A stretch of DNA of 41,370 bases. Source: an uncultured Pseudomonadales bacterium. Lineage in GTDB: Bacteria > Patescibacteriota > Microgenomatia > UBA1400 > UBA12108. The stretch is taken from NCBI GenBank assembly GCA_964610445.1, contig CAZSVV010000001.1, forward strand, positions 19,246-60,615, in the 5' to 3' direction. The position numbers were made by a program, and so were the translations under genes. The notes under the pieces are model-generated. The model saw only the letters and a program-made list of their open reading frames with translations, did not search any database and was not told the origin of the DNA. Shown in pieces: positions 1 through 41,370 of the stretch; positions within the stretch are counted from its first letter, which is position 1; every line of letters begins with the position of its first letter.

Positions 1-16
1 TGAGAACTATTTTTCT

Positions 17-631
17 TCATATGGTTAGGATTTTTCTATCGTCACCATCTACTATCAAAACTTGGTCATCCCTTAGGAGTGTTAGCTTATCTCCCCATTT
101 TTTTATTGTCTCTTTTTCTCTATCTGCGTACTTAGCTTTGCCACTATGAGGAAGGATCTGAGTATTAATGAGGCCAAGGCCAGTATAGTCGGTTAACATG
201 GGTGCTGCATTTGTACTATCAAACATAGATGCATGCTCAATGGATGGTGAGAGAACAGCGCTACCGGCTGAGCTACCAATATAGATAATCCCCGAGGCTA
301 GCAACTTGGGTAGTACTATTTCCATCCCTGTTTTGCGCATGTGGTAGAGAAGGTAAAAAACGTTACCACCCTCGAAATAGATGATGTCAAATTTTGAGAG
401 ATTTTTTAATAGCTCCTGTTCATTTTTGCCTTTGATGTCGTAATCAGATATCTTAAAACCCATCGAAACTAGTTTTTGACGGTTAGTGTCTGCCCACGGT
501 CGATTATCGATGGCGTATGGATCTGTGGCGGTTGGGATATACGCAAGAGTTAACTCAATGGGCGGGCGAGGAAGTAGTGGTTGGATAAGATCAAGAGTAG
601 CGCTGGCTAGGCTAGTTAAGAATAGTTTCAT
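17..631 (-). CDS. Peptidase family S51 (peptidase E / alpha-aspartyl dipeptidase-like) protein
   Basis: 204 aa ORF. Has the S51-type motifs FEGGNVFYLL, nucleophile-elbow IGSSAGS and ILPHSG (candidate His). Size is typical of PepE. Confidence 0.8.
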   Translation of the reverse strand: MKLFLTSLASATLDLIQPLLPRPPIELTLAYIPTATDPYAIDNRPWADTNRQKLVSMGFKISDYDIKGKNEQELLKNLSKFDIIYFEGGNVFYLLYHMRKTGMEIVLPKLLASGIIYIGSSAGSAVLSPSIEHASMFDSTNAAPMLTDYTGLGLINTQILPHSGKAKYADREKETIKKWGDKLTLLRDDQVLIVDGDDRKILTI

Positions 632-632
632 A

Positions 633-929
633 TTACTTCTTTAGCCCGAGATAGAGCATTATTAATAGTATAGCTTTGAGTCCGTAGCCAGCGGTCGGAT
701 CGAGAGCTAGCTTGGTCAGCGGAGTCATGTTGCCAAATATCAAGTGAAAGATGATGCTAAGTGGCAAAACCAAGAGTATCCATCGAAAGTGTGATAACTG
801 CCTTTTGGTAGGTAGTATTATTTTGTTTAGTATGGGGACCAGTAGATAGACACCGAGATATGCTAGGGTAAAATCAAAAATGGCAAATTCACCAATTCTA
901 AACGAACGTAGATACTCGATAGTTATCAT
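633..929 (-). CDS. Small integral membrane protein, function unknown (last gene of the copper operon)
   Basis: 98 aa, three hydrophobic segments. Its start overlaps the stop of the upstream HMA gene (ATGA-type overlap at 926-929). No recognisable motif. Confidence 0.5.
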   Translation of the reverse strand: MITIEYLRSFRIGEFAIFDFTLAYLGVYLLVPILNKIILPTKRQLSHFRWILLVLPLSIIFHLIFGNMTPLTKLALDPTAGYGLKAILLIMLYLGLKK

Positions 930-1165
930 GTGAGGACAGTATAACCTAGTTTGCTGATGATCTGGGTAAACCTAGCTGGGTTGACCAGCTTAGGATCATA
1001 GATCACCACTGATTCTTGTTTGGCATAGCTAGTGATACTACTGATAACCCCTTTTAATTCTTCTATTTCCCCATCTATATTTAGACTGCAGCTGCTACAG
1101 TGGAGACCGGAGAGCTTTAACTTGATTGTCTCGCCTGCCGGTTTCTTTTTGAAAAAGTTAAACAT
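926..1165 (-). CDS. copZ: Heavy-metal-associated (HMA) domain metallochaperone, CopZ-like
   Basis: 79 aa. Has GLHCSSC, a CxxC metal-binding loop in a variant of the GMxCxxC motif. Length fits a beta-alpha-beta-beta-alpha-beta fold. Translationally coupled within the copA operon. Confidence 0.8.
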   Translation of the reverse strand: MFNFFKKKPAGETIKLKLSGLHCSSCSLNIDGEIEELKGVISSITSYAKQESVVIYDPKLVNPARFTQIISKLGYTVLT

Positions 1166-2208
1166 TAGATAACCTCCATGACTCCACTATACATCCCCAT
1201 GCTGCAGGAATAAGTATATTTACCCTTTTTCTCGGGAGTAAATTTGTGGACTTTGCTATCAATAGGTTTTAATACGTCGTAGATATCAAAAGCTTTGAAA
1301 GTAAATGCTGTTGCACAGCTATACACCTGACCGTCCGTCTCTAACGTCAATTGTACGGGTACTCCTGACTGGACTCGGAAGTAACGTGGGCTATAGCCTC
1401 CATTACTTACAGTCAATGTAACTTTTTGAACTCCATTCTCTATTGATACTGATGGATCGGGGGTGAGTACTCCAACCGAGTTGTCGTACGGAGGCAAGAG
1501 TCTGACTATCTGTGGTCCTAGGCGCTGAATGGAGTAAGGACTATCGGTTACCTGCAGAATACCATTTAGGCTACTGGCAGCCATAAATATCAGCAGGTAT
1601 GAGGCGAGACGCAGAAAATCTCTCTTCCATACTTCGGATAATCTAGAAGTGCCTATCCCGATTAAATAAAAGAGGGGAACTGTACCTAAGACAAATGCTC
1701 CCATGGTGAGCGCACCCTGGATCATCGAACTAGTAGATAGCGCGACGACTGCCATCGCCTGGGTGACGCCACAAGGAATAAAGACTGTCAAAAATCCAAG
1801 AATGCTCGGAGCAAAGAGGTTGGCTTTTTTTTCGTTATTCTTCATCAATCGATATGCCCACTTTGGTGGCTGAAATGACAAATATCTAAAAATAGGATGA
1901 ACGTCTAATAAGTTGAGGGCTGTTGCTAGCATAAAGAGCGCGGCAAACCCCTGAAAAAATAGTTTCGCTGTGAGCGAGAGCTCGACTATCCCGCCAAGCG
2001 CTCCGAGTAAAGCGCCGAGAATTATGTGACTAACTAGTTTGGCACCTAGAAAAGCAGAAACAGGAGCGATATCGTCCGTGCCTAGACCAGGACTAGAAGT
2101 GACCTTTTTTTGGTTGGCGATTACGCTCGCAAGGAGACCCCCCTGCATAGCTGCACATGTGACACCACCAGAGGTTAAACCAGTGAGAAAAATTAACCAG
2201 AGATTCAT
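1165..2208 (-). CDS. Polytopic membrane protein (DsbD_2/TauE-SafE-like) fused to a C-terminal cupredoxin-like domain
   Basis: 347 aa. The N-terminal ~230 aa are multi-TM with a GGVTCAAMQGG motif. The C-terminal ~100 aa are a soluble beta-rich domain ending KGKYTYSCSMGMYSGVMEVI (cupredoxin_1/EfeO-like Cys-Met signature). Located immediately downstream of copA. Confidence 0.6.
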   Translation of the reverse strand: MNLWLIFLTGLTSGGVTCAAMQGGLLASVIANQKKVTSSPGLGTDDIAPVSAFLGAKLVSHIILGALLGALGGIVELSLTAKLFFQGFAALFMLATALNLLDVHPIFRYLSFQPPKWAYRLMKNNEKKANLFAPSILGFLTVFIPCGVTQAMAVVALSTSSMIQGALTMGAFVLGTVPLFYLIGIGTSRLSEVWKRDFLRLASYLLIFMAASSLNGILQVTDSPYSIQRLGPQIVRLLPPYDNSVGVLTPDPSVSIENGVQKVTLTVSNGGYSPRYFRVQSGVPVQLTLETDGQVYSCATAFTFKAFDIYDVLKPIDSKVHKFTPEKKGKYTYSCSMGMYSGVMEVI

Positions 2209-2218
2209 AGTGCTCCTA

Positions 2219-4417
2219 TCATATACGAGACGCCTTTAAGCGCAAAGAGTTGGTTACCACCGAGACGCTAGAGAATGCCATGGCAGCGCCAGCAAAAGCT
2301 GGATTGAGAAGGATGCCATAGAGAGGATATAAAAGACCTGCCGCAACTGGGATACCAATAATATTGTATGCAAAAGCCCAGAACAAATTTTGCTTGATCA
2401 CTCTAAATGTGAGTCTCGAGAGCTTGATGGCTTGAGGTAAGCGAGAGAGATTGCCACCGAGGAGTGTGATCCCTGCAGACTCGATGGCAACATCGGTGCC
2501 AGTACCCATGGCAATGCCAACATCTGCCGATGCTAGAGCAGGAGCATCATTAACACCATCTCCGACCATAGCTACTTTGTGTCCTAACTTTTGTAACTCT
2601 TTTATTTCGCTAGCTTTGCCGGCTGGTAGGACACCTGCAATTACTTTATCAATGCCTACCTGCTGGGCGATATAGGCAGCAGTCTCTGGGTGATCACCTG
2701 TTAACATGGCAACTTTGATCCCGAGCTTGTGCAGATCTTTGACTACTTTTACAGATTCATCTTTGAGAGTATCGCTGATACCTACATAAAGAATTATTTC
2801 ATTAGTAGTTGCTACCATTACGGGAGTCTCACCACGACTGGCCATCTCGGACATTAGCTGAGTGTCTACTTCTAAACCGAGTGAAGAAATGTGTCTGAGG
2901 TTACCGGCGTAATATGCCTGTTTAGCTACCTTGCCTTGTACCCCCAATCCTGGGTGTGCAGTAAACTCGCTAACTCTCGCAAAGGAGTCTAGCTTTGCGT
3001 AATCTACGATAGCTTGAGCGAGTGGATGCTCTGAGTTATTTTCGAGTGAAGCGAAGACATTAATAGCCTGATCTTGGGAGAATTTTTTGCTGGCCAAGTG
3101 AAGGCTCGAAACCTGTGGGGTGCCTTTGGTTAAAGTGCCTGTTTTGTCGAGAACAACATAATCGATGGATCTTAACTTCTCGATTGCTTCGGCATTTTTT
3201 ATGAGTATTCCGATAGAGGCAGCTTTACCCACAGATACTATTATGGCGGTCGGAGTAGCGAGTCCGAGAGCGCAAGGACAGGCAATAACCAGGATACCTA
3301 CAAAACTGAGTAGTCCGAGGAGTGGATTGCCGAGAACTGTCCAGACAATAAAAGTAAGGACCGAGAGCACTAAGACAACGGGTACAAAGATAGCGGAGAT
3401 CTGATCAGTTAATCTCTCGATTGGTGCATGACTACCTTGAGCAGCTTCGACCATTTTGATGATTTGGGACAAGACTGATCCATGACCAACTACGCTTACC
3501 CCGACTTGGAGATAACCTTGTTTATTTAGAGTTCCCCCCACGACCTTATCGCCCACCATTTTGTCGACTGGGAGAGGTTCGCCAGTTAACATTGACTCGT
3601 CGATACTCGATTCACCTTGCACAATTACCCCGTCTACTGGGATTTTGGTTCCTGGTTTGACGATGACAATGTCGCCGACACTTAGTTCGCTTATCTGTAC
3701 TTCGTACTCTCTGCCTTTCCTCACTACTAAGGCTGTTTTGGCTTGGAGACCAATCAGTTTTTTAATTGCTTCGCCAGTTTTATTTTTGGAGCTGGCTTCG
3801 AGATATTTTCCCAGTGTAATAAAGCCTATCACCACTATCGTAATATCGTAGTAGACCTGATCAACTGCCATGAACGGTGATAGTACATTCTCGAATGCTG
3901 TAATTATGAATGAGTAAATATACGCAGTCGAAGTGCCAATGCCAATAAGAGTATCCATATTGGCAACACGGTATTTGATAAAACTAAGTACTGCGCGAAG
4001 ATAAGGAAGCCCTACGACAAATAGCATGTATGTCGCCATGATTGGTAGCAAATGATGGAAGAAGGTCATTGCAGGATCAGAGTATGGAAAGAACATATCC
4101 CATACCATCATTATGATAGAGACCGCAGCCATGGGTAGTGCTATTTTGACCTGAGATGAAAGAAGATCCAGCTTGGACTCGTGATTGACTGAATGATCAG
4201 AATGATCGTCTGTCGACACATCAATGTGGCAACCAAGTGCTTGAATATCTTTGTTAAGAAGTGTATCTGACACTAGACCCTCAGATTCTATCTCGATGGT
4301 TTCGCTACCATAGTTAACCCTGGCACTAGTTATTCCAGGAATTTTGTTCACTCTATTGGTAATAATGCTCGCGCAGCTAGCACAGTGCATCCCGATTACT
4401 GGATAGGTTTTTATCAT
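2219..4417 (-). CDS. copA: Copper-translocating P1B-type ATPase
   Basis: 732 aa. Carries an N-terminal HMA GMHCASC, the TGEP actuator motif, a [10 protein letters not shown] transmembrane CPC motif, the DKTGTLT phosphorylation site and the [10 protein letters not shown] hinge. Confidence 0.95.
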
Positions 4418-4854
4418 AAGAGTTTCTTAGCTTTGGTAAATACTTTAAGACATCCTTTACCGCAAAAATAGTGTCGCACGCCGCCATATTCGGCAGTATG
4501 ACGCGCCTTAGTAGGAGTGAGTAGCATGTGACAAATAGGATCTACTACCTTTGGCTCCGAGTCAGTTAACGGCTCTTCATTAGCAAAGTGGTCAACAAAT
4601 AGTGAAAGGTTGAGTAGCGTGTTATCAGTCAAAGAATAGTAGAGCTCTTTGCCCAGCTTTTTGGAGTGTACTAGTTTGCTAGCCTTTAGATACATTAGGT
4701 GCTGAGATGTTGCGGCTTGGCGCATGCCAGTCATCTGCACAATCTGATTTACAGTTAGCTCATGACCATGTAGTAAGCAAATAATCTCTAATCTACTTTT
4801 ATGTCCGAGAGCTTTAAATAGTTTGGCATTCTTTATGATTTCGGTAGTATTCAT
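4414..4854 (-). CDS. ArsR/SmtB-family winged-helix regulator fused to a C-terminal YHS/TRASH metal-binding domain
   Basis: 146 aa. The N-terminus reads [16 protein letters not shown]...[30 protein letters not shown] (ArsR HTH). The C-terminus reads DPICHMLL...[17 protein letters not shown] (YHS/TRASH Cys pattern). Overlaps the copA start by 4 nt. Confidence 0.8.
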
Positions 4855-4862
4855 ACCTTAAT

Positions 4863-4884
4863 CATATTCTGTTTTTTGAATATG
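4863..4884 (-). promoter_or_regulatory. Candidate ArsR-type operator (7-bp inverted repeat CATATTC-N8-GAATATG)
   Basis: Perfect inverted repeat filling the 30-nt gap just upstream of the arsR-YHS start codon (4854). ArsR/SmtB regulators are known to bind AT-rich TATTC/GAATA-type inverted repeats. Confidence 0.35.
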
Positions 4885-5433
4885 TCAAATAGAGGGAGAT
4901 AGGGTAGCGATCAAATCGAGGTCTTTTTTGTGTTTATCAGAGAGGATACTGCCTTTTGATAGGATATCTTTTTTGTGAGCAGATTGATCTTGTACTTCTA
5001 CCACAAATCCGTAGAGACTCCCCTTTTGAGGCGATGGAAACATCGATGAATCGTTTACTACTATTTCACCGGATTTTTTGACTACAGAATGTAAATTTTT
5101 ATACGGGTCTAGCTGAGTCTGAATATAATAAAGATTAAGGACTAGATTCTTTGCATGTACATCTATGACTAGTTGAAAGTCGTTTTCCTCAATCTCTATA
5201 GTCGGTGCATCAAGGTTTTTACTAATAAAGTTACTAATCAACTTACTAGCGGATTTACGATCATTTTGACCATAAAAAACTAAATCGATATCTCCGTGAT
5301 CACGTGTGATCTTGCCAAGGAAAAAGTCTAGACCGTATCCACCATAGACAACTGTGCGCCAGCCTAGCTCACGAGCAAACACAGAAAAATCTTTGATTAA
5401 TTTTAGATCTCGGTCAGTTCTATTTGTGATCAT
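4885..5433 (-). CDS. Nucleotidyltransferase of the aminoglycoside 2''-adenylyltransferase (ANT(2'')-Ia-like) family
   Basis: VVYGGYGLDFFLGKITRDHGDIDLVFYG closely resembles the ANT(2'') motif WIGGGWAIDARLGRVTRKHDDIDLTFPG. I moved the start to the internal ATG at 5433 (MITNRTD...) because the longer ORF (to 5508) runs deep into the NUDIX gene. Confidence 0.65.
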   Translation of the reverse strand: MITNRTDRDLKLIKDFSVFARELGWRTVVYGGYGLDFFLGKITRDHGDIDLVFYGQNDRKSASKLISNFISKNLDAPTIEIEENDFQLVIDVHAKNLVLNLYYIQTQLDPYKNLHSVVKKSGEIVVNDSSMFPSPQKGSLYGFVVEVQDQSAHKKDILSKGSILSDKHKKDLDLIATLSPSI

Positions 5434-5875
5434 AACTACCCTGAAATGCCTGAATCGAGCCAACAAAAAATCCATTGTCGGCACCAAAAGATAGCTGAGC
5501 AAATTCATCGGGAGTTATCCACTGATAATCGGTGTGTTCGTCGGAAAGAGTCACCTCTCCCTCCCAATCAGAACATGTGTAGCAGATGCCAAAGACGTTA
5601 AGACCAGCAAAAAAACCTTTGGATACATTCATGTGATTGTCGACAAAAATAGGGCTTACTGTACTAGCGTTGAGACCTGCCTCTTCCATTACTTCCCTTT
5701 TTATGGCCTCGATTACGTTTTCACCCTGCTCATATCCACCGCCAGGCAGATCCCAGTTGCCGCCGCGAGAGTGATCGTCTTCGGCACGCTTGAGGGCTAG
5801 TATCTTGCCGTCCTTGCCTACAATGATGCATTTTTGGATTAGCCTGACATTCTGCAGTATTTTGGGATTTGACAT
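5420..5875 (-). CDS. NUDIX hydrolase
   Basis: Nudix box GGGYEQGENVIEAIKREVMEEAGL (GX5EX7REUXEEXGU). Start placed at ATG 5875 (MSNPKIL...), 4 nt after the upstream stop at 5880. Confidence 0.85.
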   Translation of the reverse strand: MSNPKILQNVRLIQKCIIVGKDGKILALKRAEDDHSRGGNWDLPGGGYEQGENVIEAIKREVMEEAGLNASTVSPIFVDNHMNVSKGFFAGLNVFGICYTCSDWEGEVTLSDEHTDYQWITPDEFAQLSFGADNGFFVGSIQAFQGSYDHK

Positions 5876-5879
5876 ATGT

Positions 5880-6818
5880 TTATTGTATCTTATGTATCCC
5901 ACCCTTACCCCTAACCAATTGCCCTTTGCTACCCAAGTCTATAACCAGTGCTGTGTGCTCATCTATACCAATGACTTTTGACTCTGCAGGGAGGCTAGAG
6001 AGTAGTTTGGTCGCACGGTCTTTCCCGATGTAGCAATAGCTAGTATCTAGTCCTACTCCACCCTCTCGATTATTAAAATGAGGAATCACGGTTAGTGGTT
6101 CATAAATACCCTTATAGAGATCTAAACCTTTTACCCAATGAAGATCCTCCCCTACTTTGTAGATCTCATAGACAGGGAGAGCATGAGTAGAAAAGGTGAT
6201 CGTAGCGGCAGATGCGAGTATAAGAGTTGCTCTATTTTTCACTTGTTCAATTATTGACTCTAATGCCTTAGTGCCCTTGAGCTGTCTTATGCCATATGTG
6301 GGAGATCCAGGACCCAGGAAGATAATGTCACTCTGCTCTATCTGATCTATGTAAATATCATTATTTGCTTCAATTTGAGTATTAATAGGGACAACTTGAA
6401 TATTAAGATTAAAGTCCGGGAGTGCTGCTAGCAGAAAATCTTTGATCTCCCCATACACTGAGTCTACATTTGGCTGAAAGCCGGCAGGAGTAGTGATGAG
6501 TGATATTGTTAGATCCCGCTTGCCAAGCTGTAGGAAGGTAGATCGATAGATATCAACACTAGTGGGAGCTATCTCTCCGGAGCCAAATAAGATTAAGAAA
6601 TGCTTTTTGGGTGCTAAACCCGAATCACCTTTTTTCATTACATCCGTAATACCACCAGGCACATCGTTAATTAGATAACCTAACTCCTCGATATCGCTAC
6701 GTATTTTGTCAGCTAGTGAAAAGTTTTTCTCTGCTTTTGCTGCGTTACGATCTGTGATTAGAGAGCGAATGTTGTCAGGCACTCGGTCTGCGGCAATGGG
6801 AGTAAATACTTTGACCAT
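5880..6818 (-). CDS. Fusion protein: CysRS C-terminal-like helical module joined to an S51/class-I-glutamine-amidotransferase-like peptidase domain
   Basis: 312 aa. Residues ~12-60 (IRSLITDRNAAKAEKNFSLADKIRSDIEELGYLINDVPGG) match the conserved extreme C-terminus of cysteinyl-tRNA synthetases (R-x2-AR-x2-KDF-x2-AD-x-IRD-x-L-x3-GI-x-L-x-D-x-P-x-G). The remainder has S51-like LILASAAT (Ser retained) and VIPHFNNREGG. Confidence 0.6.
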   Translation of the reverse strand: MVKVFTPIAADRVPDNIRSLITDRNAAKAEKNFSLADKIRSDIEELGYLINDVPGGITDVMKKGDSGLAPKKHFLILFGSGEIAPTSVDIYRSTFLQLGKRDLTISLITTPAGFQPNVDSVYGEIKDFLLAALPDFNLNIQVVPINTQIEANNDIYIDQIEQSDIIFLGPGSPTYGIRQLKGTKALESIIEQVKNRATLILASAATITFSTHALPVYEIYKVGEDLHWVKGLDLYKGIYEPLTVIPHFNNREGGVGLDTSYCYIGKDRATKLLSSLPAESKVIGIDEHTALVIDLGSKGQLVRGKGGIHKIQ

Positions 6819-6819
6819 A

Positions 6820-7296
6820 CTAGATTTTGCCAGCTAAGGCAGCATCTATTTCTTTGAATCTAAGTAATGTATTACTGTTGATCGTCGAACTATAGACAGA
6901 AGGGTTATTAGAAACGAGAAAACTTAAGTGTCTGATACCGTGTGACACAACACTTTTGATAGGAATATCCTTGGGAGCAGGTCGAGATGGATCGCCTGAT
7001 TGAATAATATTGATATCTGAGATTTGGATTTTAGAGATATCAGATTGAGCAAAGTCAAAATCGTCAGAGTATACGATGTAAGTTATTATCGTGGATCCAG
7101 TAGGCACATAACGCCAGCTAGTTGAGTGGCTAATTAAGCGATTTTTTTCGATAATATCGGTGTTATGCTTTTGAACTAGTAACAGAACCAGGTCGTCTGG
7201 GTTGTCTGACTTATTAGATATATCTAACTCGACTTTTTTGTAGAGAATTTCTTCATCTACTATTTTGGTGAGAATTACTTCGAGAAAGTATGACAT
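6820..7296 (-). CDS. Hypothetical protein (no recognisable motif), embedded in the S51 cluster
   Basis: 158 aa ORF. Lies 1-2 nt from both neighbours, with the same strand and composition as the flanking genes. Confidence 0.5.
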   Translation of the reverse strand: MSYFLEVILTKIVDEEILYKKVELDISNKSDNPDDLVLLLVQKHNTDIIEKNRLISHSTSWRYVPTGSTIITYIVYSDDFDFAQSDISKIQISDINIIQSGDPSRPAPKDIPIKSVVSHGIRHLSFLVSNNPSVYSSTINSNTLLRFKEIDAALAGKI

Positions 7297-7298
7297 AA

Positions 7299-8489
7299 CT
7301 AATTATGAATTGTAGCATAACGAGTGGAGTGTGGGATGATTGCGCTGAGCTTGTTTAGTATAAGTAGTGGAATGACAGAGATCATAACAAAAAGTATCTG
7401 GAGGGTGATTGGATCCTCAAAACTAAAACCTACAATTAATAGAATAATCAGAGGAGCTACTCGCCCGGTACCCATCGCGATCTCTCCTATGGAGAGAACT
7501 TTGCTCATGTTTTGTTTAATTGTGTCGTTGTCGTTTACTATTGAATAAATGACTCCCTCATAATGTAGTGAGAAAGAAGAATTAAGAAGAACTACTACGA
7601 TCTGGTATGCCATAAAAACCATAAAGTTCCAATTAGTTGCTAGTAAGAGCGCGACGCTAGCAAAGACAAAAGTGGCAGAAGTAGAGATAGCTTTTTGTAT
7701 AGAGATATTCTTTACTTTTGTGTACAAATAAGTACTAACTATGCTGGCTATAGTCAGAGATGTAGATATATAACCCCATTTGGCGACATCTCCAATAAAC
7801 ATAAAAGTTACTACTCCTAGCACTGCCCACATAGGCCCGTTATAAAAACCGTATAACAATCTCGTCGTGGCAAATATCTTGACCTCCTCGATCTGCAAAA
7901 GTGAGATATAGGAAGCACTATTGGTGTTAGTTGAAAGGTTGGCTATTGGGATTCTGGATATTAACATCACAATCGATATACCAGCGAATAGACTAAGATA
8001 ATAACTCACTTGGTAAGAGCCAAGAGATGATATAAGACTAGTAATCAGTGGGACCGATATTATGCTTACTAAGTTCATTATTGATGACTTTACCCCAAGA
8101 AACTTAGTAGTTTCTGAACCGTTTGTAATCTGTCCTACTATGATGGAATAACTCATCGCTTGGAGACCAATACCTATGCCTGCTAGGATGCCGAATGGGA
8201 TTATTATGTTGGTGATATTAGCTCCAGTTAGCATCAATATCCCTGCTTGGAGCATCCCAACGAATATTGAGGCGACATACACTTTCTTAGCCCCGTAGGA
8301 GCTAATAAGCCTAGGTGCGAACTGAGTACTCAATAGGATGCTCAGAAAAAGAGCGATGTAGTAAGAGAGGATCTTACTAGCTTCTTTGGTTGTTTCCCAT
8401 AGATATAGTCCCACCAAAGATCCCAGGGTAAAGTCATAAATGACGTATAGCGAGAGGATTGCAAGGAATATTTTTTGTGAGCGGGACAT
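7299..8489 (-). CDS. MFS-type polytopic transporter (about 12 TM)
   Basis: 396 aa, almost entirely hydrophobic helices in a 6+6 arrangement. No ATP-binding motif. Confidence 0.65.
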   Translation of the reverse strand: MSRSQKIFLAILSLYVIYDFTLGSLVGLYLWETTKEASKILSYYIALFLSILLSTQFAPRLISSYGAKKVYVASIFVGMLQAGILMLTGANITNIIIPFGILAGIGIGLQAMSYSIIVGQITNGSETTKFLGVKSSIMNLVSIISVPLITSLISSLGSYQVSYYLSLFAGISIVMLISRIPIANLSTNTNSASYISLLQIEEVKIFATTRLLYGFYNGPMWAVLGVVTFMFIGDVAKWGYISTSLTIASIVSTYLYTKVKNISIQKAISTSATFVFASVALLLATNWNFMVFMAYQIVVVLLNSSFSLHYEGVIYSIVNDNDTIKQNMSKVLSIGEIAMGTGRVAPLIILLIVGFSFEDPITLQILFVMISVIPLLILNKLSAIIPHSTRYATIHN

Positions 8490-8496
8490 TAGTTAA

Positions 8497-9132
8497 TTAT
8501 GTCACGCTGACAATTTTAAAACTATCACCTACTATTTCGATATAACAATTATTGGGGAGGAAGATATGTGCATGATCCTCGTTGTAGGTCTGAGGGAATT
8601 TGTGCTCACTGTAATCTGTCCTCTTAGTCTCTAATCCCCAGTGAGGCATAAATACAGCATTAATAAAGTTAATGCCGCGAGTACTGGTTAGTTCATATTT
8701 CTCTGCATTTTTGCCGGGTCTGCCATTGGCTTTGATATCGATACCGGCGACTACTGATCCGGCACTCTCGGAGATGTAAACCATACCATCCTCTACCCTA
8801 TTGGTTATATAGCTGATAAAGTTATTTGTCTGCGCCTGCTTGAGAAAATAGAATGGATCCCCGCCCTCGACATACACGACAGAATAGTTTGCTAGATCTC
8901 TCACTAGATCCTCCTCAGACTTTCCTGTGATGTCGTAGTCTTGGCAGATGAATCCACCCTGCTTTAGTGTTTCGCGATTTTTGTAGTGCCAGTCGAGCTC
9001 TGACTCTTTGAAGTTTTTGTATTTAATAGGTGTTGTGATAAAGACAGTTTTTTGTTTTTGTTCAACACTAATTTTTTGGCTAATGGCCAACCCACTGACA
9101 TAAAACTGTGAGGCCATATATATATTCTTCAT
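8497..9132 (-). CDS. Peptidase family S51 protein (peptidase E-like), paralogue 2
   Basis: VVYVEGGDPFYFLK, YISESAGSVVAG and FMPHWG motifs. 211 aa. Confidence 0.8.
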   Translation of the reverse strand: MKNIYMASQFYVSGLAISQKISVEQKQKTVFITTPIKYKNFKESELDWHYKNRETLKQGGFICQDYDITGKSEEDLVRDLANYSVVYVEGGDPFYFLKQAQTNNFISYITNRVEDGMVYISESAGSVVAGIDIKANGRPGKNAEKYELTSTRGINFINAVFMPHWGLETKRTDYSEHKFPQTYNEDHAHIFLPNNCYIEIVGDSFKIVSVT

Positions 9133-9779
9133 AGTTCGGTCCTCACGTCGATGATGCGTGATTCATCACCTATTACTTCGATGTATTGGTAGTTGTTGAG
9201 TGCGATTAGTGGAGTGTTGCCGCTAAACATATAGTTAAATGTTTCGTCTGACAACCATCTAGTTCGAAAGTCGATACTGCCCCAGTGAGGGATGATGGTA
9301 TATGGAACCAAGCTATACCCAACAGTATCAACTGGATTCTTTAGTGTAGCTAAATCCTTTGGATTTTGAAGCTCTGCCATACTAGTCCCGGCGATAATGG
9401 ACCCAGCAGATGTGCCCATGTAGATTACTCCAGAATTTACTAATTCTTTGACATAATCTGCAAAATTATTATCGTTGCCTTTTTCTTTGAGATAAAATTC
9501 GTTACCGCCAGAAATGTATAAGACCTCTATGCTTTTGAGGTCATGCCGAATTTGTTCATTAGTCTTATCAGCAATAGTGTAGTCAAAGGTGATGAAGCCA
9601 TTATTGTTTAAGCCATCCCGGTCTTCTTGGACCCAAGATAGATCTTCTTGATCACTGTCTCCTTCGACCGGAGTAATTATGAATGCTGTTTTTAGTGGCC
9701 TATCATGACCGAGTCGGCGGCGGATACTCTCCCCTACTCCCTTTATCCCGATACTACTAGTAAGAAAAAGATGTTGCAT
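9129..9779 (-). CDS. Peptidase family S51 protein (peptidase E-like), paralogue 3
   Basis: VLYISGGNEFYLKEK, YMGTSAGSIIAG and IIPHWG motifs. 216 aa. Its stop overlaps the start of the next S51 gene by 4 nt. Confidence 0.8.
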   Translation of the reverse strand: MQHLFLTSSIGIKGVGESIRRRLGHDRPLKTAFIITPVEGDSDQEDLSWVQEDRDGLNNNGFITFDYTIADKTNEQIRHDLKSIEVLYISGGNEFYLKEKGNDNNFADYVKELVNSGVIYMGTSAGSIIAGTSMAELQNPKDLATLKNPVDTVGYSLVPYTIIPHWGSIDFRTRWLSDETFNYMFSGNTPLIALNNYQYIEVIGDESRIIDVRTEL

Positions 9780-9795
9780 AGGATACTATTATAGT

Positions 9796-10302
9796 ATGGG
9801 GAAGATAATTGTGGTAAATGATCTCATGCAGACAGACTATCGGTACGAGCTGGTAGCTCCTATGGGAGAGGACTTTGATGATGGCTTTGCTCCTGAACTC
9901 ACGCCAAAAGAGATGTTAGAGCTAGGAGTATTTGGTGGCAGGTATATGACTGACTGTCGAGATGAGTATCCCACAGACTGGTATGAGAATGCCAAGCTAT
10001 GTCACGAAGGGCACGATCCAAAACTTAACTTTTTTGGTATTAATGCTAGTCAACCATTATCTGTTTGGCGTGCGAAGGGTTGGATTTTCTCAGAAGACCC
10101 TCGAGGGTGGTTCCAGTGGTATTGCCGCTACTTTATGGGCAGACGGATACCGATTGAGGATGCCAAGCAGATCAAGCGGTGGCAAATGTTTAAGCGGCAT
10201 TTAGCCCAGGTCAAAAAGAACTGCAGGATAGGAGATTATTCTTGTCGTCCTATACAGAGACAAGCACTTCTGCACTGGGCTTACGATTCACGAAAGATTT
10301 GA
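9796..10302 (+). CDS. Conserved hypothetical cytosolic protein (Trp/Cys-rich); family needs an HMM search
   Basis: 168 aa ORF with a GWFQWYCRYFMGRR-type motif. Has clear coding periodicity. A TACTAT box 6 nt upstream of the ATG suggests a leaderless transcript. Confidence 0.6.
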   Translation: MGKIIVVNDLMQTDYRYELVAPMGEDFDDGFAPELTPKEMLELGVFGGRYMTDCRDEYPTDWYENAKLCHEGHDPKLNFFGINASQPLSVWRAKGWIFSEDPRGWFQWYCRYFMGRRIPIEDAKQIKRWQMFKRHLAQVKKNCRIGDYSCRPIQRQALLHWAYDSRKI

Positions 10303-10614
10303 TTATTTTTTTTGATCTTTTGGTTTGTCGATTTTGTCTAAGCCTAGGCCGTGAACGCCGTAGTAGACGATCGCGGAGACAATAAGGAGATCAATCAGAG
10401 TAGAGACAAAGTTTCCCCACATCAACTTACTACTACCCATGACAATGTAGGCATCTTTAAAGTTGCCTGCAAAACCAATGATAAGGCTGAGAAATGGGTT
10501 AATGATGTCTGATATTAATGATGCCACTAGTTTGGAGACTGCACCACCCAGGAGAAAGCCGACGGCAAGACCAACTACTCCCTGTTCACGGATAAAATTA
10601 AGAAAACCTTTCAT
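10303..10614 (-). CDS. mscL: Large-conductance mechanosensitive channel
   Basis: 103 aa. N-terminus MKGFLNFIREQGVVGLAVGFLLGGAVSKLVASLISDIINP is the canonical MscL TM1 signature. Two TM helices and a charged C-terminus. Confidence 0.9.
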   Translation of the reverse strand: MKGFLNFIREQGVVGLAVGFLLGGAVSKLVASLISDIINPFLSLIIGFAGNFKDAYIVMGSSKLMWGNFVSTLIDLLIVSAIVYYGVHGLGLDKIDKPKDQKK

Positions 10615-10682
10615 AATGATCCCCCATTTATTCTATTGCTAACTTATTATAATACCTTAAGTCTCGAGCGTATAATTGAGAA

Positions 10683-11897
10683 ATGTTCAAAGCTATTGGG
10701 ATCGCTCGACATAACGTAAATGCACGGATCTACCTAATTTATAGTTTTTTGCAGAGTTTGTGGTTTATTGAGGCAGTCTGGTATTTCTACTGGGCTAGGT
10801 TTTTGACATACTCTCAAATCGGAATATTTTTTTCATTCTTAGTAATACTTGGTTTAGTAGCTGAGATACCAACTGGATATATAGCAGATAAATATGGCAG
10901 GAAAAAATCTGTAGTTGGTGGCACTATCCTCCTATTTTTGGGTGCCATACTTATAACTAGCGCTAGTGATGCGGTCCTACTAGTTGCGGGAGTCAGTGTG
11001 ATGAGCATAGGACGAGCATTTATCTCTGGGGCACTAGAAGCAATAGTCTATGACGACTTAAAGAGTAGTGGGAAACATTCTCATTGGGATAGTTTGCAGA
11101 GTACCACAATCCAGATATCTCTGGTTGCATATATTCTGGCTGTACCCATTGGAGGTTTTCTTTACAACATTCATTTTAGGCTACCAAACATACTCGAAGC
11201 GATCAGTATGTTTTTGTCGGTACTCATGGCGCTCAAACTCAGGGATACCTCCAAGCAACATCACCTCTTAGAGAGAAAAATCAAAGTTAAGGAGCTACTA
11301 GTCGGGTTTAGAGAACTCTTTAGTAAGCGTTTGGCCCCATACCTCTTACCTGCATTTATGGTAATTAGTATTTTTGAACTATATGACTGGGGACTATCTA
11401 AGCCGGCAATGGCTGTGAGCTTTGGACTTGATTCACAAGGTCAGGCAATAGTTTATACACTACTGGCAATACTAAATATTGTCACCATAGGATTGATGCC
11501 TAGACTGCGAAGGTTGATGGGCGACTACTGGGGATTACGTATCCTGAATCTGATATCAGGACTAGCTTTTGTGGTATCAACATATGTAATTGGGATGTGG
11601 GGTATAGGTATCTTATGGTTACTTGAGTCTGCAGGTAATCTGGGTGACCCATGGACATCCAGCGTAGTCAACGAGAATACGGAGTCAAAGTATAGGGCTA
11701 CTACCCTATCAACGCTAGCTTTTATGACCCGAATACCCCATTTTTTCGTTAACATACTAGCAGGATTAGCTCTCGACTCATCTGGAATTGGCCGTTTCCA
11801 TTGGTGGCTCGGAATAGCAATCATCTTATTAGTACTATTGAGCTCTATCTCGAGAAAAAGACCCTATTTGACAGGCAAAAGGTTAAGTGTGTTATAA
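10683..11897 (+). CDS. MFS transporter
   Basis: 404 aa, 12 predicted TM. Has the MFS loop 2-3 motif GYIADKYGRKK (G-x3-D-x2-GRK). Confidence 0.8.
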   Translation: MFKAIGIARHNVNARIYLIYSFLQSLWFIEAVWYFYWARFLTYSQIGIFFSFLVILGLVAEIPTGYIADKYGRKKSVVGGTILLFLGAILITSASDAVLLVAGVSVMSIGRAFISGALEAIVYDDLKSSGKHSHWDSLQSTTIQISLVAYILAVPIGGFLYNIHFRLPNILEAISMFLSVLMALKLRDTSKQHHLLERKIKVKELLVGFRELFSKRLAPYLLPAFMVISIFELYDWGLSKPAMAVSFGLDSQGQAIVYTLLAILNIVTIGLMPRLRRLMGDYWGLRILNLISGLAFVVSTYVIGMWGIGILWLLESAGNLGDPWTSSVVNENTESKYRATTLSTLAFMTRIPHFFVNILAGLALDSSGIGRFHWWLGIAIILLVLLSSISRKRPYLTGKRLSVL

Positions 11898-12002
11898 TAC
11901 CGTCTAGTTATATATGTGTTCAGGCTTTTCCCTACTTTCGTGAGTTTTCACTGCTAGTTTGGTTAAAAAGTTTTGGCACGCTAATTTATGGAGGTGCCAT
12001 AC

Positions 12003-12380
12003 ATGGCAACCAGACTATTTGTCGGCAGTCTCGCTTGGGCGACGACGGACGATTCATTATCAGCATTTTTCTCCCAAGTAGGTACTGTAACCAGTGCTAA
12101 GGTCATAACCGACCGTGCAACTGGTCGCTCAACGGGCTTCGGCTTTGTTGAGATGAGTACTGACGAAGAGGCTCAAAAGGCAGTAGCCGAGCTCAATGGC
12201 AAAGACCTAGATGGTCGCGCTATCGTTGTAAACGAAGCTCGCCCAATGGAACCTCGCGACAATTCTAGTCGTGGTGGATTCGGTGGCGGCTCACGTGGCG
12301 GATTTGGCGGCGGTTCACGCGGCGGATTCTCACGCGACAACAATCGCAGCAGTGGTGGCTACGGCAACCGCAGTTACTAA
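12003..12380 (+). CDS. RRM-type RNA-binding protein with a C-terminal RGG/Gly-rich tail
   Basis: RNP-2 LFVGSL and RNP-1 GFGFVEM. Tail reads SRGGFGGGSRGGFGGGSRGGF. Start set at ATG 12003, which has a GGAGG Shine-Dalgarno 8 nt upstream; the track ORF starts at 11988. Confidence 0.9.
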   Translation: MATRLFVGSLAWATTDDSLSAFFSQVGTVTSAKVITDRATGRSTGFGFVEMSTDEEAQKAVAELNGKDLDGRAIVVNEARPMEPRDNSSRGGFGGGSRGGFGGGSRGGFSRDNNRSSGGYGNRSY

Positions 12381-12407
12381 GACATAAAAGTATTAGTATA
12401 AAAATTA

Positions 12408-12438
12408 AATATCCCCGCTTAGGCGGGGATATTTTTTT
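12408..12438. terminator. Rho-independent terminator between convergent genes (probably bidirectional)
   Basis: 8-bp GC-rich stem ATCCCCGC/GCGGGGAT (12411-12418 / 12423-12430) with loop TTAG, followed by T7. An A/T-rich tract lies on the other side. Confidence 0.7.
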
Positions 12439-12441
12439 GCC

Positions 12442-12759
12442 TTATTTGATTAAGTGCTGACTACCCCACTCTGCCATCTTTTTGAGTAGAGGTAGTAGTG
12501 ATCTACCGCTCGGCGTGAGTGAATACTCTACTCTAGGTGGGATTACAGGATAAACCATGCGGCTAATAAGACCATCTATCTCTAGCTGTCTTAGCTGCTG
12601 TGTTAGCATTTTCTGGGTAATATTTTCTATATTCTTCTGGAGTTCGCTATAACGAAGACTGTTATCTCTTAGTAAGTAGAGTATCAGTGGTTTCCATTTG
12701 CCCCCTATTACTCTGAGAGTAGCCTCGACACCTCCACAACTTAACTTATTAGTATCCAT
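12442..12759 (-). CDS. HxlR-family (MarR-like wHTH) transcriptional regulator
   Basis: 105 aa. C-x6-L-x2-IGGKWK..ILYLL...RYSEL...ITQKMLTQQLRQLEIDGLISR..YP..PPRVEYSLT is the HxlR signature. Confidence 0.9.
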   Translation of the reverse strand: MDTNKLSCGGVEATLRVIGGKWKPLILYLLRDNSLRYSELQKNIENITQKMLTQQLRQLEIDGLISRMVYPVIPPRVEYSLTPSGRSLLPLLKKMAEWGSQHLIK

Positions 12760-12826
12760 ATGGTATGTATACTACTAGATTGTGTGTACTTGTCAATATG
12801 AATGTTTAAGCATATGATGCATTTAT

Positions 12827-13441
12827 ATGAATTACAAACAAGTTCCCAGTGACAGTGTTATCAAAAAAACAATCGAAGCTCTAAGCGCTCGCGGGTTTGC
12901 GGCACAATTGGTTGCTACAAAAGCAGAAGCAAAAAGTGCAGCATTATCATTGATCACAAAAGGCTCAGAAGTGATGACCATGACATCAAAAACTCTTGAT
13001 GAAGTAGGGTTAGCTGAGGCTATTAACGGTGAATCTAGTGAATATGTATCACTCAAAAATAAGCTAATGAGTATGGACCGCTCTACACAGAGTAGAGAGA
13101 TGCAGGAAATAGGGGCAGCCCCAGCTATCGCATTGGGTAGCGTTCATGGTATTACCGAAGATGGTCAGATCATCATTGCTTCGGCAACTGGCAGCCAACT
13201 ACCTGCGTATGCGTACGGTGCCGAAAAGGTTATATGGGTTGTGGGTGCTCAAAAAATTAGCAAGAATCTAGATGATGCGATGAAGCGACTTAATGAATAT
13301 GTACTCCCCCTAGAATCAGAGCGAGCACGCATCGCTTACGGAGTGGAGGGTAGTAATATTAGCAAACTACTCATCATGAATAACGAGTTTACGCCTAATC
13401 GTATTCATCTAATTATGGTGAAAGAAGAGCTCGGCTTCTAG
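12827..13441 (+). CDS. LUD-domain (LutC/YkgG-like, DUF162) protein
   Basis: 204 aa. The overall pattern and the C-terminal motifs (GSVHGITEDGQIIIASATGSQL, EYVLPLE) resemble lactate-utilisation LUD-domain proteins. Divergent from the HxlR gene. Confidence 0.55.
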   Translation: MNYKQVPSDSVIKKTIEALSARGFAAQLVATKAEAKSAALSLITKGSEVMTMTSKTLDEVGLAEAINGESSEYVSLKNKLMSMDRSTQSREMQEIGAAPAIALGSVHGITEDGQIIIASATGSQLPAYAYGAEKVIWVVGAQKISKNLDDAMKRLNEYVLPLESERARIAYGVEGSNISKLLIMNNEFTPNRIHLIMVKEELGF

Positions 13442-13867
13442 TCAAAGTTTGTCAATTGAGTGAGCTTGATTGAGACCTTCTTCATCAAATTCTGTATTGA
13501 ACCAAGTATCAATAATTTCTTTTGCCTGATCGTTAGATGTATTAACATTCCCCATCACTAGTACGTTTGCATCATTCCATTTTCTGGCGAGCTGGGCTAT
13601 CTGAGCACTAGTACACAAGGCGGCACGGATCCCTTTGACTTTATTTGCAGCCATACAAGCTCCGGTACCACTCCAACAAAATAATATTCCTAGATCAGCC
13701 TGACCACTGACGATAGTTTTGCCAAGTTTGAGACCGATGTCTGCCCACTTACCATTTGGAGCATCTAAATCTCCCTGGAGTATAACTTCGTGTCCCAATG
13801 TATTAACATAGTCCACGACATAATTATTTAGCGGAGTTACCTCATCTGTTGCGATGACAATTTTCAT
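13442..13867 (-). CDS. rpiB: Ribose-5-phosphate isomerase B / sugar-phosphate isomerase (RpiB/LacA/LacB family)
   Basis: 141 aa. GILFCWSGTGACMAANKVKGIRAALC and ARKWNDANVLVMG are RpiB hallmarks, including the catalytic Cys region. Confidence 0.85.
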   Translation of the reverse strand: MKIVIATDEVTPLNNYVVDYVNTLGHEVILQGDLDAPNGKWADIGLKLGKTIVSGQADLGILFCWSGTGACMAANKVKGIRAALCTSAQIAQLARKWNDANVLVMGNVNTSNDQAKEIIDTWFNTEFDEEGLNQAHSIDKL

Positions 13868-13879
13868 GATTAAATTATA

Positions 13880-14134
13880 TCAAGTTAGTTTGGCTTTTTC
13901 TTTGTGAGTCAGTTTTTTTATTTCGTGCTCCCGCTTTAACGCAGATGATTTGTCTATACATTGTTCTGAATATGCGATCTTGATGGGTGGGAAGCTCCTG
14001 GTATATTTGGCGCCACGGCCACTCAGGTGAACGGCAAAACGCTTGGCGACGTCTTTTGCAATCCCCGTGTAGTAGTTATTGCCTTCGCAGAGTAGGACGT
14101 ATACCCAGTAATTCCTGTCAGGTAGATTGGGCAT
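13880..14134 (-). CDS. GIY-YIG nuclease-superfamily protein (UPF0213/YhbQ-like)
   Basis: 84 aa. YWVYVLLC..NNYYTGIAKDVAKRFAVH...KYTR...ALKREHEIKKL is a GIY-(10)-YTG motif with conserved Arg and Glu. Confidence 0.85.
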   Translation of the reverse strand: MPNLPDRNYWVYVLLCEGNNYYTGIAKDVAKRFAVHLSGRGAKYTRSFPPIKIAYSEQCIDKSSALKREHEIKKLTHKEKAKLT

Positions 14135-14900
14135 ATAGAAGTGCCTTGGTTACCCATGAACGCGGCAAAAAACGAACGAGGAGAGTCCCTAACCTATTCG
14201 TCCAGCCATAGACTGCGACACGACGAGCGTCCAACATAGCCTGATATCCGTACTCAGCGACCTGTTTGGATGTGGGCATCCTACCCATGATCCCAAATGT
14301 TTTATCCTTACCAGCGACCGACCAAAAGTTAGACTGAGTAGGACCAGGACATAAGGTAGTGAGAGTAATATTTGATCCAGACAACTCTTCTGCCACCGCC
14401 TCTGAGAGATGGAGTACATAAGATTTGGTTGCAAAATATACTGCCATGAGGGGGCCAGGTTGAAAGGCAGCACCACTAGCGACATTGACTATGTATGATC
14501 GCTCTTTGCCAGCCATCCGAGTAATATACATTTTGGTCAGATAGGTTAAGGCGATAATATTTACATTAATCATCTTCAGTTCTTTGTCCCAGCTGGTTTC
14601 CCTAAATGTCCCAAAGTCACCAAATCCAGCATTATTGATCAAGTACTTTGGAGTGATCTTTTGCTTATCTAGATTATTTACCAATAACTCGAGATTAGAG
14701 ATTTCTGAGAGATCTAGTTCGTAGACTAGGACCTTGATTTTGTAGTGAGATTTTAGCTCGGTAGCTAGAGAATTGAGAGCGTTAATATTGCGAGCCACCA
14801 GCACCAGATTGACATTGTTCTTGGCAAAGATCCGCGCAAACTCGAGGCCTATACCACTACTAGCACCAGTGACGACTGCCCATTTTTGGTTATTTTTCAT
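14118..14900 (-). CDS. Short-chain dehydrogenase/reductase (SDR)
   Basis: TGASSGIG cofactor motif, NNAG, and catalytic S...YxxxK (YFATK). 260 aa. Confidence 0.9.
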   Translation of the reverse strand: MKNNQKWAVVTGASSGIGLEFARIFAKNNVNLVLVARNINALNSLATELKSHYKIKVLVYELDLSEISNLELLVNNLDKQKITPKYLINNAGFGDFGTFRETSWDKELKMINVNIIALTYLTKMYITRMAGKERSYIVNVASGAAFQPGPLMAVYFATKSYVLHLSEAVAEELSGSNITLTTLCPGPTQSNFWSVAGKDKTFGIMGRMPTSKQVAEYGYQAMLDARRVAVYGWTNRLGTLLVRFLPRSWVTKALLYAQST

Positions 14901-14949
14901 ATACCTATATTGTACCTCCCTACGCGTTCATGTGTTATAGTAGAAGACT

Positions 14950-15486
14950 ATGGAAGACAAATGTCAGAAATGTGGATCAGAGCTATCACCAGTAACAACG
15001 ACCAAGACAGGCAGAGAGCTACAGCGCTGTAGTGCAGGCTCCTGGAACCCAGAAACCAAAAAGAATGAGGGCTGTGACTACGTCAAATGGCTCGAAGTAA
15101 AGCCACAGGAGCTAGACGAAAAATGTCCCAAATGTGGCAACCCACTAGTCCTAAACGTAACTAGATTTGGGAAGAAAATGAAGAAATGCAGCACCAATGT
15201 CTGGAACAAAGATACCAAAAAAGCTGAGGGATGTGACTACATAGAATGGATCAATGGTACAACCGAAAAACTAGATGAAGACTGTCCTGAGTGTGGTCAA
15301 AAGCTAGTTCTCTATACTACAGCTGCTGGCAAAAAGATGAAGAAATGTAGTACTGCTGGATGGGACAGAGAAAACAAGCAGGCAACAGGATGCACCTATG
15401 TCCAATGGCTAAAAGTAGATGACTACGCCAAGACTCCAGAGGGTGATGAATTTATGCCACCCGAGCCTCATCCTAGCGAACTCTAA
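14950..15486 (+). CDS. Stand-alone protein made of three tandem C4 zinc-ribbon repeats (topoisomerase-type zinc finger-like)
   Basis: Three ~55-aa repeats of the form C-x2-C-x17-18-C-x13-14-GC-x-Y-hydrophobic-x-W. The second and third begin CPKCGNPLVL... and CPECGQKLVL.... Acidic/proline-rich C-terminal tail. Confidence 0.75.
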   Translation: MEDKCQKCGSELSPVTTTKTGRELQRCSAGSWNPETKKNEGCDYVKWLEVKPQELDEKCPKCGNPLVLNVTRFGKKMKKCSTNVWNKDTKKAEGCDYIEWINGTTEKLDEDCPECGQKLVLYTTAAGKKMKKCSTAGWDRENKQATGCTYVQWLKVDDYAKTPEGDEFMPPEPHPSEL

Positions 15487-15498
15487 ATTTTAACTTGT

Positions 15499-16635
15499 TT
15501 ATTTTTTTCTAACTGATAGATAGATTGCTCCGACACCGATCCAGGTAGCTATCATGCCGATAAAGTAGCCACCTACTGGGATTAGTTTGAGTAAATGCAG
15601 TAGTGTCACACCCACAAACATTTCCATCAGTGGCGTCATCTTGAGGGATGCGCTAGTACTCACAGTACGAGCTAGTGCAAAAGCGAAGACGATTTTTCCT
15701 AGATATAGAAGCACTAGGTAGAGTGGGAGGACTACGCCTGCTAGTGGTATACCAATAACCGTTAGAGATAGTAGTACTAGAGCTGGGATAGTGAGGATGG
15801 TTATAAGCAATCCGGAGCCGAGAGCTGCCATACTACTGTTATGAAGTGAGGATACGGCTAGATCCAATAGCTTGGGGGTCAGCCAAAGTAGTACTGCACC
15901 GACTAGCAGCATCCCGATATAGGACCAGACCCTAACTAGCAACATAAAGTTTTGCTGATTTTGCTTGTCCTGCATTCTATTTTGGCGCCACTCGGCTGGC
16001 TCGGTAACCACACTTGTACTCCCTTTGACTACTGCCTGACTATCCAACTTACCCTCTTCGGGAGATAAGAAATAGGTTAGGTCTTTGGCAATGGTAGTTT
16101 TGGGACCTAAATAGATAGACTCCCCAGCTAGGCGTGCTTCACCGAGAATCGGCGCGTCATGTCTGAGGTTACGACCAGCGAGCATGAGACTACGAGAAAC
16201 AGTGGCATTATTTTTGATCGTTTCACCGGCTGCGATGACGGATCCACCGAGGAGAGTATCCTGGCTTACTGTCATGGTTTGACCTGCCATGTGGAGTGAG
16301 TCGTTTACTTTGGCACCTGAGAGATCGATGTTTTGACCGATGAGGTATGCATCCTGACCCACTCGACCATCTACGTCGATCGTTCCACTAATAGCGGTCA
16401 TGTCCCCTGTTATTTCGCCTGTTACAAAAACACTTTCTGCTGCGACATAGAGATCACCCTCCACCTTGCCCTCGACCCGCACGGTCTTGCCGGCTATATA
16501 GAGGTCGTCGGATACTACTTCGTTTTTGCTTATCACTACCTCGCCCTCGCTATACTGGACCTTGGCGAGTACGGCGGATGGAGTAAGACTAAAAAGAAGT
16601 GTTGAGATAGCTATAGTTAAGAGTGATTTGTACAT
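15499..16635 (-). CDS. Signal-peptide-bearing bactofilin-like (polymer-forming beta-helix repeat) domain fused to a C-terminal polytopic membrane domain
   Basis: N-terminal signal/anchor MYKSLLTIAISTLLFSLTPSAVLA. Repeated V/I-x-G-x-V-x-GD motifs over ~180 aa (DLYIAGKTVRVEGKVEGDLYVAAESVFVTGEITGDM...). About 5 TM helices in the last 150 aa. Confidence 0.6.
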   Translation of the reverse strand: MYKSLLTIAISTLLFSLTPSAVLAKVQYSEGEVVISKNEVVSDDLYIAGKTVRVEGKVEGDLYVAAESVFVTGEITGDMTAISGTIDVDGRVGQDAYLIGQNIDLSGAKVNDSLHMAGQTMTVSQDTLLGGSVIAAGETIKNNATVSRSLMLAGRNLRHDAPILGEARLAGESIYLGPKTTIAKDLTYFLSPEEGKLDSQAVVKGSTSVVTEPAEWRQNRMQDKQNQQNFMLLVRVWSYIGMLLVGAVLLWLTPKLLDLAVSSLHNSSMAALGSGLLITILTIPALVLLSLTVIGIPLAGVVLPLYLVLLYLGKIVFAFALARTVSTSASLKMTPLMEMFVGVTLLHLLKLIPVGGYFIGMIATWIGVGAIYLSVRKK

Positions 16636-16641
16636 ATGTTG

Positions 16642-16884
16642 TTATTTCCCAATACCGATAAATTGCATTAGATGATAAACCAAAAATCCTGGCCAAGTGA
16701 TGGTCTGAAAGATATGCCAGAGCCACTCGGACAACCCGTTTGATCCGGGGAGAAAATAGAATGCAGCGCCGATTAGGCCGATACCGTAGAGCGGGCTCTC
16801 TGCACTACTACTCTTTTTGCCATAATTACAGTTACAATCCTGACACATCTCTATTACTTTATCTTTTACAGTGCTTTTCTTCAT
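16642..16884 (-). CDS. Small Cys-rich membrane protein, hypothetical
   Basis: 80 aa with a CQDCNCN motif followed by two hydrophobic helices. Lies 6 nt upstream of the bactofilin-like gene. Confidence 0.4.
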   Translation of the reverse strand: MKKSTVKDKVIEMCQDCNCNYGKKSSSAESPLYGIGLIGAAFYFLPGSNGLSEWLWHIFQTITWPGFLVYHLMQFIGIGK

Positions 16885-16965
16885 ATATCCTCCTAATTAA
16901 TCTAGTAAATATACTATATCACTCAAAGATTATTACATGTTACGGATCCTGGACGATGTTAGAAC

Positions 16966-17667
16966 TTATTTATCTATCAATTCCATCTCAAACTCTGGAG
17001 TCAGTACTACTTGTTGATTCGATGACTCAAACTCTATTGAATTACTAGATGCTCTGTATGTCTGAATGAAGCTATGCTCAACTTTTTTTGTTAGTATTTC
17101 CTCGTAATCAATATCTATAGCTAGCAGGTATGGGTAGATTTGAGTTACTCTCCAAATTTTTGCATCTAAGGAAACGTCACCCAAATACCAAATATCTTTA
17201 ACTTTAGGATTTATTTTTTTAAGTTGGGAATTTAAAATTGTCGCCGGGGGAATTGAGCCTCCGTTTTTTATATAACAAAGTATTGTTATTTCTGGATCTA
17301 TAATCTTATTCAGCTTAATTTTTTTCAAAGCAGATATTAGGTCTTCTTCGTGATTAGATTTTCTCCACTCAAATACCTCTAATTTTATATGTTGCTTTTC
17401 CGCACCTCTTTTTGATTTACTCATTACCAAAGAGAAGCAGTTAAAGTCTGGAGAGCCACTACTATCTGAGACTGAAGTAAGCCACCAATCTACTTTTGAA
17501 TGTTTCTGTAATGCAATCAGAAACATCGATGCTATCCAGGCTTCTCTTGTTACCTTATATTTTCTGTCTTTTAAAATTTTATCCCCAGTGGCTAAATATG
17601 TTTTTGCAAATAGTCGGATAGCTATATATGGATTAATAAGATAGTTTTCTGTATTTTCAATTTTCAT
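16966..17667 (-). CDS. Hypothetical protein in an AT-rich cassette (possible nuclease-like fold, unverified)
   Basis: 233 aa ORF, visibly more AT-rich than its neighbours. Contains SPDF ... KLEVFEWRK, loosely reminiscent of a PD-(D/E)xK core but not a clean match. Confidence 0.45.
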   Translation of the reverse strand: MKIENTENYLINPYIAIRLFAKTYLATGDKILKDRKYKVTREAWIASMFLIALQKHSKVDWWLTSVSDSSGSPDFNCFSLVMSKSKRGAEKQHIKLEVFEWRKSNHEEDLISALKKIKLNKIIDPEITILCYIKNGGSIPPATILNSQLKKINPKVKDIWYLGDVSLDAKIWRVTQIYPYLLAIDIDYEEILTKKVEHSFIQTYRASSNSIEFESSNQQVVLTPEFEMELIDK

Positions 17668-17701
17668 TGTTTTTCACTGGGTGACCATGTTGGAACTTTT
17701 T

Positions 17702-18190
17702 TTACACAAAATTTTGCGGTCTTACCTCATAATGTCCAAGATAACTCCCTGCTCCATCAGGCTTAAATGGCTCAATCACCGTAGCAACACCCTTTTCTGC
17801 CAATATTTCCCATAAGTGTTTAGCTCCCTCTGTTTGCGACCATTCGTGGGAACGAAATGTATACCCCTTACCAATACTGTCTTCTATTATTTTTGTGTAT
17901 ATTGCCATACCAAAACCTAGTCCTTTCCCTCTTAATTCTTCATCTACATGGATTCGCTCAGTAAATGAGATTTTTCTCTTAGTTGACTCTGTTACCCTAA
18001 CATCACCAATTATTTTCCCGTCGTGCCAGACGTCGTATTGTGTAGATATAAAGGTTCCTTTTCCGCCTGCATTATCAGGAGATACTGTTAATCTAACTTC
18101 TGGTAATGTATGGTTTGGATCTATTTTTTCTCTTACCCAAGATGAATTGTCTCTTATTGCATCCATGGGTGTGCTTGAACCGTCTGCCAT
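17702..18190 (-). CDS. GNAT-like N-acetyltransferase-fold protein (hypothetical)
   Basis: 162 aa. VDEELRGKGLGFGMAIY fits the GNAT motif A (R/Q-x-x-G-x-G/A) acetyl-CoA-binding loop. No Shine-Dalgarno. Preceded by a ~125-nt structured leader. Confidence 0.5.
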   Translation of the reverse strand: MADGSSTPMDAIRDNSSWVREKIDPNHTLPEVRLTVSPDNAGGKGTFISTQYDVWHDGKIIGDVRVTESTKRKISFTERIHVDEELRGKGLGFGMAIYTKIIEDSIGKGYTFRSHEWSQTEGAKHLWEILAEKGVATVIEPFKPDGAGSYLGHYEVRPQNFV

Positions 18191-18215
18191 GATGTATATT
18201 GTATAGGAATTTTGA

Positions 18216-18320
18216 GTGTTGCCGAGCAGGTCTCCCAGACATTCTGTCTGGAGGCATTTCTCAGGTGCCTACTGCACTTGATGTGCAGGACCCTCACCCT
18301 ACGGGTTCGAGCAAACTAGA
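18216..18320 (-). other. Hairpin-rich untranslated region (candidate 5' leader or small RNA) containing a copy of the tRNA-Gln 3' end
   Basis: Perfect hairpins on the minus strand: CUGCAC-AUCAA-GUGCAG, AGGCA-N9-UGCCU and CCAGACA-GAA-UGUCUGG, plus ACCC-N9-GGGU. A TATAAT box (minus strand, 18323-18328) sits just upstream. The 14-nt TGTTGCCGAGCAGG at 18217-18230 is duplicated at 18363-18376. Confidence 0.3.
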
Positions 18321-18330
18321 TAATTATATA

Positions 18331-18360
18331 AAAAAAGACGTATAGAAACGTCTTTTTTTG
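18331..18360. terminator. Rho-independent terminator downstream of tRNA-Gln (symmetric A6/T7 flanks)
   Basis: AAAAAAGACGT-ATAGAA-ACGTCTTTTTT is an 11-nt perfect inverted repeat with the GC core GACGT/ACGTC, directly after the tRNA 3' end. Confidence 0.7.
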
Positions 18361-18364
18361 CATG

Positions 18365-18435
18365 TTGCCGAGCAGGGACTCGAACCCCAATAAGCAGCTC
18401 CAGAAACTGCTGTCCTACCATTAGACGACTCGGCA
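18365..18435 (-). tRNA. tRNA-Gln (anticodon CUG)
   Basis: Manual cloverleaf. Acceptor UGCCGAG/CUCGGCA (the U1-A72 pair is typical of bacterial tRNA-Gln). D arm GUCU-AAUGGUA-GGAC. Anticodon arm GCAGU-UUCUGGA-GCUGC. T arm with a UUCGAGU loop. Discriminator A. No encoded CCA. Confidence 0.9.
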
Positions 18436-18631
18436 AAGATGTGGTTATTTTATCACTACCTACCCTGTTTTTGAAAAAGCGATTATTTGGGTAGGTTATC
18501 TAGTGTGGTTTGGTGGTTCTGTCGAAGCTCGTCGCGAAACCATAGAAATAGCAGTGAAGACAGATGAACCTCAACCAAACAGGCTAAAAATACTTCTAGA
18601 CTCCTAAGCCGGTTTACTAATTCAAGATTTA

Positions 18632-19393
18632 TCATTTCTTAGGTGGGAGCGGAAAGAAAGAGGAGGTTTGGCGGGCATAAGCAGCCCAGTCTTTACGACC
18701 TTTGTACTTGGCTTCGAGCATGGGGATACCCGAGACTTTGAGGAGGAGAAAATCGATCATAATGGGACCAACAAAAGCGAGGATGTTCCCCGAACTAAGA
18801 TATGCAATGAGCGCTATCCCCCACCAGAGCGTGGCCTCGCCAAAGTAGTTTGGGTGTCTAGTATATTTCCAGAGCCCTGTCGTCATGAGCTTACCTTTGC
18901 TAGTTTTTTTGCTTTTGAAGACTGTGAGCTGATAATCGCCGATTGCTTCGAAGTAGAATCCGAGGAGCCAGATAGCAGAACCGATTAGTAGCCACTGTCC
19001 TGTTACGGCCGTGCTACCTGATCCTAGCAAGATCGGAATAGAGACTATTTGCATAAAGAGCCACTGAAGCAAGTACACCTGCAAAAATGAACGGACCAAC
19101 CACCATTTGCCCCAGTCTTTACGCCATTGGGCATAACGAAAATCTTCTTTTTGCCCTAAGTTACGCAGACCAATGTGTGTAGCCAGTCGTACCCCCCAGG
19201 CTGTCGTTAAAACCATGATAAGAGTGGTGACAGTGGTCGGATTACGCAAGTAGACCAAAACCGAAATCAAGACAAAACCTAATCCCCAGATAATGTCGAC
19301 GATCCCGTTGTTTTTGATTAGGGTCGCGACCAGAAATGTAGTTATAAATAGGGCCAAGCTAGCGAGCGAGGTGGTGAGCAGTAATGTTTCCAT
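18632..19393 (-). CDS. DUF1295 / steroid 5-alpha-reductase-like membrane protein
   Basis: 253 aa, multi-TM. LWKYTRHPNYFGEATLWWG is the family signature. Confidence 0.85.
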   Translation of the reverse strand: METLLLTTSLASLALFITTFLVATLIKNNGIVDIIWGLGFVLISVLVYLRNPTTVTTLIMVLTTAWGVRLATHIGLRNLGQKEDFRYAQWRKDWGKWWLVRSFLQVYLLQWLFMQIVSIPILLGSGSTAVTGQWLLIGSAIWLLGFYFEAIGDYQLTVFKSKKTSKGKLMTTGLWKYTRHPNYFGEATLWWGIALIAYLSSGNILAFVGPIMIDFLLLKVSGIPMLEAKYKGRKDWAAYARQTSSFFPLPPKK

Positions 19394-19420
19394 AGTACCT
19401 ATGCTACCATACAGCTAGTT

Positions 19421-20020
19421 ATGCAGATACGAGATCTATACGACAAGTACAACATAATGCCACAACTACGCGAGCATCAGCTAAGAGTTGGTGGAATCGC
19501 TAGGCTGATTACCGATGATCATGACAGCATCGTTACAGCACTAGTTCACGACATGGGGAATATAGTTAAGTTTGATCTGGATAACCCAGTCACTTTGATA
19601 AGCGATGTAGACAAATGGAAAAGAGAACAAGCACATGTTCGAAAAACTTATGGTCATGACGCTCACGAAGCAACATATGCGATCCTAAAAGAAGCGGGTT
19701 TGGATAAATACAACACACATCTAAGAGACGAGGGAAGAGCCTATGATAATGAAACTCTAGATATTAACTTTTTTGAGAGTATGTCTAAACCTGCTCTTTT
19801 TACTTTATATGGAGATATGAGAGTCAGTGTGGTTGGAGTAGTGAGCATGCAAGAAAGAATAGAAGACTTGGAGAGAAGATATGGAGCACCCAGAACAGAG
19901 TCTAAATGGGTAAACAAGCTCGAAGACTATATACAATCAATTGCAAGTATCGATGTGAGGTCCATTACTGAAGAGTCGGTGGAGCCACTTTTTGACGAGC
20001 TGTTGACAATGACCGTATAA
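19421..20020 (+). CDS. HD-superfamily phosphohydrolase-like protein
   Basis: 199 aa. An early His (REHQLRV) followed by LVHDMGN (the HD doublet). Confidence 0.5.
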   Translation: MQIRDLYDKYNIMPQLREHQLRVGGIARLITDDHDSIVTALVHDMGNIVKFDLDNPVTLISDVDKWKREQAHVRKTYGHDAHEATYAILKEAGLDKYNTHLRDEGRAYDNETLDINFFESMSKPALFTLYGDMRVSVVGVVSMQERIEDLERRYGAPRTESKWVNKLEDYIQSIASIDVRSITEESVEPLFDELLTMTV

Positions 20021-20033
20021 TGTAACTAATTGA

Positions 20034-20193
20034 AAAAGCGATGAAGGGGTCCCCACCCTAGAGCTGGATACGATGAGTATCCCGTAACTGTACGAGAAAC
20101 AGTAATTAAGTGGTAAGCAAGGTGGTACCGCGAGTAACCTCGCCCTTGTTCCCGACACCAAAAAGGTGTTAGGAATAGTGGCGAGGTTTTTTG
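20034..20193 (+). promoter_or_regulatory. T-box riboswitch leader controlling proS (transcription attenuation type)
   Basis: GCGAUGA GA-motif. T-box sequence AAGGUGGUACCGCG. Antiterminator CAAGG[UGGUACC]GCGAG-UAAC-CUCGC-CCUUG (20118-20148). Competing terminator AACCUCGCC...GGCGAGGUU (20136-20188) followed by a U-run. A Pro-codon-containing hairpin loop GUCCCCA lies at 20049-20055. Confidence 0.85.
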
Positions 20194-20224
20194 TTACAAA
20201 AATTATTAATAATTGGAGATAAAT

Positions 20225-21466
20225 ATGAAGTATTCAAAACTATTTAGTAAGACACTAAAGTCAGCACCGGCTAATGCTGACACGGTCAACCATAAACTAC
20301 TAGTGCAAGCTGGTTATGTGCGTCAAGTGATGGCGGGTGTTTATACCTACACTCCCCTTGGTCTTAGAGTGTTAAACAAAATAAGCAACATTATTCGTGA
20401 AGAGATGAACGAGATAGGTGGTCAAGAAGTACTCATGCCCCTTCTACACCCTAGTTCTATCTGGAAGCAAACAGGTGGCTGGGACAAGATCGATGTGCTA
20501 TTTAAAGTAAAAAGTCGTACAGGAAAAGACTACGCGCTAGCACAAAGTAACGAAGAGACCGTCACTCCTCTAGTTAAAGAGTGGATCCACAGCGAGCGCG
20601 ATCTCCCACTAGCGGTTTATCACATTAACGCTAAGTTTCGTGATGAGCTACGCAGCAAATCCGGGATACTCCGCGGACGCGAATTCCTAATGAAAGATAT
20701 GTATAGCTGGCACAGTAATCAAGCCGACTTTGATCGCTTTTACCAAATCGTAAAAGAGGCCTACTTTAAAATCTTTGACCGACTCGGACTATCCGCCAAA
20801 GCGACAGAAGCATCAGGAGGAGCATTTACCGAAAAAGTAAGTTATGAGTTTGAGGTACTATCTGATGCAGGGGAAGCTCATATCCTCCATTGCCCTAGCT
20901 GTAACTGGTGCGTGAACTCTGATGACATTACTACTTATAAAGTGGGTGATGAATGCCATAAATGTAAGGCAGGAAAGCTAGAATCAGCAAAAGCTGCTGA
21001 GTTAGGTAATGTCTTTGATCTAGGTACCAAGTACACCAAAGCATTTGATATTAGTGTCATAAATAGTGAGGGAGAGAAGATCTATCCGATCATGGGATGC
21101 TACGGGATTGGGATCTCGCGCACGATGGGAGTAATCGTTGAGACATTTAATGACGAACGAGGGATTATATGGCCTGAAACTGTTGCACCATTTAAAGTAC
21201 ATCTCGTGTCTCTAGCTGGCAAGAGTGAAGAAGTAGCTCGGCGAGCGGATGGAGTATATGCAGAACTAACGAAATTAGGCTTTGAAGTGCTATACGACGA
21301 GCGAGAAAATGTGGGTGCAGGAGCTAAGCTAGCAGATGCCGACCTACTAGGAATACCCTACCGCGTAGTCGTATCAGAAAAATCAGGCGAGCTTGTGGAG
21401 CTGAAAAAGAGAAACGAAAAGGAAGCCAAGTTGATTAGCCTAGCTGAACTAGTTAAGTCGCTCTAA
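20225..21466 (+). CDS. proS: Prolyl-tRNA synthetase, bacterial-type core lacking the INS editing domain
   Basis: N-terminus KYSKLFSKTLKSAPANADTVNHKLLVQAGYVRQVMAGVYTYTPLGLRVL. Motif 2 FRDELRSKSGILRGREFLMKDMYSWH. Motif 3 GCYGIGISR. C-terminal anticodon-binding domain present. Start set at ATG 20225 (GGAG 6 nt upstream); the track start at 20213 is TTG. Confidence 0.95.
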   Translation: MKYSKLFSKTLKSAPANADTVNHKLLVQAGYVRQVMAGVYTYTPLGLRVLNKISNIIREEMNEIGGQEVLMPLLHPSSIWKQTGGWDKIDVLFKVKSRTGKDYALAQSNEETVTPLVKEWIHSERDLPLAVYHINAKFRDELRSKSGILRGREFLMKDMYSWHSNQADFDRFYQIVKEAYFKIFDRLGLSAKATEASGGAFTEKVSYEFEVLSDAGEAHILHCPSCNWCVNSDDITTYKVGDECHKCKAGKLESAKAAELGNVFDLGTKYTKAFDISVINSEGEKIYPIMGCYGIGISRTMGVIVETFNDERGIIWPETVAPFKVHLVSLAGKSEEVARRADGVYAELTKLGFEVLYDERENVGAGAKLADADLLGIPYRVVVSEKSGELVELKKRNEKEAKLISLAELVKSL

Positions 21467-22771
21467 AACAGCGTCCCGACCTAGGATGAGCATGGACTCA
21501 GTGAGTGGAGGGCTAACTTTTTTGCCGGTAACTGCCAGGCGCATAGCAGCAAAGAATGGACCATTCTTCCAGCCCTTACCTTTAACTGCCTCGACGAGTG
21601 CTGTTTCTATCCCCTCTTTGGACCAGTCGCAACTACTTAGGATCTCTTTGGCTAGTTGGATATATAACACCTCATCAGTAGTTAGCTCGGGTCTAACCGG
21701 CTTACTAAAGAAGAACTCAGTAAGTGAGCTAAACTCGGAGAGCAAACTAATACGAGTCTTAATGAGTGGAATGATAGATAGAAGCAGCCCATCATTTGCA
21801 TCTGCTGGAGCGTACGGGCGGATGAGAGGGAGTAGCCCATTATCTGGGATCTGACGAATATATTGGCCATTAAAATAGTTTAGTTTGTCTATAAAGAACC
21901 TGGGGTTGGCATCCTGAAAACCGGAAGCGTCAAAATGCTCAACAAACTCGGGTAGCGTGTAGAGCTCGCGGTTATCTTTGGGGGCCCAGCCGAGGAGAGC
22001 CACAAAGTTGAGGAGAGCCTCCGGAAGGTATCCCTGTTTGAGATAATCCTCGCAGAACACACTATCTCTTCTTTTACTCAATTTTTTGCCTGTAGTTGGG
22101 GACATGATATCTGTCAAGTGGCCAATCGCTGGCATGGGTTTGTCGCCCCTAAGATAGTTGAGTACTAAGACATGGATCGGAGTGGAGGGCAACCAGTCAT
22201 GACCTCGTAGAATATGGGTGATGTTCATATCTAGATCATCGACCATCGCGGCGAGCGCGTAGGTTGGGAAAGTATCGGTCTTGAGCAAGGTTGCGTCGTA
22301 GACGGTATTACTATCCCAAGTAATGTCTTTTTTGTGGGCAAAATCGTGATAGGTAATCTTTTGATTATCTGGGACCCTCAGCTTGATAGCACCACTATTA
22401 AAGCCTTTATCCCTACATGGGTCACGCATTACTGTTGAGTAGCCATCGGTATGAGCATTCTTGGGTGGGCACTGGCAGTAGAAGGCATGGCCATCGCTAA
22501 GTAGTTTTTGGGCTGCAGCCTGATAGATCCCTGTCTTTTGCCTCTCTGATTGGATATAAAATTCGTCCCATGTAATACCAAATTTTTTCAGAACTATTTG
22601 GAGTGATTCTAATGCTCCTTCTACCTCTCTCTTTTGATCTGTGTCTTCGATCCTGAGGATAAAGTCCCCTCCCTCATGCCGAGCCATAGCATAGGCATAG
22701 AGAGCAGTGCGCAAGCTACCAATATGCAGGAATCCGGTGGGAGATGGGGCAAAACGAGTGCGAATAGTCAT
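21449..22771 (-). CDS. gltX: Glutamyl-tRNA synthetase
   Basis: RFAPSPTGFLHIGSLRTAL (HIGH-type motif), RIEDTD and KLSKR (KMSKS). 440 aa. Its 3' end overlaps the proS 3' end by 18 nt. Confidence 0.95.
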   Translation of the reverse strand: MTIRTRFAPSPTGFLHIGSLRTALYAYAMARHEGGDFILRIEDTDQKREVEGALESLQIVLKKFGITWDEFYIQSERQKTGIYQAAAQKLLSDGHAFYCQCPPKNAHTDGYSTVMRDPCRDKGFNSGAIKLRVPDNQKITYHDFAHKKDITWDSNTVYDATLLKTDTFPTYALAAMVDDLDMNITHILRGHDWLPSTPIHVLVLNYLRGDKPMPAIGHLTDIMSPTTGKKLSKRRDSVFCEDYLKQGYLPEALLNFVALLGWAPKDNRELYTLPEFVEHFDASGFQDANPRFFIDKLNYFNGQYIRQIPDNGLLPLIRPYAPADANDGLLLSIIPLIKTRISLLSEFSSLTEFFFSKPVRPELTTDEVLYIQLAKEILSSCDWSKEGIETALVEAVKGKGWKNGPFFAAMRLAVTGKKVSPPLTESMLILGRDAVLERLN

Positions 22772-22794
22772 AAGAAGTATTATATACTAGAGTC

Positions 22795-23844
22795 ATGGCA
22801 ACACTCGGAGAGACTGCAATCGTCGCGCGAAAAGCGATCAAATTTGGGGCGATTGGACTCGTGGTCCTAATGATAGGCCGGGTAGTTGTGACCTCTGCAT
22901 ATACCTACTGGAAAACACTTCACCCTGACCCACCACCACCACCTGATGTAAAGTTTGGTAGATTGCCTAAGCTAGTGTTCCCCCAAAAGGAGCCGATCCC
23001 TATCCAATATAGCCTCGAAACTAGAACGGGCGCACTGCCAACTAATCTACCCACTCAGTTTACGGTCTACTTTATGCCGATCAAAAAACCGAGCCTACTT
23101 GCTTATGATGCCGCAAAGAACGTAGCAAATAGGCTAGATTTTATTGCAGAGCCGCTCAAACTATCTGAAGATACTTACCGCTGGGATGCTAGCGACCCAA
23201 TCCCGTCGACTTTTACTATAAATGTCATAACTGGTGCGTTTGTACTAGACCGTCGGTGGCAGGTCGAACCTTCGTATACTACCCCCAACTTAATCTTTAA
23301 TGACGAACAGGCAGAAGACAGGGTATTAAACATTTTATCGAGACTAGAGCTACTACCTGATGACATTAAAGAAGGTGAAGTCACGATGAACGAGCTCAAA
23401 GCAGACAAAGACCAGATAGTCACCGCTGTATCGAGATCGCAAGCTAACTTTGTGAGAGTGAACCTATATCGCAAGCCAGTTGAGGAAATACCTGTCGTAT
23501 ACCCTAGGAGCGATAGAGGTCCCATCTCGGTGATCCTGGCACTACAGAGAGATGAGGATAAACAGTTTGTAAATATAGACTATAACTACTATCCAGTAGA
23601 GCGAGAGACGAGTGCGGTCTATCCGATCATCTCGGCGGCCGAAGCATGGAAGAGACTCCAAGCAGGTAATGGGTATGTGGTTAATGTTAAACAAAATGTG
23701 GCTACCACAGTCGTGCGAGAGATCAGCATCGAATACTATGATGCTGAGGAACCACAACAATACCTACAACCTGTATATGTTTTTCGGGGTGATAATGATT
23801 TTGTCGCTTATGTCCCGGCGCTGTCAGATGCGTGGGTGGAATAA
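22795..23844 (+). CDS. Membrane-anchored hypothetical protein
   Basis: 349 aa. Single N-terminal TM helix followed by a PDPPPPPD linker and a soluble domain with no recognisable motif. Confidence 0.55.
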   Translation: MATLGETAIVARKAIKFGAIGLVVLMIGRVVVTSAYTYWKTLHPDPPPPPDVKFGRLPKLVFPQKEPIPIQYSLETRTGALPTNLPTQFTVYFMPIKKPSLLAYDAAKNVANRLDFIAEPLKLSEDTYRWDASDPIPSTFTINVITGAFVLDRRWQVEPSYTTPNLIFNDEQAEDRVLNILSRLELLPDDIKEGEVTMNELKADKDQIVTAVSRSQANFVRVNLYRKPVEEIPVVYPRSDRGPISVILALQRDEDKQFVNIDYNYYPVERETSAVYPIISAAEAWKRLQAGNGYVVNVKQNVATTVVREISIEYYDAEEPQQYLQPVYVFRGDNDFVAYVPALSDAWVE

Positions 23845-23849
23845 TTTCT

Positions 23850-24347
23850 TTAAGTTAGATTAGTTACCACAGGGTGCACTATCTTAATGTAATCGCGTGA
23901 ATACATTCCAATAGAGTAAGATCTATCTCCTGCGTTGAATACAATTTTTTCGTTAGCTAGTAGCTCAGAATCAGCGATAACTTCGAGATTAAAGAGGTTG
24001 CCAAATGGAGGCACACCTCCGGGTAATATCCCCCCAGTAATTTCTGATACTTCTTCGACTGTTGCGAAACGAATATCCTTGGCACTATAGATACTCTTAA
24101 CTTTGGCAGTATCAAAGCGACGATCACCAGGTATCACAATCATTACAAACTTTTTGTTCTGACTACTGATTTTGACACGAGCGATGATTGCTTTTGCACC
24201 TTGATGCAGAGTGTAGCCTGTCCGAACTTTTGCGGCCTCCTCACTTGTTTTGACAGGCTCGTGTTCAAAAGTCTCGAACCAACAATCATGCTCGCCTAAT
24301 AGTTCGCGGATCTCCTGGGTCGTAGGATGATATATTTTGTTAGACAT
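23850..24347 (-). CDS. YbaK/ProX/EbsC-family aminoacyl-tRNA trans-editing deacylase
   Basis: 165 aa. HQGAKAIIARV...FVMIVIPGDRRFD..KV...GGILPGGVPPFG matches the YbaK/ProRS-associated domain pattern (the conserved Lys region and the GxxPxG loop). Confidence 0.8.
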   Translation of the reverse strand: MSNKIYHPTTQEIRELLGEHDCWFETFEHEPVKTSEEAAKVRTGYTLHQGAKAIIARVKISSQNKKFVMIVIPGDRRFDTAKVKSIYSAKDIRFATVEEVSEITGGILPGGVPPFGNLFNLEVIADSELLANEKIVFNAGDRSYSIGMYSRDYIKIVHPVVTNLT

Positions 24348-24349
24348 AG

Positions 24350-25630
24350 TCAGGGCCTGAGTCTTTTGACGTCACGAGGGAGGAAAGTTGCCTCTTTGAC
24401 ACTAGGCAATCCTAGGATCTGGGCGATAATGCGCCCTGGGCCGATGCCAACTCCACCATGTGGTGGGACACCATACCTAAAGAAGCTAAGATAATCGGAG
24501 AGTCCTTCTTCGGTCAGACCTTTCTCGGCAGCTTGCGCCACTAGTTTGTCGATCCTGTGCTCACGCTGAGCGCCAGTTGTGATCTCGACTCCTTTGTAGA
24601 GTAAATCAAACCCTTTGGTTAAGCCAGTCTCCTCATCTCGCATGTGATAAAACGCACGGTGTGCTTTGGGGTAGTCGGTAATAAAGACAAACTCGCTCCC
24701 TGTCTCGTCTTTGACGATTTTGCATATTCCACGCTCTTCGTCGGGAGAGAGATCACCTTCTTTGTCACTAGTTATCCCAGCAGCTTTTAATTTATCTTTT
24801 GTCTCAGCTAGCGTGAGACGAGCAAATGGTACTTTGATTTCTTCTTCGATTAAGCCGGCTGACTTTAGCTTGGCAAAGCCTGATTTCAGCATAGCCTCCT
24901 CAGTATCCATGACATCATGATGACTCGTGATGTGTGCAATTTCAAAGTCCCAACCAGTAAACTCCGTCATGTGGCGGGTAGTAAAGCTAAGCTCCGCACG
25001 AAAGACCGGGCCGACCATGAAGACTTTTTCAAATCCGCTAGCTATCGCCATTTGTTTGTAGAACTGTGGTGATTGAGCAAGATATGCCTTGCCTTCAAAA
25101 TATTTGACCTCAAAGACCTCGGCACCACTCTCACTTGGTGCACTCATTAGTGCTGGTGAGTAGAGCTGAGTAAAGCCATTAGCACTAAAGTATTCTCTAA
25201 TCCCCTGTTCGAGCACTGTCCATACCTGAAAGATTTTTTGAGAATCAGGCTTACGCAAATCTAGCCAGCGATAGTCAAAGCGCTTGGTTACATCTACCTC
25301 TTCGGCACCTTTTTCGGCAACTACTGGGATCGGGAGTGGGAGCGATAAAACCTCTATCTTAATACTGCTTGCATCAATCTCGACACCTTCGGGGACCTGT
25401 TTACTCTCTTTGAGCAATCCCTCAACGCGAATCACTGACTCGACTGAGAGCTCTTTGATTGATTCAAAGACTTCTTTGTTCCAAGCTCCTGTTACTACCT
25501 GGATACTGCCACTAATATCTCGCACTCTCAAAAATGCGATCTTACCTTGGTTACGGATCGAGTGGACAAACCCTGCGATCGTGACAGTCTCACCTACTAA
25601 TTTAGTAACTTCACTAATGCTTTTGCGCAT
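24350..25630 (-). CDS. aspS: Aspartyl-tRNA synthetase, short archaeal/type-2 form (possibly non-discriminating)
   Basis: 426 aa. N-terminal OB fold. QSPQFYKQ, motif 2 FRAELSFTTRHMTEFTGWDFE, motif 3 GVPPHGGVGIGPGR, and the LPRDVKRLRP C-terminus. GAGGAG Shine-Dalgarno upstream. Confidence 0.9.
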   Translation of the reverse strand: MRKSISEVTKLVGETVTIAGFVHSIRNQGKIAFLRVRDISGSIQVVTGAWNKEVFESIKELSVESVIRVEGLLKESKQVPEGVEIDASSIKIEVLSLPLPIPVVAEKGAEEVDVTKRFDYRWLDLRKPDSQKIFQVWTVLEQGIREYFSANGFTQLYSPALMSAPSESGAEVFEVKYFEGKAYLAQSPQFYKQMAIASGFEKVFMVGPVFRAELSFTTRHMTEFTGWDFEIAHITSHHDVMDTEEAMLKSGFAKLKSAGLIEEEIKVPFARLTLAETKDKLKAAGITSDKEGDLSPDEERGICKIVKDETGSEFVFITDYPKAHRAFYHMRDEETGLTKGFDLLYKGVEITTGAQREHRIDKLVAQAAEKGLTEEGLSDYLSFFRYGVPPHGGVGIGPGRIIAQILGLPSVKEATFLPRDVKRLRP

Positions 25631-25662
25631 ATTACTCCTCTAATTTTTGGATTTTGGAGCAT

Positions 25663-25815
25663 AAAAAAACCGCCCCAAAACCCTATTTTTGAAAGGGTCC
25701 TGTCGGACGGTGCCACCTTATCTAAACTTATTACAGCTATAACGGGCTTAACCGGTTCCAGCCTGCCTGCCGGCAGGCAGGCTCGTCTTTTGTCAGAAGA
25801 CAGCTGTTATGTATT
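25663..25815 (-). promoter_or_regulatory. T-box riboswitch leader controlling aspS (transcription attenuation type)
   Basis: Read on the minus strand. Antiterminator AAGG[UGGCACC]GUCC-GACA-GGAC-CCUU (25693-25719). Competing terminator ACCGUCC...ACCCU-loop-AGGGU...GGGCGGU plus U7 (25663-25711). Hairpin GUCUU-CUGACAA-AAGAC (25785-25801) presents GAC. A 24-nt perfect palindrome helix lies at 25760-25783. Confidence 0.8.
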
Positions 25816-25836
25816 TGTACGTGGAGGATAACAAAA

Positions 25837-26799
25837 TTATCTTGGAGAGTCAACCTTTACCCAATTATGGTGTGCGTATACCCATTCGACGAGTCGTGTC
25901 GTGTCTGCAAAACGATCTACACTACCGAGTACTACTGTAATGATGCCGCGACCATCGCGCTCGACATAACTAACAAAACACTCGCCAGCTCCTGTGGTCC
26001 AGCCAGTTTTGCCACCGACTAATCCTCGGAGGACGGATAGCAGCTCGTCTGTTGACTCTAGTTCGTAAATCTTAGTGCCAGTTATGTCGGTAATTGTTGC
26101 GACTTCTTTTGAAACAACTTCCTGGATGTAGTGATCGGATAGGGCGACGGAAGCGAGTGTTGAGATATCGCGAGCGGATGTAACATGACCATACTGATCG
26201 ATGCCACTAGGGTTTTTGTACGTAGTCCGTTTGAGATTTAGCTCCTGCGCCTTCTGGTTCATAGCCGCCACAAAAGCAGAGTATCCACCAGGATAGTTAT
26301 CGGCGAGCGTGAGTGCGGCGTCGTTGCCCGAGTGGATTAGGAGACCGTGGAGGAGCGAGTCTACTCTTAATTGATCACCTTCGCTTAGTTCGATGGTCTG
26401 CCCTATCGCACGATCTTCGTTTTGAACGGTTAGTATAGTGTTTTTGTCCGGCCAAGCATCTAGTGCAACGAGCGCTGTCATCAGCTTGGTAATAGAAGCG
26501 GGAGGCAAAACTACATCCGGACGCCTCTCAGCGATCACTGTTTTGCTACTTATATCCTGGACAATATATGAGGTCGAGGCAACACCGGGTGGTTTTGCCC
26601 CATCTGATAATGGATAATCGGCGAGAGCAATCTCGATTTTTTGTGGGCTAAAAACAGGACCTGGTTTTAGGACTATTGACTGCAGCTGGTTGTGACCAGG
26701 GTAAGTTAAAGTCAGAAGTAAGAAACATGAAATCAGAAACAAGGATTGTTTGGGGCGATTTTGTATAAAGGCTGCAAACTGTGATTTAGACTTCGACAT
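25837..26799 (-). CDS. D-alanyl-D-alanine carboxypeptidase (peptidase S11, low-molecular-weight PBP)
   Basis: SxxK (SITK), SGN (HSGND) and KTG (GKTGWT) motifs. N-terminal signal/anchor. Confidence 0.9.
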   Translation of the reverse strand: MSKSKSQFAAFIQNRPKQSLFLISCFLLLTLTYPGHNQLQSIVLKPGPVFSPQKIEIALADYPLSDGAKPPGVASTSYIVQDISSKTVIAERRPDVVLPPASITKLMTALVALDAWPDKNTILTVQNEDRAIGQTIELSEGDQLRVDSLLHGLLIHSGNDAALTLADNYPGGYSAFVAAMNQKAQELNLKRTTYKNPSGIDQYGHVTSARDISTLASVALSDHYIQEVVSKEVATITDITGTKIYELESTDELLSVLRGLVGGKTGWTTGAGECFVSYVERDGRGIITVVLGSVDRFADTTRLVEWVYAHHNWVKVDSPR

Positions 26800-28444
26800 A
26801 GGTGGCTACCAGCTGAACTGATTCTTTGTTGTTCCATACGTTGACGTCGATTGTCGCAATACACTGAGTGACGTGGTTAATCGGGTGAGCGTGCTTAGTA
26901 TTAAACATAAGAAGAGGTATTTTTGCGCCATCCTGTTCGATAGTTAATTTGTGGTGTTTGCCAAGCTCTCCTAGCGATCGATCTTCTATGACTTTAACGT
27001 TTTTGAACAAAAACCTAGGTTTACTGTTACCGAGACCATATGGCTCTAGTTTGGTGAGTTTTTTGGCTAGCTCGAGAGTAGCACTACTGAGTGGTAGTTC
27101 TAGATCAGCTGTCTCGTGACGAACCAATAGTTCGTCACTGACTTGCCGATCACCAGTAATGTTTATTTCTTTAATAAAATCTTCTAGATTTTCTTTGGCA
27201 ACACTAAAGCCAGCTGCTTGGTCATGTCCACCTAAGCCTAAAAATGGAGTCTTGAGGCTACGCAAAAACTCAGTAATGTTAAAGCCAGGGATAGAGCGAG
27301 CAGAACCTTTGATAACGTCACCATTGTCGCTCATTACAATGGAAGGGCGATAGGCGGCCTCAACCAGCTTGCCAGCAACTAGTCCGATTACCCCCTCGTG
27401 ATATGGCCCGACGAGCGCAGTAATCTTATTGCTTGATGGCTGGGCAAGAGCGTGAGTTAGCGCAGTTTCGGTTAACTCCTGACGGTCTATGTTGTGAGAT
27501 TCGATCTCCTCAGCGAGACTAGCTGCCACACTATTATCTGTAGTACAAAGCAGTCGTAGTGCTTGGAGTGGACTATAGATCCGACCTGCAGCGTTTATGC
27601 GAGGTGCGATACCATAACTAATATCGTACGAAGTAAGCGGGCGATCGGGTATCCCCATCCGAGTCTTTAGTGCGCGAAATCCTGGATTTGTACTACTGGT
27701 TAGGGCTTTTAAGCCGTTTGTGACTAGCACACGGTTAAACCCGACTAGCGGCATCATGTCAGCGATAATCCCGATCGTAGCTAGATCTAAGAATGAAGTA
27801 GTGCTAGATAGTAGATGTGAAGACAATATCCAAGATACACCTGCTCCTGATGTAACTGTTGTGTGGACTATCTGATTAGCTCTTGGGAGAGTACTATCTG
27901 GCATGTGGTGATCGGTGATAACTACATCAATTCCTGCTTGAACAAATGTGGAGATACCGTCGTGCGCGACAATTCCCGTATCTACCGTAATAATTAATTT
28001 GGGATGAAAATCTGGGTAGCTAGTATCAGTAAAGGCAGTACCATCCATCACTTCGGCGATAGCCTTATTAGATAAACCGTAGCCGTGCTTGTGGCGATCT
28101 GGAATAAATGGGAGGAGACGCGAGGTCGAGGATCTTTTTTTGATGTATTCACTCAAACCTAGGTAGAGGACAGCAGTTGCGCTAACTCCGTCGGCATCAT
28201 AGTCGCCAAAGATACAGATGTCACTACCGCTACCCAAATGCTGATCAATTAATGACTGTGCTTCTTTAAGCGTCACCTCGGTGATGCCTGAATGAGTATA
28301 GAGATAGTCAAGCGTGATTGAGCGAGGAGAGATGAATTCTGCCTGTAACTCTGGTGTATTTAAGCCGCGACTCTCTAGGAGAGCTTTGATAATCTCATTT
28401 GCGGAGCTACCTTTGCTAATACTTGTTTTGGTAGTTATGATCAT
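26786..28444 (-). CDS. recJ: Single-stranded-DNA-specific exonuclease RecJ
   Basis: DHH-family motifs GDYDADGVSA, TVDTG and ITDHH. DHHA1 GGHDQAAG. 552 aa. Confidence 0.9.
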   Translation of the reverse strand: MIITTKTSISKGSSANEIIKALLESRGLNTPELQAEFISPRSITLDYLYTHSGITEVTLKEAQSLIDQHLGSGSDICIFGDYDADGVSATAVLYLGLSEYIKKRSSTSRLLPFIPDRHKHGYGLSNKAIAEVMDGTAFTDTSYPDFHPKLIITVDTGIVAHDGISTFVQAGIDVVITDHHMPDSTLPRANQIVHTTVTSGAGVSWILSSHLLSSTTSFLDLATIGIIADMMPLVGFNRVLVTNGLKALTSSTNPGFRALKTRMGIPDRPLTSYDISYGIAPRINAAGRIYSPLQALRLLCTTDNSVAASLAEEIESHNIDRQELTETALTHALAQPSSNKITALVGPYHEGVIGLVAGKLVEAAYRPSIVMSDNGDVIKGSARSIPGFNITEFLRSLKTPFLGLGGHDQAAGFSVAKENLEDFIKEINITGDRQVSDELLVRHETADLELPLSSATLELAKKLTKLEPYGLGNSKPRFLFKNVKVIEDRSLGELGKHHKLTIEQDGAKIPLLMFNTKHAHPINHVTQCIATIDVNVWNNKESVQLVATYVEV

Positions 28445-28477
28445 GGTCTTATTATAACCTCTTGTTATAATGGATAC

Positions 28478-29887
28478 ATGCTACTTAACCTTAACCCTGC
28501 AGCTGTCGTAATAGTCGAGACTCTCAAGAGCCATGGCTACACGGCGGAGATAGTGGGTGGAGCAGTACGAGACTTACTCCTCTCACTCCCCTCTTATGAC
28601 TGGGATATTACAACCAATGCAACCCCAGAATTGGTTGAGCCACTCTTTGCCGATAGTTTTTATGATAATGAATATGGGACAGTCAAGGTGGCTGGAAAAC
28701 ATCTTAAAGAACAGTTTGGATTAACTGATGAGCAGTGTGACGACTCAATGATCTTTGATATTACAACCTATCGCTCGGAGAGTGGGTACTCGGATAAGCG
28801 GCGACCGGATAATGTGGTGTGGGGCAAAACTATAGAAGAAGATCTTAAGCGAAGAGACTTTACCATCAATGCGCTGGCATTGCGACTCTCGTCGCGAGTA
28901 GAGAGTAGTAAGTTGAATGGTGAAAGTTGTGAAGTTGAGATAATTGACCCTTATGGTGGTCAAGAGGATATAAAAAACAGAGTAATTAGAGCTGTGGGAG
29001 TGCCGATCGAGAGATTTGGTGAAGACGCACTACGCATAATGCGGGCGATCAGACTAGCATCGCAACTAGGGTTTAGCATAGAGGGCGAGACGTTTGTCGC
29101 ACTAAAGGCAACTGTTTCTAATCTCCGAGATATTAGCTGGGAGCGGATAGGTGCGGAAGTGATGAAGCTCCTATCAACAGACCATGCTGCGGACGGGGTG
29201 ATACTGATGGCTAATACAGGGATACTCGAGATCATCATGCCGGAGCTGATCAAATGTCGAGGTGTTATGCAGGGCGGACACCATACTCTTGATGTATATA
29301 CCCACTTAATAGAGTCACTACGAGGATGTAGTTCAAAAGACCCAGTAGTCCGACTCGCCACCCTTCTGCATGACATTGATAAACCAACTGTTGCGAGAGC
29401 TGAGGGACCGCGAGGAGTTACTTTTCATAATCACGAAGTGGTTGGTGCACGTACTGCCAAGAGGATCGCTGAGCGGCTAAAACTACCCAAAAAAGATCAG
29501 GATAAAGTGTTTACACTGGTTCGCTGGCATATGTTCCATTATGACCCCAAGATGACAGATAGTGCGATCAGACGATTTATCCGCCGTGTCGGACTCGAGA
29601 ATATCCATGATATGATAGCGTTGCGGATAGGCGATCGGATTGGGAGTGGAGCTAAGACTACCAGCTGGAGACTGACTGAGTTACAAAAAAGAATTGGAGA
29701 ACAGCTATACGAACCGCTATCTCTTAAGGACATGGTGATAGATGGATCTGATGTAATGAGAATCCTAAATATAAAACCTAGTCGCAAAATCGGTGAAATC
29801 TTAAATACTCTATTTGAAGAGATACTAGATGATTCAAGCCGTAATACCAAAGAATATTTGGAAAAAAGAATTGTGGAGCTTAAATGA
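28478..29887 (+). CDS. cca: CCA-adding tRNA nucleotidyltransferase with a C-terminal HD domain
   Basis: GGAVRDLLL, DWDITT and RRDFTINAL head-domain motifs. HD region LLHDIDK. 469 aa. Confidence 0.9.
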   Translation: MLLNLNPAAVVIVETLKSHGYTAEIVGGAVRDLLLSLPSYDWDITTNATPELVEPLFADSFYDNEYGTVKVAGKHLKEQFGLTDEQCDDSMIFDITTYRSESGYSDKRRPDNVVWGKTIEEDLKRRDFTINALALRLSSRVESSKLNGESCEVEIIDPYGGQEDIKNRVIRAVGVPIERFGEDALRIMRAIRLASQLGFSIEGETFVALKATVSNLRDISWERIGAEVMKLLSTDHAADGVILMANTGILEIIMPELIKCRGVMQGGHHTLDVYTHLIESLRGCSSKDPVVRLATLLHDIDKPTVARAEGPRGVTFHNHEVVGARTAKRIAERLKLPKKDQDKVFTLVRWHMFHYDPKMTDSAIRRFIRRVGLENIHDMIALRIGDRIGSGAKTTSWRLTELQKRIGEQLYEPLSLKDMVIDGSDVMRILNIKPSRKIGEILNTLFEEILDDSSRNTKEYLEKRIVELK

Positions 29888-30702
29888 AGAAAATATTGAT
29901 ACTTAACGATGTTCATCATGGTGATACAAGAGAATCTTCGACGCATCCTGGAGAGATAAGACAAGCTAATTCACAAGCATTATCCACACTATCTGGGTAC
30001 CTAAGTTCTTTTAATTCTAGGGGTTATGATAGTGTCATTAATTTGGGTGATGCAATACGAGATACGAGCAATAAAGCAGCTGACCTGGTTATGTTAGATG
30101 AGTTTATGAAAGTATTCGAAAAAATTAATGGGAATAAGTTTTTTGTACCAGGAAATCACGAATTAAAAACTCTAACTAATGAAGAGATTGATAATCTAGC
30201 CAAAAAGCATAATATATCTTCATTGATCCCACAAGTTTTTGAGCTAGAAAATACTCAAATTATCTTAATCAATAGTGATATAGATGAGAAAAGTCTGAGT
30301 AATATCCCTGAGGATAACATTGCATGGATAGAGAAAAACATTAGCTATGACAAGAAATTAATATTGTTATCTCACTACTCACTTGTAGAACTAGATGGAT
30401 ACGCGAATTTTTATTTCGCCAAAGATTATAAATACATGTCATACTCGAATGGGTATAAATTGCTGAATATACTAAAGAGATTGCCAAAAGTTGTGTCGAT
30501 TAACGCGCACACCCATATGGGAAGTTATAAACGAGTTTCTAATGTGAGTGCGATATCTGCCTTAGCATTTAGTGAAAATATTGTAGCTATGCAGCACCCC
30601 GACGCAAATCCAGGGATATTCTCCGAAATTTGGATCGACGAAGAAAAGATATTCTTTAAGAGTTTCAGTGGTAATTACTGCTTTCTAAGTATAGAGCTTT
30701 AG
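29884..30702 (+). CDS. Calcineurin-like metallophosphoesterase
   Basis: DVHHGD, GDAIRD, GNHE and AHTH motifs in the canonical order. Its ATGA overlaps the cca stop. Visibly AT-rich. Confidence 0.7.
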   Translation: MKKILILNDVHHGDTRESSTHPGEIRQANSQALSTLSGYLSSFNSRGYDSVINLGDAIRDTSNKAADLVMLDEFMKVFEKINGNKFFVPGNHELKTLTNEEIDNLAKKHNISSLIPQVFELENTQIILINSDIDEKSLSNIPEDNIAWIEKNISYDKKLILLSHYSLVELDGYANFYFAKDYKYMSYSNGYKLLNILKRLPKVVSINAHTHMGSYKRVSNVSAISALAFSENIVAMQHPDANPGIFSEIWIDEEKIFFKSFSGNYCFLSIEL

Positions 30703-30709
30703 ACTCCCC

Positions 30710-30718
30710 TGCTATAAT
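30710..30718 (+). promoter_or_regulatory. Extended -10 promoter (TGCTATAAT) for the RNase P RNA
   Basis: TG-n-TATAAT ends 6 nt before the first nucleotide of the predicted P1 helix (30725). Confidence 0.5.
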
Positions 30719-30724
30719 AGCATT

Positions 30725-31004
30725 GCCGAATGTGGTTGGTGGGTGATCGGGCGAGTCGCAAGACGAGTCAGGAAAGTCCAGACAGCAGAGTGCAGGGTGG
30801 GTAGCGTAAGCTATCACGGGTAACCGCTAGTTTAGAGCAACAGTGACGAACCGATTTAGTTCGGGTGAAACGGGCAATCCTCCCCGCTGCAACCGACGAC
30901 TGGGACGACTAAGACAGTAGCACTCCTGAGTCCCGAAGATTGCGGGCATTAGAGAAATGATCGCACTAAAAACAGAATCTGGCTTATGCCAACCACAGCT
31001 CGGC
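30725..31004 (+). ncRNA. rnpB: RNase P RNA (bacterial), unusually short (~280 nt)
   Basis: Universally conserved P4 strands GGAAAGUCC (30770s) and ACAGAAUCUGGCUUA (30971-30985). P1 pairing GCCGA-A-UGUGGUUGG / CCAACCACA-GC-UCGGC closes the molecule. Confidence 0.85.
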
Positions 31005-31005
31005 G

Positions 31006-31902
31006 CTATTTTATTTTTCTTTTTGAAGAGATCTTGTCCCAGAGAACCAGAATTGGGGCTGCAGTAAAAGTGGAACTATAGGTACCTGAGATAGTACCGA
31101 TTAAGAGGGCCAGGACAAAGTGGCGGATAGAGTCGCCACCCAGTAAATACATGGATAAAAGCATAAAAATGATGGTCAGACTATTGTTGATGGATCTACC
31201 CATCGTCTCGACAACTGCACGGTTGATGATGTCGATGAAATCGAGGTAGCCATGATGTTTTTTTAGCTCCCTGATCCGGTCATAGACTACTATTGTGTCG
31301 TGAACAGAGAAACTAAGGATTGTTAAGAGGGCTGTCACAAAAAGCGTATCCACCTCGATCCCCGAAACCTGACCGAGTATAGAGAAAGTACCCAGTAATA
31401 CTAGTGAATCATGAAACATGGCGAGGATGGCTGAAGCACCATAGCGAAAATCTTTGAAGCGATAGGCTACATAGGTCATGATCAAGAGAGCTGATAAGGC
31501 AATACCAAGTATAGTTTTTTTGATCAACTCACTACCTAAGGTAGGTCCTATATTTTGATATTCTAATTCTGTTATTTTGGCTGCTACCACACGTGAGTCA
31601 GCACGGAGTTTTTGGTATGCATCTGACTCTAAAGGAGAGGTGGTGATATTTAACTTATTACCATCGCGCGAAACGTCAGTTATAACAGCGCCAACTGATG
31701 AGACTGCGGCAGTTAGATCTGCGTCCCCGAGCTCAGTCTCGGTCTGCCAGGCAATGGTGCTGCCACCAGTAAAATCAATTGATGGTTTGAGACCATAGCG
31801 GATCAGCGAGTAGGTACCTGGGATGATAATGCAGAGCGAGATTACAAAGTATACCCAGTAATACTTCATCGGTTCGAGAATTTTTAGTTTTTGCTCACTC
31901 AT
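31006..31902 (-). CDS. secF: Protein translocase subunit SecF
   Basis: 298 aa. 6-TM SecF pattern with a periplasmic loop (IDFTGGS) and a C-terminal TM bundle (DTIVVYDRIRE). Immediately downstream of secD. Confidence 0.9.
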   Translation of the reverse strand: MSEQKLKILEPMKYYWVYFVISLCIIIPGTYSLIRYGLKPSIDFTGGSTIAWQTETELGDADLTAAVSSVGAVITDVSRDGNKLNITTSPLESDAYQKLRADSRVVAAKITELEYQNIGPTLGSELIKKTILGIALSALLIMTYVAYRFKDFRYGASAILAMFHDSLVLLGTFSILGQVSGIEVDTLFVTALLTILSFSVHDTIVVYDRIRELKKHHGYLDFIDIINRAVVETMGRSINNSLTIIFMLLSMYLLGGDSIRHFVLALLIGTISGTYSSTFTAAPILVLWDKISSKRKIK

Positions 31903-31905
31903 AGA

Positions 31906-33234
31906 TTATGATTTCCCTTTAATAAATGCGCGTAGGAGATTGCGAGTCACGAATAAACCGGTAAAAAGACTAACGAGGATCCCGAGGAAGAGAGTGAGCG
32001 CAAAGCCGCGCACGAGACCACTACTATTGAGGAACGACCAATCAAAGGGATTGTAGAGGATGAATGTCGCCATGAGTGTGGCTGTATTTGCATCTTTGAT
32101 TGCGTCCCAGGCTTTACCAAAACCTAGCTCTAAACTACTTGCAAATCCATTACCTTTCCTGCTTTCTTCTTTCATGCGCTCGAAGATTAAGATATTACTA
32201 TCAACAGCCATACCTATACTTAGGATAAAGCCAGCAAGACCAGGTAGGGTTAAAGTGATCGGAATAAGCTTGTATAGAGCGAGAGTTAAGATGCCATAGA
32301 AAATGAGTCCTATGCTTGCCACAAAACCTAGCGAACCATAATTGAGGATCATAAATAGCGCAACCAGCGCGAGCCCTACCCCACCAGCCGTCAGACTAGC
32401 CCTAACACTGCCTTCGCCAAGAGATGGGGCCACGTTTTGTTGCTTGAGGATGGAGACGCTCACTGGGAGTGCGCCGGCGTTTAATGTGAGGACGATATTC
32501 TGCACCTCTTCGAGAGTAAAGGTTCCGTTAATAACTGCGGTTCCACCGGATATCTTAGTCTGTACGATTGGGGCTGAGAGCGGCATGTCGTCCATAAATA
32601 TACCAATGGGCTTACCAACATTGGCTTCGGTTAAGGTCTCAAACTTTTTCCCGCCTTCTTCGCTGAACTGCAAACTTACTTCGGGATCCCCTGTCTCAGG
32701 ATTAAATGACACCGTTGCCCGTTTGAGATCGGAGCCAGTCAGACTAGTTGAGACAAAGTCGGCATAGGTCGCGCTATCTGTTGCGTCTTTGGGTAGCTGC
32801 CTAAAATCTAGCTTGGCGGTACTACCGATGAGCGCTAGTGCCTCATCGGGATTGTCTATCCCTGGCATCGCTACTGAGAGGCGGTAGTTGCCACCACTCG
32901 TGATTGTTTTGACAGTCGCCTCGGCAACCCCATACATGTCGACGCGGCGGGCTATAACTTCCCTAACTGAGTTGAGAGCGTCTGTGCGATCTACCTCAGC
33001 TATATTTGCCATATCTGCTTCGAGCGTAACTTCGGTACCCCCCCGGAGGTCTAGTCCCAGCTTGAGCTCTAGGTCCCTAGTCCAGTTGCCAACCTTAAGG
33101 ACTGGCGAGCTGATAGTTGCATTAAATGTCTTGCCAAACAGGGTTGCGCTAATGGGGTAGTTTTTGGGAGCTGCTAAAACGAGGGAGACTGCAAAGATGA
33201 CTGCGATGATAAAGAGGTTTCTTTTTAATTTCAT
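31906..33234 (-). CDS. secD: Protein translocase subunit SecD
   Basis: LGLDLRGG, the large periplasmic domain, and the C-terminal TM motifs SIGMAVDSNILIFERMKEE. Start moved to ATG 33234 (MKLKRNLF...) rather than the upstream in-frame extension. Confidence 0.9.
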   Translation of the reverse strand: MKLKRNLFIIAVIFAVSLVLAAPKNYPISATLFGKTFNATISSPVLKVGNWTRDLELKLGLDLRGGTEVTLEADMANIAEVDRTDALNSVREVIARRVDMYGVAEATVKTITSGGNYRLSVAMPGIDNPDEALALIGSTAKLDFRQLPKDATDSATYADFVSTSLTGSDLKRATVSFNPETGDPEVSLQFSEEGGKKFETLTEANVGKPIGIFMDDMPLSAPIVQTKISGGTAVINGTFTLEEVQNIVLTLNAGALPVSVSILKQQNVAPSLGEGSVRASLTAGGVGLALVALFMILNYGSLGFVASIGLIFYGILTLALYKLIPITLTLPGLAGFILSIGMAVDSNILIFERMKEESRKGNGFASSLELGFGKAWDAIKDANTATLMATFILYNPFDWSFLNSSGLVRGFALTLFLGILVSLFTGLFVTRNLLRAFIKGKS

Positions 33235-33271
33235 ATACAAGATATTAGGATAGCATGGCTTAGGCTTAATG

Positions 33272-33463
33272 TCATGAACCCCCACCAAGTTTGAGTTGTC
33301 GGGTAGAAGGGAAGCTAACTACTAGCTGCTGTGAAACTTCTTCGTAGCTAAGATTAACCTGGTCACCCTCTTCGAGCGATAGCGCTTTGATCACGCTAGT
33401 TGGGACAATGATCCCTTTGGAGTTACCGATACGAGTTATCTTGGTTGTAATCTTGTCGGACAT
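33272..33463 (-). CDS. AbrB/MazE/SpoVT-family DNA-binding protein (antitoxin-like)
   Basis: 63 aa. ITRIGNSKGIIVPTSVIKALSLEEGDQVNL is the swapped-hairpin SpoVT-AbrB motif. Confidence 0.75.
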   Translation of the reverse strand: MSDKITTKITRIGNSKGIIVPTSVIKALSLEEGDQVNLSYEEVSQQLVVSFPSTRQLKLGGGS

Positions 33464-33469
33464 ATAAAA

Positions 33470-34051
33470 TCAGGCAACTAATTCTTCTTCATCACCTATG
33501 ATCATGATCCGTGAGCTCTCGAGGATCCGGGCAATAAATGGATCGTTGTGAGTTTTGCGATAGCTTAGTTCATCCTCGGTCATTACGGTGTAGTTGATCT
33601 CTCTTGATAACTTGGCCTCTGACTCTCTGATTAGCTCGGCCAGCTGAGGGAGGATAACGTCACCGACGATTAATAGGTCGACTGTATCTTTGGCTCTAGG
33701 CATGTGCCTCATAAAGCGGCCCGAGATCATCGCGTATTTGATATGGCCTAGTTTTGGCGCTGCCTTACTGATTGCTGCCCCGAGCCCGCTACATTTGCCC
33801 ACCATACTTACTAGTTCTTTGTGAAAGAGATAATTTTTGTTAAAGATGTAGTAAATCCTGTTGCCCCTCTTCTCTTCTTTGAGCATCCCGTGACTGGTCA
33901 GGTGGATGAGCTCACGTCTAACGGCGTTAATCTCTTCGTCAACCCGACGAGTCAGCTCTCTGATATAGAACATCTCGGCAGGGTTACTCAAAAACTCAGT
34001 GATTAGCTTTACTCTAACTTTTGAAACAACAAAATCTTGCATTGATGACAT
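33470..34051 (-). CDS. Winged-helix transcriptional regulator with a C-terminal nucleotidyltransferase-like domain
   Basis: N-terminal wHTH (FYIRELTRRVDEEINAVRRELIHLTSHGMLKEEKRGNRIYY). C-terminal DLLIVGD-containing domain. Start set at ATG 34051 with a GGGAG Shine-Dalgarno. Confidence 0.55.
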   Translation of the reverse strand: MSSMQDFVVSKVRVKLITEFLSNPAEMFYIRELTRRVDEEINAVRRELIHLTSHGMLKEEKRGNRIYYIFNKNYLFHKELVSMVGKCSGLGAAISKAAPKLGHIKYAMISGRFMRHMPRAKDTVDLLIVGDVILPQLAELIRESEAKLSREINYTVMTEDELSYRKTHNDPFIARILESSRIMIIGDEEELVA

Positions 34052-34154
34052 AAACAACTCCCATACATTTAGTTGATATAGATATAGTGTAGCTTAAAAT
34101 TACTCGAACACAAATCTACATCAAAGACGTAAAACTAGATGTAACTAGCTCTTA

Positions 34155-35381
34155 CTAGTATGTCACTGTGTTGTCGATTGGCAGGATCTCGATCCAGAGG
34201 GTGCCTCTGTTAAAGGAGACTGGTTTGCCTTTGCCATCCTTAAAGACAGTTCGGCTCTCGCGATCTTTTTTGCTCCAGGTAATCTCGGTTGCGGTCCCAT
34301 CTTGGAAGAGGATACCTTCACCACTGCCGATTACTTCGTAGAGCATGTGTTTGTGATCATCAAGTGGTCCTAGCTCCTTGGTGAACTGCACGAGGACTGC
34401 CTTGGCACTAAACTGTTTGTCATCATTCCTATCTTTGTGTGCTGCGTCCCCATTGGTGCGGACATACATATTGGTTGACTTGTTATAGTCCCAGGTCACA
34501 TCAAAGTCGTGGTAGCTCTCCCAGAAACCGAAAGTGATTTTGGCGACGTCGCCACGAGCGCTCTCTGCTGCATCATCTTTCCAGGTCCATTTGGTAAAGC
34601 CATCTTTCCAGTCTAGCTTGGCGTTCTTGGGCATTAGATCCTTTGGTGCCATATTGGTCCAGCCACGAGTGCCGGCAGCATATTTCCAGAGTTTGTCGGT
34701 ACTACTGTACATAGTATGCTCAGTAGCGACTGTCCTACCCATCCGCTCGTAGTCGCGCCAGAAAGTGGGGAAGCCGATACTAAACTGATTGAGATCATTG
34801 CCAGTCCTACCTACCCATCCGTACGAGCTTAGTTGCTCAAGAGCTTGGACACTCTTGTGAGATGTGCAGGTCTTGCCGCCATCGGCACTACTACAGTTGG
34901 CACCTCCTACGTGAGCATAGAGTGGGTAGTTATATTCGGAGGCTAGATTAACAAAGGTAGTGCGAGCTGAGCGCACAGGACCGACGATGGTGTCAGCTTT
35001 GGCTACGCCACACAAGTAAACTGCACCAAAGCGAGTGATACCACCCTCGGCTACTGCTTCGTAGACGATGTCAGCACTGCCGAGACCTGACTGAGGTCTA
35101 GCATCGACTGAGTTCTCGATCATTACGTAGAGTGGTCTCCTAGACTCCCAGATCTTTTGTTCTGCTGTTGTGTACATGGCACCGTTAAGGGGACACTCGG
35201 CAGTACGAGGAGCTGAGGGGTCGATGTTTAGACCACCACCTGCAGTTGGAGTAGTGATAGGTGTGATTGGACCAGCAGAGTCTGGAGTGTAGAGATAGAG
35301 GGTCATGCCATAACTAACACCAGTCGACATACCAAAGGCAACAAGCGCGATTAGTAATGATTTGAGTATTGGGTTGTTCAT
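34155..35381 (-). CDS. DUF3048 (YerB-like) secreted protein or lipoprotein
   Basis: 408 aa with an N-terminal signal. ENSVDARPQSGLGSADIVYEAVAEGGITRFGAVY is the hallmark DUF3048 N-domain motif. Confidence 0.8.
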   Translation of the reverse strand: MNNPILKSLLIALVAFGMSTGVSYGMTLYLYTPDSAGPITPITTPTAGGGLNIDPSAPRTAECPLNGAMYTTAEQKIWESRRPLYVMIENSVDARPQSGLGSADIVYEAVAEGGITRFGAVYLCGVAKADTIVGPVRSARTTFVNLASEYNYPLYAHVGGANCSSADGGKTCTSHKSVQALEQLSSYGWVGRTGNDLNQFSIGFPTFWRDYERMGRTVATEHTMYSSTDKLWKYAAGTRGWTNMAPKDLMPKNAKLDWKDGFTKWTWKDDAAESARGDVAKITFGFWESYHDFDVTWDYNKSTNMYVRTNGDAAHKDRNDDKQFSAKAVLVQFTKELGPLDDHKHMLYEVIGSGEGILFQDGTATEITWSKKDRESRTVFKDGKGKPVSFNRGTLWIEILPIDNTVTY

Positions 35382-35395
35382 AAATTATTTTTTCC

Positions 35396-35857
35396 TTAAC
35401 GCTTGATAATCTTTTGCTCATCTGTCGAGAGAGGGTGGTCTAATCCTACTCCCCCTTTGACTGATTTTACATAGAAACGAGTATTTTCTCTACTATGCAG
35501 TGATGTTATGACTATACCATCTTTGTTGCCATCGAGTATGGCGAGGAGAAAACTCTGGTCTCCGCCTGTATCTCCAAAAGGGTTGAAACGCTTAAGCGTC
35601 AGAGTCTGCAGGTGGGTTTTGATCTTAGACTCTAGGGAGGCTAGTTCTTTTTTGGTGATAGCGTTGCCCCTCTCGTGTTCACTCAAGGTTTTTTGGATAC
35701 CCTCGAGAGCTTTGATGAGGTTTTTTGGCTCGACACCGTGAGTCAGATTGGTATAGTGCCGAGTCATTCGGCGCAGTGAAAAAAAGATAACAAATGTAAA
35801 CACCAGGTTAAAACCCAGAATTGCGAGTATAACCATTAATTCGGGAGACAGAGTCAT
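35396..35857 (-). CDS. DUF4446-family membrane-anchored protein
   Basis: 153 aa. N-terminal TM and a coiled region. RFNPFGDTGGDQSFLLAILD..DGIVITSLHSRE matches the DUF4446 core. Confidence 0.65.
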   Translation of the reverse strand: MTLSPELMVILAILGFNLVFTFVIFFSLRRMTRHYTNLTHGVEPKNLIKALEGIQKTLSEHERGNAITKKELASLESKIKTHLQTLTLKRFNPFGDTGGDQSFLLAILDGNKDGIVITSLHSRENTRFYVKSVKGGVGLDHPLSTDEQKIIKR

Positions 35858-35880
35858 AAAATGTATGATAGCATGAAGCT

Positions 35881-36477
35881 ATGGCGTTAGTTAGTTATGA
35901 CCCTCACACGAGCGAAAATGTGGTTGACTCTAGTTCTAAATGGAGTGCCATTATCAAAGTGGCATCACTATTTGGATTTGCAGTTATTATCGGAGGGTTT
36001 TTGCTCATCCGCAAATTGGGTGGAGGAGGAGTGAACCAGGTCTCTGTTTCTAACAACTTTGGGGTGATCGAGTTTAAGGTCCCTTACAAAAACACTCTTT
36101 ACGAAAATTTTGGATTTGTTCAAGAACCCAAGATTACGATGCCACTTAAGACTACGGCTGGATATGTGGATACCACCTTCCTACTAGACTCAGGTGCAGT
36201 CGTCTCTACCCTGCCACTACAAGCGGCGCACGATACAGGAGTAGACCTCGCTAGAGCTAAGCGCATTACACTACAGGGATTCTCGGGAGTTCCAGCATTT
36301 GCATATATGGACCGGATAATAGTACAGATCGGGGGAGTAGATTTTGAGTTCCCCGCCACCTTTACCGAGTCCAATGCGACTACTTACATATTAGGTAGAA
36401 AAGGGCTGTTTGATGACTTTACTATCAACTTTGATCACGAAAACCGTGTTATTACTATTAAAGGAAAGTCTAGTTAA
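35881..36477 (+). CDS. Membrane-anchored retropepsin-like (clan AA) aspartic protease
   Basis: FLLDSGAVVSTLP (D-S/T-G-A active site) and ILGRKGLFDDF (flap/dimer motif). N-terminal TM helix. Confidence 0.75.
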   Translation: MALVSYDPHTSENVVDSSSKWSAIIKVASLFGFAVIIGGFLLIRKLGGGGVNQVSVSNNFGVIEFKVPYKNTLYENFGFVQEPKITMPLKTTAGYVDTTFLLDSGAVVSTLPLQAAHDTGVDLARAKRITLQGFSGVPAFAYMDRIIVQIGGVDFEFPATFTESNATTYILGRKGLFDDFTINFDHENRVITIKGKSS

Positions 36478-36510
36478 CGATACTAAGTGAGCTATAATGA
36501 GAGGAACTCT

Positions 36511-37326
36511 ATGACAGAAAACATCTATGACCGCATCAATCGAACGCTCTCCTGGAAGAGAGTCCTCACCTTTAACGTGGGATTATTTTTGGTGCTAATT
36601 ATCCCTTTGTCTGTTAACCTAGCGCAAGAAGATACCGAAAATAGATCTGGGGCAGCAGGCGAGATCGAAGTACCCGTGGTCACTCCACCCCCATCATACC
36701 CAGTTGAATCTCCAAGGCTCGACCGAGTGAGTATGTTTTTTGGCAAAAAGGGTGACACCGTAGTTTTGATCGGCAATAACTTTGGCGACTACCAATGGGG
36801 TAGCTCAGTATATGTAGGTAACGTCCAAGCAGAGACTGAATCTATCGTCAGATGGAGCAATAGCATTATCGAAGTTAAGATCCCAGAGAGTGCGCGAAGC
36901 GGGAAAGTCTGGGTAGCGGTAAATGGAAAAGAGGCTGCATGGGATGGGAACTTGCTAATTTATGATGATGTTTCGAGCACCAAAGTAGGACTAGTAAGAG
37001 TCAGTGCTAACGAAGCGCAGTTTAGTGTAACTGGCTCATCCTCATACTCTAGTGGGATGGTAGAGCTTGGCTATGTATCTGAACCCCTAGTAGTTACTGC
37101 TCTTGGTAGCACTACAATAGATAGTCAGACACCTGGAGCTGATGCACTAGGCAAAAAGATGCAGATCCGATTTAGTAATAATGGCAACTCTTCGCAACAG
37201 CCAATCTTTAGTATCTCTCACACGGGAATTGGGGCAATTGATCTAGTGAGAGTAGAACTCTATAGCGACAATGGTAGTCCCCTACCCATCTACGCCGATC
37301 CACTGTCAATGAAGGTGTTACCCTAA
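36511..37326 (+). CDS. Secreted or anchored protein with an IPT/TIG-like Ig-fold domain
   Basis: TM anchor, then GKKGDTVVLIGNNFG...VYVGNVQAE..IVRWSNSIIEVKIPESARSGKVWV, typical of IPT/TIG. Start chosen at ATG 36511 (GAGAGG 6 nt upstream); the track start at 36487 is GTG. Confidence 0.6.
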   Translation: MTENIYDRINRTLSWKRVLTFNVGLFLVLIIPLSVNLAQEDTENRSGAAGEIEVPVVTPPPSYPVESPRLDRVSMFFGKKGDTVVLIGNNFGDYQWGSSVYVGNVQAETESIVRWSNSIIEVKIPESARSGKVWVAVNGKEAAWDGNLLIYDDVSSTKVGLVRVSANEAQFSVTGSSSYSSGMVELGYVSEPLVVTALGSTTIDSQTPGADALGKKMQIRFSNNGNSSQQPIFSISHTGIGAIDLVRVELYSDNGSPLPIYADPLSMKVLP

Positions 37327-38102
37327 AGTAGGTAATAAAGTATCACAACTGCCACCAATCTGTAGTAGCCGAAAATCGCGAGTGAGTGAGAACTTAGATA
37401 GTTAATTAGCCATTTCATGACCCAAAGAGCAGATAAGAATGCACTCGCTGTACCGAGCAGTAAATATAGTACTTGATCAGGTGTAATCACTTTGAGCAGT
37501 TCCATGTTTTGATAGAGATCTAAGCCAGTAGCTGCCAGAATGGTTGGGAGCGAGAGCATAAAGGCGTACTCAGCTGCACTAGTGCGAGAGTAGCCTAAGA
37601 TCAGCATTCCAAAGAGGATCGAGCCGGAACGTGAGACACCGGGGATTACAGAGAACACCTGAAAAAGCCCTATCAAAACAGCATTTCTGACGCTAATTTC
37701 TGTGAGAGTTTTTTTAAGAATAATCTTATGCTTTGACAGATACCACTCTAGTCCTAAAAATAGTAGTCCGACGAGACCAAAAACACTCAACTGTAGAATG
37801 GTATTTTCAAAAAAGTAGCCTTTGATTATTTTGTAGAGGATCATTCCGATAACCGCTGTTGGGATGAATGAATATACTAGTTTGGTCTGGAGCGCGCGGC
37901 TCTTAATTAGCATATTTTTGTATAGCCACAATATCGAGAGAATTGCTCCTGACTGAATGACTACTTCAAAGAGCTTGAGGAAATCGGACTGAGGCAAACC
38001 TAGTAAACGTGAAGCGGCAATTAAGTGGAAAGTTGAGGAGACAGGAATAAACTCGGTTAAACCTTCTACTAGCCCCAAGATAATACTATAGAGCGCTGTC
38101 AT
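37323..38102 (-). CDS. uppP: Undecaprenyl-diphosphate phosphatase
   Basis: EGLTEFIPVSSTFHL and PGVSRSG motifs. 8 TM, 259 aa. Confidence 0.9.
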   Translation of the reverse strand: MTALYSIILGLVEGLTEFIPVSSTFHLIAASRLLGLPQSDFLKLFEVVIQSGAILSILWLYKNMLIKSRALQTKLVYSFIPTAVIGMILYKIIKGYFFENTILQLSVFGLVGLLFLGLEWYLSKHKIILKKTLTEISVRNAVLIGLFQVFSVIPGVSRSGSILFGMLILGYSRTSAAEYAFMLSLPTILAATGLDLYQNMELLKVITPDQVLYLLLGTASAFLSALWVMKWLINYLSSHSLAIFGYYRLVAVVILYYLL

Positions 38103-38110
38103 AGAAACGA

Positions 38111-38803
38111 TTAGTCTCTAAGTTCTTTTTGAACCTGCTTATACCACTCACCGAGAATTTTGCTAACCAGATCCTTGGCACCGAGGCCGATTGCGAGTCC
38201 GAACCCGAGCGAGAGCATAGAGACAAAGCCAATAAACAAAATGTTGATAAAGCTCGCAGCGATATTTAGCTCAGAGAGCGCAGCGAGGATCGCGATAGTC
38301 ACGACAGTGTAGCTACTAACTTTGCCCATCAAGCGAGCAGTCTTGAGATCGATCGATGACAATGATCCTTTGACTAGTCCTTCGACGAGTCCCGCTAAGA
38401 GTACGCCGAGTGCTAGGACAAGGACGGCTGAGACGACACTAGGCACGTAGCTGAGGACTCCAGTTAAGACAACTGCTACTGAGCTTAGGCCTGCAATACT
38501 CGTGGCACTGATAAAGAAAGTGATCACGATGATCCATTTAAATGCGGCTGCAATTAGATCTTCTAGTTTATGTGTGATCTCGGCTTTTTTGAGAAAAAGC
38601 TGGAACTTGCTATCACTTACCAGTTGGTCAAACTTTACGAGACGAAGAGCTTTGGTTATAAGTTTGGAGACATAGTTACCAATCATGACCCCTAAGATAG
38701 CGATCAGGATCGCAAAAACTACTCGCGGGATGTATGCGACTAATGAACCCATTGTTTGATCCCAGGCGATATTGAGACTGCGTGTCCAGAGATTAAAGTC
38801 CAT
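38111..38803 (-). CDS. Membrane protein with repeated conserved TM helices, function unknown
   Basis: About 230 aa, 4-5 TM. Start moved to ATG 38803, which has a GGGAGG Shine-Dalgarno and avoids overlap with the upstream gene. Confidence 0.5.
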   Translation of the reverse strand: MDFNLWTRSLNIAWDQTMGSLVAYIPRVVFAILIAILGVMIGNYVSKLITKALRLVKFDQLVSDSKFQLFLKKAEITHKLEDLIAAAFKWIIVITFFISATSIAGLSSVAVVLTGVLSYVPSVVSAVLVLALGVLLAGLVEGLVKGSLSSIDLKTARLMGKVSSYTVVTIAILAALSELNIAASFINILFIGFVSMLSLGFGLAIGLGAKDLVSKILGEWYKQVQKELRD

Positions 38804-38819
38804 ATAATACCTCCCTTGA

Positions 38820-39797
38820 TTATTTGATTGATAACTCAGCAATAACTGTTTTGGAGACCAGATATATTGGCATAGCGAGTATTGCCCCGACTATCCCACC
38901 CAAGGTATAACCTGAGAGTAGAACTAGGATAGTGATGAGTGGAGCTGTGCCTGTAGCTGACTGCATGACTCTAGGAACAATAAGATTATTCTCGAGCTGC
39001 TGGATCAGGATATTTAGAGCAAGTGCTCCCATACCGACGACTGGGGAGATAGAGAATCCGATAATAATAGGTGGGATTGCCGAGATTATTGGACCTAGGT
39101 TGGGGATCGCCTCGAGTAATGCGGCAAGCGTTGCGAGTGGGAGTGCATAAGGGATCCCAAGTGCTAGTAAGCCGATGTATGTCATAACTCCGATCACTAC
39201 CATGAGGGTTAGCTGTCCTCTGACCCAGCCTCCTACCTGACCTTCGATAGCGTGAACGAGCCGTTCTGCACGCTGTTCGGCGTCTTTGTTGTCAAATAGG
39301 CGCAAGAGATATTTGTGGAGGTGAGGTCTCTCGATAATCAGATAGTAGGTCATAAAGAAGACCACAAGGACGTTTAGTAAATTGCCCAGCGTACCGGTAG
39401 CGATCCTTAGGATGTTACTGGGTAGCGAGCTAAAATATCCACCGGTTAAGCTCGTATTAAAGTCGGTGTTGAAGACCTTCTCTAGATTGTTGAGATAGGT
39501 AGGTAGTGACTGGGTGAGACCACTAGTCTGCGACACAACCGCTGGGATTAGAGATGCGACTAGAGTCGAGAAGAGTGTGACAATTGCGACGTAGACTAAA
39601 AGCACAGTGATGATAACGGGGATACGCAGTTTGTGAGTGTATCTAACGAGTGCGTTGATAGCAGTCATTAAAATAAATGAAACAAAAACAAGCACCAAGA
39701 TACTACGGAGCTGGTATGTCGCGTAGATAGCTAGTAGTGTACCAATAATATAAAAAACACTTTTGGGGGTTATCTCAACATGATAAGTATTGCTCAT
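38820..39797 (-). CDS. AI-2E (PerM/UPF0118) family transporter
   Basis: 325 aa, 8 TM. LEAIPNLGPIIS and QQLENNLIVPRVM are family motifs. Confidence 0.8.
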   Translation of the reverse strand: MSNTYHVEITPKSVFYIIGTLLAIYATYQLRSILVLVFVSFILMTAINALVRYTHKLRIPVIITVLLVYVAIVTLFSTLVASLIPAVVSQTSGLTQSLPTYLNNLEKVFNTDFNTSLTGGYFSSLPSNILRIATGTLGNLLNVLVVFFMTYYLIIERPHLHKYLLRLFDNKDAEQRAERLVHAIEGQVGGWVRGQLTLMVVIGVMTYIGLLALGIPYALPLATLAALLEAIPNLGPIISAIPPIIIGFSISPVVGMGALALNILIQQLENNLIVPRVMQSATGTAPLITILVLLSGYTLGGIVGAILAMPIYLVSKTVIAELSIK

Positions 39798-40647
39798 ATA
39801 TCTCCTCTATAGCCATTCTACCACGATCATACCAGACCACGTTTTGTTTGCGAAAAAAGGTTAACTGTCTCTTGGTGTAGCTGACTTCGGCACTCACCCA
39901 GTCATCTACCAGCTGTTGTTCGGTTAGTGCACCTTTTAGAAATCTAGAAATTTGGTCATAACCTAGAGCACTTAGACTAGGAGTATTTGGATCGACCTGA
40001 TTTAGTAGATTTTGAGTTTCTGTAACTGCACCACTTTTGAGACGAGAGATCACTCGCTCTCTAATTTTTTGCTCCTGAAGATTTTGATCTTTGTAATAAA
40101 GTGCGATCATCGGCTTGAGATCGGGAATTCCTTTTTGACTAACTGAGATATTTGATTGGGCCACCTCGATGGCGCGGATTAATCTCCGTGGATTGTTTTG
40201 ATCAGAGTGATTAAAGCGGTCAAATCTGGCTGGGTCCTGACTCTTTAGCAAATCTTGTAACTCACTCACTCCCAGTCCCTCCAGCTGACTCCTAAGCCCT
40301 GGGTTGATAGGCACCGACATAGTTTCGATACCATGAGTTAGAGCTCTTATATAAAATCCAGTTCCCCCGACTACTATCACCTGAAGACCATCTTCCTTTG
40401 CTTGGTTGATTACTGGGATAACATTCTCGTACCACACGCTAACTGAGCAGGAACTCCCAGGGTCCACCAAATCTATACCATGAATTTTTACATTTTTGGG
40501 ATGATCTTTGCCGGTCACTATATCCATCCCACGATAGACTTGCCTACTATCCGCAGAGATGATCACACTCTTTTGACGACTTGCGATATGGGTAGCTAGT
40601 GCTGTTTTGCCACTTCCTGTAGTTCCGACAATATAAATAGTGTCCAT
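39775..40647 (-). CDS. miaA: tRNA dimethylallyltransferase
   Basis: P-loop VGTTGSGKT, SADSRQVYRGMDIVTGK, and the GGTGFY motif. Start placed at ATG 40647 (the track start at 40656 is TTG). Confidence 0.9.
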   Translation of the reverse strand: MDTIYIVGTTGSGKTALATHIASRQKSVIISADSRQVYRGMDIVTGKDHPKNVKIHGIDLVDPGSSCSVSVWYENVIPVINQAKEDGLQVIVVGGTGFYIRALTHGIETMSVPINPGLRSQLEGLGVSELQDLLKSQDPARFDRFNHSDQNNPRRLIRAIEVAQSNISVSQKGIPDLKPMIALYYKDQNLQEQKIRERVISRLKSGAVTETQNLLNQVDPNTPSLSALGYDQISRFLKGALTEQQLVDDWVSAEVSYTKRQLTFFRKQNVVWYDRGRMAIEEIYEQYLSC

Positions 40648-40648
40648 G

Positions 40649-41370
40649 TTACTCAACCGAGATCAAGCCGCGCTTGAGGATGTGGCGATAACTCCGAGCG
40701 AGCATCCAGAGAGCTAAAGCAAGATATATAAGACAAAGGATGCTTGGCATTATAAGGTTTGTTAGTGGGACAGAGACGCCCGCGATCTCGCTGCGCATTG
40801 CCTCAAAAACATAGCTTGCGGGGACATACCGAGACACAGTTTGTGCCCAGCTAGGGAGAGTATCTATAGAATAATAGACGCCAACAAAAGGTGAGACTAA
40901 GTGGATCGCAGTCCAAGCGAGTGTCTGGATCTTGGTGCCGTAGCGCATGATGATGCCTGCGATAAGTAAGCCAAAAACCCACCCAAAGATCATAAGGAGT
41001 CCTGCCCAAGGGAGCAATTTGATACCTATGGTATAGATATTGGTTTGATAGAGGAGAATTGCAACGAGACTAGCAAAACCAAAAGACACAGCTGCTTTGA
41101 TAATGCCGATCAGCATGAGTGTTACTACCCATTCCATAAACTTGACTGGAGTAGCAAAAAGATTGACCAAATTACGGTTCCAGAGATCTTCGAGCAGGCT
41201 AACCGTGATCTCATACTGTCCACGCCACGGAAATATCCAGAGCATGATGCCACCTAAGAGAGCTAGGATCACTGTATTATTTAATGCCCCAGTTTTGACC
41301 AAGTATTGACTAGTTAGTCCCCACATTAGTAGGTCGACAACTGGCCAAAAGAACATATCGGTCAGGCGAT
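40649..41370 (-). CDS. ABC-2 type transporter permease (5' end probably outside the window)
   Basis: 6 TM ABC-2 pattern. The reading frame stays open from 41356 to the window edge (..RLTDMFFWP..), so the true start is likely beyond 41370. Confidence 0.7.
   Translation of the reverse strand, partial: RLTDMFFWPVVDLLMWGLTSQYLVKTGALNNTVILALLGGIMLWIFPWRGQYEITVSLLEDLWNRNLVNLFATPVKFMEWVVTLMLIGIIKAAVSFGFASLVAILLYQTNIYTIGIKLLPWAGLLMIFGWVFGLLIAGIIMRYGTKIQTLAWTAIHLVSPFVGVYYSIDTLPSWAQTVSRYVPASYVFEAMRSEIAGVSVPLTNLIMPSILCLIYLALALWMLARSYRHILKRGLISVE

Follow-up and report, generated by a model that had tools for sequence, protein, structure and literature searches.

A miniature proline T-box leader with a predicted transcription terminator upstream of proS in a candidate-phyla-radiation bacterium

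The proS locus

The window – the whole 41,370-nt stretch of DNA that was analysed – belongs to the Microgenomates/Woesebacteria lineage of the candidate phyla radiation (CPR). It encodes a prolyl-tRNA synthetase gene, proS, downstream of an HD-domain ORF (19421–20020), and the DNA between them contains a compact series of predicted RNA structures. The features at this locus, and those of a second candidate leader elsewhere in the window, are as follows:

19992–20021 (+), sigma-70-type promoter TTGACG-18 nt-TATAAT, with the -10 at 20016–20021 overlapping the stop codon of the HD-domain ORF and an implied transcript start at about 20028
20037–20065 (+), short Stem I, with base helix AGC/GCU (20037–39 with 20063–65), K-turn-like GA motif GAUGA (20040–44) opposite AGA (20060–62), four-bp upper helix (20045–48 or 20046–49 with 20056–59) and apical loop of 6–7 nt (20049/50–20055)
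20052–20055 (+), specifier CCC (proline, 20052–54) followed by the conserved purine A20055
20066–20082 (+), miniature Stem II of 17 nt, a 6-bp helix GGAUAC/GUAUCC capped by the pentaloop GAUGA (20072–76), abutting Stem I with no linker
20083–20103 (+), Stem IIA/B pseudoknot with an F-box-like CCGUAA, in which IIA is CGU (20083–85) with ACG (20092–94) and IIB is ACUGU (20087–91) with ACAGU (20099–20103)
20104–20117 (+), 14-nt single-stranded linker AAUUAAGUGGUAAG in the place of Stem III, with AAGU (20108–11) conserved in most relatives
20118–20148 (+), T-box antiterminator, with helix A1 (20118–22 with 20144–48), 7-nt bulge UGGUACC (20123–29), helix A2 (20130–34 with 20139–43) and loop UAAC
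20136–20192 (+), predicted intrinsic terminator, a long hairpin (20136–20188, extendable to 20131–20192) that re-uses the 3' strands of A2 and A1, followed by U6 (20187–20192)
20215–20227 (+), Shine-Dalgarno GGAGA (20215–19) and the proS start codon (20225–27)
20225–21466 (+), proS, encoding a 413-aa bacterial-type prolyl-tRNA synthetase without the INS editing domain (identified with NCBIfam)
25631–25836 (-), second candidate short-Stem-I T-box with a terminator, upstream of the non-discriminating AspRS gene (24350–25630, minus strand)

The original prediction described a T-box riboswitch here with an ultrashort Stem I, a proline codon in its terminal loop and an intrinsic terminator. Every sequence feature that it listed is present at the stated coordinates, and the observation is confirmed. 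The antiterminator is CAAGG[UGGUACC]GCGAG...CUCGCCCUUG, and the arms of the terminator are AACCUCGCC (20136–20144) and GGCGAGGUU (20180–20188). One small correction applies to the U-run, which is six U, the first two of which can pair with A20136 and A20137. In addition, the "further hairpins" of the prediction, at 20066–20082 and 20087–20103, are the miniature Stem II and Stem IIB of the IIA/B pseudoknot.

The Stem I loop can be drawn in two ways. The thermodynamic fold gives AGGG/CCCU with the 7-nt loop GUCCCCA, while the structure-naive comparative fold prefers GGGG/CCCU with a G-U at the base. The latter gives a 6-nt loop, UCCCCA, in the window and a 7-nt loop in six of the eight leaders in that alignment. 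Either way, CCC-A sits at the 3' edge of the loop.

Covariance-model search and folding of the leader

Region 20037–20192 matches the T-box model of Rfam (RF00230) with 49.1 bits, with an E-value of 6.1e-10 in a search of 401 nt and 6.3e-8 in a search of the whole window. A search at Rfam gathering thresholds found only a tRNA, and the T-box appears only with E-value thresholds. The score is below the gathering score of 93 only because 76 Stem I positions, replaced by 6 nt, and all 17 Stem III positions are missing. There is no AG bulge and no distal loop. The Rfam alignment does place AGC-GAU-GA...AGA-GCU on the GA motif of the model, which is a sequence-level match only, and aligns IIA to the Stem IIA positions.

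The leader's minimum free energy has z = -5.4, with 0 of 200 shuffles folding as well. The fold of the nascent leader (20027–20150) is exactly Stem I, Stem II, IIB and the antiterminator (-9.5 kcal/mol), while the full leader folds into the terminator instead (-36 kcal/mol for 20130–20193, or -31.5 kcal/mol in a separate calculation). Antiterminator and terminator are mutually exclusive.

No long Stem I can lie upstream, and one hidden within the upstream ORF was rejected. The promoter, with 11 of 12 consensus matches, starts the transcript about 9 nt before Stem I. The same promoter block (TTGAC...TATAAT) precedes the leader in related loci (denoted by L numbers) L161, L163, L165–L169 and L173, and L170 has a variant -10 (UACAAU).

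Related leaders and covariation

Twelve further proline leaders of the same layout were recovered from Microgenomates and other CPR metagenomes, found next to proS genes with 48–93% protein identity. In L081, the leader precedes proC followed by a tRNA-binding protein gene and proS. All 13 leaders have CCC plus a purine at the 3' edge of the Stem I loop – apical in 12, while in L082 the same CCC-A lies in an internal specifier loop, an intermediate form. All 13 have UGGU in the bulge, and all have a G+C-rich terminator stem followed directly by 5–7 U. The Stem II loop is GAUGA in 11 leaders, GACGA in L167 and GAUAA in L082 (consensus GAYRA). Among the relatives, only L031 has a clear Stem III hairpin. 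A specifier register at loop positions 3–5, as in the ileS and aspS loops described below, was rejected for the proline leaders, since it would read UCC (Ser) in six of them. The register of codon, then purine, then 3' strand gives CCC in all, and matches the internal-loop form in L082.

A MAFFT alignment of 11 leaders misaligned Stem I of L167, Stem II of L031 and the antiterminator of L007. An alignment of eight sequences was used to build a covariance model, to which the leaders were realigned. This model finds the relatives at 31–139 bits, whereas all of them are below the Rfam threshold and six are not detected by Rfam at E ≤ 0.01. In the realignment, 94.9% of cells are paired and 22 of 30 base pairs show compensatory changes. 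0 of 500 shuffles reach this, and slid controls pair at 29–45%. All 6 pairs of Stem II and 4 of 5 pairs of IIB have compensatory changes, A1 and A2 also covary, and IIA is conserved but invariant. These counts come from an alignment fitted to the model and lean towards it, and the realignment is still imperfect for L007 and L081. For that reason RNAalifold was also run on the structure-naive eight-sequence MAFFT alignment, where it recovers the same helices, including Stem I, with 14 of 26 pairs compensatory.

The leader is not a general feature of CPR proS genes. A simple motif scan showed that most of them (L001–L160) have no T-box upstream, and close relatives with 72–81% ProRS identity (L089, L171, L172, L174) have no leader at all, so the element is dispensable. 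This patchy distribution, with the sub-threshold Rfam score, could suggest a decaying relic – a formerly canonical T-box that has lost parts of Stems I, II and III and is now a constitutive leaky terminator or does nothing. This is very unlikely. The reduced architecture is conserved across proS lineages down to 48% protein identity, with compensatory changes in the helices other than IIA and with the specifier, UGGU and the GAYRA loop invariant, and a relic would not preserve pairing or the codon.

Further short-Stem-I leaders

The candidate leader of aspS has a Stem I of GUCUU[CUGACAA]AAGAC (25801–25785) with GAC at 25794–92. Its core is AAGGUGGCACCG, in which UGGC implies G73, and its terminator is followed by U7 (25669–63). 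The covariance model gave it 15.5 bits (E 0.1), and Rfam gave no T-box hit even at E ≤ 10. The syntenic relatives L175 and L176 lack the leader and have only a 16-nt gap there, so the comparison gave no support for it. The core AGGTGGNACCG occurs twice in the window against 0.05 expected. A Moraniibacteria ileS leader (L037) has the same layout, so the architecture does not appear to be unique to proS.

Interpretation

The most probable explanation, held with fairly high confidence, is that the proS leader, from a transcript start near 20028 to the U-run at 20192, is a proline-specific T-box riboswitch that controls transcription termination. The interpretation given in the original prediction – an ultrashort architecture coupled to termination, on a different synthetase gene and in an apparently reduced-genome lineage – is supported and can be extended. 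Three findings that would have counted against it were named in advance, and none was made: the covariance-model hit is significant, although below the curated cut-off; the loop triplet is a proline codon in all 12 relatives; and there is no long Stem I upstream.

In the proposed mechanism, uncharged tRNA-Pro would pair its anticodon with CCC during transcription, and its free ACCA end would then pair with UGGU at 20123–26. That pairing would stabilise the weak antiterminator against the much stronger terminator, so that RNA polymerase reads through into proS. Prolyl-tRNA could not make the 3'-end contact, the terminator would form and transcription would stop at the U-run. The expected partner is a tRNA-Pro with anticodon GGG and A73, but these are assumed, since no tRNA-Pro gene was found in the window or in any of 176 loci searched. 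The analysis itself shows the covariance-model hits, the alternative folds, the promoter, the conserved layout of the relatives with its covariation, and the link to proline through proS and proC. Binding of uncharged tRNA and tRNA-dependent read-through are inferred from the established T-box mechanism, without expression or biochemical data.

The sensor is unusually small, about 112 nt from the Stem I base to the end of the antiterminator. Both of the known means of reinforcing the three-base codon-anticodon contact are absent, namely the elbow-binding platform and the canonical S-turn, and the literature holds that the platform is needed for co-transcriptional function (PMC7583486). Sufficient affinity and speed of the leader are presumed rather than proven. 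The S-turn has been described in a review as a purine string (A39-A38-A69-G70-A71, with G37), part of which the GA-Y-RA loop could retain. It is inferred that the pentaloop is a collapsed S-turn or GNRA-like purine stack, which would lie beside the codon-anticodon helix and read its minor groove, as the Stem II S-turn does in actinobacterial ileS T-boxes.

Alternatively, the missing RNA parts may be replaced by a protein in what is still a genuine tRNA-Pro sensor, though this is unlikely. Candidates are a 111-aa Trbp111/CsaA-like tRNA-binding protein encoded directly behind the T-box in many relatives, or an L7Ae-type K-turn binder. A PF01588 tRNA_bind gene lies between the T-box and proS in L161, L167, L168, L170, L173, L007 and L081. 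Trbp111-type proteins bind the outer corner of tRNA, and K-turn binding proteins may assist T-boxes, as noted in a review. However, the window has the T-box but no tRNA_bind gene within its 41 kb, as do L163, L165 and L169. Co-regulation is explained more simply if the protein is a cofactor of the minimal ProRS, and no T-box is known to need a protein.

It is also unlikely that the hairpin acts mainly on translation or mRNA stability, as a sequestrator or processing site. Short-Stem-I T-boxes are described as "mostly" translational (PMC10482949). In L081 and L007 the 3' arm of the hairpin contains the Shine-Dalgarno sequence and the U-run abuts the start codon, so in those relatives the hairpin would also block ribosome binding. 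In the window, however, the Shine-Dalgarno sequence lies 22 nt beyond the U-run in unstructured A/U-rich sequence and is not sequestered, and the stem and U-run of all 13 leaders are the hallmark of intrinsic termination. The combination of a short Stem I with a terminator is unusual, though it may not be unprecedented.

Reviews state that transcriptional T-boxes "generally require" the long Stem I with its tRNA-elbow platform, on the reasoning that tRNA must be captured before the polymerase reaches the terminator, and that short Stem I versions belong to translational switches and depend on the Stem II S-turn (PMC7583486, PMC10482949). This leader family, as interpreted here, breaks both associations at once. 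It makes the kinetic argument directly testable with a natural 112-nt sensor, in which the pentaloop is a specific candidate replacement for the S-turn that can be mutated. On this reading T-boxes exist in CPR bacteria, and no paper mentioning them there was found. Such leaders are systematically missed by Rfam-threshold annotation, so the true distribution of T-boxes is probably underestimated. A compact tRNA-charging sensor would also be useful for synthetic biology.

A further possibility, more tentative, is that this is the smallest natural T-box design, working co-transcriptionally with no tRNA-elbow contact, no canonical S-turn and no Stem III, and with the GAYRA pentaloop as the minor-groove reader. 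It appears to be used for several amino acids in CPR bacteria (Pro and Asp in this window, Ile in L037). If so, it would contradict the view that transcriptional T-boxes need the elbow platform for fast tRNA capture, and would add a major uncultivated bacterial radiation to the range of tRNA-sensing riboswitches.

Relation to known T-box classes

One of the closest described designs is that of the Class III (ultrashort Stem I) ileS T-boxes of Actinobacteria (Nocardia farcinica, Mycobacterium tuberculosis/M. smegmatis). As published (PMC10482949, PMC7583486), these have a short Stem I without the elbow-binding double T-loop, a specifier in the apical loop followed by a purine, a K-turn at the base with Stem II abutting it, a Stem IIA/B pseudoknot and a canonical UGGN bulge, as does the proS leader. 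The reported Class III binding affinity is about 24 nM. The proS leader differs in having a predicted intrinsic terminator rather than a Shine-Dalgarno sequestrator, a 17-nt Stem II hairpin with a GAYRA pentaloop instead of a long stem with an internal S-turn (there is no opposing GAA/AGUA internal loop), no Stem III, a Pro (CCC) specifier upstream of proS, and a CPR host.

With the Class I transcriptional T-boxes (e.g. Bacillus subtilis tyrS and the RF00230 consensus) the leader shares a K-turn and F-box-like pseudoknot, the T-box sequence AAGGUGGUACCGCG, a mutually exclusive antiterminator and terminator with a U-run, and an aminoacyl-tRNA synthetase gene as the target. It lacks the 76 Stem I positions that comprise the specifier internal loop, AG bulge and distal loop, as well as the S-turn arm of Stem II and Stem III. 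The Class II glycine T-boxes (B. subtilis glyQS) are also compact and transcriptional and dispense with one decoding reinforcement, the Stem II domain. They keep the long Stem I with the elbow platform and Stem III, both absent here, while the proS leader keeps a vestigial Stem II plus the pseudoknot.

The relative L082 resembles the Class IV (intermediate Stem I) T-boxes, e.g. Actinomyces odontolyticus ileS, in having a Stem I of intermediate length with its specifier in an internal loop below a short distal hairpin and no elbow platform. It carries a terminator rather than a sequestrator, and the element in the window has no distal hairpin at all. The proline-specific T-boxes of Bacillus (proBA, proI) also have a proline codon specifier and act by transcription antitermination, but they are full-length Class I leaders on biosynthetic genes, whereas this is a miniature leader on the synthetase gene, or on proC plus proS in L081.

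Sequence and boundaries of the proS leader

The sequence at 20034-20193 contains every element listed in the original prediction, in the same places, and the observation is therefore confirmed. The elements of the leader and its surroundings are:

19992-20021, promoter TTGACG-18-TATAAT
20037-65, short Stem I
20066-82, first of two further hairpins
20087-103, second of the two hairpins
20118-20148, antiterminator CAAGG[UGGUACC]GCGAG-UAAC-CUCGC-CCUUG
20136-44 and 20180-88, terminator arms
20187-92, U-run of six U
20215-19, Shine-Dalgarno sequence GGAGA
20225-21466 (+), proS, with the ATG at 20225

At Rfam's curated thresholds only a tRNA-Gln was reported in the window. With E-value thresholds, the T-box model RF00230 matched 20032-20150 with a score of 49.1 bits (E 6.1e-10 on 401 nt and 6.3e-8 on the whole window). 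The alignment shows why the score is below the cut-off of 93 – 76 of the consensus Stem I positions are replaced by 6 nt, 12 positions of the Stem II region are deleted, and all 17 Stem III positions are deleted. The K-turn, the Stem IIA positions and the T-box sequence align with high posterior probability. Other measures agree that this is not chance: the leader folds far better than shuffled sequences (z = -5.4), and the core AGGTGGNACCG occurs twice in the window against 0.05 expected.

The promoter matches 11 of 12 consensus positions, and its -10 box overlaps the stop codon of the upstream HD-domain ORF. The transcript should therefore start near 20028, about 9 nt before the base of Stem I. 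The same promoter block precedes the leader in eight related loci (L161, L163, L165-L169 and L173; loci around proS relatives are designated here by L numbers), while L170 has a variant -10 (UACAAU). This removes the possibility of a conventional long Stem I further upstream, which would have counted against the original prediction. Downstream, the Shine-Dalgarno sequence and the ATG lie 22 nt or more beyond the U-run, in unpaired A/U-rich sequence.

The gene encodes a 413-aa bacterial-type ProRS that lacks the INS editing domain. A free-standing YbaK-like Cys-tRNA(Pro) deacylase homologue (164 aa; 23850-24347, minus strand) lies 2.4 kb away, and editing appears to be split off in trans.

Folding of the leader

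The minimum-free-energy structure of the nascent RNA (20027-20150) is exactly Stem I, Stem II, the IIB hairpin and the antiterminator, at -31.8 kcal/mol. Once the 3’ arm is transcribed, the terminator replaces the antiterminator (-36 kcal/mol for 20130-20193 against -9.5). This imbalance is what should be seen in a T-box that is off by default and needs tRNA to stabilise the antiterminator. In the terminator state, the linker GUGGUA (20110-15) can pair in the minimum-free-energy structure with UACCGC (20126-31), the 3’ part of the T-box bulge and the first bases of A2. This possible helper helix (within 20110-20131) is present only in the window-type leaders and is not conserved in the other subtype.

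Related leaders

The ProRS is 100% identical to a metagenomic protein and 87-93% identical to proteins named Candidatus Woesebacteria or Microgenomates. A total of 176 loci around proS relatives were collected from GTDB genomes, JGI metagenomes and individual contigs. Most CPR proS genes among them have no T-box core upstream, but twelve further distinct leaders were found (L161, L163, L165, L167, L168, L169, L170, L173, L081, L007, L031 and L082), with ProRS identity to the window ranging from 48 to 93%. Other close relatives (L089, L171, L172 and L174; 72-81%) have the same synteny but no leader at all. The element is therefore patchy and dispensable.

All of the leaders carry CCC followed by a purine. 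Outside L082 it lies at the 3’ edge of the Stem I apical loop, and the loops are GUCCCCA or UCCCCA, UUCCCCG, UUUCCCG, AUCCCCA and AUCCCA. In L082 (576-1150) Stem I is of intermediate length, and the same CCC-A sits in an internal specifier loop (...GAGAA-CCC-A) below a short distal hairpin, which fixes the register as codon, purine, 3’ strand. This leader precedes a small zinc-ribbon-like ORF (about 62 aa, with four CxxC-type cysteine pairs), and a second hairpin follows before proS. It looks like an evolutionary intermediate between the long and ultrashort forms. All leaders have a G+C-rich terminator (about -21 to -43 kcal/mol) that re-uses the 3’ strand of the antiterminator and is followed by 5-7 U.

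The regulated gene is proS, often preceded by a gene for a 111-aa Trbp111/CsaA-like tRNA-binding protein (tRNA_bind, PF01588). This gene sits between the T-box and proS in L161 (2149-2484), L167, L168, L170, L173, L007 and L081, including one relative with a 93% identical ProRS, but it is cleanly absent from the window, with no copy in the 41 kb. The protein may be a tRNA-binding cofactor of the minimal ProRS, co-regulated by the T-box. In L081 (1647-4251) the T-box heads an operon of proC (pyrroline-5-carboxylate reductase), tRNA_bind and proS, which is an independent link to proline. The L081 leader also carries an insertion of roughly 90 nt, containing an extra terminator-like hairpin (AUCCACCGAAAGGUGGAU followed by U6) upstream of the T-box sequence.

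Covariation

A covariance model built from eight leaders finds all the others at 31-139 bits. On the resulting alignment, 94.9% of cells pair and 22 of 30 pairs have compensatory changes; 0 of 500 shuffles reach this, and slid controls pair at only 29-45%. Because that alignment is fitted to the model, RNAalifold was also run on a structure-naive MAFFT alignment, and it predicted the same five helices, with 14 of 26 pairs compensatory. Stem II has compensatory changes at all six pairs, and IIB at four of five. IIA (CGU/ACG, part of an F-box-like CCGUAA) is conserved but invariant, and is supported by homology to the Rfam model rather than by covariation.

Revised anatomy

The two hairpins that the original prediction left unnamed can be assigned. 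The first is Stem II, which abuts Stem I directly, as the K-turn geometry requires. It is only 17 nt long and its loop is conserved – GAUGA in eleven leaders, GACGA in L167 and GAUAA in L082. There is no internal AGUA/GAA loop, so the canonical S-turn is absent. The second hairpin is Stem IIB of the IIA/B pseudoknot. Stem III is missing, and a 14-nt linker keeps the AAGU found at that position in most relatives.

In the N. farcinica ileS leader, the published placement of the specifier is at nucleotides 16-18, with the purine at 19. Counted from the first Stem I nucleotide, the CCC of the window is also at 16-18, and the GAUGA loop is at 36-40, on the assumption that the published numbering starts at the base of Stem I. 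From this we infer, tentatively, that GA-Y-RA is a collapsed S-turn or a GNRA-like stack placed level with the codon.

Proposed mechanism

The following sequence of events is proposed by homology with established T-box function. Uncharged tRNA-Pro would pair with CCC and with UGGU, which implies A73, the discriminator of bacterial tRNA-Pro. This pairing would stabilise the antiterminator and allow read-through, while charged tRNA would not, and the terminator would form. No tRNA-Pro gene was present in the window or in any of the loci collected, so the partner is assumed. In this view control in the window would be purely transcriptional. In L081 (1860-1891) and L007 (2620-2653), the 3’ arm of the terminator also contains the Shine-Dalgarno sequence and the U-run touches the AUG, so there one hairpin could both terminate transcription and block translation.

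The interpretation in the original prediction, an ultrashort Stem I coupled to transcription termination, is supported. The leader, its conservation, its covariation and its alternative predicted folds are results of the sequence analysis, whereas tRNA binding and tRNA-dependent read-through are inferred. Confidence that the leader is a functional tRNA-Pro-responsive transcription attenuator is high on present evidence; confidence in the specific role proposed for the pentaloop is much lower, and that role is no more than a possibility.

Other leaders with a short Stem I and a terminator

The window has a second candidate leader of this kind on the minus strand, upstream of a non-discriminating AspRS gene (NCBIfam 449 bits):

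25631-25836 (minus strand), candidate T-box leader with a short Stem I and a terminator
25669-63, U7 following the terminator
24350-25630 (minus strand), non-discriminating AspRS gene

It has a 5-bp Stem I with the apical loop CUGACAA, which contains GAC (Asp), followed by a 9-bp hairpin. The core is AAGGUGGCACCG, in which UGGC fits G73 of tRNA-Asp, and the terminator completes it. Our covariance model scores it at only 15.5 bits (E 0.1), Rfam finds nothing even at E <= 10, and the syntenic relatives L175 and L176 lack the leader. It therefore remains a candidate without comparative support.

In L037 (Moraniibacteria), an ileS gene is preceded by a leader (4443-4676) with a short Stem I (loop AUAUCAA, containing AUC), a long Stem II and an intrinsic terminator. 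Its bulge reads UGGC, which implies G73, although bacterial tRNA-Ile usually has A73. A short Stem I combined with a terminator thus recurs in CPR for at least two, and probably three, amino acids.

Comparison with known T-boxes

The current classification has four classes, of which Classes I and II have a long Stem I and are generally transcriptional (PMC10482949). A 2020 review argues on kinetic grounds that the elbow platform is essential for transcriptional T-boxes (PMC7583486). The element in the window is like Class III in Stem I, the K-turn and the pseudoknot, but it does not have the S-turn and sequestrator features, and it lacks Stem III. It is a miniature, terminator-coupled, proline-specific T-box in Microgenomates, with a vestigial Stem II and no Stem III. 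Full-text searches combining T-box with CPR taxon names found no relevant paper, although an earlier mention of a short Stem I with a terminator cannot be excluded. TBDB applied its short-Stem-I model only to Actinobacteria and to Rfam-detected leaders, and a 2008 survey lists T-boxes in Firmicutes, Actinobacteria, Chloroflexi, Deinococcus-Thermus and a few Proteobacteria. All relatives score below Rfam's cut-off, and six are not detected at E <= 0.01, so standard annotation would miss the class.

Other features of the window

A bacterial class A RNase P RNA of only 271 nt (30731-31001, plus strand) matches the 367-position model end to end at 83.6 bits, below the gathering score of 100, and appears to be a reduced RNase P RNA. 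A 349-aa ORF (22795-23844, plus strand) with no Pfam or NCBIfam match has the same length and the same position, between gltX and the ybaK-like or aspS gene, in nearly all syntenic relatives; it is a conserved protein of unknown function inside a cluster of aminoacyl-tRNA synthetase genes. The 3’ ends of proS (plus strand) and the convergent GluRS-type gene (21449-22771, minus strand) overlap by 18 nt (21449-21466), leaving no room for a terminator between them.

Follow-up and report, generated by a model that had tools for sequence, protein, structure and literature searches.

The stretch of DNA analysed here (41,370 nucleotides, called the window throughout) carries a short leader upstream of aspS, and this leader raises the question of whether a T-box can work without the domains that are thought to hold its tRNA in place. 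T-boxes are a model system for RNA-RNA recognition of tRNA. Four classes have been defined: Class I has a long Stem I with an elbow platform together with an S-turn Stem II, Class II (glyQS) a long Stem I and no Stem II, Class III (actinobacterial ileS) a short Stem I with the Specifier in a 5-6 nt apical loop, a required Stem II and a mostly translational output, and Class IV an intermediate Stem I (PMC10482949). The elbow platform, the S-turn or the two together augment tRNA binding (PMC10482949), and T-boxes are said not to manage without at least one of elbow platform and Stem II S-turn (PMC10482949, PMC7583486). Transcriptional T-boxes are further reported to require a long Stem I in general, and a review has raised the question of whether there are T-boxes that can do without a K-turn (PMC7583486). 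An earlier note on this DNA read the leader as a T-box attenuator. That reading holds against some 30 related leaders, with covariation in both the hairpin and the antiterminator, and we consider it very likely that the leader is a T-box riboswitch that acts by transcription attenuation on aspS and probably also on the ybaK-like gene overlapping it.

The aspS leader and its surroundings

The features of the leader are collected in Table 1, and all of those that the earlier note had picked out on the minus strand are present where it had placed them. The regulated gene encodes a non-discriminating (archaeal/ND-type) aspartyl-tRNA synthetase (AspRS; NF003483, 449 bits), which also matches aspartate--tRNA(Asn) ligase models, and the nearest genomes to the window are Candidatus Woesebacteria MAGs at 99% and 96% amino-acid identity. 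The leader has a promoter in which TTGAC and TGTTATCCTC are invariant among relatives. From the position of this promoter we infer a transcription start at about 25818, and because the promoter is conserved and the leader's own, the leader should be about 190 nt long. The distance from Stem I to the U run is 140 nt in the window and about 120 nt in the relative L002 (L numbers denote the loci compared).

A YbaK/EbsC-like tRNA_edit gene (23850-24347, minus strand) overlaps aspS at its end, and the two are probably co-transcribed under T-box control; the YbaK/EbsC-like gene is missing from that position in L161-L165. Elsewhere, tRNA-Gln(CUG) at 18364-18435 on the minus strand is the sole tRNA gene in the window and is kept beside the proS region in L082 and L161. 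There is also a bacterial RNase P RNA, reduced to 271 nt, at 30731-31001 on the plus strand (RF00010, 83.6 bits, E 6.6e-26), which the standard scan missed because its score lies under the 100-bit gathering score; its counterpart in L161, at 4616-4897, scores 87.2 bits.

Table 1. Coordinates of the aspS leader and the genes on either side of it, in window positions
Feature	Position	Strand	Description
Upstream gene, D-Ala-D-Ala carboxypeptidase	25837-26799		stop codon overlapped by the leader promoter
Promoter	25853-25825	-	-35 TTGACT 25853-25848; spacer 17 nt; TG-extended -10 TATCCT 25830-25825; from a consensus scan
Basal helix	25806-25802 (5' strand), 25763-25759 (3' strand)	-	CAGCU/GGCUG
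Specifier hairpin (Stem I)	25801-25785	-	GUCUU-CUGACAA-AAGAC; 5 bp, 7-nt apical loop; 17 nt in total
Specifier	25794-25792	-	GAC; purine A25791 next
Branch hairpin, perfect palindrome	25783-25760	-	24 nt; -20 kcal/mol
Stem IIA-like hairpin	25757-25733	-	CGG 25754-25752 / CCG 25745-25743; trailing AGCUGU
F-box-like segment	25746-25740	-	CCCGUUA; fits Rfam consensus CGG...CCGUUA
Antiterminator	25719-25693	-	A1 AAGG/CCUU; T-box bulge; A2 GUCC-GACA-GGAC
T-box bulge	25715-25709	-	UGGCACC, 7 nt; UGGC at 25715-25712
Intrinsic terminator	25711-25669	-	16-bp interrupted stem; outer ACCGUCC/GGGCGGU, inner contains ACCCU/AGGGU; U7 at 25669-25663
aspS	24350-25630	-	ATG at 25630; SD GAGGAG 25640-25635

Specifier hairpin and discriminator switch

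Stem I presents GAC, a codon for the amino acid of AspRS, in its apical loop with the purine A next to it, and we assessed this Specifier by positional homology and by arm-swapping. All the leaders have a hairpin of 4-7 bp at the corresponding place, immediately 5' of a conserved GAGC. There are 17 distinct 5' arms, and these form a mean of 4.8 consecutive base pairs with their own partner versus 1.65 with the partners of other sequences. Compensatory versions include GUCUU/AAGAC in the window, GUUUG/CAAAC in L002 and GUUGG/CCAGC in L168, and the basal helix likewise varies from CAGCU/GGCUG in the window to GAUCU/AGAUC in L168 and CAAC/GUUG in L006. Pairing in Stem I and the basal helix is complete (100%) across the five window-type leaders, and six pairs are changed on both sides, all of them from L168. 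A basal helix closes the domain in all of these relatives, with or without a branch hairpin, and since in the window-type leaders this domain holds both Stem I and the branch hairpin, they form a three-way junction. The minimum free energy fold had instead paired the 5' ACAGCU with the AGCUGU downstream of the F-box, and this long-range helix is apparently compensated between the window and L002 but broken in L161 and L167, so the local basal helix was adopted in its place. A generic search for any upstream hairpin whose loop contains a cognate codon towards its 3' end told us nothing, since 80% of shuffled sequences pass it too.

The loop triplet goes with the downstream gene. Leaders of ND-aspS genes carry the loop (C/U)UGACA(A/C) or variants of it, with GAC or AAC in the 17 tabulated CPR (Candidate Phyla Radiation) leaders and in five further relatives, and a purine follows the triplet in all of them except L065. 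AAC stands in place of GAC in L009, L015, L036 and L065, about 90-130 nt upstream of the T-box bulge, and GAC is found throughout the window leader and its nine closest relatives. In the leaders of proS, tRNA_bind+proS operons and a proC-like gene, the loop has CCC followed by A or G. Comparison of orthologous leaders, which the earlier note had named as a check, bears out its reading of the loop, with GAC/AAC retained ahead of aspS and CCC ahead of proline genes. Only one other triplet, ACA, is common in aspS loops, and L012 and L065 rule it out as the Specifier. As an observation on the ND AspRS genes as a group, the division into AAC and GAC leaders suggests that different lineages track different substrates of one enzyme. 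The likeness in size to an anticodon loop that the earlier note had drawn does not extend to the relatives, whose loops range from 6 to 11 nt. Its description of an atypical short specifier hairpin stands as far as the hairpin is concerned, which is real and shows compensatory changes, but Class III T-boxes are already defined by an apical-loop Specifier (PMC10482949), so the hairpin alone is not new.

Downstream of the Specifier domain, a 7-nt bulge lies between helices A1 and A2, and AAGGUGGCACCGUC fits 10 of the 13 specified positions of the T-box consensus AGGGUGGNACCGCG. When 17 discriminator domains were aligned, 90% of the cells were paired and covariation was 0.59 versus 0.24 for shuffles (0/500 reach 0.59), with about 0.1 in a slid-partner control. 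The window contains GGTGGNACCR three times versus 0.22 expected, and two of the three copies are just upstream of the aminoacyl-tRNA synthetase genes aspS and proS; about 20 other Patescibacteria, and Streptomyces, also have this motif ahead of their aspS orthologues. Folding gives the terminator about -22 kcal/mol (-22.4) versus -6.3 kcal/mol for the antiterminator. The earlier note had described the two as competing, and they do have 18 nt in common (25711-25694); since both use these nucleotides they cannot coexist. An equivalent overlapping terminator is present in 20 of 24 related short-Stem-I leaders. The Shine-Dalgarno sequence is unsequestered and lies 22 nt downstream of the U run, which argues that the output of the aspS leader is transcription termination.

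The last base of the UGGN bulge follows the cognate amino acid, as the earlier note had noticed from the aspS and proS leaders: it is C in 20 and U in two of 22 Asp/Asn leaders, and U in 9/9 Pro leaders (Fisher p=2.7e-6, uncorrected for relatedness). This distribution is the pattern that would be expected for G73 versus A73. In general tRNA-Asp has G73 as its discriminator and a GUC anticodon, and the tRNA-Asp of this lineage would presumably have them too. An ARAGORN search of the window and 169 loci found no tRNA-Asp gene from the window's lineage, the only one recovered being in an archaeon, and one CPR tRNA-Asn (L132) has G73, which is compatible with UGGC.

How visible the leader is to covariance models depends on the model. 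One model (R1) scores 37.2 bits on the window antiterminator. Another (R2) was made from other organisms' leaders only, with window and Woesebacteria sequences excluded, and finds exactly two matches in the 41-kb window, the proS leader at 34.7 bits and the aspS leader at 24.3 bits (E 1.2e-5). The search with RF00230 that the earlier note had proposed leaves the aspS leader unmatched at the gathering threshold and at E≤10, and RF00230 does not match the branchless relative L002. The curated threshold of this model is 93 bits, and related leaders score 40-73 bits, all under it. The alignment of the L019 aspS leader (58.4 bits) covers its S-turn in Stem II, IIA/F-box, Stem III and discriminator, with 4 nt in place of 74 distal Stem I positions, and that of the window proS leader (49.1 bits) has 6 nt in place of 76 such positions; these leaders connect the aspS leader step by step to canonical T-boxes.

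The proS leader is itself a second short-Stem-I T-box (20032-20200, plus strand), ahead of a proS gene (20213-21466) that encodes a short-form ProRS of 417 aa, and it has a K-turn-like GAUGA...AGAGC base, an apical loop GUCCCCA containing CCC, a UGGU bulge and a strong terminator. The relatives' proline T-box precedes a gene for a 111-122 aa tRNA_bind protein (PF01588), itself ahead of proS (L082/L083/L086 2550-2584, L087 388-423, L088 1984-2020, L089 2552-2586, L161 15383-15600 on the minus strand). The window is without this small gene and its T-box stands directly ahead of proS, an arrangement found in 1 of 80 metagenomic homologues (L091); the usable Pro leaders are those upstream of the neighbouring tRNA_bind gene. 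Three other T-boxes in candidate-phyla contigs are one ahead of a P5C-reductase-like gene with a short Stem I and the loop UUUCCCG, one ahead of an aromatic amino acid hydroxylase gene with a long canonical Stem I (69.7 bits), and one of the proline type with an intermediate Stem I (71.1 bits). These three (L094 1647-1849; L113 1395-1615, minus strand; L101 576-769) all fall under the Rfam gathering score. In Streptomyces (L075-L079, about 2714-2951), a homologue of aspS of the archaeal/ND type, 48% identical, has a T-box ahead of it; Stem I in this leader is long, GAAGACC contains GAC, no U-run terminator is obvious, and the RF00230 score of 73.5 bits is also below threshold.

Missing domains and the nearest T-box classes

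Of the elements that normally separate Stem I from the discriminator, the window leader keeps the Stem IIA/F-box. This segment is nearly invariant among relatives, and in L019 its homologue falls on the Stem IIA/F-box positions when aligned to RF00230. A IIB pairing AGC:GCU is plausible in the window; the corresponding pairing of loop AAG/AGC with downstream CUU/GCU covaries in some CPR leaders and fails in L006, L010, L012 and L168. A distal Stem I elbow platform was seen neither on inspection of the window leader nor in the RF00230 alignments of its relatives, Stem I being the 17-nt hairpin and nothing more. By inspection, the base of Stem I (CAGC-U-GUCUU) has no K-turn (GA motif), lacking the 3-nt bulge and GA, and the three-way junction stands where the K-turn would be; a K-turn-like GAUGA...GA is retained in the window proS leader and in other CPR aspS leaders. 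Inspection likewise found no AGUA/GAA motif of an S-turn Stem II. The sole helix at that place is a fully paired, variable hairpin, and in branchless relatives only about 10 nt lie between Stem I and IIA. Nor was a Stem III found on inspection, with about 14 nt from the F-box region to helix A1.

The window leader is closest to Class III T-boxes, minus their required Stem II. Like the ileS leaders of Nocardia farcinica and Mycobacterium tuberculosis, it has a short Stem I without the double T-loop platform for elbow docking, a Specifier in a small apical loop with a purine next, a Stem IIA/F-box (CCCGUUA in the window, CCGUCA in N. farcinica; PMC7583486) and the same discriminator core with a UGGN bulge. 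Unlike them, it specifies Asp and not Ile, has a loop of 7 nt and not 5-6 nt, ends in an intrinsic terminator where Class III sequesters the Shine-Dalgarno sequence, and has neither a Stem III, nor the S-turn Stem II that is reported to be required in Class III, nor the K-turn that is reported to be essential for short Stem I-Stem II constructs. The TBDB model for translational T-boxes, which that database calls Class II, was searched only in Actinobacteria (PMC7778990). A precedent for dispensing with the S-turn is the glyQS leader of Bacillus subtilis (Class II), which is also transcriptional and works without a Stem II domain. Unlike the window leader, however, glyQS keeps a long Stem I with an elbow platform, a K-turn and an internal-loop Specifier, and its lack of Stem II has been explained by strong GGC:GCC pairing, whereas the GAC:GUC pairing of the window has one A-U pair.

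Nearer in position are the CPR aspS leaders that do have a Stem II (L019, L015, L036, L045 and L065, from Saccharibacteria, WWE3 and Parcubacteria MAGs). Leaders of the L019 type share with the window the orthologous position, the apical loop (C/U)UGACA or its AAC variant, the IIA/F-box, the T-box bulge and the terminator, but unlike the window leader they have a base with the GA motif (GAUCC...GGGGAGC), a Stem II resembling the S-turn type (GAAGAAA...AGUAGAA) and, in most cases, a Stem III, and they score 58 bits on RF00230 where the window aspS leader is unmatched. Many CPR aspS leaders (L019 and others) are Class III-like, yet carry terminators. With the Class I model RF00230 itself the window leader shares the T-box sequence, the antiterminator/terminator switch and the IIA/F-box consensus, and it differs in having neither Stem II nor Stem III and in lacking about 75 positions of the distal Stem I. 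What is new here is the combination of an apical-loop Specifier and an intrinsic terminator with the loss of every known accessory tRNA-holding domain. A literature search on T-boxes with Candidate Phyla Radiation, Patescibacteria or Saccharibacteria found no paper linking them, and T-boxes in this lineage appear not to have been described before.

What the leader may sense and what this would mean

The one helix that fills the place of Stem II calls for comment, because the earlier note had given weight to it as a perfect palindrome. Such a 24-nt palindrome occurs once in the window (chance expectation about 0.0025) and is exactly as described, but as a conserved helix it does not survive comparison: it is carried only by the window and the 99%-identical L001, and relatives have an unrelated hairpin there or none. 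At the same site L161 has CCCAC-AAUC-GUGGG, L165 UCCCGC-AAUA-GUGGGA, L167 UCCC...GGGA and L168 GUCUACC-AAAAUA-GGUAGAC, while L002, L003, L006 and L166 have a 7-nt internal loop on the 5' strand instead of a branch hairpin. The outer 4 bp of the palindrome also compete with the 3' strand of the basal helix (25763-25759). A perfect, GC-rich element that is restricted to two strains, looks terminator-like in a plus-strand scan and has no counterpart at all in four relatives might be an unrelated insertion that merely sits within the leader, for instance a site for protein binding, a scar left by a mobile element or a plus-strand terminator. We regard this as unlikely, given that four other relatives place different hairpins at exactly the same site within the same basal helix, so that what recurs is the hairpin and not its sequence; moreover, no convergent plus-strand gene ends there and the window has no second copy. 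By this comparison the palindrome is a strain-specific, extended form of a variable branch hairpin and not a conserved sequence element.

The leader as a whole could also be a decaying relic, descended from a T-box but no longer binding tRNA, whose one remaining role would be that of a constitutive partial terminator. Decay would fit with the lack, by inspection, of most accessory domains, with the failure of RF00230 to detect the leader and with its complete loss from some close relatives. In L163, L164, L169, L004, L005 and L007 the leader is absent, with aspS starting 8-27 nt past the upstream carboxypeptidase gene (L163 1992-2001, L164 1992-2001, L169 973-1001), and these leaderless close relatives have 81-89% AspRS identity. 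The absence of the whole leader from several close relatives means that it is dispensable, and its distribution indicates that the T-box has repeatedly been lost, or gained, within this clade. Where the leader is present, however, its 3' 100 columns, from IIA to the terminator, are 74-97% identical in eight relatives, versus 32-64% for four-fold sites of aspS. Leader identity so far above that of four-fold sites means that, by this measure, the aspS leader is under strong purifying selection, and it argues against a relic. The Specifier loop, IIA/F-box and T-box bulge are invariant or nearly so although the relatives' synonymous sites are near saturation, the stems are kept by compensatory changes, and a pure terminator has no need of GAC, UGGC or antiterminator helices; we therefore think decay very improbable. 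We give even less credence to the idea that the leader senses tRNA-Asn besides, or instead of, tRNA-Asp, with GAC reading the GUU anticodon through a G-U pair. One might expect some such flexibility from a non-discriminating enzyme that also charges tRNA-Asn and matches the ligase model for it, from the AAC found in the same loop of four orthologous leaders, and from the UGGC-compatible G73 of the CPR tRNA-Asn, but the window and its nine closest leaders have GAC throughout, and T-boxes show a strict preference for Watson-Crick pairing between Specifier and anticodon (PMC7778990).

Regulation of aspS by a T-box that responds to tRNA-Asp thus remains the reading we favour, and the binding of tRNA, the sensing of its charge and antitermination are what we infer from the structures above. 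RNA polymerase would start from the leader's own promoter, and the nascent RNA would fold into a small three-way junction made of the basal helix, the 5-bp hairpin with GAC in its apical loop and the branch hairpin, followed by the IIA/F-box. The GUC anticodon of tRNA-Asp would pair with GAC. If the tRNA is uncharged, its 3' NCCA end could pair with UGGC in the 7-nt bulge and stabilise the weak antiterminator (about -6 kcal/mol), which would block the much stronger terminator (about -22 kcal/mol) and allow aspS to be transcribed; a charged tRNA would not make the NCCA-UGGC contact, and transcription would stop at the U7 run. With the elbow platform, K-turn, S-turn Stem II and Stem III all missing, recognition would have to rest mainly on the two base-paired contacts, perhaps aided by the branch hairpin or the IIA/F-box element. 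On sequence evidence, then, this reduced T-box seems to sense uncharged tRNA-Asp without the tRNA-gripping parts of textbook T-boxes.

We speculate, tentatively and with rather more doubt than conviction, that Woesebacteria and their relatives have a fifth architectural type of T-box, in which a specifier hairpin resembling an anticodon arm (5-bp stem, loop C-U-GAC-A-A) kisses the anticodon loop of the tRNA and the branch hairpin or the IIA/F-box adds the remaining geometry. If true, this would contradict the view that at least one anchor, elbow platform or S-turn, is needed, as well as the view that transcriptional T-boxes need a long Stem I for fast tRNA capture. The window leader is also a candidate for the K-turn-free T-box whose existence was put as a question in the review (PMC7583486). 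Since the CPR leaders do not reach the curated Rfam threshold, candidate-phyla bacteria probably have more T-box regulation than is annotated. The GAC/AAC specifier switch ahead of a non-discriminating AspRS suggests that regulation tracks the dual tRNA use of the enzyme, and a conserved, selected, terminator-type T-box with neither anchor would offer a natural minimal construct for the essential contacts.
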